DNA from: a bacterium
GTDB taxonomy: Bacteria; SZUA-182; DTGQ01
DNA length: 64,000 nt
Assembly: GCA_040752695.1 (NCBI GenBank)
Contig: JBFMGO010000009.1
Coordinates: 9,789 to 73,788, forward strand
Reading direction: 5' to 3'
This document shows positions 1-64,000 of this stretch, in pieces. The position numbers and the translations under genes are program-made. Within the stretch, counting starts at the first letter, position 1, and each line of letters opens with the position of its first letter. Under the pieces are notes generated by a model. The model saw only the letters and a program-made list of their open reading frames with translations. It was not told the origin of the DNA and did not search any database.

Positions 1-173
1 GAACCCAATGTCATACTACATTTACTTGATATTGTTGAAAATGCCATTATAAGTCAGGTACACCAAATACCTGCGAAACTTTAGTTAATAGTATATTATA
101 TGTTATATTGATTGCGGTAGAACTGTTAGTTTTTTGTGTATTTCTGTCAATTTATTAGGGAAGGAGATGTACG

Positions 174-3100
174 ATGAGGAAACTTTGGGTGCAAGGGGTA
201 ATTGGGGGGTTATTTTTCCTGCTTCATTTCACAACTCTCAACTTCATGGGTTTTAGGTTCAGCTCCTATTGCTTTGCCGAGACTAATGTTGGCGGCCCCG
301 TAAGGGGGAATGTTACCTGGAGCCTGAATAAAAGCCCCTATATTGTGAAAAGCTCCATTTCGGTTGTGTCGGGTGCTACCTTGACTATAGAGCCAGGGGT
401 GGAAGTGCGGCTTCAGGAAGGCAAGGCCGTCCAGGTAGATGGAACTCTGATAGCCAGAGGGACAGTGGATGCGAAGATTGTCTTTACGACATATCAAAAA
501 AGTCCCTTGGTCAGATGGGGTTACATTCTATTTACGGATAGTAGTGTTGATGCTACAGTTGATGGGGAAAATTACACGGGAGGATCGATCCTGGAGCATT
601 GCCTTGTGGAATATGCCAATGGTGGGGATAGACAGGGTGCTGTAATATGCGAAAAAGCTTCGCCACTTTTCAACTATTGCGAGATCAGGAATAATACAAT
701 CTCAGGGATGAGGATAACTGATAGTTCTAATTTAGTAACCAATTGTAACATAAATAATAACATCTCAGCTTCCTCTGGAGCAGGAATTAATGCAAGTGGT
801 AATAGTACGCTGACTATCATCTCAAGTACAATTACTAACAATGCTTCGGGAGGAACATCGGGAGGAGGAGGAATCTGTTTTACATCACCTGGTATCCTGA
901 CCATCATTTCAAGTACAATTACGAATAACTCTGCAGCTCCAACGCCAGGCAGTGGAAACAATAATTTTTGGGGAGGGGGAATAGCTGCGAATAGTGGTGT
1001 AATTAATATATCTTCCAGCACAGTGGCGGGAAATACCGCGAAAAGGTTCGGAGGAGGAATTCGGGCAAGTGGTTCATCCATAACTGTTTCCAATTGCAAA
1101 ATAGTGAATAATTCTGCTGAAGGATCTGGCGGCGGAATTGCCATGTCGGTGCCTAACGTGACGATAACATCAAGTACTCTATCCAGTAATGTCAGTCATG
1201 GTGCTGGTGGTGGCATTTTTGGTGAATATTGCGGGTCAACGAATATTTCTTATTGCACCATTTACGATAACAAGGCCACCAGCAGGGGAGGAGGCATTGA
1301 TGTAAGAGGCGCTAGTAGTCATAATATTTCTCATAATTTGTTTATGGATAACTCTAGCACGAATCACGGTGCTTTTATTTCGGACGAAAATAGCGCCTCC
1401 TTAAAGCTTACCAATAACACTTTCTTTAGTAATAAGAGCGGACTCTCAGGTATATACCTTAAAGGGACTGCTTACACCATCAGTAACAACAATATCTACG
1501 ATAACCCAACCCAATACGATATTTACTGTGACAATCCCTCTGCATCCCCGGTGCTTAATGCCACCAATAACTACTGGGGCACAGAAGATGAATTCGAAAT
1601 CACCGAGCGTATCTATGACTGGTATGACGACAGCAGCAAAGGCAAGGTGGAATACTATCCCTTCCTGACTGCACCATCCCCTGATGCCCCTCTCCCTGCT
1701 TATTATTTAGACAATGACCAGGATGGCTATGGTGATTCCAGTAAGCCAATGCAAACCTTGACAGCTACCCAGGGCTATGTAGATAATCCCAATGATTGCA
1801 ATGATAATGATGCTACTATCAATCCCGCTGCTCAGGAAGTCTGTGATAACATGGATAATGACTGCGATGATAAGATAGATGAGGATCTTACCCAAACGTG
1901 TCCTGATGGCGAGGGGAAAGCCAGTTGCCAGAACGGTCAGTGGGTGGGTTGTTGTGTTCCAACGCCCGAAACCTGCGACAGCAAGGATAATGACTGTGAT
2001 AGCAAGATAGACGAAGACCTGACCCAGACCTGCTCCACTGCCTGCGGTCAAGGCATAGAAACCTGCCAGAACGGGAAATGGACGGGGTGTACTGCACCAC
2101 AGCCACAAACAGAGACTTGCGATGGGAAAGATAATGATTGCGACAATCAGATAGATGAGGAAGTAAAGAGTACCTATTATGCAGATAATGACAAAGATAC
2201 CTATGGCAATCCCTCTCAAAGCATTCAAGCGTGCTCTGCACCTTCCGGCTATGTTGTAGATAAAACTGATTGTAATGATACAGATAACCGCATTCACCCT
2301 GGAGCACCTGAAATCCCCTGCAATGACAAAGACGATGACTGTGTAGGAGGAGATGATTGCAGTCACATAGGAGAGTGTGTAGAAGATAATTCGGGGACAA
2401 TAGATATCGTAGGCACTCAAGAAAGGGTCGGAGGCGAAATTCAAATCCCTATAAGAATTCAATCTGCACCTGGTGAAGTTAATTCTATCGGTTTTGAAGT
2501 GGCGTATGATCCGAGCATTTTGGAATACACAGGCTTTGAGCAAAAGGATTTAGTCGCTTCTTTTGATATGCTTAATATCAACCCCTCTGGTTCTGGCAGG
2601 TTAAAAGTGGCCGGGTTTTCAGCCACAGGAGGTATTGTACAGGGAGCAAGTGGTGATTTGATCCACTTAAAATTCAAGGTAAAAAGCGGTCAAGAAAATG
2701 AATGCTATCCTTTGCAACTGGAGAATTTAAAAGATCACATAACCAATTTTTCTCATTCAAGTGGATGTTTTTGTATCCATAGCTGTAATGGAGATCTTAA
2801 TAATGATGGAGAAATTACTCCACTTGATGCCCTCATCGCCTTTAAATGCTACCTGGGCTTGTTGGACTCTTGCCCTGATTATGCTGATGTAAATCAGGAC
2901 GGCGAGATAACTCCGCTCGATGCTCTTTGTTTGTTTCAAGAATATCTGGGGCAACCATCCTGTTTAGATAAACAGATATGTACTGATCATGATGGAGATG
3001 GTTTTGCCGTTGAAGGTGGGAAATGTGGTCCAATAGATTGCAACGATAGTGATTCAGCTACTTACCCAGGAGCTAAGGAAACGTGTGTAGATGGACAAGA

Positions 3101-4037
3101 TCAGGATTGCGATGGATCAGATCTTGTATGTCCACCTGAAGGAGAACTATTATCACAACTTTCTTTAGGATCCTCTCCTTATGAGTGGAAGGATAAGAAG
3201 TCCGAGTGGAATAAATATCTTGATAACTTATGGAAGAACTACTTTGATAACTTACCTGATACAAAAAGTGAAAAATTTAAGAAGATGGAACTGGATGCTA
3301 TATGCAAACTAATCAAACGAATCCAAGGAGATCTTGATAGTATAGAAATGGCTGAAGATGTGTACGACGGCCTTCTTACCACTACACGTGAGGAAACTGA
3401 TAAAGATTATTTTTACCCTTTATGGATAGATGTAGTAGGCTGGGATTCTACTGAAAATTCTATTAAAAATTGGTATGATCTGATATATGGTGCGAATAGT
3501 TGGGATAGTTATTGTGCAACTTATTGTGCAAGTACCCCACAGTGTTGCGAGAAAGCCCGAGATTGGTTCGCACGAAATGTTGTTTATGAAAAATTCTGGC
3601 GGGATTATCTTGGTCTGTTTTCTGATGGTATATTGGCCGTCAGCTCTCTAAAAGACCTAATCGAAAGAGCATCAGAATCAGATCCAAAATTCAAAGAATG
3701 GTGTGGATTAAAAATGTGTCAATACCCAGAAGATTACTATATAATGGAATGCTCAGGAACATGTTCTGAAGCCAATAGTTGGGAGCAGTGTGGACCAATG
3801 GGCTGTAAATTGGAGTGGGGAGCAAGTTGTGCAAGGGTTTACTATAACTGTATAGACGAAGTTGTCAGGAAAGACGGTGATGGCGGAGTTGGAGGGATAG
3901 GCTCAAAGCCAAATTTAGATTCTGTCTGTGATAAATATATGAAAGGTGCTCTATCACGTCTTCTAGAAGCTAAAGGACTAGGACCCTGGGATGGGGGGCT
4001 TACGTATACTGGACCTCCAGTTTACCTTAGGGAGTAA
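174..4037 (+). CDS. Large secreted multidomain surface protein: N-terminal right-handed parallel beta-helix repeats, Cys/Asp-rich 'DNDCD' repeats (MopE-like), cohesin domain, two dockerin repeats, Cys-rich C-terminal domain
   Basis: 1287-aa ORF with RBS GGAAGGAG before the ATG and a hydrophobic N-terminus. Repeats 'NNxISxxxSGxGGGI' are typical of pectate-lyase/NosD-like beta-helices. Tandem 'CDxKDNDCDxxIDEDLTQTC' repeats. 'IQIPIRIQSAPGEVNSIGFEVAYDPSILEYTGFE' is cohesin-like. 'DLNNDGEITPLDAL' and 'DVNQDGEITPLDAL' form a canonical dockerin calcium-binding repeat pair. Confidence 0.6.
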   Translation: MRKLWVQGVIGGLFFLLHFTTLNFMGFRFSSYCFAETNVGGPVRGNVTWSLNKSPYIVKSSISVVSGATLTIEPGVEVRLQEGKAVQVDGTLIARGTVDAKIVFTTYQKSPLVRWGYILFTDSSVDATVDGENYTGGSILEHCLVEYANGGDRQGAVICEKASPLFNYCEIRNNTISGMRITDSSNLVTNCNINNNISASSGAGINASGNSTLTIISSTITNNASGGTSGGGGICFTSPGILTIISSTITNNSAAPTPGSGNNNFWGGGIAANSGVINISSSTVAGNTAKRFGGGIRASGSSITVSNCKIVNNSAEGSGGGIAMSVPNVTITSSTLSSNVSHGAGGGIFGEYCGSTNISYCTIYDNKATSRGGGIDVRGASSHNISHNLFMDNSSTNHGAFISDENSASLKLTNNTFFSNKSGLSGIYLKGTAYTISNNNIYDNPTQYDIYCDNPSASPVLNATNNYWGTEDEFEITERIYDWYDDSSKGKVEYYPFLTAPSPDAPLPAYYLDNDQDGYGDSSKPMQTLTATQGYVDNPNDCNDNDATINPAAQEVCDNMDNDCDDKIDEDLTQTCPDGEGKASCQNGQWVGCCVPTPETCDSKDNDCDSKIDEDLTQTCSTACGQGIETCQNGKWTGCTAPQPQTETCDGKDNDCDNQIDEEVKSTYYADNDKDTYGNPSQSIQACSAPSGYVVDKTDCNDTDNRIHPGAPEIPCNDKDDDCVGGDDCSHIGECVEDNSGTIDIVGTQERVGGEIQIPIRIQSAPGEVNSIGFEVAYDPSILEYTGFEQKDLVASFDMLNINPSGSGRLKVAGFSATGGIVQGASGDLIHLKFKVKSGQENECYPLQLENLKDHITNFSHSSGCFCIHSCNGDLNNDGEITPLDALIAFKCYLGLLDSCPDYADVNQDGEITPLDALCLFQEYLGQPSCLDKQICTDHDGDGFAVEGGKCGPIDCNDSDSATYPGAKETCVDGQDQDCDGSDLVCPPEGELLSQLSLGSSPYEWKDKKSEWNKYLDNLWKNYFDNLPDTKSEKFKKMELDAICKLIKRIQGDLDSIEMAEDVYDGLLTTTREETDKDYFYPLWIDVVGWDSTENSIKNWYDLIYGANSWDSYCATYCASTPQCCEKARDWFARNVVYEKFWRDYLGLFSDGILAVSSLKDLIERASESDPKFKEWCGLKMCQYPEDYYIMECSGTCSEANSWEQCGPMGCKLEWGASCARVYYNCIDEVVRKDGDGGVGGIGSKPNLDSVCDKYMKGALSRLLEAKGLGPWDGGLTYTGPPVYLRE

Positions 4038-4168
4038 AAATAAGGTGGGGAATATCTGATAAGGGATTCTTAAGAAGTTCGCACAGAAGCTGGCAGAAGG
4101 TTTTGATACCTTATTTTCTACTACCACGGGCTACGCTCAGTTAGATGAGAGAGGAGGCCAGGAAATAT

Positions 4169-4345
4169 TTAATGCACGGAACAGGAAAAGCACGGGTCAT
4201 AGGCACGGATGAGCTGTTCGCATTTCATACGCAGTGCCTCATCTTCGTCGCTTTGGGCATAGCTCTGAGCCAGTGAGCGAAGATCCTTTTCGATATTGGC
4301 AAAGTTATGGGAGGTGGGGGTGTAAAAATGCAACCGGTTTGAGAG
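4169..4345 (-). pseudogene. Possible remnant of a [NiFe]-hydrogenase large subunit C-terminus (ends ...LIRAYDPCFSCSVH*)
   Basis: Minus-strand translation ends 'HNFANIEKDLRSLAQSYAQSDEDEALRMKCEQLIRAYDPCFSCSVH' then stop. The C-terminal 'DPCxxCxxH' is the Ni-binding/maturation-cleavage motif of NiFe hydrogenase large subunits. Upstream residues are low-complexity and no start codon is evident, so I read this as a fragment. Confidence 0.3.
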
Positions 4346-4616
4346 AAGGAGATTGGGGAGCGAAACGGGAAATAAGAGGTTGATAGAACTAGAAAAATGA
4401 CGGGTTGATGACCTGTTTCAATGTGCGAAAAATTTTTCGCCATTTTCCTGCTTTGTTCGATCAGAGGAAAATAGCTCTATATTTATCATTGAATATAAAA
4501 AAGTAGGGTAATGAGAAATTGAAGGAGAAATTAATAAAGTAGGTGTCATAAAGGAAGGGTTAGAGAGAATATTATCAAATCAAGGCGTTGACCTTGATCA
4601 GGCGGGCAGGAAATGG

Positions 4617-4737
4617 AATCACACAAAGGCACAAAGACCACAAAGGGGGAAGACCGTTGTCGCCTGACAATTTTGTTCTTTGTAACCCTGATCCTCTATG
4701 CCTTTGTCCCTTTGTGGCCTTTGTGGTCTTGGTGTGA
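4617..4737. repeat. Imperfect long inverted repeat built from 'CACAAAG' units (hairpin-forming); candidate IS91-type terminal (ori/ter-like) structure
   Basis: 'cacaaaggcacaaagaccacaaaggggg' at 4622-4649 is largely complementary to 'cctttgtccctttgtggcctttgtggtcttggtgtg' at 4701-4736. It lies just beyond the 3' end of the IS91-like transposase gene. Confidence 0.45.
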
Positions 4738-4911
4738 GATGGCTTTTTTTTGTAGTTCGATGAACTTATCGCCCTTCGGGCGGACTTTTACTCTTGGTCT
4801 ACACACTCCATAGTATAATTATCACACCCTGGACATCCGATCTTTGGCATATATCCTTCATGGTACTCATTGTTGAATTTGGCCATCCCGATTCCAACAT
4901 CAATGATTGCC

Positions 4912-6051
4912 TCATTGACTAGAAGCTCCGTTCCACACACCGAACAGCGGTAATTGTACTCTTTTGGAGGAGGACCGAATGGCTCTTCCATCACCTTCAT
5001 CATTGAAGGGTTTTTGCTCCTTTGTCTCATATTTACCTTTCTTCATCTCCTCAAGCTCGTTATAGATAATACCATATTTGGGGTGCCATATTAGCCAGAT
5101 ACCCATCTCTTGCCCACAACGGGGACAAATGAACGGATCTTTCCCTGTGCTCTCCTGGTATCTTTCCCGATAGGTTTTAGGAGTGATAATCTGAATCGCA
5201 CCATGAACTGCTCTCTTTATTTTGGCCAGGGCTTCTCGAACAATTACCTTAATCTTCTCGAAAGTCTTGGTCGCTTGAACCCCGTAATACCTGATCCTTT
5301 TAAACCCTTTGGGAAGAACATGCTGGATCATTCTCCCGATAAAGGTATATACATCCACGATCTCTTTCTCTACCTTCTCCGTCTTGTGAGACCGGTAATG
5401 ATAGGTCACGCTCTGCCCATCATAGGCATCTATTCTTCTCACCGAAATCGGTGGACTCACCACATATTTAGCCAGGTATTTGGCTAAACTCTTATAGCGG
5501 GCTGGTACATCCCCTGTTTGCACATGGGCTACAAACCCTTTCGGATAGCGCTCGTAGCAATAATCTACCAACCTGTCTATCTCATCCGTATCCAACTGCT
5601 CTCTTAACATCTCCAGCAAATACCACTGCCACTTCCTATGCAGCACATGATACGGTAAATAATTCAAAGAGACCCACTTGCAACTCTCCTCATCCAATCC
5701 CCCGCTGGTTGCTATAATGTGAAGATGGGGATTATATTGACCATTTCTCCCATGAGTCTGGAGCACTACTATGTAGCCTCCCTTTAACCTCTTCCTACTC
5801 ACGCAGCTAAAAAAATCATCCAGACACTTGTTTACAAGTCTCATGAACGGCCCCAATAATTCTGGATGATTGTAGAAGGTCTGACGTAAAACTTCTGGTA
5901 CGGTCAGTATAATATGCCGGTAGATCACTCCCTCATGCAGCATCTTGCTTATCTGGCTAACCCAATCATCTACATACACCTTCCCGCATCGCAAGCACAG
6001 TGAACACTTGCAACTCATCGATACTATTCTTGTCCCCTGCCCGCAATGCAT
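4912..6051 (-). CDS. IS91-family transposase, main body (HUH motif 'NPHLHIIATSGGL', C-terminal CxxC zinc ribbon)
   Basis: 'GGYIVVLQTHGRNGQYNPHLHIIATSGGL' matches the IS91/IS801 HUH motif. 'SMSCKCSLCLRCGK' is the N-terminal zinc-binding domain. C-terminal 'CPRCGQEM'. Confidence 0.75.
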   Translation of the reverse strand: MHCGQGTRIVSMSCKCSLCLRCGKVYVDDWVSQISKMLHEGVIYRHIILTVPEVLRQTFYNHPELLGPFMRLVNKCLDDFFSCVSRKRLKGGYIVVLQTHGRNGQYNPHLHIIATSGGLDEESCKWVSLNYLPYHVLHRKWQWYLLEMLREQLDTDEIDRLVDYCYERYPKGFVAHVQTGDVPARYKSLAKYLAKYVVSPPISVRRIDAYDGQSVTYHYRSHKTEKVEKEIVDVYTFIGRMIQHVLPKGFKRIRYYGVQATKTFEKIKVIVREALAKIKRAVHGAIQIITPKTYRERYQESTGKDPFICPRCGQEMGIWLIWHPKYGIIYNELEEMKKGKYETKEQKPFNDEGDGRAIRSSSKRVQLPLFGVWNGASSQ

Positions 6052-6224
6052 AATCGGTACTCAATATAGCCCATCTTTTCCGGCGTGCCACAGGCCAACA
6101 TCCTCTCCACCAGGTTGTCATAATAGGGAGTATCGTACAATGGGTACAATCTCTTGAATTCTTCCCAATGATCGGCGAATATCTGTTTGAATACGCTCCA
6201 GCCTGGCTTCTGCTTCCCTCCCAT
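6024..6224 (-). pseudogene. N-terminal fragment of the same IS91 transposase, separated from the body by an apparent 1-nt frameshift near 6046
   Basis: 'FADHWEEFKRLYPLYDTPYYDNLVERMLACGTPEKMGYIEYRLC' resembles the IS91 TnpA N-terminus (ERMLAC...KMGY.EYRC). The frame is offset from the 379-aa ORF and overlaps it by 28 nt. Restoring one C in 'ttatgcattgcggg' would give 'YRLCHCGQG'. Confidence 0.5.
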
Positions 6225-6332
6225 AGCTGATCATTATAGACATCACCTTATCATATTGCAATCGTTACCTTTGTACTAAGACCACCCGCCAAGCCGCATA
6301 AAAAAAGTGAAAATTCCTATGCAGAGCAGCCG

Positions 6333-7253
6333 TTACATCCGGGTGACTTCTCGACGGGATTCAAGCACAAAATTCCAAAGGGCCTGAGCGACCGGCGAAA
6401 GGGTTTTCGAGCGAAGACGAACAAGATAGAAATTTCTGGTGAACCGTGCATTGCGCAAGGGGACAGCTTTCAAAAGGCTGGCTGCAAGTTCACATTTCAG
6501 TGCAGCTCCTGGGATGAGACAGACACCCATGCCTGCCACGGCAGCCCGCTTTACCGCTTCGATGCTGCCCATGTGCGCCACGACCTTGAGCTCTGATTGG
6601 GATATGTTTTTTTGGGAAAATACCCTTTCGATCAATCGCCTGGTCCCAGATCCTTCCTCTCTCATGATAAACGGGAACTCTCTGGCCTGGGCCAGAGTGA
6701 GATTTTCGGAAATCTCAGGGAAATGAATTGGAGAATAGGTGAGCAAAAGCTCATCGTCGCCCAGAATGCAGGAGGCGAATTGCTCTTCATCAGGCATGCT
6801 GCCCACTGCTCCAAGCTCCACTTTCTCCAGGCAGACATCCCGTAAGATACTGGCCGTGTTTCCCGTAATAAGGTGAACAGTGACCTTTGGGTGTACCTTT
6901 ATGAAACCGGATATGATATCCGGCAGGATATAGGCTGCCGGTGTCGTGCTTCCACCAAGCGAAACGCTCCCCTCGATTCTGTTTAAAAAGGTATTGACCG
7001 CAGCAATGGCCTCTGTGCGTGCGGTAATAACTTTTAACCCCATTCGATACAATACCTCACCGGCCGGCGTAAGATGAATCCGGTTCTTACGGCGGTCGAA
7101 TAGTGGTACGCCCAGTTCAGATTCAACGGTTCGAATATGAGTGCTGATTGTGGACTGCTTGATGCCAAGACACAGCGCGGCCTCGGAGAAGCTCCCCAAT
7201 TCTGCACAGGTACAAAAAACTTCCAGATGATGAATGTCTATATTCATCTTCAT
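6333..7253 (-). CDS. LysR-family transcriptional regulator
   Basis: N-terminal HTH 'IHHLEVFCTCAELGSFSEAALCLGIKQSTISTHIRTVESELGVPLFDR' followed by a LysR substrate-binding domain. First gene of the selenium-associated same-strand array. Confidence 0.85.
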   Translation of the reverse strand: MKMNIDIHHLEVFCTCAELGSFSEAALCLGIKQSTISTHIRTVESELGVPLFDRRKNRIHLTPAGEVLYRMGLKVITARTEAIAAVNTFLNRIEGSVSLGGSTTPAAYILPDIISGFIKVHPKVTVHLITGNTASILRDVCLEKVELGAVGSMPDEEQFASCILGDDELLLTYSPIHFPEISENLTLAQAREFPFIMREEGSGTRRLIERVFSQKNISQSELKVVAHMGSIEAVKRAAVAGMGVCLIPGAALKCELAASLLKAVPLRNARFTRNFYLVRLRSKTLSPVAQALWNFVLESRREVTRM

Positions 7254-7367
7254 TCATCTTCACCTCACCTCAATGAATCCCTTATGCCTGTTTCAACGAA
7301 TCCCTTGTCTCAATGAATCCCCTGATGTTTTACTGTATGTCTTACTGTAGTCTTGCCTCATCTTCGT

Positions 7368-8525
7368 CTATTCGCCTCTCGCATAGGATTTTAATGCATA
7401 TATGGCAATGTCAATCTCCTTCTCGGTATTAAAATAAGACAGGGAAAACCGGACCGTTCCATGCGGAAAAGTGCCCAGGGTTTGATGAGCCAGCGGTGCA
7501 CAGTGCAGCCCTGGTCTTGCGCATATTCTCCACTCGCGGTCAAGGTAATAGGAAATTTCTGAAGCCAATGCTCCCTTCATGTTAAATGAAACCACAGCTA
7601 CCCGCTCGGCTTCGGGTGCGTAAACTTCAATCTCATCAATTTCCCGGAGCTTTTGCAGCAGATACTGCGTTAATTGCTGTTCACGCTCGATGATCTTCTC
7701 TATTCCCTCATCCAGAATGAACTGAATACCTGCGCCTAGGCCAGCCAGTCCTGGCGTGTTTACTGTTCCTGCTTCGAATTTATCCGGTGGAAAATCGGGC
7801 TGAACTGCTTTTTCCGATAAACTGCCCGTCCCTCCGCACATAAAGGGTGCGAGAGCATCAGGATCTTTAACAATGAGAGCGCCGGTCCCCTGAGGCCCGA
7901 AAAGATGCTTATGGCCGGTTATGGCAAAAAGGTCAAACGGCGTCCTGGCTAAATCTATCTTCATTGCCCCTGCACCCTGCGCACCATCGACCAGGAGTTT
8001 CACCCCCTTTGCCCTGCACGTTTCATATATTCCAGCCAGATCAAGCTTCGTGCCGCACACATTGGAGGCTGAAGTAACGGCAGCAAGTCTGGTTTCATTG
8101 CCTATGGCTGCTTCGATCTTTTGAGGAGTGATCAGGCCGTTTCTGTCCCCCTGGACGATTTTAAGCTTGATCCGGCCTTTGTTTTTAAGATGATTGAGCG
8201 GTCTTTGCACTGAATTGTGTTCCATAGAGGTGGTTAAGACTTCCCCCCCCGATTCCGATTCCATGGTTCCGTAAAGGGCTATATTCAGTGCTTCCGTGGC
8301 GTTTTTAGTCAGGATGACTTTTTCCGTTTCGGGAAAATTGAAAAGCTCCCCTATTGCCTCACGGCAGTGATAGACAATCTCTGCCGCTTTGATTGACAAA
8401 AGATGTGAGGACCTGCCCGGATTGGCATTGGTATTTTTCAGGCAATCAATGATAGCCTCAGTCACTGAAAGGGGCTTGGTTCCCGAAGTGGCTGCATGGT
8501 CGAAATAAATTACTTTTTGCTCCAT
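7368..8525 (-). CDS. Class V aminotransferase: cysteine desulfurase / selenocysteine lyase-like enzyme
   Basis: PLP-lysine motif 'ITGHKHLFGPQGTGALIV' and the overall NifS/CsdA-like pattern, 385 aa. Confidence 0.75.
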   Translation of the reverse strand: MEQKVIYFDHAATSGTKPLSVTEAIIDCLKNTNANPGRSSHLLSIKAAEIVYHCREAIGELFNFPETEKVILTKNATEALNIALYGTMESESGGEVLTTSMEHNSVQRPLNHLKNKGRIKLKIVQGDRNGLITPQKIEAAIGNETRLAAVTSASNVCGTKLDLAGIYETCRAKGVKLLVDGAQGAGAMKIDLARTPFDLFAITGHKHLFGPQGTGALIVKDPDALAPFMCGGTGSLSEKAVQPDFPPDKFEAGTVNTPGLAGLGAGIQFILDEGIEKIIEREQQLTQYLLQKLREIDEIEVYAPEAERVAVVSFNMKGALASEISYYLDREWRICARPGLHCAPLAHQTLGTFPHGTVRFSLSYFNTEKEIDIAIYALKSYARGE

Positions 8526-8667
8526 TATTCTGCTTTGCTTTATCTTGCGGCGATTAGGTTTTCATGACGGCTATCAAATTAAATGATAGCTATCAAATTA
8601 AATGCTGGTAATTAAATTAAGTGCTGGCTTAAAGTAAATGGTAGTTATTATTATCAAACGATGGTTA

Positions 8668-9351
8668 TTAAATGGTAATCACCTTGGTTGATGTGAGCAT
8701 AGCTTCTGAAATATCATACATGTTGGAAATTTTGCCTGCGCCGAGCTCTCCGGTGAGATGAAAGTAATTCAGGCAGGTTCCGCAGACCAGAAGCTCAATT
8801 CCTTTTTCTTCGAGCTCCTGCAGATAAGCAAGGGTTCCGGCCCCCTTGATCGTCAATTTTACGCCGCTGTTCATGAAACAGATTGTTCTGGGTTGAACGG
8901 ACAGATCTTTAATGGTGGCTATGAAGGCATTGAGGAGGTTAATGCCCAATTCATCACCGCCCTGCCCAATGCGGTCCCTGGTAATGAAGATCGTTGTGCT
9001 TGTGCCTGCCTGGTAGGGGGAGGTACAGGAGTAGTCTTCCGGATTGAATCCAGCCATCGATTTCATTGATTCTTTTAATTTCATTGATCCTGATGGTTCT
9101 GTGGTTATCACCTGGCCCGACAAATCATTGGCAGGTCCAGCCTGAGTGTATATGTGAAATTCGCCCTTCTGCTCTTCCACACGGTCAATCTGTGCTCCGC
9201 TGCGCTTAAGAAACCTTACTACGTTATCCCTTGATGCTGCGCTGCTGACCATTACCAAAAGAGACTGTCCGCTCGCCTGCTCAAATGCTTCCTTTGTCTT
9301 TACCACAGGTTTGGGGCAATCCAACCCTCTGGCGTCTACGAGTATTGACAT
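8668..9351 (-). CDS. yedF: YedF-like selenium-metabolism protein (TusA-like N-domain with CPxP motif plus DsrE-like domain)
   Basis: N-terminal 'LDCPKPVVKTKEAF' is the TusA CPxP motif. The ~130-aa C-terminal half is DsrE/DsrF-like. Size and architecture match YedF. Confidence 0.65.
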   Translation of the reverse strand: MSILVDARGLDCPKPVVKTKEAFEQASGQSLLVMVSSAASRDNVVRFLKRSGAQIDRVEEQKGEFHIYTQAGPANDLSGQVITTEPSGSMKLKESMKSMAGFNPEDYSCTSPYQAGTSTTIFITRDRIGQGGDELGINLLNAFIATIKDLSVQPRTICFMNSGVKLTIKGAGTLAYLQELEEKGIELLVCGTCLNYFHLTGELGAGKISNMYDISEAMLTSTKVITI

Positions 9352-9522
9352 ATGAATCCTCCTTACTTCTTGTCTCTATTTCTTGTCTCTGGATGCTGGT
9401 TTCTGATTGCTGGTCTTCCGGATGCTGGATGCTGTTTTTTTGTATACCTGGGTGCCAGTGCTGCCCGCCAGAAAGTTAATCGCCGGTTTCTTCCCCTTGA
9501 GGCAGGATAGCCTGCCTATCCC

Positions 9523-10377
9523 TCACTCCCCGATCCTGTCCCTTCTTGAAGCATGCACAGCCGCACCAAGAGCACCCACCATCTGGGGATTTTCCGGTAC
9601 AATCAGCTTTCTCCCAAGCTTTTTCCCAAGGAGCATGGCCAGGCAGGGATTCAAGGCTCCACCCCCGGCAAAGAGGATCGGATGCCTCAGGCCGACCCGG
9701 TTGACCATGGGCTCTATTCTCTCCACAATAGACTGGTGAATTCCCAGTGCGATGGTGTGGGGATCTTCGCCCTTGGCCAGCAGTGAAATTACTTCCGACT
9801 CAGCGAAAACAGTACACATGCTGTTGATCTTTATGAAACTTTTGGCCATGAGCGCAAAGCTTCCAAATTCAGCGATTTCAATTTCAAAGGAATGAGCCAT
9901 GACCTCGAGAAACTTGCCGGTCCCTGCCGCGCAACGGTCGTTAATGGCAAAATCTTCGAATGAGCCGTTCCCTGCCAGGGCAATTACCTTGGTGTCTTGC
10001 CCTCCGATATCAATAACCATCCGCGCTTGTGGGTGCAGATAGTGTGCTCCAAGGGCAAAGGCCTTGATCTCGGTTATAGTCCGCCCGGCAAGATTCCCAT
10101 GGGCCATGCGGCGGCCATACCCTGTGGCCACAGTATGTTGACAGTCTTTCTCTGCCCGGTCCTTATTCGCCCCGTCTTTCTCTGCGTGGCCCTTCTCATC
10201 CGCCGCGCCTTCATTTGCGCCTTCATTGCCTTCTTTCTGTAAAGCGCGGCGAAGCTTCTTGAGGGGATTTACTCCGCCAGTCATAACCTTGAATTCCACA
10301 ATGCCATTATTCTGATCCAGGATGACATACTTGGCCGTTCGAGAGCCAAGGTCAATACCGATAAAAGCCATTTTCAC
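9523..10377 (-). CDS. BadF/BadG/BcrA/BcrD-type ATPase (HgdC-like activator of 2-hydroxyacyl-CoA dehydratase / double-cubane reductase) with a low-complexity insert
   Basis: N-terminal 'MAFIGIDLGSRTAKYVIL' is the ASKHA ATPase phosphate-1 motif. 'CAAGTGKFLE' and 'FAGGGALN' match HgdC-family motifs. Insert 'EGNEGANEGAADEKGHAEKDGANKDRAEKD' is encoded by a short tandem-duplicated DNA segment. Confidence 0.8.
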   Translation of the reverse strand: MKMAFIGIDLGSRTAKYVILDQNNGIVEFKVMTGGVNPLKKLRRALQKEGNEGANEGAADEKGHAEKDGANKDRAEKDCQHTVATGYGRRMAHGNLAGRTITEIKAFALGAHYLHPQARMVIDIGGQDTKVIALAGNGSFEDFAINDRCAAGTGKFLEVMAHSFEIEIAEFGSFALMAKSFIKINSMCTVFAESEVISLLAKGEDPHTIALGIHQSIVERIEPMVNRVGLRHPILFAGGGALNPCLAMLLGKKLGRKLIVPENPQMVGALGAAVHASRRDRIGE

Positions 10378-10476
10378 TCAGTCTCCTGAAAAACCTCATC
10401 CCTGGAAACCATGTCCCTGATAACTATATTCTTAAAAACCATGTCCTTAAAAGATCATGTCCCTGAAAACCATAAT

Positions 10477-11751
10477 TCACGATTTAATCCGCTCCAGAAA
10501 GGCTTCAATTCTTGTCTGGATCTGCCCCGCATCTTCGGCGGCATAATCCGTTTCAATCTTGAGCACAGGGATACTGGCCTCTTTCAGAGCCTGTTCAACC
10601 TTTGTGTACTCGACATTGTAGGTATGGCAGAACTGAAGGGTATTGTAAACTACACCGTCAACATGATATTCCCTGGCATAGTGTATGATCTGCTCGGTTC
10701 TCTCATGGTTAGGAGTAAAGCAGGAGCAGTTTATGGACAGGTACCTGCGGGCAAGAGCATCCAGTTGTCCGTTCAAATCGGCCGATGACTCATCGACCAG
10801 GGTCTCGAAGTAGCGCGTTCCCGTACATGCTTCCTCAACAACTACCGATGCCCCCGATGTTTCGATAATATGATGCAGCTTCCAGTTGGGTACGACACTT
10901 GGACAACCGGAAAGCATAACGCGGGGCGCATCTTCGGCAAATGGGCTGATGCCCTTTTCAATTCTATTGTTCAGTTCCGCTTTCAGTTTATTTACTGCTG
11001 CGGTAAATCGCGGGATATCGTCATAGAATGCGACCTGCGAAATTAAAAGGGCATCCTTCCCGCTGATTGGCGAGGGTTGATGCTTGCGGGTTTCGTATAA
11101 GCCGGCCAGTGCTCTCCTTTTATTGTTCATGACTGCTATGGCCTCTTTCACATTCTCGAAGCTGATCTTTGTCCTGCCTGCCTCTTCCAGTTTTTCCATC
11201 AGCCTTTCAATCTCCAGGCGGTATATGCTTTGCCCTGCTTCATTTTTCATATGGGGAACATGCATAACCTGGGTTGGAATGAAATTGTTCAGAACCTCCC
11301 AGGCTTTCTTTTTGCCATCGCAGGTGGTTTCTCCAATGAGAAAATCGGAGGACTCAAAATAAGGGCAAATCCGGGCCAGTTTAAATCCGACGGATGACTT
11401 TATCAATGGACAGATGTTTCGTGGCAGGAATTCTTCCGCTCTGGAAATGGTAAGATCCGCCCCGCCGCACAGTCCGATCGGCAAGCCCCCGGCAGCAAGG
11501 ACTAACTCGTCAGGCACAAAGAGACAAAAAGTGCCAGCTATGAATCCACCTTTGGCCTTATGCTCCAACAGTTCCTTGATGCGCAGGCCATGAACCTCAC
11601 CGATAACAAAATCGAAATATTCCATGGCTTCAGGCCGTTTATCCTGCCTAAGGTAGATGTCGGTATAGACTTGCCCCAGGACATCAAGAAGATTGCAGTG
11701 AGTTTCAAGGTCAATGTTTAAGCTCTTCCATATTTCATCATAAGTGCTCAT
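10477..11751 (-). CDS. 2-hydroxyacyl-CoA dehydratase / BcrC-BadD family protein, single subunit (double-cubane-cluster-protein-like)
   Basis: 424 aa with HgdB/HGD-D family cysteines ('CGGADL', 'ICPLIKSS', 'TTCDGKKK'). Immediately downstream of its ATPase activator. Only one dehydratase-like subunit is present. Confidence 0.7.
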   Translation of the reverse strand: MSTYDEIWKSLNIDLETHCNLLDVLGQVYTDIYLRQDKRPEAMEYFDFVIGEVHGLRIKELLEHKAKGGFIAGTFCLFVPDELVLAAGGLPIGLCGGADLTISRAEEFLPRNICPLIKSSVGFKLARICPYFESSDFLIGETTCDGKKKAWEVLNNFIPTQVMHVPHMKNEAGQSIYRLEIERLMEKLEEAGRTKISFENVKEAIAVMNNKRRALAGLYETRKHQPSPISGKDALLISQVAFYDDIPRFTAAVNKLKAELNNRIEKGISPFAEDAPRVMLSGCPSVVPNWKLHHIIETSGASVVVEEACTGTRYFETLVDESSADLNGQLDALARRYLSINCSCFTPNHERTEQIIHYAREYHVDGVVYNTLQFCHTYNVEYTKVEQALKEASIPVLKIETDYAAEDAGQIQTRIEAFLERIKS

Positions 11752-11815
11752 TTTTACTCCCTTACAACATACTATAAATATGTTAAGATGTATGGAATTT
11801 GGTTAGATGGAGGAA

Positions 11816-12142
11816 TTAAACGAATTTGAATTTCTTTTTCCTTTGCGCCTCGTCGTCCTTTTCCCAGCGGTAAATCTGATCGATCTCTACCCGGTTATCG
11901 GTAAGGATTTTTTCGATTTCTTCCTTTTCCTGCCAGGGGATCTTGCAGCAAAAGCCGCAGTTGGAGCTGAACTCCCTTGGTACCGGTATCATTTCGGGCT
12001 TTTTGCCGCACTTGTCAAGCACACTTTTAGCTTTGAGAGCAAAGTGGGTGGTTTGAAAGGTTATAACTGCATAGACCGCCATGCTGACTCCGTGATGGGT
12101 AAATATCCCAACAAGGGATTTGCCGTTACTCTTCTCTGACAA
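11816..12142 (-). CDS. DUF3343-like small protein (putative Se/S carrier protein family)
   Basis: 'YAVITFQTTHFALKAKSVLDKCGKKPEMIPVPREFSSNCGFCCKI' matches the pattern of DUF3343 proteins found in selenium-utilisation loci. The antisense 110-aa ORF has no recognisable features. Confidence 0.55.
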   Translation of the reverse strand: MSEKSNGKSLVGIFTHHGVSMAVYAVITFQTTHFALKAKSVLDKCGKKPEMIPVPREFSSNCGFCCKIPWQEKEEIEKILTDNRVEIDQIYRWEKDDEAQRKKKFKFV

Positions 12143-12240
12143 GCTCAGAGCTTTCTGACTATCAATAAATCTCTGGCTATTACTATCTATACTTTTATAT
12201 TTTTTTTAAATGCTTGAAATGCCGATAGTTTCACAATGAT

Positions 12241-12282
12241 CACTTTTTGTCATTCCCGCGAAGGCGGGAATGACAAAAAGTG
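12241..12282. repeat. Perfect 19-bp-stem hairpin (palindrome) 'CACTTTTTGTCATTCCCGC-gaag-GCGGGAATGACAAAAAGTG'
   Basis: Verified base by base. Lies in the 330-bp intergenic gap between DUF1573 and DUF3343 genes. Shares the 'GTCATTC' core with dispersed repeats at 17.26, 20.60 and 20.86 kb. No flanking U-tract, so probably not a simple terminator. Confidence 0.85.
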
Positions 12283-12360
12283 TAAAAGTATAGTTACTAT
12301 CTGACTACTAATAAATATATCTTCTGTGCTTACCAAGTCAAGAGAAATATTGAAAAAATC

Positions 12361-12416
12361 TATAGATGCTATAGATAACATAGATGGTATGGATAGCATA
12401 GATACTATAGATACAC
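12361..12416. repeat. Degenerate tandem hexamer repeat (ATAGAT)n, about 8 units
   Basis: 'tatagatgctatagataacatagatggtatggatagcatagatactatagataca'. Confidence 0.8.
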
Positions 12417-12473
12417 AAAGAATATAAACGCCCCCTGATTTGTGGCCGGGAGCCCCCTTATTTTTCACTGTTC

Positions 12474-13241
12474 TCAATTCGTTGTAGAAGCTTCAGCAGA
12501 GCTTAAAAATACAGGGATAATCACTTCCGGTGTGGTTTTACTGTCTGTCTTGATAATCACCTGACCATTCACTCTGGTACTGTCCTTTTGTGCTTTGGCT
12601 GAAACAATAATCGCCAGGGACTCATTCTGTTTCAAACCGAACGGTAACTTGCTGTCTTCCTTTGCTGCTTTTACCGAAATAGCGGAGGAAGGGGCCGTAT
12701 TTATGGATAGAATAGACATCGTGTCCTTGCCGGTATTTTTCAGCACTACCTCCTGAGTTGCCACCTCACCCGCCTTTACCTGCCTGAAATAGGCATTAGG
12801 AGGTGAAGCTTCCAGATCGACTCTGACCATAGCCTCAATGGTCAGTTGAGAGACCGGGTGGGCCTGATCATCGGAATGGACATAGATGACCTTCTTTTGT
12901 TTATCCTTACGATATGCAGAATTAAAGGTAATCTCAATCTGCCCGCTTTCACCCGGATTGATTGTCTTGCTGGAGAGAACTGCTGCGGTGCATCCGCAGG
13001 ATGTCTTCACTCCGTTGATGTTCAGTACCTGATCACCGATATTTTTGAAGCTAAAAATATGATTAACCTTTTTATTCTGGTATATCTCCCCAAAATCAAA
13101 CGAGGTCTCAGGAAAAGTAATCTGAGGGCCCGCTAGTGCGTATGCCGGATAGAGTATATATGATAGCGATAACACGGCCAAAATGAACAAACTCATCAAC
13201 AAGGCTGATAAGGAGGTCGCTGGGATTTGATTCTTTCTCAT
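12474..13241 (-). CDS. Secreted DUF1573-domain protein
   Basis: N-terminal signal/TM 'ATSLSALLMSLFILAVLSLSYIL' and the DUF1573 hallmark 'NINGVKTSCGCTAAVL'. Confidence 0.6.
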   Translation of the reverse strand: MRKNQIPATSLSALLMSLFILAVLSLSYILYPAYALAGPQITFPETSFDFGEIYQNKKVNHIFSFKNIGDQVLNINGVKTSCGCTAAVLSSKTINPGESGQIEITFNSAYRKDKQKKVIYVHSDDQAHPVSQLTIEAMVRVDLEASPPNAYFRQVKAGEVATQEVVLKNTGKDTMSILSINTAPSSAISVKAAKEDSKLPFGLKQNESLAIIVSAKAQKDSTRVNGQVIIKTDSKTTPEVIIPVFLSSAEASTTN

Positions 13242-13356
13242 GGTCTTACCTGTATCCTTTCATATATAATGTATATAATATTATATAATATTATATACAT
13301 TATATATAATAAAACATTGAGGGTCATATACATTGAAGATCATATGCGTTGAAGAT

Positions 13357-15666
13357 TTACCTTTTCGGGTCTCTCAGTGTCCGGATATCTCCGGTCCGGC
13401 TGGTGAATCCGATAGAGTCGAGGTAATCCAGAATCAAAACGGTGGTCCTTCGGCTCAGGTCAGCTATATTGCTGCGGAAATCTGCAATGGTAAGGCTTTT
13501 TTCCTTTTGTATATATGCTGTTATCATCTCCTTGAGTTTATTCAAAGGCTGACTATGGATGATGGTATCTGGCGTGATGCGGATTAAAACGCCCTGACTT
13601 ACGAGCATCTTCAATAACCTCTCCACCTCCTCTCTATGTTGGGTGTTGCATATGGTGTTATTTTTAATGCTGCTTTGATGGGTGTTGTTCCGGGTGCCGT
13701 TTTGAGAGTTATTATGGGTACTATTGACAATGTTCTGGTAAAGGTGACTTATCTTTAATGGCTGGTATCCGCTGGATAGAAACACTCTTTCCATCATAGT
13801 AATAATTTCCTTCTGCCAGGAATTTAATGACGGCCTATGATCGGCCAGCCTGACATGAGGACCTTCCAGCGCTATGGCCTGACGCGCTTCGAGGTCCCCG
13901 ATCAGGCAATGAAAGAGCCGGATATCCATCTCTCCTGATGTCCTTGCCCTGAGCATCTCTTTGCCCATACCCTTTTCAAGGGGATTTTGGCTATGAAATT
14001 TTTGCAGAGTGTCTGTTATTTTCCTTTTGATGCTCGCAGCTTGCTTGCTGGCAAAAAGAAATTCTTCTTTATTCTTATCAATATTCTTATCAATATTCTT
14101 ACCAATACCGTTACTATTACTATAACTGCTCCCGTTAGCATTACCGTTCTTCTTATCAATATCTTTATCAAGGCAATAGAGAACGCCTTTGTTTTTTAGC
14201 CGGGTCAGGATATCGTTAAGCTCGATATGAGTAAGCGCAGTCTTCCTGAGCAATTCGGTTTTCGTGCAAAGGGTGAAGGTATGTCGTGAGATTATCTCAC
14301 TGACGAAGCTCTCGAACCTTCCCTGCTCCAGGAGTTCAAGCCGGGCTATTCTGCCTGTACCCTTCGAAGTGACGCTTGTATCTTTCAGGACGCTGCCTGC
14401 GCCCTTCGAGATACTGCCTGCGCTCTCCGAGATACTGTAACGCCTGGGATGGGCATCAAGGATAACACCTCCGCCAATAGTATGCTGGGGGCTGAGAGAT
14501 CGGATAATGAATCTATCGAATACCAGAGGCGACGCCTTTTCCTCCAGCCTGAATTGGACAATAGCCTGCTCGCCGGGCTGCATCTTGTCTCTATCCATGA
14601 GAATTACTCTGGCTATGAGCTCGGTGGTGCCGGTATACAGGCGTACTCTGGTCCTGTTGACCAGGGGAGAGGCATTTGATTCCAGGTACCGGAGCCTGGC
14701 ATCCAGTATGCCGGTTGGAAGCAGCAGTGAATCCGGCGGTGCGATGGTATCACCTCTTTTAATCTGAGAAGTGCTGATACCGGCCAGGTTAAAGCCGACC
14801 CGCTGCCCTGTCCGGGCCTCTTCAACCCATTGGTTATGTACCTGAATACCACGGATCTTGACCTTGCAGCCCGCAGGATAAATCATTGCCGCAGATCCGG
14901 GCCTCACATTTCCATCCACAAGCGTGCCGGTAGCTATCGTGCCGTAGCCTGCCATGGTAAAAACCCGGTCTACCGGAAGCCGGAATTCACCCTTAAGTCT
15001 GGTTTTTTCGACTTTGCCGATGAGTTCCGTAAGAGCCGTGTTTACCTGGCCAATTCCCTCGCCGGTCCGGCATGAGCAATCGATTATCGACGTTTTCCGG
15101 AGAAAGGTCGGCTCAATGAGCTTGGCAACTTCCTCGTGAACCAGTTCCAGCCAGTCCCTGTCCACCAGATCGACCTTGTTTACCACGACAAGCCCGAATC
15201 TGATTCTCAGCAGTGAGAGAATATCGAGGTGTTCTCTGGTCTGAGGCATGGGACCATCATCGGCTGCTATGACCAGAATGACTATATCGACTCCTGATAT
15301 TCCCCGCAGCATGTTCTTGATAAATTTCTCATGCCCCGGACAATCGATAATACTTACCACGTGCCCGCTGGGGAGCCGATAGGGGGCAAATCCTGGTTCT
15401 ATCGATATGCCCCGAACCTTTTCCTCTTTCAGCCGGTCCGTATCCACGCTGGTAAGGGCTTTAGCCAGAGCGGTCTTGCCGTGGTCGATATGCCCGGCCA
15501 GGCCTATGGCAACATTCCGCACTACATCTCCAGCTACTTTTTGCGCCTGGCCGCTGGACCCATTTTGCCCCAGACCGCTGGATCCATTCCGCGCCAGGTA
15601 GCTATATCCACTCTGTCCCAAGTATCGAACTCCATTCTGTGTCAGGTCCGCAGTTCTATTCTTCAA
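13357..15666 (-). CDS. selB: Selenocysteine-specific translation elongation factor SelB (with N-terminal extension and an internal low-complexity insert)
   Basis: G-domain motifs 'AGHIDHGKT', 'DCPGHEKF', 'VVNKVDL'. Domain order EF-Tu-like then C-terminal winged-helix region. 769 aa versus about 620 typical. Insert '[30 protein letters not shown]' derives from tandem 'ttcttatcaata' repeats near 14080-14115. The true start may be downstream of 15666. Confidence 0.85.
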
Positions 15667-15718
15667 TGAAATGAAAAGTTACCCAACTTTTTCTTTCATC
15701 TCTTGCCACAAGGAAAGA

Positions 15719-15822
15719 GAGGTTCAAAAGAGAGGGTAAGGGGAATCGAACCTCCTACGGCCCTTGCACAGGCCGACCAGCGGATTTGAAGTCCGTGGGG
15801 CACACCAGTACCATTACCCTCG
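15719..15822 (-). tRNA. selC: tRNA-Sec (anticodon UCA), selC; ends approximate
   Basis: Minus-strand sequence contains 'GGACUUCAAAUCC' (anticodon arm core identical to E. coli selC), a long variable arm 'CGGCC-UGUGCAAG-GGCCG', the T-loop 'GGUUCGAUUCC' and an 8-bp acceptor stem 'GAGGGUAA/UUACCCUC'. Sits immediately upstream of selB. Not folded with software. Confidence 0.72.
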
Positions 15823-15959
15823 ATTATGTGAGTACAAATAATGCAACTTTATATGGTTAAGCGAGATGATATCTCGGTAACTTACCATGGCCAGGCAAAA
15901 TAAGGATATATCCTCGAAGTACATCGGAGAGCGAAAGATGACGGCAATCCCCGGATTGC

Positions 15960-16200
<241 letters not shown>

Positions 16201-16218
16201 GAATCGGTCATAGAGCGC

Positions 16219-16270
16219 TGGTTTGGATAGAGCTTGGTTGAATAGAGTTTTGTTGGATAGAGCTGGACTG
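16219..16270. repeat. Three imperfect direct repeats 'ttGGATAGAGCt' spaced about 16 nt apart
   Basis: 'ggtttggatagagcttggttgaatagagttttgttggatagagctgg'. Could be a regulator binding array; non-coding region. Confidence 0.5.
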
Positions 16271-17263
16271 AATTCAGAGATTAAATACAGTTGAGTTTCA
16301 GGGGTGTAATGTGGTTTTTGCTGCAAAGGCAGAAATTTAAGGAAAGACAGAAATGATAGAAATGAGGAAGGCATAGTGGTTCCTTACCATTGCCCCAGCC
16401 AACGGCCAGAGTTGACGTATTATAATCAATACTGCCCGATAAATCCGTGTAAATGAGTCTTTTTTATAGGATACATAATCATCCTTCTCCAAGAAGACAT
16501 ACCTGCCATCCAAAAGCAGAATTAATGGTAACAATGTAATTACCATAGCAGTCAAATATGGATTCTTTTTTATCACAAGCTGAATAATATGTCAATCATG
16601 AAATTTTCGCTCATTGGATATCGAGTTATCATTGAAAGTTGTGTATGAGAGGTTAGGTGGTTCGATATCCCGCACATCTTCAATGTGAGGCGGAAACTCG
16701 GATGATGATTCCCTGTTGTTTTTCTGATAATTCCCTGCTGTTCACCTTCAGCACCACGCATGTTCAGAATCTACACTCATTGTGCCAGGGGTATCCTCTT
16801 CATCACCATTCCCCCGTGAGCCCTTCCCCCCTGTGACCTTCTCCTCATAAACCCTCCCCTTTCCCTCAAGCTATTCTATCCACCCGTGTATTATTCCCCG
16901 TATGCCATTTCCTTATGTGCCATTCCTCCAGTGAACCATTTCCCTTCCCCGGTTTTCCCGCGAGCATGAAAATTGCTATCTCATCGTGTAAGCAACTAAG
17001 AGGCCATCCCAAAACCTCCGGCAGACGATAAACCAGTTACTCCAAATGAGGTTTTGGGAAAGGTTCTAAGTACAAGCCGCGTGAATTACACGACCAGTGT
17101 CATGAGTACTGTCATGAGTACCGCTGATACCAAATTATGTTGGGGGGGCTCTTTGCCCCACCTAATTCAGCGGAAAACCTCATCAAAGAGGCTTTGCATA
17201 CACAACCGAGTGCTCTTGTCAAGCCTCAATTGATGGGTAAAATAATGACCGCTGGGACCTCCC

Positions 17264-17292
17264 CACGTCATTCTGAGCGAAAGCTTAGAATC
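17264..17292. repeat. Copy of short palindromic dispersed repeat 'GTCATTCTGAGCGAAAGCTTAGAATC'
   Basis: Related copies at 20605-20640 and 20861-20892, and the perfect palindrome at 12241-12282. Confidence 0.6.
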
Positions 17293-17380
17293 CAGTTACC
17301 CATCAAGATTCGATTGACAGGACACGAGGAGAGGAGCAGGAAACCCATTATTAACCCACTCTTTTTGAAGGGGAGGAAGC

Positions 17381-19132
17381 ATGCTGCCAAGTTCCTTTGT
17401 TCAGTTTAGGTACAAGTCCATTTTCTTTTTCTGTATCCTGGCACTCCTGGGCAGTCTCTTTTGGCCTGTTCCCGTCCGGGCTCAGTGGTCTCCCAGGCTC
17501 TTTCAGGGGATATTCGGCAATGTGGGGCTTCCCTATTTCGCACTGCCATCTCCCTGGATGGCCTTTACGTCTCCCGCTCAACCGCAGCCTCAGCCGCAAG
17601 GAAAGAAACAGATAACCGGTGTGGATTATACATCGAGCTATGCGCTGATACCCTATGAGTTACAGGGGCTTGCAGCGCAGGGTGATTATATATACGCTAC
17701 CTATGCACGAAATGGATTCGACATCTGGGAAGATGCCCCCATTGCAGAAGCGGGACTGGCCGTTTTTACCTTATCCACGGAAGGGGAAGCACAGTTCATC
17801 GCCAGCGTCGAGCTTCCCTGGGATTGGCAAGAAGAGTGTGCGTTAACGGGGCCAGGGGCCTTGCCGGATAAAATTCTGATAACCGAGGAGGGCCTGGCCT
17901 TTATCACGCAACGGTATCCCGCAGTGCTGTGGGTTGTTGACCTGTCCGATCCTGCCGATCCGAAGCTGGTTACTTCCCTGACCATGGAAGAGGGCGTACT
18001 GCTGGATCTGGCGGTTGGAGAGGAGGATGTCTACCTGGCTCTGGACGATGGGAGCGGAGAAGAGAGCGTTATATATGCTCTGAACCTGAGTGAGGCGAAT
18101 GATCCTCACATAACTCCTTTCTTTTCCCTGGAGGGGAAAGTTGGACCTTTACTCCTGAGACAGGGATATTTGTATGTGTTTGGTCAAGGTCCGGAGAAAG
18201 GATATGTTTTTGATTTACAATCGGCCACACCCGCCTCACCGTGCGGATTTCTTGATATTTCAGGGGAAAGCGCTGCCTGGGCAGGAAACCTCCTCTACCT
18301 GGTCACGGGCCACACTGAAATCAAGTCCTGGCTGCATATCGTTGATTTGACCAATCCCGGACAACCAGCGTTGCAGGAATCAATCAATCTTGTGGGCAGA
18401 GAGTTGCAGGTTCTGTGCCAGAGTGAATATGCCCTGGTCTGGAAATCGTCGGTTTTTGATACCCGTCACTATCTGGACATTCTGAACGTGGCCAACCCCG
18501 GCGACTCTACCCATCCCCAGGATGTCGCTACTGTCGCTACGGTACGTTTGGCAGACCGCCCCAAGAGTCTGGCCCGTGGTGAGGCATGCTTCTATGTTCT
18601 TGACAACTCCGGCCTGCAGGTGCTGAATCTGTCTGCCCCGGATGATATATCCTGGGTTTGGGAAAAATCTATTGACTTGTCTTCCGTTTTGCTCTCAGCA
18701 AAACTGGAAAAAATCGATCATCCGATGCTTGATAACCCACCTTCCGATACAGAAAGTACAACCCCAGCATCCTATGATTTTTTTCAGGATGGATGGCTTT
18801 CCTGGGGTCCGTGGTCTTTATTTGACAACATGTTTTCTTTATTAAATTCATTGTACTCAGTGAACTCGAAAGGATACGGACCTGTGGCTGTGAACTCCAG
18901 TTTATATGGCTTTTCCGGTGCCCTTGGTCCCTGGCTTGGATCTGATTCCTTTTCTTACTCAGGGAGCGGTTCATGCGCTTATGCTCGCGGATCTGTGAAT
19001 TTGTTGGACGGCGGTGGCAGCTCTTCTTCCCGTGAATATGACATCCTGAATCTCCCGTTCTCCTTCTTCTCAAGTTACGATTGCCCTGTTCCATTTTACC
19101 CCTTTCCGTCACCTTCCGTATCCTTTTACTAA
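17381..19132 (+). CDS. Secreted LVIVD-repeat (beta-propeller-like) surface protein with Ser/Gly/Tyr/Phe-rich C-terminal tail
   Basis: Signal peptide 'FFFCILALLGSLFWPVPVRAQ'. Repeated motifs 'VLWVVDLSDPADP', 'IYALNLSEANDP', 'WLHIVDLTNPGQP', 'LQVLNLSAPDD' are typical of LVIVD repeats. RBS GGGGAGGAAG. Confidence 0.6.
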   Translation: MLPSSFVQFRYKSIFFFCILALLGSLFWPVPVRAQWSPRLFQGIFGNVGLPYFALPSPWMAFTSPAQPQPQPQGKKQITGVDYTSSYALIPYELQGLAAQGDYIYATYARNGFDIWEDAPIAEAGLAVFTLSTEGEAQFIASVELPWDWQEECALTGPGALPDKILITEEGLAFITQRYPAVLWVVDLSDPADPKLVTSLTMEEGVLLDLAVGEEDVYLALDDGSGEESVIYALNLSEANDPHITPFFSLEGKVGPLLLRQGYLYVFGQGPEKGYVFDLQSATPASPCGFLDISGESAAWAGNLLYLVTGHTEIKSWLHIVDLTNPGQPALQESINLVGRELQVLCQSEYALVWKSSVFDTRHYLDILNVANPGDSTHPQDVATVATVRLADRPKSLARGEACFYVLDNSGLQVLNLSAPDDISWVWEKSIDLSSVLLSAKLEKIDHPMLDNPPSDTESTTPASYDFFQDGWLSWGPWSLFDNMFSLLNSLYSVNSKGYGPVAVNSSLYGFSGALGPWLGSDSFSYSGSGSCAYARGSVNLLDGGGSSSSREYDILNLPFSFFSSYDCPVPFYPFPSPSVSFY

Positions 19133-19165
19133 GGCGAGGTATTAACCTCAGGGGGGGAGAAGTTA

Positions 19166-19207
19166 AGCACCATGCGGTGTTCGTTAAAAACGGCACCTGC
19201 ATGGTGC
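19166..19207. terminator. Candidate bidirectional terminator hairpin between convergent genes
   Basis: 'agcaccatgc' is complemented by 'gcatggtgct' with a 22-nt loop. Followed by 'ttggctctactaaaatttt'. Weak T-tract. Confidence 0.3.
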
Positions 19208-19341
19208 TTGGCTCTACTAAAATTTTCACTAAAATTTTCAGGCCATTCTCCTTCACAGGAACAATCATTTCCTAATGAGATGATATAAGTCCTGGTTGTG
19301 TGATTCTAATCCCCACATAAAAGTTATCTTGTTACAGATCC

Positions 19342-20499
19342 TTAGTAGCCACGTGTACTTCTATAATGGTAAGAGGATTGCCGCCGGAATACTTGATGTC
19401 CATAGGCTCCCATTTCGTATTGGTACTTGCCTTTTGTCCTTATACACGGAGAGCCAGGCTGCAGATGGTAGTCCCCTGCCTCAGGACTAACGAACAAAGG
19501 ATCAGCATTGATATTGCCTATACCAGGAAACCATCCCTGAATATCGGAAAAGGTGATCTGGATTCTCTTACCGGAAACCTGGTCCGGATAGTTATCCCAG
19601 AGAATACTGCTTGTGATAATCGGCGCTGAAAAGTATTTAAACGTTCCACCAGAGAGTAGAAATTCCTCAACAAAGTATACCCAAACATCAAGGTTGCTCA
19701 ATACCCCGCCGCCAGAAACAGAGGCTGTGTTTTCAACAATGGTACAATTAGTGATTTTGGGTCTTGGTAAGCCGCCGCCGACAGGTATCCCCATACCAAA
19801 GGAAAGAAAAACAGCACCCTGGCAAAAAATGCCACCGCCATTGCTTGTCGAGTTTCGGGCAATGATGCAATTAGTGATGTCCGGCGAAGAATCATAAGCA
19901 CAAAAAATCCCTCCACCGCTACCCCTCTTCTCCTCCGTGGAAGTTGAGATTTCCGTTGAATTTCCCATAATGATACAATTGGTGATACTTGGCGAGGAGG
20001 AAACGCAATAAATCCCTCCACCACACTGACCGGCTGAATTCCCGATGATCATGCAGTTGCTGATGGTCGGAGAGGAGTAGTAGCAATAAATCCCTCCGCC
20101 ATATTCAGCCTTACCATTTTGCACGGTGACACCACTGAGAAGAGCATTGATGCCCAGGCGACGAAAATCGCTTCCTTCTTCGGCCTCAAACTTAACCACA
20201 TGTCCTGCCTGATTACCATCAATAATCGTCGCTGCCACTATAGCCGGATCATTGGGATCAGTACTTTTTACCGTGATGGCTTTGCCCAGGAAATGAATAT
20301 TCTCGTAGTAAATCCCCTCGTAAACCACAATGACATCTCCGCTATTGGCTCCCGCAATCGCTGCCTGAATAGTAGAATAATCATCAGGAACATGAACCTC
20401 GGAAGCCAGAGCTAAAGGATAGGCATAAACTGCCAAAACAATCAACGCGACTACTGTTCCAAGAGCAATACGGAAGGTTGATTCAGGTATTTTTTTCAT
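19342..20499 (-). CDS. Secreted right-handed parallel beta-helix repeat protein (NosD/pectate-lyase-like fold)
   Basis: Start at 'MKKIPESTFRIALGTVVALIVLAVYAYPLALA' (RBS GAGGGAA). Repeats 'GGGIYCYYSSPTISNCMIIGNSAGQCGGGIYCVSSSPSITNCIIMGNS' resemble the repeats in the 174-4037 protein. Confidence 0.65.
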   Translation of the reverse strand: MKKIPESTFRIALGTVVALIVLAVYAYPLALASEVHVPDDYSTIQAAIAGANSGDVIVVYEGIYYENIHFLGKAITVKSTDPNDPAIVAATIIDGNQAGHVVKFEAEEGSDFRRLGINALLSGVTVQNGKAEYGGGIYCYYSSPTISNCMIIGNSAGQCGGGIYCVSSSPSITNCIIMGNSTEISTSTEEKRGSGGGIFCAYDSSPDITNCIIARNSTSNGGGIFCQGAVFLSFGMGIPVGGGLPRPKITNCTIVENTASVSGGGVLSNLDVWVYFVEEFLLSGGTFKYFSAPIITSSILWDNYPDQVSGKRIQITFSDIQGWFPGIGNINADPLFVSPEAGDYHLQPGSPCIRTKGKYQYEMGAYGHQVFRRQSSYHYRSTRGY

Positions 20500-20604
20500 T
20501 GTTCCCTCGTTTGGTTGGTTAATGATGGAGAAACGCAAATCAAAGATGAATAATTTCCTTCAAAGTATAGTAAATATATCGTCATATATCTACTATACTT
20601 TTGC

Positions 20605-20640
20605 ATTTTTCGTCATTCTGAGCGAAGCCTGTCCAGAGCA
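20605..20640. repeat. Copy of dispersed repeat 'TTTTCGTCATTCTGAGCGAAGCCTGTCCAGAGCAGGC'
   Basis: Shares the 'GTCATTCTGAGCGAAG' core with the other copies. Confidence 0.6.
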
Positions 20641-20860
20641 GGCATTAAGCGGGGAGCTATGACAACGAGGCTTTCCAATGGGGGGGCCTGCAATGATGCT
20701 TCATTCTATCTGGTTATCATAATCAACATCAATTTGGCTTACTTGAATGACTCCCTGCGAGAGTTTTGGACAATTTCTCGTTGTATTGCTCATGCTCTGT
20801 CAATCTCCAATTGACGGATGAGGCAATGACTCATAGGCTCAATTTGCTCACGCGCGTCAT

Positions 20861-20892
20861 TCTGAGCCAAAGCCAGAATCCATTTCCCACTC
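20861..20892. repeat. Copy of dispersed repeat 'CGTCATTCTGAGCCAAAGCCAGAATCC'
   Basis: Imperfect inverted repeat 'ATTCTGAGC...GCCAGAAT'. Same family as above. Confidence 0.6.
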
Positions 20893-21083
20893 AATATTCA
20901 ATTGACGAGGTAATAGGCATGAGTGTCTCAAAAAACCGATATAAATTTATCTGCTATCGGTCCCGATCCTATGGAAGTATAAAGGCCATAGACAGCGAAT
21001 TAAAAAGTACAGGAGCAATTATCGCGAGGCGCAGTATAACGATTAACGATTATCATAACGCTTATCATGAGGAAGAAAGAATC

Positions 21084-21986
21084 ATGTACGAGACCATGAT
21101 CATCGGGGCAGGCATTGCGGGATTGACCGCTGGCATTTACGCTGCCAGAAAGAAAATGGATTTCCTTTGTCTAGCGAAGCAGTTTGGGGGACAGGTTCTG
21201 GAAAGCGGGGAAATTCTGAATTATCCGGGTATTGTTGAAACCAATGGTTTCGAGTTCTATGAAACCCTGCGAAAGCAGGCTGAATTCAATAAAATCCCTA
21301 TTCATGAAGGGGAAGAGGCTACCCGGATCGGAAAGCGAAGAGGCGGATTTTTCGTGGTTACAAACCGTGGTGAATATCATGCCAAATCGATCATTCTGGC
21401 AACCGGAGCCCGCGCTAAGAAGCTGAATATCCCGGGGGAAAACCGCCTTGCGAATCGGGGGGTAACCTACTGCGCCATCTGCGACGGCCCGCTCTTTGCA
21501 GGCAGGGAAGTAGCAGTTATTGGCGGAGGTAACTCTGCCCTCGAAGCGGCAGATTACCTGATGCAGATTGCCAAAAGGATTTACCTGGTCAACATCGGCA
21601 GCCAATTCGATGCTCATGAATATCTGATTGAAACGATTACCAGCAATGAAAAGGTGAACGTTATCCCTGATGCGCATACTACTGCTATTTTAGGGGAAAA
21701 GACCGTAGAGGGCATCGAGTACGAACAATATGGGGAAAAAAAGAGCCTGAAGGTGCAGGGTGTCTTCGTAGAAATCGGCCGCAGCCCTAACACGGAATTC
21801 TTGCAGGGATTCGTTGATCTTGATATCCATAACCATGTCCTGATCGATTGCAATACCCGCACCTCGGTCGATGGGGTATTCGCTGCCGGGGATTGCTCAT
21901 CTATCCATGAATATCAATATACCATCGCCGCAGGGCAAGGGTGCACTGCCTTGTTGAAGGTGGCAAAATACCTGCATGAAGTTTAA
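21084..21986 (+). CDS. trxB: Thioredoxin-disulfide reductase-like FAD/NAD(P)-dependent oxidoreductase
   Basis: FAD motif 'MIIGAGIAGLTAGIYAAR', redox-active 'CAICDG' (CxxC), NAD(P) motif 'VAVIGGGNSALEAADYL'. RBS GAGGAAG before the ATG at 21084. The longer upstream ORF extension lacks a plausible start. Confidence 0.75.
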   Translation: MYETMIIGAGIAGLTAGIYAARKKMDFLCLAKQFGGQVLESGEILNYPGIVETNGFEFYETLRKQAEFNKIPIHEGEEATRIGKRRGGFFVVTNRGEYHAKSIILATGARAKKLNIPGENRLANRGVTYCAICDGPLFAGREVAVIGGGNSALEAADYLMQIAKRIYLVNIGSQFDAHEYLIETITSNEKVNVIPDAHTTAILGEKTVEGIEYEQYGEKKSLKVQGVFVEIGRSPNTEFLQGFVDLDIHNHVLIDCNTRTSVDGVFAAGDCSSIHEYQYTIAAGQGCTALLKVAKYLHEV

Positions 21987-22280
21987 TCCTTTCAAGCTTA
22001 CCCGTCTTGTCCTCCCGTTATCCTCTTCAGAGTTATCCGACTAAGGACGAATTTTTGCACTCCCCCTTCCGATATAATGGGCAGAAGCATAGAACAACAC
22101 CGTTTTTTTATTCACCTGCTTTCTTACATACATCAAAATACATGAATCCGTTGATACACTGATAATCTGATACGCTGAGGAGGTGTCTAACAGCCTCTGG
22201 TATCTGATGGTCTCATAGTCTCATACACTGATATACTGTTACATTAATTACATTTTCAGCTCTCCCAATTCGAGGTCAGT

Positions 22281-23054
22281 ATGATTGCACATGAAGAAGG
22301 AATTCTGGACATTTTGCTTCACCATATTGGAGATGCGCCTTTAGTTCGGCTGTCTGTCTGGGGAATCGATATGAGCATTACCAAGCACCTTGTGGCTATG
22401 TGGACGGTTTGCGGCCTGCTCCTGGTTATTCTGTCTGTTGCGGCCCGGCAATTCAGCACCCGTACCCTGGACAAACCTACCCGGCTTATGGTACTTGTGG
22501 AATTTTTTGTCAATTTTATCCGTGACGATATCGTCAAGCCGTTTGTGGGGAATAACTACCGCCCCTTTTTGCCCTTTTTCTGCACGCAATTTCTCTTTAT
22601 TCTCTTCTGCAATATGCTGGGGCTCTTTCCCTTCGGGAAAACCGCCACTGCCAATCTGGCCGTAACCATGGCTCTGGCCCTGGTGACCTTTATTTTCACG
22701 CAAGTGTATGGCATGAGCCGGCAGGGAGCTATCCGGTACTGGAAGCATCTTTTACCTGAGGGGGTACCGCTGGCCCTCTCACCGATTATTGTCATGAACG
22801 AATTTGTCGGCCTTTTCAGCAAGCCCTTTGCCCTGATGATTCGACTTTTCGCCAACATGCTGGGAGGGCATATTATCCTGATTGTTCTTTTGTACCTGAT
22901 CATTATGTTTCAAAATGCCACGATTGGGCTTGGCTCTGTTCCAATGGCAGTAGCCGTGGGCTTATTGGAAATTCTTGAATGCCTGCTTCAGGCATATATT
23001 TTTACTTTCCTTTCCGCCATTTACGTGGGGATGGCCGGAAGTGAAGGGCATTAA
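22281..23054 (+). CDS. atpB: F0F1 ATP synthase subunit a
   Basis: Multi-TM protein with conserved 'LMIRLFANMLGGHIIL' (essential Arg). First gene of the atp operon. Confidence 0.85.
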   Translation: MIAHEEGILDILLHHIGDAPLVRLSVWGIDMSITKHLVAMWTVCGLLLVILSVAARQFSTRTLDKPTRLMVLVEFFVNFIRDDIVKPFVGNNYRPFLPFFCTQFLFILFCNMLGLFPFGKTATANLAVTMALALVTFIFTQVYGMSRQGAIRYWKHLLPEGVPLALSPIIVMNEFVGLFSKPFALMIRLFANMLGGHIILIVLLYLIIMFQNATIGLGSVPMAVAVGLLEILECLLQAYIFTFLSAIYVGMAGSEGH

Positions 23055-23123
23055 GTAAGACAACCGTTGCTGATTATTTTTTAATCCTACAATCCACTAT
23101 CAAAAACCCATTGAAGGAGGTAA

Positions 23124-23354
<231 letters not shown>

Positions 23355-23453
23355 CCACATCGGATCTGCCGGGTAGCCACTAAAATAAGAATTAACCACC
23401 AAGAATAAGAGAAAAGGTACAAAGAGCGGGGAAACCCAAAGGAGATCTTCCCG

Positions 23454-23984
23454 ATGTTATCGATTCTGCAAGACGGGCTGTTGAAGGTGGATCCGGGATT
23501 GTTTATCTGGACCTTGCTGACCTTTTGCCTTCTCGTGGTTCTTCTCTGGAAGCTGGTGTGGGGAAAGGTGCTCGATGGGCTGGACGGCCGGGCAACCAAG
23601 ATTGCCGGTGACCTGGATTATGCCAAAAAGGAGAGGGAAAAAGTTGATCTTCTCCTGGCCAATCGGAAGGAAACCCTGCTGAAGGCCAAGGAGGAAGCCC
23701 TGGATATTATCAATAAAAGCAAAGCTTCGGCCATTGAAATCAAAAATAAGATTTTGACTGAAGCCAAGCTCCAGGCAGAGGCACTCTTGAAAAAGGCGGA
23801 AATGGATATCGAGCAAACCAGGGCACGGGCCCTGAACGAGTTCAAAAAAGAGATTATCGAAATCTCTTTCCATCTCACGTACCGCTATTTAAAAAGAGAC
23901 ATGGAAGGGCCTAAAGGATACGAGCTCCTGGAGCATTACCTCGGCGAGTATCAGAGAGACTTCTCCCAGCTCAATCAGCATTAG
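23454..23984 (+). CDS. atpF: F0F1 ATP synthase subunit b
   Basis: N-terminal TM then a long charged coiled coil (K/E/A-rich). Operon position. Confidence 0.75.
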   Translation: MLSILQDGLLKVDPGLFIWTLLTFCLLVVLLWKLVWGKVLDGLDGRATKIAGDLDYAKKEREKVDLLLANRKETLLKAKEEALDIINKSKASAIEIKNKILTEAKLQAEALLKKAEMDIEQTRARALNEFKKEIIEISFHLTYRYLKRDMEGPKGYELLEHYLGEYQRDFSQLNQH

Positions 23985-24193
23985 GTTCGCATGAGGCTTA
24001 AACCCGGTGGTTTTGTCCGTGAAACAGTTTTGCGTTCGGGAAACTGCCTCTTGGCCCGTGAAACTGCCTTGAGCTTCCAGGAAACTGCACCAGGTTAGCG
24101 TTCGCCTCATGGAATAGCCACATGGATGGATATTGATATAGATATTGATCCATATGGATGGATATTGATTTTATAGATGATGGATAAGGAATT

Positions 24194-24760
24194 TTGGGGA
24201 TGAGAAAACAAAAAGCGGTAGTGGCTTATGCCAAGGCCCTCTTTCAGTTTGCCAAAGCCCATGAAGTAGTGGCTGAAATCGGAAAACAATTTGACTGGCT
24301 TATGGAGGTGTGGAATAACTACCCGCTGCTGCAGCGTTTTTTCCTTTCTTATGCCGTGTTTCGGGAGGAAAAGGAGGCCAAACTGGAGAGCATTTTTCAA
24401 AAAGATATGCATCCGGCGTTCCGGTCTTTTTTCCGCTTTATGGTTCGGCGAAATCACGCAGGGATTTTACCCGCTGTTCATAAGAGCTTCAACCAGTTAC
24501 AGGATGATTATTTTAACAGGCGACGGGTAAAAATCATTTCGCCCTTCCCTTTGGATGATCAATATTATCAGCGGTTTCATACCTTGTTAACCGGTTTTTT
24601 TACCCAGGATGTCATCCTGACTCCAGTAGTCGATCCGGAAATAATCGGCGGATTTATCGTAAACAGCGACTCCTTTCATATTGACTGCTCGATCAGGCAT
24701 GAATTGGAGGCATTGCGAAAGTACTTTTGTGTTCTTTCGAATAAGGGGGTGAAAAATTAA
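24194..24760 (+). CDS. atpH: F0F1 ATP synthase subunit delta (OSCP)
   Basis: 188 aa, positioned between b and alpha. Confidence 0.7.
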
Positions 24761-26313
24761 TGAGGGTCAACATGACCGAATTATCCACGATCATCCAGAA
24801 AGAATTGGAATCGTATGAAAGCAAGCTCGAAGTGGATGAGGTGGGAGTTGTAATGGAAGTGGGGGATGGAATTGCCCGAATCAGCGGCCTTCGAAATGTC
24901 ATGGCCGGGGAAATGATCGAATTCGAGAACGGGATACAGGGGCTGGCCTTTAATCTGGAACCTGAAGCGGTAGGAGTGGTGGTTCTGGGTGATTATCTGA
25001 AAATCCGTGAAGGATGGCTGGTCAAGCGTCTCAAAAGGCTGTTATCGGTACCGGTCGGAGAGGGTTTGATCGGCCGGGTTATCGATCCTTTGGGGAATCC
25101 CCTGGATGGACGCGGCCCTATTCCTTTTAAGTACCGCAGGCTGGTCGAGAGGCCGGCACCGGGCATCACTGATCGCCAGCCCATCCGCATCCCCATGCAG
25201 ACCGGAATTAAAGCTATCGACAGCATGGTGCCTATCGGGCGGGGGCAAAGAGAGCTGATTATCGGCGACCGGAAAACCGGAAAGACAGCCATTGCCCTGG
25301 ACGCTATCCTCAACCAGAAGGAAACAGGGGTTATCTGCGTCTATGTGGCCATCGGCCAGAAGACTTCTACCATTGCCTCCTTTGTGGAGAAACTGAGAAA
25401 GCATGATGCCCTGGAGTACACGGTCATTGTCTCGGCCAGTGCCAGCACCTTCGCTCCGATGCAGTATATAGCGCCTTACGTGGGATGCACCATTGCCGAA
25501 GAATTCATGTACCAGCAGCATAAAGATACCCTGGTCATCTACGACGACCTGTCAAAACAGGCCGACGCCTATCGGCAGATTTCCCTGCTGCTGAACCGGC
25601 CGCCAGGCCGTGAGGCATATCCGGGCGACGTCTTCTACTGCCATTCCCGTCTGCTGGAGCGGGCAGGTAAATTGTCCGATAAACTCGGCGGGGGGTCCCT
25701 TACGGCCCTGCCCATTATCGAGACACAGGAAGGAGAGGTTTCGGCCTATATTCCCACCAATGTCATTTCCATTACCGACGGCCAGATCTACCTTCTGCCC
25801 AATCTCTTTGCTTCCGGCATTCGACCGGCCATAGACGTGGGAATTTCCGTGTCCCGCGTCGGTGGAAATGCTCAGACCAAAGCCATGAAAAAAGTAGCAG
25901 GTTCCCTGCGCCTCGAAATGGCTCAGTACCGTGAGCTGCTCACCTTTGCCCAGTTGGGCACGGATCTGGACAAAGCCACCCAGAAGCAGTTACAGCGGGG
26001 AGAGAAGCTGGTCGAGTTGCTGAAGCAGGTCCAATATGTGCCCATGTCCATGGAGGACCAAGTGCTGGCCCTTTTTGCCGCTACTCATGGAGGGCTGGAT
26101 ATGATTCCCAACAAGCTGATTCCGGTTTTTGAGAAGGAATTCCTGAACTACGTGCACAGCATTTACCCGGAGATTCCTGCCCTGATCAAAGATACCGGAA
26201 CCCTGGGTGATGAAGAGAAACTCGGTGAGATCCTTCAGGAATTTTGCACTAAATTTACCAGGGATCACAAAATTCAGACTCAAAGCGAAGATACGGCAGA
26301 GGGAGAGGGCTAA
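24760..26313 (+). CDS. atpA: F0F1 ATP synthase subunit alpha
   Basis: P-loop '[12 protein letters not shown]'. '[43 protein letters not shown]' is highly conserved in alpha subunits. Confidence 0.95.
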
Positions 26314-26318
26314 ACTCG

Positions 26319-28662
<2,344 letters not shown>

Positions 28663-28735
28663 TCCAGGAGGAAAAGATTGAGAAAACGTCCATAACAGGC
28701 AACATGAGCCCACGAGAAAGAGAGAGGGAACAACC

Positions 28736-29029
28736 ATGGCAATGGAAGGAGAGAGACAAAAGCCTTTACAGTTAAAAATCATTACCCCTGACAAAACCAT
28801 ATTTGACGACCAGGTGGATCATGTGGTCATGCCGACCACCGATGGAGAAATCGGTATTTATGCCCACCACGCTCCACTTATTACCAGAGTGAGAAAGGGG
28901 GTTGTCAGGATTCATCTCATGGACAGCCGTCTTTTCAATCTTTCTTTTGATCATGGTCTTGCCAGGACCAGGGATAATACACTTACGATTTTAATTCATG
29001 GGAATGTTAAACTGACCGAACATAATTAA
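28736..29029 (+). CDS. atpC: F0F1 ATP synthase subunit epsilon (short form)
   Basis: 'LQLKIITPDKTIFDDQVDHVVMPTTDGEIGIYAHHAPLITRVRKGVVRI' is the beta-sandwich domain. The C-terminal helices appear shortened. Confidence 0.8.
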   Translation: MAMEGERQKPLQLKIITPDKTIFDDQVDHVVMPTTDGEIGIYAHHAPLITRVRKGVVRIHLMDSRLFNLSFDHGLARTRDNTLTILIHGNVKLTEHN

Positions 29030-29361
29030 GCATTCCTCAAGGACGAAAAGCCAGAAGTCAAATGTCAGAAGCCATGTGCCAGCAGCCGGCACGCAGCATC
29101 CAAAGGGTCAGGATAAGCGCCTCTTCTTCTCTCATGTTCTGGATTCTGGCTTTTGACTTCTGAATTTGCCCCGGCCTCCTTTTCCAGCCGTCCCCAGCTT
29201 TGGAGGTTCGCTCTACACAGTCAGGCAGCCCTTATACAGACTTCCTCAACAGGTGTGTAATGTCTTTTTCCCTTTCCAGCCGAAAAAATGGATAAAGGGG
29301 ATTGGTATTTTCTGCTTTTATCTACAAACAAGTCACGCCAGCACAGATGAGGTGAGATCGT

Positions 29362-29700
29362 ATGAAAAAGCGATTCGAACGTATGCTGATCCTTTTATTG
29401 GCTTTTGCATTCCTAAGCTGTCCGGTTTTGGTCACCCGTGCCTTCGCCGAGGAGGAGAAATCTCCTCGTGAGGCAGCAGGAAAAAATAAGATCGCGAGGG
29501 TTGTTTTACAAGCTATGGGAAAATCCGAGGCTCTGCCTGATTTTCAGATAACCTTCCCGACGACGATTCAGGATCTGATCGACTCGATCCTGACTTCCGA
29601 CATGGTCTTGAGAATACAGGCAGCCCGCGATGAAAGAGTGCAAAAGAGGACGGAAAGAGTGGAAAAGTGGAAGGATTTGTTTGGGAGACAGGATTCATAA
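29362..29700 (+). CDS. Small secreted hypothetical protein
   Basis: Signal peptide 'MKKRFERMLILLLAFAFLSCPVLVTRAFA'. No recognisable domain. Confidence 0.35.
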   Translation: MKKRFERMLILLLAFAFLSCPVLVTRAFAEEEKSPREAAGKNKIARVVLQAMGKSEALPDFQITFPTTIQDLIDSILTSDMVLRIQAARDERVQKRTERVEKWKDLFGRQDS

Positions 29701-30340
29701 ATATCAGACCGGTGAAATGAATTCCTAAAGCCTTCTCCCTAACTTAGAAAGGCCGTGTTCTCGTAAAATGGCAGGAATGCGACCCGGTTTGCAGAAATGC
29801 CAAACCCCTTTTTTTACTTCCCTGCTCGAAGGACTTACCATGAAGGTTTTCCTTAAGGGCATTTCTCTTCTCCACAAGTATGCAAAAGAGTTTACAGCTT
29901 TTCGCCGGGTTGAGAATATAAGTTCTCACTCTCATACCAGGGAGTATAACGAAAATGGAGATAAGTGTAATGATTAAAATCAGTTATTCTTTTCTCCCGG
30001 AGGGGTACAGGTTTTGCAATATTTTCATTCTCTGAACACTTCAGACAGTACTCAATACACTGCGCATGAGGTACATCGCCAGTTGGAATCAGCAAGCAAC
30101 GGGCATGGTGGGCTCTTGACCCACCAAAATCAATGACATCGGGTTGGGCAAAAAAGCCCCGCCCTCAATATTCGACATCAGCGGCACAAAAGAAACTGGG
30201 GGATATTTCCTGCGGTCTGTACTCATAACCTATCCGAAAAATCCTGAAAGGTTGCATAACTCTCAGAGTCAGTTTCACCTTTCGGACAGGCTCTGAATGA
30301 GAAGGTTTTCATTGCCAACTCATGGGAGAAAATTAAATCT

Positions 30341-31264
30341 ATGTCTTACACGTTCGAACAAGTAGATGAGGCGTTAGTTCGCATTCAGAAAAACCACCCG
30401 GAGATCGAAGAAGTGATTGTATTCTACAGAGAGATACTGAAAAAGCAGTTGCAGATTAAAAGCAGCATCCATCTGCCCCCTTTCTCTCTTGCTGATGCAA
30501 AGGCAAAAGGAAAGTTTGAACATGGGATTCCGTTACTTGAGTTGAGTCTCGTCCCCGACTCCCTCAAGGTTTATGAACCCCTGGTGAAGGAGTTAACCAG
30601 GCTGTTGAAAAAAAGAGGACCGGCCGTCACGGCAGAGATAGAAAAAATTACCAAAGATATTCTGAGGGATTCTTATATCTTTATCAGTCTGGCCAATAAT
30701 TACCTGTTGCATAACTGGGCACCTATCCATGATCTGGCCAGGGCACATGAGCTCGATATCGCTCTTTTGTTTTTCTTTATCAAAAGCATTGTAAAACCCT
30801 TCGTTGAATCCCTGGCAGAGGGAATTACTACCAGTTACCAGCTTCCGCCCTGGTCGGAGTCATTGTGTCCTATCTGCGGTTCTCTCCCTGCACTGGCCTA
30901 TTTGAAGCTGGCCGATTCCAACAATAATGATAATGGACAGGAACACACCATTTGCCGGGTAAAAAAAAGATTTCTCGTCTGTTCCCTCTGCAATTACATC
31001 TGGCCTTTCCCACGGTTAAGGTGCCCTTTTTGCCAGACGGAAAGACGTGATGCCCTGCACTATTTTTGCGTAGATTCGGATGAAAAAGGATATAGGGTCG
31101 ATATATGCACGGATTGTAAAGGGTATATCAAGACCATTGATTATGAATACCAGCCACTCCCTGAAGGACTGCTCTTTCTGGAAGACCTCAACACTATCTA
31201 TCTGGATTTGATTGCTGAAAAGGAGGGCTACTGTAAAAAAGCCAAGGGGATCTTTTCCCTGTAA
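30341..31264 (+). CDS. fdhE: FdhE-like formate dehydrogenase accessory protein
   Basis: About 307 aa with four CxxC pairs in the typical FdhE arrangement ('CPICGSLP', 'CSLCNYIWPFPRLRCPFCQ', 'CTDCKGYIK'). Confidence 0.6.
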   Translation: MSYTFEQVDEALVRIQKNHPEIEEVIVFYREILKKQLQIKSSIHLPPFSLADAKAKGKFEHGIPLLELSLVPDSLKVYEPLVKELTRLLKKRGPAVTAEIEKITKDILRDSYIFISLANNYLLHNWAPIHDLARAHELDIALLFFFIKSIVKPFVESLAEGITTSYQLPPWSESLCPICGSLPALAYLKLADSNNNDNGQEHTICRVKKRFLVCSLCNYIWPFPRLRCPFCQTERRDALHYFCVDSDEKGYRVDICTDCKGYIKTIDYEYQPLPEGLLFLEDLNTIYLDLIAEKEGYCKKAKGIFSL

Positions 31265-31268
31265 GCTG

Positions 31269-31778
31269 TCAGGTGATACTGTCCATGTCCAGTTCCTGAG
31301 GCTGGTCCCTCTCTCTATCTACGATGCAGAAAAAACCGAATGGCTCTTTTCCTCTATTGATAAACTGATGCGGGGTTTTGGGCGAGATATAAACGATATC
31401 CAGGAAATTCATCTCGCGCATCTTCTCTCCCATACGCACCTGTCCTTGTCCCCGGATGCAAATAACGACATGCTCATGCTCGTGTTTTTCGAAACTGGAG
31501 AACCCGCCCTCTGCTATTTCGAAATACCGTAGGTCGAAGTGACAGGATTCACCCCTGATACCAATGATGACATTGCGTACGATGTCCGCAAAATTGCCCG
31601 GCTCCGGCTTGTAGCTTTCAGCCTGCACGCCTTCCCAGGTATAATCTGCGAAGGGGAAGAACGTGCTCCGGGTTCCTGAGGCTGGCTGATTTCCCGATGG
31701 CGCGCTGTTTTTCGGCTTCCACTCACAGGAAAAGCCTTCTTTTTCAGATTGCGGTTTCTGATCACTTTGTCGGGACAC
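31269..31778 (-). CDS. Cupin-domain protein
   Basis: 'FSSFEKHEHEHVVICIRGQGQVRMGEKMREMNFLDIVYISPKTPHQFINRGKEPFGFFCIV' is a cupin beta-barrel with a His cluster. Confidence 0.5.
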   Translation of the reverse strand: MSRQSDQKPQSEKEGFSCEWKPKNSAPSGNQPASGTRSTFFPFADYTWEGVQAESYKPEPGNFADIVRNVIIGIRGESCHFDLRYFEIAEGGFSSFEKHEHEHVVICIRGQGQVRMGEKMREMNFLDIVYISPKTPHQFINRGKEPFGFFCIVDRERDQPQELDMDSIT

Positions 31779-32044
31779 TTCTCTTTACCCCACCGTTTGT
31801 GCTTTTGATACGAAAAGACCTTTCTAAAGAGTTGTTATTTTCGCAAAAAGCGGCAGGAATTACAAGAAAAAAGGCCCCAATTCCTCTGTTTTTGCACCTT
31901 TTTGTCATTCCTTAACATTGTTTCATCCGATATATCTATTGAGCAGGAAAACCTGCTCGAGATTTCTCTCTTTAAGATCATGAAAGTGATCGAAGAGACC
32001 ATGATCAAAAAGGATCATGGAAGATTAAAAAGGAGGACAAGGCA

Positions 32045-32506
32045 ATGAAAGCACGAGACATTATGACCAGTAATCCTCGCTTTTGCCATCCACAAGATAA
32101 GCTATGCAGCGCTATTGATATCATGAAAGAAACCAATGTCGGCGGAGTGCCGGTAACGGACGGAACATCTGGTTCTCACCTCGTCGGAATTATTACGGAC
32201 CGGGATATCGCCCTCGGAATGGGAGCCGAAGAGAAAGCATGCTCTCAGATGATTGTTGAATCATGCATGAGCAAGGATATCTTTTTCGTCCATCCTGATG
32301 ATGACATCAGCAAGGTTGAACAAATCATGAAAGAGCATCAGGTCCGTCGTGTGCCGGTGGCCGATCAGGAGGGAAATTTGCAGGGAATCATTTCAACGGC
32401 CGATATAGCCAGAGAGGCCAGCAAGGAAAAAAAGACAGGACACGTTGAACTGCCCGAGACAGACGTAGCCGAGGTCCTTGAGCAGGTCTCCATGGAGCGT
32501 CACTAG
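32045..32506 (+). CDS. CBS-domain pair protein
   Basis: Two CBS repeats ('GGVPVTDGTSGSHLVGIITDRDI', 'VRRVPVADQEGNLQGIISTADI'). Confidence 0.7.
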   Translation: MKARDIMTSNPRFCHPQDKLCSAIDIMKETNVGGVPVTDGTSGSHLVGIITDRDIALGMGAEEKACSQMIVESCMSKDIFFVHPDDDISKVEQIMKEHQVRRVPVADQEGNLQGIISTADIAREASKEKKTGHVELPETDVAEVLEQVSMERH

Positions 32507-32621
32507 ATGAAAATATGATGATCTGAAGGGAAATAGGCTTTGACCTATGACCCATCATTCAATAGAGCCGGGCGGGGAACAGTGCGTGCTTTTGTCTCCG
32601 CCCGGTCTTTGTGCTCTTATT

Positions 32622-33521
32622 CTATGTTCCCTGGCGGTTCAGCCCCGATTCCCGGCCACTGCTGTCCATATGGAGGGAGCCAAACTGAATTGACCGCACT
32701 CTGTGCTTTTGCACAAGCGGAGTCAAGCAGGACAATTGCTTTCGCTTCAGATCCGCGTCCTGAATAATCCCCATGGCCAGGCAATCGTTCATATCATCAC
32801 AGAAGCCGACCAACAAGCCCTGCCAGTTCCGGGGATTTTGGATCTCCGGTATATGTCCATGAAGTCCCATGCCGCCAAAAGCGATTTCTATTATCCTTGA
32901 CTCATGGAAATATTTCTGAAACTGCTCCTGGCGATATTCCCAGCGCTGCTCGATGGACTTTGGCTGAATAGCCTCTGCTACGGGAAATCGACGAAGAGAA
33001 AGATACCTGCGATAAGAGAAATTTTTCAATAGCCCGTCCAGCTCTTTTCCCCTTGCCAGAGCGATAAGGTGCGAAGGGTTCACCAGATCGATTTTCTGAA
33101 ATTTGAACTCCAGGCCAATCCTGCCGGAAACAAAGCCGGAAGTGTCCAGGACGACTCCATCCACCTTTTGGCGGAAGGCCCTGTCAATCAGGGTTCGAAC
33201 CGCTACCAGGGTTTGCAGAAGATGCCCTACTGGTGAAGTCGATCCAACAAAGCGTAACTGTAAAGGCCCATTTATTCCATCTGGTGGAGAAACAATGCTC
33301 ATACCGACGCTGGCGGGAGGGCCAAGAATGGATTGTCCCAGATCCGAATCGATCCAGGCCACACGGCGACCGTGTTGGCACAGTTGTGAAACCAGGTATT
33401 GACATAACGTGGATTTCCCCGTATCGTTTTCTCCCAGAGCGAAAATAAGAAACCGGCGCTGGTAACTTTCGAGGTCTTTGACCAGTACCAGCCACTCTTC
33501 AGGTACTCTATCAACAGTCAT
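32622..33521 (-). CDS. P-loop NTPase resembling Clp1/Grc3-type polynucleotide 5'-kinases
   Basis: Walker A 'ALGENDTGKSTLCQYL', 'VAWIDSDLGQS', Walker B-like 'VVLDTSGF'. The order and spacing resemble the Clp1 P-loop domain. Tentative. Confidence 0.45.
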   Translation of the reverse strand: MTVDRVPEEWLVLVKDLESYQRRFLIFALGENDTGKSTLCQYLVSQLCQHGRRVAWIDSDLGQSILGPPASVGMSIVSPPDGINGPLQLRFVGSTSPVGHLLQTLVAVRTLIDRAFRQKVDGVVLDTSGFVSGRIGLEFKFQKIDLVNPSHLIALARGKELDGLLKNFSYRRYLSLRRFPVAEAIQPKSIEQRWEYRQEQFQKYFHESRIIEIAFGGMGLHGHIPEIQNPRNWQGLLVGFCDDMNDCLAMGIIQDADLKRKQLSCLTPLVQKHRVRSIQFGSLHMDSSGRESGLNRQGT

Positions 33522-33689
33522 TTCAACTTACCTCACTTTTTCAAAAAAGATCTTACCAATCGACCGTGATACCATACCGCATTTTAAAACTTTTCACAAC
33601 AGTAAACCTTCCGGCTACCATATTACGGACAGAGTTTCCGATTATGTATAAAATATGAAACGGTTATTCGAAATAGGGTATGGTAGCGT

Positions 33690-35627
33690 ATGGATAAACC
33701 CGATAGACTCAAAATAAAAGCTCCGGAATTCCCCTCCGGCCTTACCTGGTATAATACCCGCCATCCCATCTCATTGAAGGAACTGAAGGGAAAGGTCGTA
33801 CTGTTGGATTTCTGGACCTTCTGCTGCATCAACTGCATGCATGTAATTCCGGACTTGAGCCGGCTGGAAAAAAAATACCCGGATGAACTGGTCATTATCG
33901 GAGTCCATTCGGCAAAATTTATAGCTGAACAAAAAGGGGAAAACATCCGCCAGGCTATCCTGCGCTATGGAATCAGGCATCCGGTTGTAAATGACAAGGA
34001 TTTGATCATCTGGAGGCTGTATGATGCCCATGCATGGCCCAGCTTCGCCCTTATCGACCCGGTAGGAAACCTGATCGGCATCACTTCCGGCGAGGGGATC
34101 TATGATTCCTTCAGCACCATCATCGGCAGTATTATCGAAGACTATGACCGGGAGGAAAAGATGAACCGCGCTCCCTTGCGGTTCGATCTGGAAAAGCCGG
34201 AGAGGGAGGAATCACCCCTTGCTTTTCCCGGAAAAGTTCTGGCTGTCGAATCTGCAAACCGGCTCTTCGTTGCCGATACCAACCATAACCGGATCATCGT
34301 GGCCAGCCTTGACGATCTGACCGTTCAAACGATCGTCGGCAGCGGCCGGACTGGATGGCGGGATGGAAGTTTGCAGGTTGCTCAATTTAATCACCCTCAA
34401 GGCATGGCCTTTTTGGGTGATTTACTGTACGTGGCAGACACGGAAAATCATGCCATTCGTCAGGTGGATCTCAAAAACCATCAGGTATTAACTCTGGCCG
34501 GAAACGGACATCAGGCCAAACGGATCAGCTCCGGCTATGGCCTCACGATCTCCCTGAATTCTCCGTGGGATCTGGTATACCATCAGGGAATTTTGTATAT
34601 AGCCATGTCGGGATTCCATCAGATCTGGCAATTAAGACTCAGGGACGGTTTCGTTGAGCCCTACGCGGGCTCAAGCAGAGAGGGCCTTATGGACGGCCCG
34701 CTCAAAGGAGCTGTTCTGGCTCAGCCAAGTGGAATAACTACAGATGGCAAAAAGATCTTCGTTGCCGATAGTGAAAGCAGCTCCATACGCTCCGTCGATC
34801 TCCCCCCCCGGGACTCGGTAAAAACCATTGTCGGCAGAGACCTGTTCATATTTGGAGATCAGGACGGCAGGGGAGAGTCTGTGCGGCTCCAGCATCCTCT
34901 TGGCGTGGTTTTCGATCAGGGACACCTGTATATCGCTGATACCTATAATAATAAAATCAAACTGATCAACCCCACGGAAAGAAGTGCGAAGACCATCCTG
35001 GGTGCCGGGCCTGAAGGATTCAGGGATGGACCCGGACAAAAAGCCCTGTTCAATGAGCCTGGTGGATTGAGCATAGCCGGAGGGCACTTATATATCGCCG
35101 ATACGAACAATCAGGTGATTCGAAGGGCGGATCTGACGAACTATGAGGTAGAGACCATCACCTTGACCAACCTGGAAATTTTCCAGCAGCAAGGAGCGCC
35201 ATCCGAAGAGGAATTCACCGGCAAGATAACCCGGTACGACCTCCAGCTCATCCGGCCCGGAGAAGGAGGGCTCGCCATTGACCTGATCATCCCTGAAGGA
35301 TACCAATTGACGCCGTATGCTCCCCATACAATCTCCTGGCAGATGGAAAACGACCGGTTGCAGTTCAAAGCGAACTACCTGCAATTTGAAAGCGAAAACC
35401 TGCCGGTAGTTATTCCTTTCCAGGCTTTTGAAGGCAAATCACGGATGTTCGTCGATATCCTGATCTACTATTGCAGCAGCCGGACAGATGCCTATTCCCA
35501 ATGCTTCCTCGCTCAGGAGAGGCTGGACATACCGGTGGTCATTTCTCCGGAATCGGAATCCTCAGAAATCAAAATCAGCTATAAACTGGCAGATCAGATT
35601 TTCGGGCCTAAGCCCTTAACTCCTTAA
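33690..35627 (+). CDS. Thioredoxin-like (redoxin) domain fused to NHL-repeat beta-propeller (NHLRC2-like thiol-disulfide oxidoreductase)
   Basis: 'LLDFWTFCCINCMHVIPDL' is the redoxin CxxC. Repeated NHL motifs ('FNHPQGMAFLGDLLYVADTENHAIRQVD', 'LQHPLGVVFDQGHLYIADTYNNKIKLIN', 'FNEPGGLSIAGGHLYIADTNNQVIRRAD'). Confidence 0.75.
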   Translation: MDKPDRLKIKAPEFPSGLTWYNTRHPISLKELKGKVVLLDFWTFCCINCMHVIPDLSRLEKKYPDELVIIGVHSAKFIAEQKGENIRQAILRYGIRHPVVNDKDLIIWRLYDAHAWPSFALIDPVGNLIGITSGEGIYDSFSTIIGSIIEDYDREEKMNRAPLRFDLEKPEREESPLAFPGKVLAVESANRLFVADTNHNRIIVASLDDLTVQTIVGSGRTGWRDGSLQVAQFNHPQGMAFLGDLLYVADTENHAIRQVDLKNHQVLTLAGNGHQAKRISSGYGLTISLNSPWDLVYHQGILYIAMSGFHQIWQLRLRDGFVEPYAGSSREGLMDGPLKGAVLAQPSGITTDGKKIFVADSESSSIRSVDLPPRDSVKTIVGRDLFIFGDQDGRGESVRLQHPLGVVFDQGHLYIADTYNNKIKLINPTERSAKTILGAGPEGFRDGPGQKALFNEPGGLSIAGGHLYIADTNNQVIRRADLTNYEVETITLTNLEIFQQQGAPSEEEFTGKITRYDLQLIRPGEGGLAIDLIIPEGYQLTPYAPHTISWQMENDRLQFKANYLQFESENLPVVIPFQAFEGKSRMFVDILIYYCSSRTDAYSQCFLAQERLDIPVVISPESESSEIKISYKLADQIFGPKPLTP

Positions 35628-35738
35628 AGATTGGAATCGGAAAATGAGGGGAATTTCGATTAATAAATCCACTGGCATTTATCTATATCCGATGGTATAC
35701 TTGTTGCAAGAGGCTGCTATGAATACAATAACAATTAA

Positions 35739-35966
35739 CCTTTCCAACCCCTTATAGATGGTAATAAGCGTACCGGTCATGCACTTATGGAGATATTCCT
35801 TGTCTTGAATGGTTATGAGATCAAAGCCAGTGTAGATGAACAAGAAAGCGCAATTCTTCAGGTTGTATCGGGTAAGTTAAAACGTGACGATTTTACTGAT
35901 TGGCTTCGGGAACATATTATAAAAAAAGCAGATAGATGGACAAATAGGCAAAGGAGCTCTCGATAA
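35739..35966 (+). pseudogene. Remnant of a Doc/Fic-family toxin (C-terminal about 75 codons)
   Basis: Reading frame 'PFQPLIDGNKRTGHALMEIFLVLNGYEIKASVDEQESAILQVVSGKLKRDDFTDWLREHI' contains the Fic/Doc core '(I)DGNKRT' and the Doc C-terminal helix pattern. An in-frame stop lies at 35736-35738 just upstream and no full-length N-terminus is present. Confidence 0.45.
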
Positions 35967-36207
35967 GTATGCCGTGACTTCGCCACTTTTTCCTTTACCC
36001 ACTTGCTATCTTACGGCTAAAATGCACCATTCCCCCACCTGTCATCACTTCTTTATAAAATCAAAAAAGGAAAAACCACCTACAAAAATTTATCCTGCCT
36101 TTTTGCGCAAGATTTGGTTGACTTGCCTGTATACACTATATAGCATAGGAAATCCATACCGTCCCATTGATTCAACTGCGCGGGGAGCCTTGCCCAAAAG
36201 GTCTAAA

Positions 36208-36822
36208 ATGGTCGAAAAGGAAGTCTGTGAGTTGAAAGAGCAATCCGATGAAGAGCTGATGACCGGTTTCCAGGAGGGCAATAGTGTTGGCTTTGAGAAG
36301 CTGGTAGCCAGGTACAACACTCCTTTGTACCGGTTTATTTACCGCCTCCTGAAAGATGAGGGGGAATCGCAGGATCTTGTTCAGGAAACTTTCCTTCGGG
36401 TTTACCAAAACAAAAGCCAGTATAACCCCCACTACCCTTTCCGTACCTGGATCTATTCCATAGCCAGCCACCTGGCAATCAATGTTTTAAATTCAGCCAG
36501 AAGACGCCGGATTATCTCTTTTTTCTGGAACTCCTCCAGCCACGACGGCGGCCAAAAGGCCCCTTTGGAGGAAGAAGTCCAGGATTTAAGGAAAAACCCT
36601 GAAGAGGAATTCTCCCACCGGCAAGCTTGCGAGAATATGCAAAAAGCCATGAATAAGCTGAGTCCCAGGCAAAAAATCGCACTCACCCTGAACAAGATGG
36701 AGGGGGCAAGCTACAAGGAAATTGCCAGAATCATGGACATCAATCTCGCCGCTGTGGAGTCATTGATTTTTCGTGCCAAACAGAAAATTCATCGTGAGTT
36801 GAGGGAAAAGATCCAAAAATAA
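36208..36822 (+). CDS. ECF-subfamily RNA polymerase sigma-70 factor
   Basis: Region 2 'QDLVQETFLRVYQ' and region 4 'LSPRQKIALTLNKMEGASYKEIARIMDINLAAVESLIFRAKQKI'. Start chosen at ATG 36208 (about 205 aa). Confidence 0.8.
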   Translation: MVEKEVCELKEQSDEELMTGFQEGNSVGFEKLVARYNTPLYRFIYRLLKDEGESQDLVQETFLRVYQNKSQYNPHYPFRTWIYSIASHLAINVLNSARRRRIISFFWNSSSHDGGQKAPLEEEVQDLRKNPEEEFSHRQACENMQKAMNKLSPRQKIALTLNKMEGASYKEIARIMDINLAAVESLIFRAKQKIHRELREKIQK

Positions 36823-36891
36823 AAAATCGCAAAAAAAGTCTGCGCAAGTTTTTTTCCTATACCTTGTATAAGAGAGTAGAGGGTAGCAAAA

Positions 36892-37356
36892 ATGAGAACA
36901 AAACATATAAGAGACCGGAAAATATCGGCACTGATCGATGGGGAATTATCAATAGAGGAGAGTGAAGCCCTCTTTGGACACATCACTAAGTGCCAGAGAT
37001 GCAAGGGAAAACTCCTGCAATGGCAGCGAACAGAGCATTACCTCAAGCATGGTGAGCGGGAAATAGTCCCTCCCGCTTTCTTCGAGCAAAAAATCCTGTC
37101 TCATGTTCGGCAGGATGCGGCCAGCGGGGCAAAGGATGCTCATCAGCCTTCCATTTTTGGCCTGGCATTCCGCTTTGCAACAGCCGTCCTTATAGCCCTG
37201 GGAATCTTCCTGGGAACTGTCATGGGAGCTCAACTGACGGCCATTTGGATCAATGAGAAAGAGGGAGTAGATCTTATCGCTGTACTTTCTTCTCAGGATG
37301 GAGCCTCGCCAGCCATCAGCGAAGTGGGCCTTTATTTATCCGGAGAATCATCATGA
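36892..37356 (+). CDS. Putative zinc-finger anti-sigma factor (single TM)
   Basis: N-terminal 'HITKCQRCKGKL' (HxxxCxxC anti-sigma motif), central TM 'TAVLIALGIFLGTVMGA'. Immediately downstream of the ECF sigma gene. Confidence 0.55.
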   Translation: MRTKHIRDRKISALIDGELSIEESEALFGHITKCQRCKGKLLQWQRTEHYLKHGEREIVPPAFFEQKILSHVRQDAASGAKDAHQPSIFGLAFRFATAVLIALGIFLGTVMGAQLTAIWINEKEGVDLIAVLSSQDGASPAISEVGLYLSGESS

Positions 37357-37868
37357 AAAAAAGTGCCTTATACCTTTTACTCATTTTCTCTCTGGCCACA
37401 AACCTCGCTGTAGCCGGGTCCGTAGCCTATCATTACTGGTGTAAGGCGGAGCGAAGGAGCAATGCCGGCCTGACGTGCGGCCAAAAGCCCTTTGGGAGGT
37501 TCATGCGGGAGAATCTTCAACTTGAGGCTGACGAAATTTCCCGGTTTCAAACGCTTTTTTCCCAGAACAGGGAAGACCTTTTTCTCCTGAGAGATCAGGT
37601 TCAAAAGCAGCGAAAGGTGCTCTTCGATCTTTTGGCCCAACCTGAGGTCGATCTGGTCCAGGTTGATCAACAGATTGAAAAGGTGGCCGCTCTGCAGGCA
37701 AGGATGCAAAAGATTGTGGTCAATCAGATTATCAACATGAAATCCAGTCTTTCAGAAGAAAAGCAGCAAAAACTACTTGACGTCTTTCGTCAGCGATCGG
37801 GATACGGTCCCTTTGGCCGGGGACCTCTCAGCCCGGGGCGTGGGAAAAAAATGGGGAGGTGGTGGTAA
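37353..37868 (+). CDS. Periplasmic CpxP/Spy-like (LTxxQ-motif) protein
   Basis: Signal peptide, helical body with 'LSEEKQQKL' and Q-rich repeats. The start overlaps the anti-sigma stop by 4 nt, suggesting translational coupling. Confidence 0.55.
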   Translation: MKKSALYLLLIFSLATNLAVAGSVAYHYWCKAERRSNAGLTCGQKPFGRFMRENLQLEADEISRFQTLFSQNREDLFLLRDQVQKQRKVLFDLLAQPEVDLVQVDQQIEKVAALQARMQKIVVNQIINMKSSLSEEKQQKLLDVFRQRSGYGPFGRGPLSPGRGKKMGRWW

Positions 37869-37992
37869 CATATAGCATTTCGCTCTTTATTGGATGATGG
37901 ATGCTGATTCGTGAATACTGGATGCTGATTAGGTATGGCCAGGATTTGTTTATCTGTCAACTGAGAAGTATAGATCAAGAAAGGAAAAAATT

Positions 37993-38589
37993 ATGGATAA
38001 GAACAGGAAAGCTTTGGTGCTCAGTCTCCTCACTATTTTCGTTTTCATGCTGGTTTCTTTCCTCGCACCTTCGGCTGATGCACACGGTAGAGGCCGGGGG
38101 GGCGCTTGCGGCATGGGCGGCATGGCCTGCATGGGCGGGCCTGATGGACCTGAAGGTACTGGCCCGCACGGTGAAGGTCCCGGACTCAACTACGGAAAAT
38201 ACCTTGATTTATCAACCGAGCAGCGCCAGAAGATGCATGATGTCAAGTTTGGGTTTATGAAAAAAACCCTTGACTTAAGAAGCGAATTAGGGAAAAAGAG
38301 CCTCGAGCGAAAGGCGCTTTTGGAGAGTGAAGCGGTTGATTGGAAAAAGGTAGACCAGACAACCGATGAAATCGCCAGGATCAAAGCAAATCTGGAAAAG
38401 GAAAATATGCGGCAGAAGACTGAAATGAAAAAGATCCTCACGAAAGAACAGCTCGAAAAACTCAATAGTATGAATTGTCCCAAGGGCCAGGCAGGCGGAT
38501 TAGGGTGCGGGATCGGAAAAGGACCGGGAGCCGGCCTAGGTATGGGCAAAGGACTTGGATGCGGTGCAGGCAAGGGGCTGGGGTTGTAA
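37993..38589 (+). CDS. Periplasmic CpxP/Spy-like protein with Gly/Met/Cys/His-rich terminal segments
   Basis: Signal peptide, 'LSTEQRQKM' and 'LTKEQLEKL' LTxxQ motifs. Flanks 'HGRGRGGACGMGGMACMGGPDGPEG' and 'GLGCGIGKGPGAGLGMGKGLGCGAGKGLGL' look like soft-metal-binding low-complexity regions. Confidence 0.55.
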   Translation: MDKNRKALVLSLLTIFVFMLVSFLAPSADAHGRGRGGACGMGGMACMGGPDGPEGTGPHGEGPGLNYGKYLDLSTEQRQKMHDVKFGFMKKTLDLRSELGKKSLERKALLESEAVDWKKVDQTTDEIARIKANLEKENMRQKTEMKKILTKEQLEKLNSMNCPKGQAGGLGCGIGKGPGAGLGMGKGLGCGAGKGLGL

Positions 38590-38781
38590 CCTGGCTTCCT
38601 TACACAGAGGGAATACCAGACCCATGGTGCATAAGGGGCTGTATGATTGCAGTCATACCCCCTCATGCACCATGGGTCTTTTTGTTAACTCAATGAGCAG
38701 TCTTGAGGAGAATTATCGAACCACCGGCACAAGACCGGCACAAGCTCAGCATCCATCCACCGGCATCCGGCACAACCGGCA

Positions 38782-40512
38782 TCACAGATTCCACGTGCCC
38801 TTCAGTTCAGCCCGGAGCTTATTTTGCAGCCGGATCAACCGCCTCCTTTTCAGGAAGGTAGTCCATCGATCGTAACCGTTTTTAAGAGCGGGGCGGGGTA
38901 ATCGCAGGACAAAATAAAAAAGCATGCCTATCTTCCTGAAGAAGAGAATCAGCATTTCCTGCATTCCCTTGAAACTTCCACGGCCAGTCAGTGGTGTTTT
39001 CTCCCTCTCCAGCGATTTTTCCATTTCTTCCCCTCGACGGCTCAGGCTGTCCTTGGTCGATACGAACCAGGCGTCTTTTAAAAGCGTCTGTCTGATGATG
39101 ATAAAATGATCGATTTCCCGTTTAATTTTTTTCTGAATATCCTTCGACGGCTTACGGTTCAAGAGGTTCGTGAGGTACTTAACCACAAATTGGACCCGCT
39201 GAAAAACTTCAGACTTCATCCGTAGAGGGAAATCCTGATGCTGGCTTTTTTCCAGCTTTTTTCTGTACTCTATGATCAGGTCCAGCTCAAATGGATTGAA
39301 GCGATTAAACCTCTCTCCCAGTATTGAAGGAAGGGGAATAAAGGTATCCACCACCTCCTGGATCTGGTAAACTTGAGCTAAAGCCGTCAGGATCTCAACC
39401 TGGCGCAGCACCTGGCTCCGGGTGGGGGTAAGCCTGCTTTTGCGCAACGCGTCCAGAGTCTCCCCCGGGTCCGGAAGTATCAGCGAGGTTTTATCCAGGC
39501 CGTAGGCATCCCAGAAAGCAGGCATTTCCCTTACCTTATCTTCCGATTCTCCCTGCTCCCATGCCTTTCGGTCAGGATACAATTTCAATATTTGATCTAC
39601 ATTCATTCCGCAAATCAGGATCACATGCAGCTTGATCTCGCCGAGAGTCTCCCTGAGGTTTTTGGGGATAGGTCCAAGCCCGTCAGTGATGACCAGGATC
39701 TCTGCCTTCACCATGCAGGGATCTTGGCGGATGTCCTCAACTGCTTTCAGAATAGCCTTCCCGACTTCGGTTTGATGGCAATCCACCGTATGAAGATGGG
39801 CTACATGACGGATAATCTTTTTTATATCCTTGGTCTTCTCTCCCCGGATCAGCGGACTGACCTTATCGGTAAATGAGCGAAAATAAATCTGCGGATTTTC
39901 CGGCTGAACCTGCCGCAGGTACTCTAAGGCAATCGCCTTGGAGGCGTAAAGCTTATTCATTTTTTCTCCGCTCATTGACGAAGAATTATCGAACAGTACA
40001 TACACCTTTTGCGCTCTATTGACTTCCTGATCCTGCCCGTATACCAGATCGGATACTGAAAGGATCTTGTCTTCCGGAGCCTCGAAATCACGCCGGTTCA
40101 ATTCCCGATTAATCAGCTTCTTAAAGAATATGATATCTTTGTCATAGATAAGGAGTTCTCGCGGCAAGATAGTGGCGATCTGGCTGATTGCTTCGATGAC
40201 GCCAATCTTCATGTGGTCGGATAACGGTTGTTTGTGCTGGGGAGACACAGATTGATCTTTTGCTTCTTTTTCTAAAAGTGACGGCGATCTTTTCCGGCTC
40301 AGGAGAGAAACCAATAGACTTTTGGTTGGATATAAGCTTTGACTGGAAAAGAGGCTGCGGGCAATGTAGAAGATCTCCAGAATTTCCTTCGAGAGACATT
40401 CCTTGCCCAGCATGGCCAAGTACCAGTCCGGCTCAAAAAACGCCCAATGGTCTATCAATTCGTTCATAGTCTCTATTCCCTTTACCAAAAAAGGAGTTAT
40501 AAAAAAAGCCAT
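38782..40512 (-). CDS. von Willebrand factor A (VWA) domain protein, about 560 aa
   Basis: MIDAS motif 'VYVLFDNSSSMSGEKM'. The rest is unassigned. The true start may be the internal 'MNELIDHW'. Confidence 0.5.
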   Translation of the reverse strand: MAFFITPFLVKGIETMNELIDHWAFFEPDWYLAMLGKECLSKEILEIFYIARSLFSSQSLYPTKSLLVSLLSRKRSPSLLEKEAKDQSVSPQHKQPLSDHMKIGVIEAISQIATILPRELLIYDKDIIFFKKLINRELNRRDFEAPEDKILSVSDLVYGQDQEVNRAQKVYVLFDNSSSMSGEKMNKLYASKAIALEYLRQVQPENPQIYFRSFTDKVSPLIRGEKTKDIKKIIRHVAHLHTVDCHQTEVGKAILKAVEDIRQDPCMVKAEILVITDGLGPIPKNLRETLGEIKLHVILICGMNVDQILKLYPDRKAWEQGESEDKVREMPAFWDAYGLDKTSLILPDPGETLDALRKSRLTPTRSQVLRQVEILTALAQVYQIQEVVDTFIPLPSILGERFNRFNPFELDLIIEYRKKLEKSQHQDFPLRMKSEVFQRVQFVVKYLTNLLNRKPSKDIQKKIKREIDHFIIIRQTLLKDAWFVSTKDSLSRRGEEMEKSLEREKTPLTGRGSFKGMQEMLILFFRKIGMLFYFVLRLPRPALKNGYDRWTTFLKRRRLIRLQNKLRAELKGTWNL

Positions 40513-40619
40513 CTGCCTCCCGTGTGGAGGTTTACAGATGGCTTTCTATCAATGTCGGATATTTATCCTCTTATTAAGGATAGAGAATCCTCTGAGGAAA
40601 TGTCAAATTTTTTTCGCTC

Positions 40620-41087
40620 CTAGTGCCACATATAGCCCATCATATCGATAAACCGGTTATTCATCTGTTTGAGCAATTCACTGATCTCGCAGATGATCAC
40701 TTTGGATATCTTAAACCCTGCAAGCGGAGCTGCCTCGATAAACCGGTCAAAATCAATTTTGCTGATGACCATGAGCTGGGTATCCTCGACGGCCTCGGCC
40801 GTAGCCGAGTGAACTTTCTGTGTCAGGAGGGAGAGCTCACCGAAGAAACTCCCTTTCTTCAGGGTGGTAAAGGTCATCTTCTCCCCGGTCGAGACCAGCT
40901 TGCTGATCCGTACCGACCCGTCGACAACTACGTAGAGCTCCTTGCCGATCTCGTTCTCCCTGATAATCGTCTCTCCTACCTTAAACTTTTGCGGACGTGC
41001 AATTTCGGCGATCCGTTCTAACTCTGAAATACTCAGGTCTTTAAACAGCTTGATTTCCTTTAATTGTTCAATATCAAACATTGTCAA
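40620..41087 (-). CDS. Cyclic-nucleotide-binding (cNMP) domain protein
   Basis: 'FGELSLLTQKVHSATAEAVEDTQLMVI' matches the cNMP-binding beta-roll signature. 155 aa with no DNA-binding domain. Confidence 0.7.
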   Translation of the reverse strand: MTMFDIEQLKEIKLFKDLSISELERIAEIARPQKFKVGETIIRENEIGKELYVVVDGSVRISKLVSTGEKMTFTTLKKGSFFGELSLLTQKVHSATAEAVEDTQLMVISKIDFDRFIEAAPLAGFKISKVIICEISELLKQMNNRFIDMMGYMWH

Positions 41088-41126
41088 AAACCCCCTAAAA
41101 ATTTGACTGCAATCAAAGATGATTGG

Positions 41127-43823
41127 TCAATCTCCCTTGGCTAATCTTTCTATCCTTACTGCACATACTTTCAGTTCCGGAATCTTGGCCACCGGATCGA
41201 TCGCTGTATTGGTTAAGGTATTAGCTGGGGACTCGCGAAAATGGAAGGGAAGGAATACCACTCCTTGAGAGAGTCTGTCAGTAATCAGGGCCTTCACCCT
41301 GATCTCTCCCCTTCTGGACTTTACTAAAATTTCCTCCTCGGAGAGGATATTGATGGATTTGGCATCCTGCTCACTGATTTCCAGATACCCTTCAGGGCAA
41401 ATTTCATCCAAGGGAGCCACCCGCCGGGTCATCGATCCCGTGTGGTAATGAAACAGCCTTCTTCCCGTAGTCAGAGTAAAGGGATATTCCGTATCGGCTA
41501 TTTCAGCCGGAGAGGAGTATTCAACAGGTGTAAACTTGCCCAGTCCCCGGGAGAATCGGCGATGATGCAGGTACTTTGTCCCCTGGTGCTGAGGAGTAGG
41601 ACAGGGCCACTGCAACCCTCCCTCTTCCTCTATTCTCTTGTAGGTTATCCCTCCATAGATAGGAGTCAATTCGGCAATCTCCTGCAAGATCTCCAAAGGG
41701 GAGGAATAGTGCATGGGATAGCCCATTGCGGTGGCGAGATCACAGATGATCTGCCAGTCACTCCTAGCCTCTTCAACCGGAACAAGGGCTTGATTCATCT
41801 TCTGGACCCTTCGTTCCGTATTGGTAACCGTACCTTCCTTTTCGGCGAAACTCACTGCCGGCAAAACAACATCCGCCAATTGAGCGGTCTCTGTTAAAAA
41901 TATATCCTGAACAACGAGAAAGTCAAGAGATTCGAGCTCTTTTTTTACTTTATTCAGATCGGGATCGCTCAGCATCGGATTTTCACCCATGATATAGAGT
42001 CCCTTGATCTCGCCGGTCAGTGCTCGATGAAACATCTCGGTGACTGTCAAACCCGGTTTATTCGATAAAGAGACACCCCATTTATCCTCAAACCTGAGCA
42101 AAATCTGAGGATCAGCAACGCTCTGATAGCCTGGAAAGACATTGGGCAGGCATCCCATGTCACACGCGCCCTGGACATTATTTTGCCCCCTGAGCGGATT
42201 GACGCCGGAATTTTCCTTGCCCACATTACCGGTCAGCATGGCCAGATTCGCTACAGCCAAAACGTGATTGGTGCCGGAGCTGTGCTGAGTAATACCCATG
42301 GCATAAAGGATGGTGGCTGTTTCTGCCCGTGCATAAGCCCGGGCAGCCTCCTGGATCAATGACCCAGGAACGCCTGTTATCTGCGATACCTTCTTGAGGT
42401 CGTATTGGTCAATGACCGCCTTGAAGGCTTCGTACCCTTCGGTACGCTCCTCAATGAAGCGCTGATCTGCAAGCCCCTCGTCTATGATCACTTTCATCAT
42501 GCCATTCAAGAGGGCCACATTGGTTCCTGGCCGCAGTTGCAGCCAGATATCGGCTATGCGGGTCAGTGCGATCGGCCTCGGATCGGCTACGATCAGGGTG
42601 CTTCCGTTTTTCCTGACTGCCTTCTTAACCTGAAGGCCGACAATGGGATGAGCTTCGGTTGTATTGGAACCGATAACCAGAATTGCCTGAGCCTGGCCAA
42701 TTTCGGCGATTGAGTTGGTCATGGCTCCACTGCCAAACGCTGTGGCTAGACCAGCCACGGTAGAGCTGTGTCAAAGCCTGGCGCAGTGATCGACATTGTT
42801 TGTGCCTAAAACCCCCCTCACAAATTTCTGAAAGAGGTAATTTTCCTCATTGGTACACCGGGCCGAACTAAGACCAGCCAGGCTGTTATTTCCGTGCTGG
42901 TTCTTGATCTGCTGGAATTTTTTGGCCACAAGGTTTAAGGCATCATCCCACGAAGCTCTGACATGTTGGCCATTCTTTTTGATAAGAGGATATTTCAAGC
43001 GGTCAGGATGCTGAACAAACCCATAGCCAAATCTTCCCTTGCTGCACAGATAGCCTTCATTTAAAGAAGCGCTATCCGAATGAAGATTGACGATCTTGTT
43101 CTCCCTGATATGAAGTGTCAGATTACAGCCGCATCCGCAGTAAGGGCAGACCGTCTTAACCCATTTCGACTGCCATTTCCTGCCCTGCTGTTTGGAAGGC
43201 TTGGCAGTCAAAGCCCCTACGGGACAGGAAGCAAGGCACTGGCCGCAAAACTCGCAGTTGAGCTTTCGATCGTAAGGGGTGCCGATTCTGGTTTGAAATC
43301 CCCTGCCAATAAACCCGATAGCTGCAACGCCCTGCACTTCATCGCAGACACGCACGCATCGGCCGCACAAAATACACTTGCTGTTGTCCCGCTCGATAAA
43401 AGGATTGGTATCATCGATACTATCGGTCCTCTTCTCACCCGCAAGCCTGGTATCTTTTAATCCGTATTGGTAGGCCAGGTCCTGAAGCAGACAATCACCG
43501 GCTTTTTCACAAAACATGCAGTCTTGAGCATGATCGGAAAGAAGCAGCTCAACAATCAGCTTCCGGTAGGTATCGATCCTCTCCGACTCGGTCCGGATTT
43601 TCATACCCGCAGCGATAAAGGTAGAGCAGGCGGGAACGAGTTTGGGGAGCCCCGCAACCTCCACCAGGCACAGACGGCAGGCACCAAAAGGGCTCAAATC
43701 CCGGCAGTCGCACAGGGTGGGAATCAAGACCGTATTTCCCCTGGCAACCTCCAGAATGGTCTTTCCGGGACTGGCGGCGATTTCTTTTCCATTCATGGAT
43801 ATGTATATTTTTTTTTCTTCCAT
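41127..43823 (-). CDS. fdhA: Formate dehydrogenase catalytic subunit, selenocysteine-containing (NuoG-like N-terminal 2Fe-2S/4Fe-4S domains plus Mo-bisPGD domain); read through the in-frame TGA at 42771-42773
   Basis: Two ORFs in the same frame are separated only by TGA. The context '[25 protein letters not shown]' is the canonical FdhF/FdhA selenocysteine site. N-terminus has 2Fe-2S ('[16 protein letters not shown]') and 4Fe-4S ('[13 protein letters not shown]', '[12 protein letters not shown]') clusters. Confidence 0.85.
42742..42758 (-). promoter_or_regulatory. Bacterial SECIS-like hairpin (GUGGCU-GGUCU-AGCCAC) 13 nt downstream of the Sec UGA
   Basis: Perfect 6-bp stem with an apical loop containing GGUC, as in the E. 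coli fdhF SECIS apex (UGCA-GGUC-UGCA). Spacing from UGA is typical. Confidence 0.6.
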
Positions 43824-43835
43824 GTGCGATTTCCT

Positions 43836-45683
43836 TTATATAATTGCCTGGGCCGGGCAATTCTCGATACAGGTTCTGCATCGGATACATCGGTCCTTGT
43901 CAATCGCAGCCACCGTCTTGGGTTTCCATTCAACTGCACCTGCCGGACACGCCTTTTGGCAAAGACCGCATTTTTTGCACAGTTCCTGAGCTACCTCAAA
44001 CTTTACCAGGGCGCTGCAAACGTGGGCCGGGCATCTTTTCTCCAGAATATGGGCCCGATATTCGTCCATAAAATACCGGATAGTGCTCAAGACCGGATTC
44101 GGGGCTGTCTGACCAAGGCCGCACAATGCTGTGGATCTTATCCCTTCCGCCAGCTCTTTGAGTAGTTCCAGATCGGACTCTTTTCCGTTTCCTTCGGTGA
44201 TTCGAGTAACAATCTCGAGCATCCTTTTGGTTCCGATACGGCAGGGGACACACTTTCCACAGGATTCATTTTGAATGAATTCCAGGAAAAACCGGGCTAC
44301 ATCGACCATGCAGTTGGCCGCATCCATGACCACCATCCCGCCGGATCCCATAATGGCTCCCAGGCTGATCAGAGAGTCATAATCTATGGGAGTATCGAGG
44401 TATTCCTCCGAAATACAGCCACCGGAAGGGCCTCCCAGTTGCACCGCCTTGAATTTCCTTCCCCTCGGAGGCCCTCCGCCAATACCGAAAACGACCTCCC
44501 GCAGGGTTATCCCCATCGGAACTTCCACCAGCCCGGTATTATTGACCTTGCCAGCCAGGGCGAATATCTTTGTCCCTTTACTTTTCTCCGTGCCGATTCC
44601 TGCATACCACTGAGCGCCTCTGGAGATAACAAAAGGTATATTAGCAAAGGTTTCAACGTTGTTAATATTTGAAGGCTTACCCCATAAGCCCTTGTGAGCA
44701 GGGAACGGAGGCCGCGGACGGGGCATACCTCTTTTGCCCTCTATTGAAGCCATGAGAGCGGTTTCTTCTCCGCAGACAAATGCTCCTGCTCCTTCTTTTA
44801 TGTGCAAATCAAAAGAAAAATCTTTTCCCAGGATGTTCTGGCCTAAAATTCCGAGCTCCTGTACTTGGGATATGGCTATTTTGAGGTTGGATATAGCTAA
44901 AGGATATTCAGCTCTGGCATACACGTACCCTTGGCTGCATCCTATGGCATACCCCGCTATAAGCATCCCTTCCAGCACCTGATGGGGATTGCCTTCCAGA
45001 AGGCTCCGGTCCATAAAGGCTCCGGGATCCCCTTCATCCGCATTGCAGATCAAATACTTAGGCTCTCCTTTGGCCTTTGCGCAAAACTCCCACTTGAGAC
45101 CTGTTAAAAATCCCGCACCACCCCGGCCACGGAGGCCCGACTTTTTCACCTCCTCAATGACCTGCTCTGGGGTCATTTCAAAAATTACTTTGAGAAAAGC
45201 ATCATATCCTCCAACACTGATGTAATCCTCTACATTCGTGGGATCAATGAGGCCATTGTAGTGAAATACCACCCGCTTTTGATTTTTATAAAAGGGAACA
45301 TCATAAGTGTATACATACTTCTGTTTTGTCTTTGGGTCTTTGTATAACAGCTTTTCGATAAACTCGCCCTTCTCAATGGTCCGCTCAATGATATCAGGCA
45401 CATCATCTACCGATACCTGATGGTAAAAGATATCATCCGGCAATATAACCACAATCGGGCCTTTTTCGCAAAAACCATGGCACCCAGTCTTTTTAATGCT
45501 TACCGTGTTTGATAGTCCTCTTTTTTCTATTTCTTCTTGAAAAGTCTGGATGAGTTTTCCGCTGCCAAAGGCAACACATCCTGTACCTTTACAAACACTG
45601 ATAATCTTTTTATTCTGATCCTTTTGTCCTCTTAAGGCTTCCCTTAAACTGACAAAATCCTCTCTTGAGTTAATCCTTCTCAT
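43836..45683 (-). CDS. NuoF-like NAD(P)H-binding flavoprotein subunit (FMN, thioredoxin-like 2Fe-2S N-domain, C-terminal 2x[4Fe-4S] ferredoxin); FDH beta / HndC-like
   Basis: 'GRGGAGFLTGLKW', 'ICNADEGDPGAFMDR', 'ESCGKCVPCRIG', and C-terminal 'CKKCGLCQKACP...CIRCRTCIENCP'. Confidence 0.85.
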   Translation of the reverse strand: MRRINSREDFVSLREALRGQKDQNKKIISVCKGTGCVAFGSGKLIQTFQEEIEKRGLSNTVSIKKTGCHGFCEKGPIVVILPDDIFYHQVSVDDVPDIIERTIEKGEFIEKLLYKDPKTKQKYVYTYDVPFYKNQKRVVFHYNGLIDPTNVEDYISVGGYDAFLKVIFEMTPEQVIEEVKKSGLRGRGGAGFLTGLKWEFCAKAKGEPKYLICNADEGDPGAFMDRSLLEGNPHQVLEGMLIAGYAIGCSQGYVYARAEYPLAISNLKIAISQVQELGILGQNILGKDFSFDLHIKEGAGAFVCGEETALMASIEGKRGMPRPRPPFPAHKGLWGKPSNINNVETFANIPFVISRGAQWYAGIGTEKSKGTKIFALAGKVNNTGLVEVPMGITLREVVFGIGGGPPRGRKFKAVQLGGPSGGCISEEYLDTPIDYDSLISLGAIMGSGGMVVMDAANCMVDVARFFLEFIQNESCGKCVPCRIGTKRMLEIVTRITEGNGKESDLELLKELAEGIRSTALCGLGQTAPNPVLSTIRYFMDEYRAHILEKRCPAHVCSALVKFEVAQELCKKCGLCQKACPAGAVEWKPKTVAAIDKDRCIRCRTCIENCPAQAII

Positions 45684-45811
45684 AACCCACCCGCTCTCCT
45701 GTTGTCATTGCGATACCCTGATACCTCACAGGCAAAATAACTCGCGGATGCCTCTCTGCCAGAAAGACATGATGCCCGCCAGCAGTGCTTAATGACTTTT
45801 TGGAAATAACG

Positions 45812-46288
45812 TTATTCGTCATGGTGCGATAAACAAGCCAAGATATTATCTATCTTTTGTGGCGTTACCTTATCATAATAAATGTCATCAACCACCATCA
45901 CCGGAGCTAAAGCACACGCACCCAGACAGCCTACCGTCTCTAAAGTAAACGTACGGTCTAAAGTTGTTTCTCCTTCATCTATCTGCAATTTCTCTTTCAG
46001 CACGTCTAAAACGGTCTTACTCCCTTTTACATGACAGGCTGTCCCCCGGCAGACCTTTAGTACGTGTTTTCCTCTCGGCTGAGTATAAAACTGAGCATAA
46101 AAAGTGATAACCCCATAGATTTCACTCGACGGAATGTTTAACCTTTCGACAATCAGGTCAACAGCAACTTCCGGAATATAGGTATAATGTTCCTGTATTT
46201 TTTGAAGGACGGGGATGAGCGCACCTTTCTTATTCTGATAGTCCTTCAATAATTCCCTTGTATAGGTTAGATTTATGTTTTCATCCAT
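45812..46288 (-). CDS. NuoE-like 2Fe-2S thioredoxin-fold subunit (HndA-like)
   Basis: 'VCRGTACHVKGS...CLGACALAPVMVVDD' is the NuoE cluster-binding pattern. Confidence 0.8.
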   Translation of the reverse strand: MDENINLTYTRELLKDYQNKKGALIPVLQKIQEHYTYIPEVAVDLIVERLNIPSSEIYGVITFYAQFYTQPRGKHVLKVCRGTACHVKGSKTVLDVLKEKLQIDEGETTLDRTFTLETVGCLGACALAPVMVVDDIYYDKVTPQKIDNILACLSHHDE

Positions 46289-46912
46289 GCTGATACCCTC
46301 AATTTAGCCAACCACTACGACCTTCAAGGTCGGCGATTCTATCATAAAACGCTGTTATTTTCTTATTTTCGGTAACTATTAAAAAAACAATAGATTACTC
46401 AGCGCATCTTTTCTGCAAGATAAGCTTTTTGGTAAAATAGAACTCTATTCTATCAAAAAAAGATCGAATGTAAAGAAAAAAATCAACAGGTAGCAATATT
46501 ACTGAATTTTAAAAGCCTTACCATATCTTATTAAGGTTATGACTATCCCTTCTTACATGGTATTTTTTTCTCTGCTCCGGCTGTAGTCCTGATTCTTCCA
46601 AAATGCCTGTGGACTAGCTGAGAGGGGACTTTTCCTTCTTTTATACACAAGAATGACCGAAACTTAAGATTTTCTCATACCGATAATTTTCGCGGAAGCC
46701 ACGCTGAATTTCTACACCCTGTACACGAGATATACCCTTTAAAAAATAAATATTTCCCTTCTTTTTTTCGATAAATACTATCCGAAGAAATGCCGATACA
46801 TCTTTAGCAAAATCACTACTGGAGTCTGGTTTTTTTAAGGCTTTGCGCTGTCTCATGATTCTCGCGGGTATGAGATAAATTCTGGAACTTTAAAGCTCAA
46901 AGGTCCCTATAA

Positions 46913-47512
46913 GTGATGATAAACGATAATATTAATTTTCAGCTCAGAAACTTACAGCTTTTTCGAAATGGCTCTGAACTTGCCTCCCTTCGCCTGGAAT
47001 ATTACAAAGTTTACGGTCTGCTTTTCGAATCACCCTCTGAAAAATTAAAAGACCTTCTCTCCATCGAGGAAAACATGGAGATATTACATGAAGAATATCT
47101 GAATTTATTTATCCGCCCCAATACGAAATATGTATTCCCCTGTGGCTCAGCCTATAAAAAACAGAGGAGGAAAAAGAGGAACATCGTCCTTTTTCTTGCA
47201 GGCAATGGCGTGGACAGACAACGGCCTGATGATCATGTCCTGGTTGGTTTGAACTACATGCGGTTTTTGATCGAAAGGGAAAAGCGTCAGTGGCTAAGAA
47301 AAAACTCTCTGGAAGCCCTGGATCTTCTGCATCAACAACAGGATTATCTTCTTGGCCACCTTTACTGGTTGCCGGATTTATGTGCCGAAATACTGAAGAA
47401 AACGACTTCCCGGTTCTATCGTAATGCAGCCTTGAATCTCGAGAGTTTTTTTCAGCTCGAAAAACTTCTTTTGGAAATCATCCTCCTGAAAAGGGCAAGC
47501 ATGATGAATTGA
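46913..47512 (+). CDS. Possible TorD/DmsD-family redox-enzyme maturation chaperone
   Basis: 'YLNLFIRP...PDDHVLVGLNYMRFLIE' resembles the TorD-family core ('PDDHIGVELEFM'). Divergent from the FDH operon across a 620-bp AT-rich intergenic region. Confidence 0.4.
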   Translation: MMINDNINFQLRNLQLFRNGSELASLRLEYYKVYGLLFESPSEKLKDLLSIEENMEILHEEYLNLFIRPNTKYVFPCGSAYKKQRRKKRNIVLFLAGNGVDRQRPDDHVLVGLNYMRFLIEREKRQWLRKNSLEALDLLHQQQDYLLGHLYWLPDLCAEILKKTTSRFYRNAALNLESFFQLEKLLLEIILLKRASMMN

Positions 47513-47608
47513 TCGAACTATTTGATGAATTGATCGGAGGAAAAAAGGAAAGGGAAAGGAAATTGGTGCTTTTCCTTTGTGGTTCAAAGGACCCGTTGCA
47601 GCATACTG

Positions 47609-48955
47609 CTAATGCATGCCCCGCGCTTCAGCCTGGCCTGCCTCGCCTGCCTTGATAACGGCATATTTTGTGGAAACCGGCCCGATAACTTCAGTAAATA
47701 TGGTCGTAAAGAGCAGGATATTAATGACCCAGGTGCTCATTTCCGCTCCAATGGCGAATTTCTGAAAGTCTCTCTGGATAATCATTGCCAGACCGACTGC
47801 CACCCCGATCTGTGACAAAAGGCCAAACCCCAGATATTTTTGTACTACCTCAGGAGCATGGGAAATGCGGGCGCCAAAGGAAGCTCCCAAAATTTTACCG
47901 GCTATGCGCATCACAAGGTAGGTAAGCCCCAATAATCCGATCACCCGGACCAGCCCGATTCTCAGGTGCGCGCCTGCCAGGACAAAAAACATACAATAGA
48001 TTGGCGGGGCAATAGTGTCCGTCATTTGAAAAACCTTCCGGCTGGCGTGCGGAAGAGCATTGCTCAGGACGATTCCAAGTGCCATGCAGGAGAGCAATTC
48101 ATCGAGGCCAAGAAGCAGGGCAATTCCTGTAGCGGACAAAAGAATTCCCACGGCAGCAATCAGTAAATCCGTCCTGTCCTGAATCCGGATAACGGCAAAG
48201 CTTAAAATCGCGCCCGCAGCAGCGCCGATCAGGATTGCCAGAGTGATGTCCTTTAATGGGATAAAGATCATCGATTTGAGAATACCGGTCCAAAACCGGT
48301 CCGGTGCTGCCCCACCAGCTTGCTGCATCGAAAGGAAGGCTTTGGCCATGGCTGATGAAAACCCGTAAAGGATCAGAGCAATGGCATCATCGATAGCGAC
48401 CACGGCGATCAGGGTTTTGGTTAAGTCCCCTCTGGCCCTAGTTTCATTCAAAACCATAAGCGTTGCGGCCGGTGCCGTGGCCGAAGCTACAGCCGCAAGG
48501 ACCAGAGCAATCGAGATATATTGATATGAATTACCCTCTTTCATAACCCAGGGGAGAATAAGATATGAGGAGATTCCAACCAGGATGAACGCTCCTGAGG
48601 CTTCGCAGATACTGATCACGGTGATCGCTTTCCCCAGCCTCTTCAAGGAATCAGCCTGAAGTTGCGCCCCTACTGAAAAAGCGATAAAGCTGAGAGCCAG
48701 AGGAGTGAGAACTTCTCCACTCAACATGTTAAACCGGGGGCCTTGAAAAACCCCAAAAATCGACTCCCCAAGTACAAACCCAACCAGCACATATCCGGCA
48801 ACTGCAGGAACCTTGACCCTGTTCATCAAAAGCCCCACGGTCACGCCTGCGATCGCTGCCAGCCCCAGAGAAAAGAATCCGTTCATGTGAGAAAAAAAAC
48901 TTCCCCAATGTTGAAGCGCTAAAATTGCTCCGACCTCCTTACTATCTGCTTTCAC
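47609..48955 (-). CDS. Monovalent cation:proton antiporter (CPA1/CPA2, Na+/H+ exchanger family)
   Basis: About 12 predicted TM helices, 'VAGYVLVGFVLGESIFG' N-terminal pattern typical of KefB/NhaP-type exchangers. Confidence 0.75.
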   Translation of the reverse strand: MKADSKEVGAILALQHWGSFFSHMNGFFSLGLAAIAGVTVGLLMNRVKVPAVAGYVLVGFVLGESIFGVFQGPRFNMLSGEVLTPLALSFIAFSVGAQLQADSLKRLGKAITVISICEASGAFILVGISSYLILPWVMKEGNSYQYISIALVLAAVASATAPAATLMVLNETRARGDLTKTLIAVVAIDDAIALILYGFSSAMAKAFLSMQQAGGAAPDRFWTGILKSMIFIPLKDITLAILIGAAAGAILSFAVIRIQDRTDLLIAAVGILLSATGIALLLGLDELLSCMALGIVLSNALPHASRKVFQMTDTIAPPIYCMFFVLAGAHLRIGLVRVIGLLGLTYLVMRIAGKILGASFGARISHAPEVVQKYLGFGLLSQIGVAVGLAMIIQRDFQKFAIGAEMSTWVINILLFTTIFTEVIGPVSTKYAVIKAGEAGQAEARGMH

Positions 48956-49164
48956 ATTTTAAAGACTGAGATTATAGCAGGATATTTCAAGATCGGCAAG
49001 GATTAATCCAAAATTAATGTAACCCTTCATCTCCTGTAAGGAACCTCTTGGGATTATTCATGAAATATGATATACATGAGGACGGTGTCCGAAGAGGGTT
49101 CTTTCCTTTGGATACTGAATTACGACGGCCGATAGAAGAGCTGCAAAGATGAGGAGGTACTTAT

Positions 49165-49686
49165 TTGAGAAACAATAAACTCACGCACTTCGACGAGCAT
49201 GGGCAGGCCCGCATGGTGGATGTCAGTTCTAAAAGCGCAACAGCCCGCGAAGCCAGAGCCCGGGGCACCGTCTTCATGCTGCCCGAGACCCTCGATGCCA
49301 TCATGCACGACGGGATAAAAAAGGGGAACGCCTTAGAGGTGGCCAAAATCGCCGGTATCATGGCCGCCAAACGCACTGCATCTCTTATCCCGCTCTGTCA
49401 TCCGATTCCTTTAACTGCCATCGATCTTTCTTTCTCTCTCGATGATACCCAAAGCTCAATCACCATAGAGTCCATGGTCAAAACCACGGGACAGACCGGA
49501 GTCGAAATGGAGGCCCTGGTCGCGGTTTCCGTTGCAGCACTCACCCTCTATGACATGTGCAAGGCCGTGGACCGGGCCATGAGCATTTCCAATATCCTTC
49601 TGACGAAAAAAAGCGGAGGTAAAAGCGGAACCTTTATCCGCGAGGAAAACGGAACGTGTAGCCAAAAGGAAGGAGCAGAGCCTTGA
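49165..49686 (+). CDS. moaC: Cyclic pyranopterin monophosphate synthase accessory protein MoaC
   Basis: 'ASLIPLCHPIPL' and 'TGVEMEALVAVSVAALTLYDMCKAVD' are MoaC signatures. Confidence 0.85.
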   Translation: MRNNKLTHFDEHGQARMVDVSSKSATAREARARGTVFMLPETLDAIMHDGIKKGNALEVAKIAGIMAAKRTASLIPLCHPIPLTAIDLSFSLDDTQSSITIESMVKTTGQTGVEMEALVAVSVAALTLYDMCKAVDRAMSISNILLTKKSGGKSGTFIREENGTCSQKEGAEP

Positions 49687-50480
49687 GCGATATCCCCCTT
49701 ATCGACTCACACGCGCACATGGATATGAAGCAGTTTGATGAGGACCTTGATACGGTCATCCAATCTGCCAGGAAGGCCGGAGTGCAAAAGATACTCACGG
49801 TAGCGCTCAGCATTCCCGGAGCACAAAAAACCCTGCACATCTGCCGCCAGTATCCGGATCTTTTCCTGGCCGCACTTGGCATCCACCCGCATGACGCTCA
49901 AAAAATCACCGACAAGACCCTCGATCAGATAGCATCGACTCTTAGCTCCCAGCCTTTTTTTGTTGCCCTGGGAGAGATAGGTCTTGATTATTATCGAGAC
50001 CTATCGCCTAGAGAAGATCAAAAGCGCCTGTTCCGCGCTCAGATCCGCCTGGCCAGAGAATTAAACCTTCCGGTGTTGATTCATTGCCGCGACGCTCATG
50101 CCGATACCCTTTCTATCATGACCGAAGAAGGTGTATCCCGCATCGGTGGAGTCATGCATTGCTTTTCCGGCGATAAAGCCTTTGCCCGTAATTGCCTGAA
50201 GCTCAACCTTATCATTTCCTTTGCCGGGCCGCTGACCTATAAGAATTCGACCACTCTAAAGCACGTTTGCCACGAAACCCCGCTCGACCGGATACTGACC
50301 GAAACGGATTGCCCTTACCTGGCGCCCGTGCCCCATAGAGGGGAAAGAAACGAACCTGCCTTTGTGGCTGCCGTGACGCATACAATCGCCGAAATCAAAA
50401 AAATCTCCTCCCAGGAGGCGGCCTCACAGATCGCCGCTAATTTCAATCAACTATTTAAGCAAAAATCATCCGTCAAATAG
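49683..50480 (+). CDS. tatD: TatD-family metal-dependent hydrolase
   Basis: 'LIDSHAHMDM', 'GEIGLDYY', 'LPVLIHCRDA' motifs. Overlaps moaC by 4 nt. Confidence 0.8.
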   Translation: MSDIPLIDSHAHMDMKQFDEDLDTVIQSARKAGVQKILTVALSIPGAQKTLHICRQYPDLFLAALGIHPHDAQKITDKTLDQIASTLSSQPFFVALGEIGLDYYRDLSPREDQKRLFRAQIRLARELNLPVLIHCRDAHADTLSIMTEEGVSRIGGVMHCFSGDKAFARNCLKLNLIISFAGPLTYKNSTTLKHVCHETPLDRILTETDCPYLAPVPHRGERNEPAFVAAVTHTIAEIKKISSQEAASQIAANFNQLFKQKSSVK

Positions 50481-50541
50481 CCCGACCGCCCTTCCTTTGA
50501 CAGCCCGGCAGAAATCGCCCCCCTCCCCTGGAACAGCCTTC

Positions 50542-51204
50542 CTAAAATTCAACCATGAACCCGATGGAAAGAAGTAATCCCTTAGGATCGAGATACCCGG
50601 TCCCCTCCTCACCCTCGGGCAATTCCTCATCAGCATAGTCCGCATTGAAAAGCTTCAGATATCTGGCCTCAAATACCAGATAGCTGTTATTGACTCCATA
50701 TTTTTGATCGAAGTTGAAAGCATCGTCAGCAGCCAGAGCATCAAGCAAAAGGCGAATCCCTGCCACTGCATGATACCCGGCCTCGTTCAGATAGGTGGGC
50801 TGAATGTCTTCAGCCAGTTCTAATCTGCCTGTTCTCCCGTAGACATAGTCAATTCCTCCGCCCAGATAGGGAACGAAAAACTGGTCCTGACTATAACGCA
50901 TGGCATAGGTCATGCTCAGCCCCACGGGGATCAGATAGACGGACCATTCACTGGCCGTAACATGTACATAATCCGCACTGATTCCAAGCTCAATATTTTT
51001 CATAACTTCCTTATTCAGCCTCAATCCTCCAAAGGCGGAATAGCCCTTACCGAAGGCCGTACTCCACTTATCGTTATCCGAAGGCCGGTAAAACCCGCCT
51101 CTTAGTTCCAAGGAGGTTCCCTTCCTGATGGATTCAGCCCTGGCCACTGTCGGTGCACTGAAAAGGAGAATGAATGCCACGAAAGCCACTACCTTCTTAC
51201 TCAT
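50542..51204 (-). CDS. Outer-membrane beta-barrel-like protein (OmpW/OmpA-like small barrel) with its own RBS and signal peptide; in frame with the upstream giant ORF
   Basis: Perfect SD 'AAGGAG' 6 nt before ATG 51204. 'MSKKVVAFVAFILLFSAPTVARA' is a signal peptide. Alternating amphipathic strands, C-terminal '...SIGFMVEF' (terminal Phe beta-signal). Confidence 0.5.
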   Translation of the reverse strand: MSKKVVAFVAFILLFSAPTVARAESIRKGTSLELRGGFYRPSDNDKWSTAFGKGYSAFGGLRLNKEVMKNIELGISADYVHVTASEWSVYLIPVGLSMTYAMRYSQDQFFVPYLGGGIDYVYGRTGRLELAEDIQPTYLNEAGYHAVAGIRLLLDALAADDAFNFDQKYGVNNSYLVFEARYLKLFNADYADEELPEGEEGTGYLDPKGLLLSIGFMVEF

Positions 51205-54200
51205 AGATATCTCCTTAATATTCAAAGGAAATGCAATTTCAATACCCAATAGGCTCAAGAAGCCGATGCCGACAGCCCAGATAATCCACCCAGGAAAAGT
51301 ACTCCGGTGGCTCACAAGCATATGCTGGTCGAAAAGAGGCTTGCCAAGGCTGCTGACAAAACAATCCTTACTGCCGGGAAATGCAAACCGGTTTTCCGGA
51401 TTGAATGGCGACTTCTCAGATTCACCGCTTGCGCCATCGCCATAACCATAGCGAGTTAACCCCTGCGGAGTGGCAAACCAGATGTCATTTTTCATATTTC
51501 CATCGCTGCCCTTCTCACCAAGACTTTGTATCGCTATGGCCTGAATAGTATTATCAGCCAGGCCATCGGTTGTAGTGAACAATTTCCAGGAACTCCCATC
51601 GTAACGGCTGGCACCTCCACCGGTAATTCTTACAGGCTTAGCGGTTATTGGGTCCATCTCCACTTTGGGCCTTGTCCCAATCCAGACATTCGAACCATCG
51701 CCGGCTAGAGCACTTACGTTCATGCTGCCCAATTTTACGGCTGAATCAGCCGGACTGAAGTGTCCGATCCATTTTTTATCCTGAAGATCAAACCGGTAAA
51801 GCCCTCCCTCACTCCCTGCCGTATCTGCCGGATTGGTAGAGAATCCCAAAACCCAAAGAAATCCGGGATCACTCCCCCAGATTTTTACGATCAAATCTGT
51901 CTTTAGTTTATTGCTTTCATCGCCTTCATTGTTGGAAGCGGTAGTGTAGTATGTCCATTCCTTTGGCTCAACCTTAAACTGGGCCACTCCCGTGTAGGCC
52001 GGTATCCTATCCTGCCCTGTGCCGATAAAAGAATAAGTAGAAACCCACAAATCTCCATTGCTGTCCACACCCATTGCAAGGAAGAACTCACCCGGCAGTC
52101 CTCCACCATCATGAGAAGAGGTGTATTCCTTGTCAAAGACCGTCCACGTATTCTTTGAAAGATCGTATTGAATAAGATCTACACTGCTGGTGGCGTTAGG
52201 ATCGACCTCAGATCCTGCCTGGCTGCCAGGGAGTTGGCTCTGGCTTCCCTGACTGGCATGTTGGCGGATGATCCACAAGAGCCGGTGTACTTCATCAAAG
52301 GCCATGTCCAAGATATTATCATTACTAAGGATCCCCTTAGTCGAATCTGTATCATACTTTTGCCAGCTACTGCCATTATACTTACTCAACCCCTGCGGTG
52401 TTCCTACATATAGGTTCTTATATTTAGCATCAACGGCCAGGGCTGTGATGGAAACATTGGGATCCTTGACAGATTTAATGACTGACCACTTGGATTGAGC
52501 ATTATCGAATTTACTCAATCCCAAAGAAGTCCCTATCCAGAGAATATTATCCTGAACTGCAAGGGAAGTAATATTATTGCTGGCCAACTTGTATTTGGGT
52601 GTCTTGTAGGTTGTCCAGACAGGTGTAGAAATATCAGAAGGAGTATTAGGATCTGAAGTATTAGGGTCTGAACTACCACCTTCGCTGCTGACCGTAAAGG
52701 TACTGTCCATGGTCGGAGCTCCGACAGCATCGCCTCCGATCGGGTGTTCAAACACAAACCGGTAGCGATAAGTACCTTCCTGCTCTCCTTTGAAGCTGTA
52801 GGAATAGATTTTCCCATCCGCACAGTTCGTATCTAATGGATCTTCCTCGTCCATGGCTTTCTTCTCGGTGGATTGATAATATCCATCCTGATTAGCATCG
52901 ATCCAGACCTGGAAAACGTTCGGCTCCGGATCTTGCACGCCGTCTGTGTCCGCAGGGTTATACTTATAGAGAATCCGGAATTCAAAAAATGTGTCTACCT
53001 TACCCTTTGTGGGATAAACACCTGCAGTTTTATAGTTCGTTTCTCCTGTAAAGATCAACTGAGGAGGCACCGGATCTGAACCGCCGCTCCCGCTGCTGAC
53101 CATAATCGCGTTATCCATGGTCGGGGCTCCGGCAGCCACCCCTCCGACTGGGTGTTCAAACACAAACCGGTAGCGGTGAGTGCCTTCTTGCTCTCCTGTA
53201 AAACTGAAGAAATAGATTTTCCCATCCGCATAGTTTGTATCCTCGCTGTCTGCCTCCTCCAGATTCTTTTTCTCATCAGCCTGATATTGCCCATCGTCGT
53301 TCAAATCAATCCACATCTGAGCAGTCTTGGGCGGTACGTCAGTTGTTGTCGTATCAGGAGGGCGATACATATAAAGAACCCGGAATTCAAAAGTCCTGCC
53401 TACCTTACCGGTTGCGGGATAAACCGTTGCACTTTGATAGTTGGTTTCTCCTGTATAGAAGAGCTGTGGAGGATTTATCTGCAGGATATTTGACAGATTG
53501 GCGCTCCCGGCAGCAAGAGAAGAATCTGCATCCTTAAAAGAGAAGCGGTAATGGATCAGGCCATTCACCTGTCCCTCCGGGATGGTCAATGATATGCTTT
53601 TAGTATACATTTTCCCGTCCGCGGTATTAGGATCACTGCTGTCCGGGTCCATGTCGTATTTTTCCTGCTCGCTATATACCCCATCCCCATTTATATCAAC
53701 CCATACCTGGCAGTCTGCCGGGTTCTGGCCGCCCAGGTCAAGATAATTAATCTTAAAGGTGTAGGTTTTTCCATTCCCTCCAACCCCTGGATTGACACCA
53801 TAAAAGAAACCGCTATCTTCTACCCAGTTCAGGGAAGACGTAAGAGGAATACCATAAATATCAAAATCATAGGTCACAGCGTATGGATAGGAACGATAAT
53901 CCATCCAGACCACCTGCCTGAAGTTTGCATTCCCTGCAATTGCCGCCGCATCCTGCACTCCCTGAGCGGTACAGATTTCCCATCCCGGGTTGTCGGCATT
54001 CCTGCCGATCAGTTTCCCATCTGCACTCACGCGCGCCCACCGGATGTCGGTGTCATAGCCGACCGTAGATTCTCCCTTGATACTCCTGGTGAAAGACTGC
54101 GAAGTCCAGACCACCAGGTAGCTGTTACTGGTTGTGTCCCACATAATCCGGGGATTGAACTGGTTCCCTTTGGCCCTGCAGATGGGAAATGGCTGTCCGG

Positions 54201-57200
54201 CCATTGCACCATTGGCTCCTACCAGAACCCCGTAGATGTCTTTTCCAAAAGGAGTGGCACCGGGACCTTTACGCTCCCAGACAACCAAAAACTTACTCCC
54301 GTCCGAGGCTATGGCCGGGTTCTCCTGGGCATAATTGGGATCTATCCAGATTGGGAGGCCGCTGGCAATATTTTGAAGTTTCGGGAATGATATCGTACTA
54401 TACTCTTCACTGCCCATGACATGCCCATTCAGATCCACAGGATTACCATACAGGTGAGAAACCACATCCCCATCTGTTTCCGGACGATAATCCTGCCAGA
54501 CAACCAGGTAACTCTGCCCTCCAAAGGCCACTGCCGGATTGATCTGATCTTTTCCATAATTCTCGTCATAGATTATAAAATTCTCATTCGAACCGGGACT
54601 TTCACTGACTGTTGCACCGCTGGAAGAATTGTAGGTAACAATGGTCCCATGGATATTCTTTCCCGTAACATCAAGAGCTATACCATCCTCCCAGACCACA
54701 AAGAAAGTGTTGTCTGGCCCTGCGGCGACAGCCGGATGGTTCTGATTGCTGGTTGCAGAGCCGGATATCGAGGATTTATAGGTAGCAATTGGTATATCCT
54801 GCATGCTGGAATCACCGGTTTTCACAATCTGGCCATAAATATCGGTGTTCTGATAACCGGGGCTGTCGGCTGTTGCATTTACCTCTCCATTTCGCAGATC
54901 CTCCCAGACCACCAGATAGATGTTATCTTGCCGGCTGGCGGCTACCTTCGGTTTACATTGAGATTGCCCGTTTTTTCCTATCTGGACTTCTGTGCCTGTT
55001 TTCTTCCCGTTCTCATCCAGAAAGCGCCCGTATATGGTAGAGCCCTGATAGAGCTCCGGAACCTTCTGATCTACGGCCTCAGCATCGCGCAGATCTTCCC
55101 ACACCACGAGCCCCCCTTGAGAGGTAGAAGCAAGATCAGGGTACCATTGACGTTTTGGGCCCGTGTAGATACAGGTTTCCGAGATATTCGTAATTGCCAG
55201 GTAATAAACCACATTCGGTCCACCCTGTGCCGCGTTGTAGCCATCATCAAAATAAAACCGGTAGGCAATCAACCCTATCCGATTTACCTGGATCTTCTTT
55301 TTAAACCGGTAGACGGCTCCATCGCTAAAACTTTCGCTTCCGTCCTTCACCATATCGAATTTTTCACTGTCTGAAAAGACCGCATCACCATTTATGTCTA
55401 TCCATACCTGGTACTTTTTGGGAGCTTCGTTGCCTGCATCCTGATACTTGACCTTGAAGGTGAACTCCGTCTCGTCCTTGCTGCTGTCAGGATCGACCCC
55501 GCCATGAAGATAGTTTCCTTCCCCCAGGAAGGAAAGCACAGGCACTTCACCATGCGGGAGTATTTTTACCGGATGATCCCTGGTGGGTTCCCCTTCGGCC
55601 GTGTTATATTCGTCCCGGAAATAAAAGCGGTAATTGAGTATACAACTATTGGGATCATCTGGATCACCATCAAACAAAATCTTGATCTTCTTTTGGTAAG
55701 TAGTACTACCTGTTTTTTCCGGGCTGAAGATTTCGTTTCCTTCATTGACTCCATTGTGGTTAAGGTCAACCACCAAGCGCCCGTCGATCGGTTCATCTCC
55801 TCCACCTTCTCCCTTGACATAATTCACCTGAAAGGTAAATTCAGAGCCACCTTCTCCCTGATTCGGACTGACTCCTTCGGTTTTTCCACTCGGCCATTCC
55901 AGGCGAGGCGAGGCGGGCAAAGTATAGACAACTCCGGCAATGTCAATATCCTGACTCTGGGCTGACTCTTTCCCCATCCAGGTAATTAAAGTGTTCCTGC
56001 CCGATTCATTGCCGCTAAGAGAGGCCATCTGAGCATACTTGCCTGGATCGCTTAAGGTCAGGGGCTTTGGCACTCCACTCTGAAGATCCAGATCCAAAAG
56101 ATCCCCTTCCAGAGAGATCCTGGCCCCATACACCGTACCTCGATAATCCCAGACTGCGAGGTAGTTGTTTTTAATGGAAGCCACAGCCGGCATCGTACTC
56201 TGCACCATTCCCTCATACGGAATGAGCCTGGTGATAGGAATTTCTGTAAGTCCATAGGGAGTTAACAATACCCGGCCATCAGAGGAAATGCGGGCACCAC
56301 AAAGGAAATTACCGATTTGAGCTCCTGTGCTGTCTTGTGTATCCTTATACCTTCCATCCTGCCAGACAATGAAAAAGCCTTGCTGACCAGTCGTAACATC
56401 CGGATATTCCTGAGCCTTCTCCGCCCTGCAGACGGGAAAGCTCTCCTCGATGGAAGCCGTACCGTCGGTCCTCTGTTTGATCAGGGCAGCATAGATATCT
56501 TTCCCTGAAGATGAGTCCCTCTCATCGACCCAGGCCACCAGCCACCCTCTTTCTGTCGAGCCTCCGTCCCCTGTCCTTGAGTAGCCCGTAACCACCGGAT
56601 CTTTCTGGGATGAGGCAGCCGTGCAGATGGCAAGAGCATTGGGATCTAAGATATTGCCATTCGAACCGATTCGAACCCCGTATATGTCTGCACTCGGAAG
56701 ATCAGGCGTAGCCTCGCCGTTATAGTCATACCAGACGATCAGAAACTGCTCGCCGTTCCAGGCAGCCTTGGGGTAGGTCGGTTTTTCCTTGGCCTTTTTA
56801 ATGCCCGATAGAGGAGATGATGTTATTCCCCCTCCTCCGGAAAGTGACACGAGAGAGGCATAAATGGCTGATGTATTATCCGTGTCTTGATCATGCCAGG
56901 TGACCAGATACTGGTTTTTATCCGGATTAAGGGCCACCCTGGGTTTACACTGGATACTTCCCTGGGTGGAGGCAATTTTAGATGAGCTTCCCTTGGGGAC
57001 TCCGTTGGGATCGAGGCGAACGCCGTAAATACCCTGATCCGGACTCTGAGTGCTATACCAGACAGCCAGATACTCGGACTTATTCTGATTCCATGCTGAG
57101 GCCGGGTAAAACTGCAAACCACTCTCGGTGCAGATATTCAGATAACCTGCTGCCTTAATCTTTGGACAAAAAGTAAAAACCAGAAGGAAAACAGAGACAA

Positions 57201-57237
57201 GAATCAGAAAAAGACAGGTATTTTTTCGCCTACTCAT
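51205..57237 (-). CDS. Giant (about 2000 aa) repeat-rich surface protein: N-terminal about 50-aa 'YGxRxxxxG...VVWxD' repeats, repeated 'WIDxNxDG' calcium-binding-like modules, C-terminal two-component-regulator-propeller (Reg_prop) repeats and a hydrophobic segment. The reading frame continues without a stop into the 50542-51204 ORF
   Basis: Start at 'MSRRKNTCLFLILVSVFLLVFTFCPKIKAAG' (ATG 57237). Four copies of 'VWIDxNGDGxYSxxEK(Y/F)DM'. Propeller repeats 'ILWIGTSLGLSKFD', 'NLYVGTPQGLSKYN'. Then TM-like 'GWIIWAVGIGFLSLLGIEIAF'. Confidence 0.6.
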
Positions 57238-57542
57238 ACAGTTGGCCCCTCTCGTTATCCAAAATGATGAAAGATTAATAACAAAAACGAGGCCAAGCCC
57301 GCTTATAAAAAGAAGACTCAAACCTCGCTCTTTGTCTCATGTTCATATTTACAGCAGGTTATAACCGCGGATCCGTAATCTTAGAGCCCACAGTCACTGA
57401 AACGATTGCCTCGTCTCACGGAATTGATCTTGTACAACAACTGCTCAGCGATAAACCCCTTTCCTTTCCTCGGAGCGTCCTGAAACTACTCGATTATGGT
57501 CCCAAAGTCCGCAATGCACTGAGAATAAAAATGTTTTACATA

Positions 57543-59462
57543 TTAAAATACAGATTTAATGATCCGCCAGAGCCAGGATCTGGCCTGGGTTCCCGATGCA
57601 TTAATAAAACAGCCGCTGCCGCTCAAGTCAACACCACTCCCTGCTACTGATTGACTGTTACTGGTAGAAAAATAAACCTTATATTCTTCTGAAAGTGGAT
57701 TACCTGCAAGGTCCACAGCCGAAGTCTTCATTGATATAATATAGGTCTGGTTTGTTTTCACAGCACTTTGTATGGGCGTAAATTCCATGGTTCTTTTATC
57801 GCTGGACCAGGAAAACGTTCCTTCTATCGTGTTCTGATTATTATCCTTCAGGGTAAAGGCGCTTCTGGTTTTCTCAATCTTCATAGGTTCACTAAAGGTG
57901 ATCCTGATCTTCACGGAAGTGTCCACCCTGGCATGATTGGCGGGATAGCACTCCTGCGCCACCACGTAAGGACTGACCTCATCGCGCATTACCAGACCGT
58001 CGTCCGTACCGATCCAGACTTCCCCCCGGGAATTTATCGCCACGGCTTTGATTCTTTGTGTCGATAACGTATTCGTATCTTCAGCTGCGAAATTTTTCCA
58101 TGTATTTTTTTCCACGTCAAATCGCCCTAACCCGTCCGTAGTGCCTGTCCAGACAATGCCGCTGTCTTGACTGACAGCCAGAGCAGTCACAAAGTTCCCC
58201 GGTATGGAGTTGGGATCCATGGGAGCCGTATCGTCATCATGCGCATAGTGTGTCCATGTACCAGACAACCCGACTCCCGGTTCCAGCTTAAGAAGCCCAT
58301 TGCTCGTACCAATCCATAATCTTCCGTCCGAATCAGCGCTCATATCCATGATATTATAGTTAACATTTCCCAAAGACCTGTTCCGGGCCAAGGGAATTGC
58401 GTAGGAATATTCTTTCCAGGTATTCGCGCCACTGGCCATCTGGTAAACTCCAAAAAAGGTTGTCCCAACCCAGACATTATCTTCATGGTCGACTGTCAGC
58501 GAGGTAATACTATCTGCCGGGAGATCCTGGATCGGAGGATAATTGACGACCTGGTCGCCGCAAAACTCGAAAACAAAACCATCGTTGGTAGCAATCCAGA
58601 TATCGTTCTGGGAATCTGCGGCTATTTTGATGATAGCACTATTCGATCCAAGGTCGAGTGCTTGGGCGGTAATCGTCTGCCAGGCATCATTTTCCCATTT
58701 GGCTAATCTGGGAATGTCTGGCTCGCTCGGTTCGTTCATATCGAGCCCTACCCATACCCGGTCCTGGGAGTCGATCGTTATACAGGGGAAGTCACTGATC
58801 TGATAGGGAAGCATGGGAGTTTTATCCTCGAAAGTGCTGCCATCAAAGCAATAGATACTACTGACATCCTTGGTCACTATCCACAACCGGTCCCGGCTGT
58901 CAACGGCCAGACAGCTCACTTTACCCAAAAGATCACCCTGACTTTGGCTATAGATACTACTCCAATGTTTTCCCTCGGGAGGAGGGGTATTTTGGCCCTC
59001 GGTCGTAAACCTTATCTTCCAGTCGTCGTCACCCGCTTCCCCGCCGGTGCCGTCCATGTCTCCGTCCAGATGGTGCCCGTCCTCGTCCATAGCTGTTGAT
59101 TTAATCTTGATCCAATAGGTCGTTCCGAGCTGCAGATCGAAGGAGGGATCAAAAACCAGGATGTTATTATTGATGTCCATGTTTTCCTCTTCCTTGAGAT
59201 TGTCAAGCTCCGGGTCGGTTCCCTCGGCATAAAAATAGAACGCATCGGTAGTGGAATTAGGATCCATGGGTGCCGTAAAGGTAATGGTAATGACCTTTGA
59301 TACCGGTATATCGGTTTGATTCTTATTGGGATCGGATAAATACACAAAAGGATCGATCCCTAAGGGAGCGGCTCCTTGCGCCAAACCCATCGACCCGGCC
59401 AATTGAACGAGGAATACAACAGCACAACAAACCCAAACGATATATAGAGGTTTATCTTTCAT
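57543..59462 (-). CDS. Secreted protein with Ig-like (Big/SbsA-type) domains flanking two-component-regulator-propeller repeats
   Basis: Start at 'MKDKPLYIVWVCCAVVFLVQLAGSMGLAQG' (RBS GGAGAG). Propeller repeats 'RLWIVTKDVSSIYCFDG', 'DIWIATNDGFVFEF', 'NVWVGTTFFGVYQM', 'RLWIGTSNGLLKLE', 'IVWTGTTDGLGRFD', 'EVWIGTDDGLVMRD'. N- and C-terminal 'ITITFTAPMDPNS' and 'IRITFSEPM' Ig-like strands. Confidence 0.65.
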   Translation of the reverse strand: MKDKPLYIVWVCCAVVFLVQLAGSMGLAQGAAPLGIDPFVYLSDPNKNQTDIPVSKVITITFTAPMDPNSTTDAFYFYAEGTDPELDNLKEEENMDINNNILVFDPSFDLQLGTTYWIKIKSTAMDEDGHHLDGDMDGTGGEAGDDDWKIRFTTEGQNTPPPEGKHWSSIYSQSQGDLLGKVSCLAVDSRDRLWIVTKDVSSIYCFDGSTFEDKTPMLPYQISDFPCITIDSQDRVWVGLDMNEPSEPDIPRLAKWENDAWQTITAQALDLGSNSAIIKIAADSQNDIWIATNDGFVFEFCGDQVVNYPPIQDLPADSITSLTVDHEDNVWVGTTFFGVYQMASGANTWKEYSYAIPLARNRSLGNVNYNIMDMSADSDGRLWIGTSNGLLKLEPGVGLSGTWTHYAHDDDTAPMDPNSIPGNFVTALAVSQDSGIVWTGTTDGLGRFDVEKNTWKNFAAEDTNTLSTQRIKAVAINSRGEVWIGTDDGLVMRDEVSPYVVAQECYPANHARVDTSVKIRITFSEPMKIEKTRSAFTLKDNNQNTIEGTFSWSSDKRTMEFTPIQSAVKTNQTYIISMKTSAVDLAGNPLSEEYKVYFSTSNSQSVAGSGVDLSGSGCFINASGTQARSWLWRIIKSVF

Positions 59463-59898
59463 CCCTACTCTCCTCAAGTTGATTATCATTGATTAATGAT
59501 AATGAAAGATATTCAAAGATATGTAACCTTAGTATTTATTGCATGCGAATTTCCGCGATAAAATACACTCGCCGGGCCATCCGGCTTTCTTTAATTTCAA
59601 ACAATACTTTTCCCTGAATACTCCTAAGTATACATTTAGGCCAAATTTACGCAAGAGCAAGGAACAATAGAAGAGGATTACGAATCATTATAATAGTATA
59701 ATACCTTTGCATTTATAAAGCCAATAAAATAAACCTAAGGAGCAGATGATTTGCCGGGTAACTCATTGAGGGAGGGATCAATCATATAGCATGATAAACC
59801 GTTGCAGGCGACTTCTCCTGACAGTCAATTAATGCCCTTTAAAGCCAACACAGTAGTCCTACGCCGAAATGTACTCCTTTTGGCCTTTTTCCTTTCAT

Positions 59899-60270
59899 TC
59901 ATGCCGAAAAAGCATCTATGATATGGGCAACCCTTTCGATTTTATTCTTTTTCATGATAATAGAGATGACATCGAACCGACACATTCTATCTTCTAACTG
60001 CTCCTTCTGAAGATAGAAAAGGGCCACCTGGGAGAGTTTTTTCTGTTTGGAATAGTCGACCGCTTCTTCCGGCAAACCGTAATTCGCATTGCTTCGGGTT
60101 TTTACCTCTACAAAAACAATCACACCCTTATCTTCGGCAATAATATCGATTTCTCCAAAGGAGCAGCGAAAATTGAGTTCACGGATAGACAGTTGCAACG
60201 ATTTCAGGAGTCGAACCGCTATCCGCTCACCTTTCCTCCCAAGTTGGAATGTACGAACCGGCACCTTCAA
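59899..60270 (-). CDS. yraN: YraN-family (UPF0102) putative endonuclease
   Basis: 'GEIDIIAEDKGVIVFVEVKTRSN' is the PD-(D/E)xK-like YraN core. Confidence 0.7.
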   Translation of the reverse strand: MKVPVRTFQLGRKGERIAVRLLKSLQLSIRELNFRCSFGEIDIIAEDKGVIVFVEVKTRSNANYGLPEEAVDYSKQKKLSQVALFYLQKEQLEDRMCRFDVISIIMKKNKIERVAHIIDAFSA

Positions 60271-60289
60271 ACCATCAATTACCTTTTGA

Positions 60290-60640
60290 CTACCTCGTAT
60301 TTTTTTCTTTGATTCTGGCTCTCTTGCCAGCCAGTTGCCTCATGTAATACAATTTTGCCCGGCGGACCTTGCCCCTTCGGGTTACTTCAATTTTATGAAT
60401 AATGGGAGAATGCAGCGGCAAGGTTCTTTCTACTCCCACTCCGTAAGAGGTTTTTCTTACGGTAAATGTAGAGCGGATACTGCCCCGTCGAATGCGGATA
60501 ACCGCTCCCTCGAAGACCTGAATTCTTTCCCGATCACCCTCGATGAGTTTAATATACACCTTCACCGTATCGCCAGGCCCAAAACCGGGGATATCTTTTC
60601 TTACCTTTTCTTGTTCCAATGTATCCAAAATATTATTCAT
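60290..60640 (-). CDS. rplS: 50S ribosomal protein L19
   Basis: '[57 protein letters not shown]' is highly conserved in L19. Confidence 0.9.
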
Positions 60641-60654
60641 GTCGCTTCTACCTT

Positions 60655-61239
60655 TTACCTGTTTTCGTTGATTAATCTATCCAGAATTATAGCCACCGCA
60701 GCTCTTACGGAGAGGTGATTGTAATTTCCCTCCCCCCCGTAACCATAGATTGGTTCTATGGTAAAATCCATGGCCTCAATCAGGCTTTTTTCAATTCCCC
60801 AGCCTGTTCCGAAGATAATGAGATATACCTGACAATCCCTTTCTATTTTCACACGCAGATCACGATACGAAATAGTATTTTTATGCGATCGGGCGCACGT
60901 TACAATGGTAACAGGATTTTTTTGGTATTTTTCTTTCAGATCTTGAAGGCATTCTCCAAGGCTGTTCACGAGCGAAACATTCGAAAGAGCATCCCGGCGG
61001 GTTGGATTGTATTGGGCTCCATAACCCACCTGCCAATGCATGACCAGTCGTTCCATCAACTGCTGATGGGCCACTATCGGGGTTATGATGTAAAAATTCT
61101 CGACTCCAAACGTTCTGGCCGTTCTCGAAATATCATGAAGGCTGGAAGTGGTTATTGAGCTGGTAACAACCTCCCTGTTTTTGTTATATACAGGGTAGTG
61201 AAGAAGCCCGATAGAAATACATGACCCATCTCGCATCAA
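60655..61239 (-). CDS. Putative SPOUT-class RNA methyltransferase (DUF2168-like) inserted between trmD and rplS
   Basis: SPOUT-like motifs '[17 protein letters not shown]' and '[16 protein letters not shown]'. Overlaps the trmD stop by 4 nt. Confidence 0.4.
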
Positions 61240-61955
61240 GAATCCCTCAGGAGATCTTTATCCTCAGCGGTTAAGGCTATCTGCCTGAATAAGTCCGGTC
61301 TTCTCCTCAAAGTATGCAAAAGGGATTGCCTGCGCCTCCACTTTCGGATCTCTTCGTGATGTCCGGAAAGCAGGATCTGTGGTACTTCCATACCTTCAAA
61401 AACCCTTGGTCGTGTATATTGAGGGTAATCCAGCATATGATCCGAGAAAGATTCGATCTCTAAAGATTCCTCAGATCCCAGTGCTCCGGGAATTAACCTG
61501 ACCACAGCGTCCAGCAAAACGAGGGCGGGAAGTTCTCCTCCGGTCAGGACATAATCACCGATAGAAATTTCATCATCAATCAAAGTGTCCCGAACCCTTT
61601 GATCAATACCCTCGTAATGGCCGCATACCAGTACCAGATGACTTTCCCGGGCCAGATCCCTGGCCATTTCTTGATTGAAAATTTTGCCATCCGGTGTCAG
61701 GTATATTCTCCGTGCCGTCGAATTTTCCTGAGTTATGGCCTTCACGGCCCGATGCAAGGGTCCGGCCTTGAGCACCATACCGGGTCCGCCCCCAAAGGGA
61801 ACATCATCAACCTTATGATGCTTATCCTCAGAGAAATCCCGCAGATTACGAACCCTTATACTCACCAGTCCCTTATCCTGGGCTCTTCTGACAATACTCT
61901 TTTGTATGACCCCATGAATCATTTCCGGGAATATCGTAATAATATCAAAGAGCAT
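61236..61955 (-). CDS. trmD: tRNA (guanine37-N1)-methyltransferase TrmD
   Basis: 'MLFDIITIFPEM', 'DDVPFGGGPGMVLK', 'LVCGHYEGIDQRV', 'SIGDYVLTGGELPA' are canonical TrmD motifs. Confidence 0.9.
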   Translation of the reverse strand: MLFDIITIFPEMIHGVIQKSIVRRAQDKGLVSIRVRNLRDFSEDKHHKVDDVPFGGGPGMVLKAGPLHRAVKAITQENSTARRIYLTPDGKIFNQEMARDLARESHLVLVCGHYEGIDQRVRDTLIDDEISIGDYVLTGGELPALVLLDAVVRLIPGALGSEESLEIESFSDHMLDYPQYTRPRVFEGMEVPQILLSGHHEEIRKWRRRQSLLHTLRRRPDLFRQIALTAEDKDLLRDS

Positions 61956-62460
61956 CAGAGAGGTTCAATAATCCTTTCAACGGATGGATGGTAATCCTTC
62001 TTCTTTCCAGATTTATTTCTTTAACAACGTCTTTAACGGCCGGGATAAGATATTCCTTCTGATCATCCTTTACCACATAAACATCATTGCTGCCCGTTGG
62101 GAAGATATCTTTCACCAGTCCTAAATAGACTCCCTCCTCCGTATAAACGTCAATGCCTATGAGCTGGAAATAGTAGTATTCATCCTCCCCCAGGGGGTAT
62201 ACCTGCTCTTGTGGGATACCGATTAAGCACCCTTTTAGCTCTTGCGCCTCACTCATGGTGTTGTATCCCTCAAGTTTCATGATGACGAACGTCTTATGAA
62301 ACCGCACCTTCTCGACACCAAGGCTTTTTTGGGGAGTCAAAAGAATAATTTCCTTCAGCGAGAGAAACCTTTCCGGAAAATCAGTCAAAGGATAAACCTT
62401 AACCTCCCCCTTACATCCGTGGGTGCCGACAATCTTGCCAATCTGGATAAAGTCCGTCAT
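61945..62460 (-). CDS. rimM: Ribosome maturation factor RimM
   Basis: 'IGKIVGTHGCKGEVKVYPLTDFPERF' N-terminal pattern plus a PRC barrel. Gene order. Confidence 0.8.
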   Translation of the reverse strand: MTDFIQIGKIVGTHGCKGEVKVYPLTDFPERFLSLKEIILLTPQKSLGVEKVRFHKTFVIMKLEGYNTMSEAQELKGCLIGIPQEQVYPLGEDEYYYFQLIGIDVYTEEGVYLGLVKDIFPTGSNDVYVVKDDQKEYLIPAVKDVVKEINLERRRITIHPLKGLLNLSDAL

Positions 62461-62489
62461 CTTCCCATGGGTGAGACTCTCTTGAAAAC

Positions 62490-62726
62490 CTATTCGAGAA
62501 TCTCCAAAACCGCCCTCTTTCCAATTTTGGTAGCCGCAGCACTCAGAACCGTTCGCATGGCCCGAGCGGTCTGGCCCTGCTTCCCGATCACCTTTCCCAG
62601 ATCAGTTTTGGCAACTCTTAACTCCAGCACGGTAGTCCGTTCACCATCGACCTCAGTCACACTAACTTCCTCAGGATAATCAACCAGTGCTCTAGCGATA
62701 TCTTCAATTAATTCCTTCATGCCCAT
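62490..62726 (-). CDS. KH-domain RNA-binding protein (YlqC/UPF0109 family)
   Basis: '[18 protein letters not shown]' is the KH GxxG loop. Conserved position between rpsP and rimM. Confidence 0.75.
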
Positions 62727-62782
62727 TTTCCTACCTCCGTAAATTAATAACTCCCCATTTGAATTTGGAGATTACAATGCAA

Positions 62783-63025
62783 CTAGATTACTCCTCGTTT
62801 GTTAAATATCTGCATTACCGTGTCAGATGGTATTGCCCCTTTATGCATCCAAGAGACAGCTTTTTCCGTATCGATTCTGATCTCCGCCGGATCTTTCAAA
62901 GGGTCATAGTTTCCTATCAGATCCAGGTATTCGCCACTGCGGCACCTTCTGGAATCTATAACCACGATTCTGTAGAATGGCCGTTTTTTCGCTCCCAGTC
63001 GAGCCAGCCGTATCCGAAGCGCCAA
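62783..63025 (-). CDS. rpsP: 30S ribosomal protein S16 (probable TTG start)
   Basis: '(M)ALRIRLARLGAKKRPFYRIVVIDSR' matches the S16 N-terminus. GAGGAG lies 9 nt upstream of the TTG. The ORF-track GTG start at 63034 abuts the SD directly. Confidence 0.8.
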   Translation of the reverse strand: MALRIRLARLGAKKRPFYRIVVIDSRRCRSGEYLDLIGNYDPLKDPAEIRIDTEKAVSWMHKGAIPSDTVMQIFNKRGVI

Positions 63026-63030
63026 ACAAT

Positions 63031-64000
63031 TCACCTCCTCTTTTTTTTAAATGGATTTCCGCCAAAGCCAGGGATCATTCCCATTTTCTTCATCTGCCTC
63101 AATGCTCTTTGCATCTGGGTAAACTGCGATAATACCTGGTTGACGTCCTGTACCGAAGTACCACTTCCCCGAGCAATCCTTTTTTTTCTGTTTCCGTTAA
63201 TCAATTCCGAATTGTTCCGCTCTTCCATCGTCATGGAATTGATGATTGCTTCAATTTGAATCAATTTTTTTTCATCTGCCTTAAGATCCGTCTTTTTAGC
63301 AATTTTCTTCGCACCGGGAATCATGCCAATAACCTGCTCCAGGGGTCCCAACTTTCTGATCTGCTTGAGCTGATCACGAAAGTCTTCGAGCGTGAATGCA
63401 TCTCTGGCAATTTTCTTCCGCAGATCTTTGGCCTTTTCCTCAGTATAGGCAGCCTGCGCTTTCTCAATTAAGGAGAGGACATCTCCCATTCCCAGGATCC
63501 GCGAGGCCATTCGATCCGGATGAAACGGCTCGAGTGCTTCGATCTTTTCACCTGTCCCGACATACCGGATCGGCTTTCCGGTGACAGCCCGAATCGACAG
63601 CGCAGCTCCGCCCCGGGCATCACCGTCAATCTTGGTCAGAATGACACTGTCAATCCCAATCTGCTGATCGAAGGATTTGGCAATATTAACCGCATCCTGG
63701 CCAGTCATGGCATCCGCCACAAGAATCGCTTCCTGCGGTGCTACGGTTCTTTTGATCTCCCTGAGCTCCTGCATAAGATCCTCATCGATGTGCAGCCTTC
63801 CCGCCGTGTCCAGAATCATAAAATTATATCCGCCGGAACGGGCGACCTGATGAGCATCCTGGCAAATTTTTACTGCATCCTTCGTCTCCTTGTCGGTATA
63901 TACCGCAATTCCCAGTTGTTGACCGAGGACCGACAATTGCTCTATAGCCGCAGGCCGGTAAGGATCGGCGGCCACAAGAAGAACCCTGCGCTTTTCCTTG
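63031..64000 (-). CDS. ffh: Signal recognition particle protein Ffh (SRP54), C-terminal about 320 codons; 5' end lies beyond the window
   Basis: '[20 protein letters not shown]', '[20 protein letters not shown]', '[14 protein letters not shown]' (G-domain), then an M-domain rich in Met/Arg/Lys. The frame stays open to position 64000. Confidence 0.9.

What the first reader, a model, noticed from the sequence alone, without database searches (positions are those of the whole stretch)
50542..57321. Giant surface protein and a small outer-membrane barrel ORF share one uninterrupted reading frame
A 2259-codon frame has no stop. The last 221 codons have their own perfect Shine-Dalgarno (AAGGAG-N6-ATG at 51204), a classic Lys-rich signal peptide and an OMP-like body ending in Phe. 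Immediately before that start the giant protein has a 21-residue hydrophobic helix-like segment. So either (i) a roughly 2000-aa repeat/propeller adhesin is covalently fused to a C-terminal beta-barrel anchor, an autotransporter-like layout with an internal translation start that also yields the free barrel, or (ii) a stop codon was lost, or an assembly error occurred, between two genes. Either case is unusual.
Basis: seen in the sequence. Interest (0 to 1): 0.55.

Follow-up and report, generated by a model that had tools for sequence, protein, structure and literature searches.

The report
Surface-protein gene fused to barrel gene
Two neighbouring genes, one for a giant exported protein with a cysteine-containing sorting tail and one for a small outer-membrane barrel, have slipped into a single reading frame here through a one-base change. 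The same merger recurs across this protein family, so it is a natural variant and neither an autotransporter nor necessarily an error.

Summary
Window 50542-57321(-) is one open frame. The likely start is ATG 57237, giving 2231 aa, identical to GenBank MEW5801162.1. AAGGAG-N6-ATG lies at 51204, followed by a signal peptide and a body ending in Phe.

The last 220 aa form a predicted 8-stranded OmpA/OmpX-like barrel, not a 12-stranded autotransporter domain.

In 8 of 9 other orthologous lineages the giant gene and the barrel gene are separate. The giant gene ends 8-19 nt inside the barrel gene in another frame, with a tail of Cys motif ("CFI-box"), transmembrane helix and Arg-rich end. The window carries one extra base just 5' of the ribosome-binding site, which merges the frames.

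A second lineage, seen in at least two distinct strains (four contigs or protein records), is fused independently. A Myxococcota pair is fused too. 50 of the 149 best distant barrel relatives are single proteins laid out as ectodomain, Cys sorting motif, helix, basic loop, signal-peptide-like segment, barrel.

Most likely the fusion is tolerated. The helix and the internal signal peptide would form a membrane hairpin, signal peptidase would release the barrel, and the barrel's own start site is retained.

The closest published parallels are Myxococcus TraA/TraB and the fused MXAN_5598. An indel error in the window cannot be excluded without reads.

The parts
50542..57237 (-). Fused ORF from the likely true start ATG 57237 to the stop at 50542-50544 (2231 codons plus stop). 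The maximal ORF from TTG 57321 has 2259 codons.
   Evidence: Identical to GenBank MEW5801162.1.
57145..57237 (-). N-terminal Sec-type signal peptide of the giant protein (MSRRKNTCLFLILVSVFLLVFTFCPKIKA|AG).
   Evidence: Hydrophobic window, KD 2.55. Conserved in 7 orthologues. The cleavage site is inferred.
56038..57072 (-). First block of six repeats of the type [YFW][LF]xxW ... (D)IYG, propeller-blade-like.
   Evidence: Regex listing. No Pfam match. The fold was not determined.
53938..54918 (-). Second block of five similar repeats (YLVVWEDLR... DIYG).
53509..53709 (-). Best-scoring GEVED domain. Three copies of the QVW[IV]D[IA]N motif were found by regex, starting near giant residues 611, 1178 and 1444.
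   Evidence: Pfam PF20009, 55.6 bits against a 24.4 cut-off, 2 stretches. Motif listing.
51448..52560 (-). C-terminal region carrying a Reg_prop repeat (two-component regulator propeller). Only one 23-residue repeat (giant aa 1713-1735) matched; the boundaries of the region are my estimate.
   Evidence: Pfam PF07494, 39.7 bits against a 20.4 cut-off, best stretch aa 1713-1735.
51343..51375 (-). Cys-containing motif GSKDCFVSSLG (CFI-box-like putative sorting motif), 18 residues before the transmembrane helix.
   Evidence: NCBIfam NF041763: 13.4 bits, below the 15.9 cut-off, in the window. Orthologue L001 scores 17.9, above it. 'CF' is present in all 9 orthologue tails where this stretch was read.
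51229..51288 (-). Transmembrane helix WIIWAVGIGFLSLLGIEIAF, the hydrophobic part of the tripartite sorting tail.
   Evidence: Aligned with the terminal helices of the orthologues.
51205..51228 (-). Junction linker PLNIKEIS. It contains the one extra base relative to two-gene orthologues (within 51217-51228). It replaces the ancestral Arg-rich tail, which is still readable in the +1 frame as ILRRYL* with TGA overlapping the ATG.
   Evidence: Any single-base deletion at 51217-51223 restores a giant protein ending ..RRYL*.
51211..51216 (-). Shine-Dalgarno sequence AAGGAG of the barrel gene, 6 nt before ATG 51204. It lies in a ~29-nt DNA block conserved in most columns across all 11 loci aligned.
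51136..51204 (-). Signal peptide of the barrel (MSKKVVAFVAFILLFSAPTVARA), internal in the fused ORF. Predicted signal peptidase I site ARA|ES.
   Evidence: (helix 2-22).
50545..51135 (-). Mature 8-stranded outer-membrane beta-barrel (197 aa) ending ..GFMVEF.
   Evidence: Pfam OMP_b-brl, 30.8 bits, above 28.7. NCBIfam MXAN_2562_fam, E 1.6e-16 but 60.6 bits, below the 100 cut-off. AF2 model with 8 strands, pLDDT 77, pTM 0.73. Foldseek hits to OmpA transmembrane domain, NspA, OprF-N, OmpW and OmpX.
57543..59489 (-). Conserved upstream neighbour: a 648-aa exported Big_5 / Reg_prop protein whose C-terminus also carries a CFI-like motif (GSGCFINASG, 57591-57620) but no full transmembrane helix.
   Evidence: Same neighbour in every locus whose upstream DNA was long enough to show it (L001-L004, L006, L012). 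The motif did not score with NF041763.

Best explanation
The locus is a conserved two-gene module.
- Gene 1 encodes a ~2000-aa exported repeat/propeller protein. Its C-terminus is a tripartite sorting-type tail: a Cys motif ('CFI-box', ..GCF[IV]SSL..), a transmembrane helix and an Arg-rich cytoplasmic end.
- Gene 2 encodes a small 8-stranded outer-membrane barrel related to the MXAN_2562 family.
- In most relatives gene 1 stops 8-19 nt inside gene 2 in another frame. The Arg-rich tail is therefore encoded by the barrel's ribosome-binding site and first codons, and the two genes are translationally coupled.

In this window one extra base just 5' of the ribosome-binding site puts gene 1 in the barrel's frame, creating a 2231-aa read-through ORF.

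I infer that the fusion changes little.
- The helix runs periplasm to cytoplasm. The short Lys-containing loop (PLNIKEISMSKK) and the barrel's signal peptide, which runs cytoplasm to periplasm, would form a helical hairpin in the inner membrane.
- Signal peptidase I would cut at ARA|ES and release the barrel for insertion into the outer membrane.
- The retained AAGGAG-N6-ATG would also still allow separate initiation.
- The giant protein would be handled at its Cys motif by whatever machinery serves such tails. By analogy that means lipidation and cleavage by a myxosortase-like protease.

What is shown and what is inferred:
- Shown: the anatomy, the two-gene ancestry, the recurrence of fusions and the predicted barrel fold.
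- Inferred: the membrane topology, signal peptidase cleavage, use of the internal start, and the role of the Cys motif.
For: **Two-gene ancestry**
- All 16 barrel homologues found among 5.8 billion proteins are free-standing, 139-226 aa; the shortest three are fragments from contigs under 2 kb.
- In syntenic loci (trmD, rplS, UPF0102, Big_5 protein, giant, barrel, then MoaC with or without TatD) the giant gene ends 16-19 nt inside the barrel gene in the +1 frame in 7 lineages, and 8 nt inside in the +2 frame in one. The tails read ..helix..VRRYLWVRR*.
- The DNA alignment places one extra base in the window directly 5' of TAAGGAG.
- Any 1-nt deletion at 51217-51223 restores ..RRYL* with an ATGA overlap.

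**Fusion is real elsewhere and recurrent**
- L008, L019 and L020 are fused in frame. L019 and L020 carry the same sequence over the 2.7 kb compared. L008 is 96.7% identical to them in DNA and differs at the junction only by an in-frame 6-nt duplication.
- The fused proteins P0018, P0046 (MCL6582332.1) and P0047 are on record.
- Neighbour-joining trees of both proteins put that lineage next to unfused L001, and the window next to unfused L003/L014. That implies two independent events.
- A third case: the Myxococcota protein P0109 joins a MYXO-CTERM tail to the barrel (..GRRR-MRLAALL..). The related pairs L022 and L023 are separate genes whose stop overlaps the barrel ATG.

**Layout is natural**
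- 50 of the 149 best representatives found with the barrel profile are 345-990 aa with the barrel at the extreme C-terminus.
- 42 of those 50 have an N-terminal signal-like segment.
- 29 of 50 pass an automatic test for Cys + helix + basic loop + second hydrophobic segment. About a dozen more are of the GCFIATAAYGS type, of which one tested segment (P0072) matches NF041770 CFI-box-CTERM at 109 bits.
- The segment before the barrel looks like a signal peptide with an A-x-A-like site in 48 of 50. This test is loose.

**Cleavage is needed**
- The first beta-strand starts at residue 30, about 6 residues after the predicted cleavage site. An uncut hairpin in the inner membrane could not coexist with a barrel in the outer membrane. 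This step is inference.

**Assembly quality**
- The giant gene is open for 2011 codons. All ten syntenic neighbours have orthologue-like lengths. This argues against an indel-prone assembly.

**Published precedent**
- TraA (MYXO-CTERM) and TraB overlap by 4 bases (PMC3325183).
- MXAN_5598 is an adhesin with an internal MYXO-CTERM followed by an outer-membrane barrel, which its authors propose arose by gene fusion and is processed (PMC11980579).
Against: - No reads are available, so a single-base insertion error at 51217-51228 cannot be excluded. The junction pattern was not found in any other metagenome contig, so the window's fused state rests on one assembly.
- The window's Cys motif scores below the NF041763 cut-off (13.4 against 15.9 bits). 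The barrel scores below the MXAN_2562 family cut-off (60.6 against 100 bits).
- No signal-peptide predictor could be run. My A-x-A test is permissive: 79 of 85 free-standing barrels also pass.
- No candidate sorting protease (CPBP/myxosortase, exosortase or rhombosortase) was seen in the window or in the flanks of related loci.
- Nothing here shows that either protein is made or where it ends up.
Confidence: 0.72

Rival explanations
1. The fusion in this window is a sequencing or assembly artefact. One spurious base in the short T/A runs at 51217-51228 merges two genes that in the real genome overlap by ATGA, with the giant protein ending ..RRYL*.
For: - The +1 frame still reads ILRRYL* with TGA overlapping the ATG. 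Any single-base deletion at 51217-51223 gives an orthodox tail.
- The nearest relatives L003 and L014 are unfused.
- The window's junction was not found in any other public metagenome contig.
Against: - The 6-kb giant gene and ten neighbouring genes show no frameshift. Indel errors are therefore rare in this assembly, and one would have to fall in a ~12-nt target.
- The RRYL tail is held in place anyway by the ribosome-binding site and the first barrel codons, so its survival says nothing about how recent the change is.
- The same in-frame state is genuine in another lineage, seen in at least two distinct strains, and in many distant relatives.
Confidence: 0.15
2. The fused polypeptide is the functional form and stays in one piece. 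The giant protein is permanently tethered to its own barrel, an autotransporter-like or intimin-like anchor, and the barrel helps to export or display it.
For: - Fusions are common in the wider family.
- Two representatives, P0138 and P0174, have the CFI motif about 15 residues before the barrel with no hairpin between them. That hints at physical closeness of the motif and the barrel.
Against: - The barrel is predicted to have 8 strands, like OmpA/OmpX, whose lumen is too narrow for a passenger. No Pfam autotransporter domain is found.
- A transmembrane helix, a basic loop and a canonical signal peptide lie between the passenger and the barrel. The first strand starts about 6 residues after the A-x-A site, so an uncut chain cannot span both membranes.
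- Eight of nine other orthologous lineages make two separate proteins.
Confidence: 0.07
3. The frame merger is a recent deleterious lesion, the first step of pseudogenisation of the module.
For: It is a frame-changing indel at a gene end and is known from a single assembly.
Against: - Both coding parts are fully intact, with conserved motifs.
- The equivalent fusion has persisted in the L008 lineage through 3.3% DNA divergence, with a frame-preserving indel.
- The equivalent layout is the standard state in many families.
Confidence: 0.05

Closest known systems
Myxococcus xanthus TraA/TraB and the fused MXAN_5598 (PMC3325183; PMC11980579)
   Same: - A large exported adhesin-like protein ends in a tripartite Cys-containing sorting tail (Cys motif, transmembrane helix, Arg-rich end).
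- It is followed at once by a gene for an outer-membrane barrel protein whose ORF overlaps it; traA and traB overlap by 4 bases.
- In MXAN_5598 the two are one ORF with the sorting tag internal. Its authors propose a gene fusion with the N-terminal part still processed.
   Different: - The motif here is CFI-box-like (..DCFVSSLG..) and does not hit the MYXO-CTERM model TIGR03901.
- The barrel is a bare 8-stranded domain without an OmpA peptidoglycan-binding domain.
- The host is an unclassified MAG lineage.
- Homology of this barrel to the TraB or MXAN_5598 barrel was not tested.
- Sorting by a myxosortase is not shown here.
MXAN_2561 (MYXO-CTERM-anchored protein, NF045522) / MXAN_2562 (outer-membrane beta-barrel, NF040596) families of NCBIfam
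   Same: - The window barrel is related to NF040596 (E 1.6e-16).
- In two Myxococcota MAGs, barrels of this kind (one named an MXAN_2562-family protein by NCBI) directly follow ~330-aa proteins with MYXO-CTERM-like tails, the stop overlapping the ATG.
- P0109 is the fused version. Its tail matches TIGR03901 at 25.4 bits, above the 20 cut-off, and NF045522 at E 1.8e-8.
   Different: - The window barrel scores 60.6 bits, below the family cut-off of 100.
- The partner here is a 2000-aa protein unrelated to MXAN_2561.
- I found no paper on either family.
[quoted passage not shown]
   Same: A signature motif with a conserved Cys, then a hydrophobic helix, then a basic cluster, at the end of a signal-peptide-bearing protein. 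All three parts are present in the orthologues.
   Different: - In the window the tail is internal, and the Arg cluster is replaced by the Lys-containing start of the barrel's signal peptide.
- The window motif scores below the model cut-off.
- No cognate protease was identified.
- No literature on the CFI-box was found.
Type Va autotransporters
   Same: A large N-terminal passenger with a signal peptide and a C-terminal outer-membrane barrel in one ORF.
   Different: - The barrel has 8 strands, not 12.
- There is no Pfam autotransporter domain and no linker helix.
- A membrane helix and a second signal peptide intervene.
- The ancestral state is two genes.
Bacterial polyproteins split at an internal signal peptide, e.g. 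Bradyrhizobium FbcH (cytochrome b-c1). Recalled from memory; I could not retrieve a paper.
   Same: One ORF yields two envelope proteins. The downstream part keeps its own signal peptide, which follows a transmembrane segment and is cut by signal peptidase.
   Different: The proteins and cell compartment are unrelated. Cleavage here is only inferred.

Membership tests
Type Va autotransporter | C-terminal 12-stranded translocator barrel (Pfam Autotransporter, PF03797). | tested here: not met
   - No such Pfam hit at E<=0.1.
- The AF2 model has 8 strands.
- The best Foldseek matches are 8-stranded OmpA-TM, NspA, OprF-N, OmpW and OmpX. Autotransporter barrels appear only at E>2e-3 with TM-scores 0.31-0.37 normalised to the query.
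Type Va autotransporter | The passenger joins the barrel directly through a linker that runs through the pore, with no intervening membrane anchor or signal peptide. | tested here: not met
   A transmembrane helix (51229-51288), an 8-residue linker and a 23-residue signal peptide lie between them.
Small 8-stranded outer-membrane barrels (Pfam OMP_b-brl, PF13505) | Score above the Pfam gathering threshold. | tested here: met
   30.8 bits against 28.7.
Small 8-stranded outer-membrane barrels (Pfam OMP_b-brl, PF13505) | N-terminal signal peptide, 8 antiparallel strands and a C-terminal aromatic residue. | tested here: met
   Helix 2-22 and 8 strands in an AF2 model with pLDDT 77 and pTM 0.73. The terminal F is nearly invariant. 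These are predictions, not experiments.
NCBIfam NF040596, MXAN_2562 family outer-membrane beta-barrel | Score at or above the curated cut-off of 100 bits. | tested here: not met
   60.6 bits, E 1.6e-16, covering positions 3-183 of 208. It is a relative, not a member by the curated threshold.
NCBIfam NF041763, CFI-box putative sorting motif | Score at or above the curated cut-off of 15.9 bits on the 14-residue motif. | tested here: inconclusive
   Window 13.4, L003 15.0, L008 14.4, L001 17.9. L006, L012 and L014 give no hit. The residues 'CF' are conserved in all 9 tails read.
Tripartite Cys-type C-terminal sorting signal (as defined in 10.1101/2023.06.07.544157) | [quoted passage not shown] | tested here: met
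   Cys at giant residue 1959. The helix at residues 1984-2003 starts 24 residues after the Cys. The same order is seen in all orthologues.
Tripartite Cys-type C-terminal sorting signal (as defined in 10.1101/2023.06.07.544157) | An Arg-rich cluster at the extreme C-terminus of the protein. | tested here: not met
   Met in the 8 unfused orthologous lineages (..VRRYLWVRR* and similar). In the window the tail is internal, and the loop is PLNIKEISMSKK, net charge +2, with no Arg.
Tripartite Cys-type C-terminal sorting signal (as defined in 10.1101/2023.06.07.544157) | A cognate intramembrane sorting protease (CPBP/myxosortase or similar) in the genome. | not testable with these tools
   Only 64 kb of the genome is available. 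None of the polytopic ORFs in the window is a candidate: one is ATP synthase subunit a by Pfam, one a likely Na/H exchanger by synteny with L003/L006, and one is a 186-aa ORF without Pfam hits.
MYXO-CTERM (TIGR03901) | Match to the model at or above 20 bits. | tested here: not met
   No hit at E<=10 for the window tail or for 6 orthologue tails. The distant fused relative P0109 does match, at 25.4 bits.

The most novel reading that the evidence does not exclude
Barrels related to the MXAN_2562 family may be dedicated outer-membrane partners (anchors or escorts) of proteins that carry Cys-type sorting tails: CFI-box, CFI-box-CTERM or MYXO-CTERM. Together they would form a widespread, uncharacterised surface-display module whose two parts are encoded adjacent, overlapping or fused, and are made in fixed proportion. 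The processed Cys end of the cargo would sit in or on its own barrel. The window would then be a snapshot of the two-gene form turning into the one-gene form.
Probability: 0.3. Interest if true: 0.7.

Novelty: new variant of a known kind. Interest (0 to 1): 0.45.

Why it matters
- **Annotation.** A 2231-aa 'GEVED domain-containing protein' is in fact two functional units. Many 345-990-aa 'hypothetical proteins' have the same hidden internal sorting tail plus signal peptide plus barrel.
- **Biology.** The repeated genetic coupling of one barrel family to three kinds of Cys-containing sorting tails points to a functional partnership. So far this has been noted only in passing, for TraA/TraB and MXAN_5598 in Myxococcus. 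The pattern suggests it extends well beyond myxobacteria and gives a concrete, testable handle on how such sorted proteins are held at the outer membrane.
- **Gene evolution.** The locus is a clean natural example of how overlapping, translationally coupled genes merge without loss of function, because a membrane helix followed by a signal peptide forms a self-resolving hairpin.

Tried and rejected
- **Exact look-up of the 2231-aa product among encoding contigs.** Not on record, although the protein is in the protein collection as P0017. The source contig and reads could therefore not be reached.
- **Scan of metagenome contigs for the junction, with a variable gap.** 0 hits. There is no independent copy of this population.
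- **Second metagenome scan and the genome scan with the barrel profile.** Only 4 loci each. This was enough to find the second fused lineage but not enough for frequency statistics.
- **Autotransporter reading.** Rejected on barrel size, fold and junction anatomy.
- **Lost stop codon.** Rejected. The orthologues' stop lies in another frame inside the barrel gene, and the change is a 1-nt indel.
- **MYXO-CTERM, PEP-CTERM and GlyGly-CTERM membership of the window tail.** No hits.
- **Search for a sorting protease in the window.** None found.
- **Literature on 'CFI-box', 'CFIATAA', MXAN_2562 and Bd0486.** Nothing usable.
- **Search for a citable paper on FbcH-type internal signal peptides.** Failed.
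- **Context of more distant free-standing barrels.** P0049 is not on record and P0052 lies on a 767-nt contig.
- **Not attempted.** An AF2 model of the junction or of motif-barrel docking. The tool returns no contact or PAE data, and the usable alignment would be very shallow.

Full report
**1. The observation**

- Window 50542-57321(-) is a single open frame of 2259 codons.
- The first ATG with a purine-rich ribosome site is at 57237. From there the product is 2231 aa and opens with a signal peptide that is conserved in orthologues. This product is 100% identical to GenBank MEW5801162.1, annotated as one 'GEVED domain-containing protein'.
- AAGGAG (51211-51216), a 6-nt spacer and ATG 51204 are present.
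- The following 220 aa start with MSKKVVAFVAFILLFSAPTVARA|ES and end ..MVEF.
- Eight codons before that ATG lies the 20-residue hydrophobic segment WIIWAVGIGFLSLLGIEIAF.

**2. The barrel**

- The 220-aa part passes Pfam OMP_b-brl at 30.8 bits against a 28.7 cut-off.
- It is related to NCBIfam 'MXAN_2562 family outer membrane beta-barrel' at E 1.6e-16, but at 60.6 bits it falls below the 100-bit cut-off.
- An AlphaFold2 model built on 15 sequences (pLDDT 77, pTM 0.73) has a signal helix and eight strands.
- Its best PDB matches are the 8-stranded OmpA transmembrane domain, NspA, OprF-N, OmpW, OmpX and Ail. Autotransporter barrels appear only far down the list.
- This is a predicted small OmpX-like barrel, not a 12-stranded translocator.

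**3. The giant protein**

- Pfam finds GEVED domains and a Reg_prop propeller repeat.
- The sequence also shows two blocks of propeller-blade-like repeats ([YF]LxVW ... DIYG) and three copies of a GEVED-like QVW[IV]D[IA]N motif.
- Its last 60 residues form a tripartite tail. The Cys motif GSKDCFVSSLG is a weak match to NCBIfam NF041763 'CFI-box putative sorting motif': 13.4 bits in the window, but 17.9 bits, above the 15.9 cut-off, in orthologue L001. An 18-residue spacer and the transmembrane helix follow.
- In the unfused orthologues the protein then ends in an Arg-rich tail.
- This is the architecture of Cys-type C-terminal sorting signals described by Haft (10.1101/2023.06.07.544157). For MYXO-CTERM, cleavage by the myxosortase MrtX has been shown experimentally (PMC11980579).

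**4. Orthologous loci**

- A search of 5.8 billion proteins with the barrel found 16 homologues, all free-standing and 139-226 aa; the shortest three are fragments from contigs under 2 kb.
- Their contigs are syntenic with the window: trmD, rplS, UPF0102, a ~640-aa Big_5 protein, a giant protein of 1830-1952 aa, the barrel, then MoaC with or without TatD.
- I read the junction in ten further loci representing nine lineages.

| Junction state | Loci |
|---|---|
| Giant gene in +1 frame, stop 16-19 nt inside the barrel gene (..VRRYLWVRR*) | L001, L003, L006, L011, L012, L013, L014 |
| Giant gene in +2 frame, stop 8 nt inside the barrel gene | L009 |
| Giant gene in the barrel's frame (fused) | L008, L019 (one lineage), and the window |

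- The Arg-rich tail is thus encoded by the barrel's ribosome-binding site and first codons. This explains a ~29-nt DNA block, TAAGGAGATATCTATGGGTAAGAAGGTAG, that is conserved in most columns.
- Relative to its nearest relatives, the window has one extra base between the helix codons and TAAGGAG.
- Deleting any one base at 51217-51223 gives a giant protein ending ..RRYL*, whose TGA overlaps the barrel ATG.

**5. Is the fusion real?**

- For the window itself I cannot see reads. Its junction is not in the metagenome collection.
- Two arguments favour a true allele.
- First, the assembly shows no other frameshift in the 6-kb giant gene or in ten conserved neighbours.
- Second, the in-frame state is demonstrably genuine elsewhere.
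  - L008 (GenBank MAG HOT.CON.50) and two JGI contigs (L019, L020) are all fused. An ENA contig also carries a fused protein.
  - L019 and L020 have the same sequence over the 2.7 kb compared. L008 is 96.7% identical to them in DNA and differs at the junction only by a 6-nt, frame-preserving duplication. At least two distinct strains are therefore fused.
  - Trees of both proteins place this lineage beside unfused L001, and the window beside unfused L003/L014. The indels lie at different positions. So the two fusions are independent.

**6. The wider family**

- A profile of the barrel, searched against 1.84 billion representatives, gave 742 hits at E<=0.001.
- Of the 149 best that were new, 50 are 345-990 aa with the barrel at the very end.
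- Their sequences show a common plan:
  - an N-terminal signal peptide (42 of 50);
  - beta-helix or fn3 ectodomains;
  - a Cys motif, either GGCFIATAAYGS..LRxFRD or a short G-x-GC[SAF][LI] (a segment of P0072 matches NF041770 'CFI-box-CTERM' at 109 bits);
  - one or more transmembrane helices;
  - a short Arg/Lys loop;
  - a segment that looks like a complete signal peptide with an A-x-A-like end;
  - the barrel.
- One of these, P0109, carries a bona fide MYXO-CTERM (25.4 bits, above the 20 cut-off) and a match to the 'MXAN_2561 family MYXO-CTERM-anchored protein'.
- In two Myxococcota MAGs the same two parts are separate genes. Their tails read ..GGCRAA..helix..RRSRRTR* and ..RRRRNA*, and the stop overlaps the barrel ATG.
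- A paralogous barrel in L016 follows an fn3 protein that ends ..GECFIRA...
- The coupling of this barrel family to Cys-type sorting tails, and its repeated conversion to a single ORF, is therefore a general pattern.

**7. How it most likely works (inferred)**

- The giant protein is exported by its N-terminal signal peptide and held in the inner membrane by the C-terminal helix.
- In the fused allele, the loop PLNIKEISMSKK (net charge +2) stays in the cytoplasm. The barrel's signal peptide re-inserts as the second arm of a hairpin.
- Signal peptidase I cuts at ARA|ES.
- Because the first strand begins about 6 residues after that site, an uncut chain could not reach the outer membrane. The many constitutively fused families, with conserved barrels and terminal Phe, therefore imply that cleavage occurs.
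- The retained ribosome-binding site and ATG also allow separate initiation.
- The giant protein's Cys motif is presumably processed as in MYXO-CTERM proteins, by lipidation and cleavage. This was not tested, and no candidate protease lies in the window.

**8. Comparison with what is known**

- The closest published cases are M. xanthus TraA (MYXO-CTERM) and TraB, whose ORFs overlap by four bases (PMC3325183).
- MXAN_5598 is described as a large adhesin with an internal MYXO-CTERM followed by an outer-membrane barrel and an OmpA domain. [quoted passage not shown]
- The window differs in four ways: the motif type (CFI-box-like, no TIGR03901 hit), a bare 8-stranded barrel, the host lineage, and direct comparative evidence for the fusion event.
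- It is not an autotransporter (see the membership tests).

**9. Verdict**

- The finding is real. It is explained as a frame merger of a conserved, translationally coupled pair made of a sorting-tail protein and a barrel.
- As a single locus it is modest.
- The broader pattern it exposes is more interesting and, as far as I could find, undescribed beyond one remark in the literature: a barrel family tied to three kinds of Cys sorting tails and repeatedly fused through a self-resolving hairpin.
- Remaining doubt: about 15% that the window's extra base is an error.

Noticed in passing
window 57543-59489 (-), motif at 57591-57620: The conserved upstream neighbour is a 648-aa exported Big_5 / Reg_prop protein. 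It also ends with a CFI-like Cys motif (..SGSGCFINASGTQARSWLWRIIKSVF*) but has no full transmembrane helix. The operon therefore holds two Cys-motif proteins and one barrel. The motif did not score with NF041763.
   Followed up: partly
L016:1051-3084 and L016:3181-3825: In another genome a 677-aa fn3 protein ending ..GEDGECFIRAVCPSRVIWNTSSVKSEM* lies 97 nt upstream of a paralogous barrel (P0016, 29-30% identical to the window barrel). The motif scores 13.5 bits with NF041763, and no helix follows it. This is a third genetic arrangement of the same pairing.
   Followed up: partly
P0138 and P0174 (distant barrel relatives): Two ~840-860-aa proteins have ..GEKGGCFI(S/F).. only about 15 residues before the first barrel strand, with no transmembrane hairpin or internal signal peptide. 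This direct fusion might indicate that the CFI motif sits next to the barrel in the mature state.
   Followed up: no
window 51175-51216 and the aligned positions of 10 loci (alignment A2): The ~29-nt block TAAGGAGATATCTATGGGTAAGAAGGTAG is conserved in most columns of the DNA alignment among lineages whose proteins are only ~50-70% identical. This fits triple duty: ribosome-binding site, barrel N-terminus, and the Arg-rich tail of the upstream protein in another frame.
   Followed up: partly
window 174-4037 (+): A 1287-aa exported protein combines a right-handed beta-helix, three MopE-type putative metal-binding motifs, a cohesin domain and a type I dockerin domain. This is an unusual mix for what appears to be a diderm MAG.
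   Followed up: no
window 37993-38589 (+): A 198-aa protein has a Metal_resist (heavy-metal resistance) domain and a Gly-rich repetitive tail (..GLGCGIGKGPGAGLGMGKGLGCGAGKGLGL).
   Followed up: no
window 15814-16374 (-): A 186-aa ORF with at least three hydrophobic segments has no Pfam match. It is the only unassigned polytopic ORF in the window. It was not identified as a CPBP-type protease.
   Followed up: partly
L001/L002:12017-19339: In the closest unfused relative of the L008 lineage, the module is followed by a cluster not present in the window: a radical SAM/SPASM protein, an ScmC/HPr-kinase-like protein, a Peptidase_C25 protein and an NTP_transf_5 protein. It looks like a peptide-maturation locus.
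   Followed up: no
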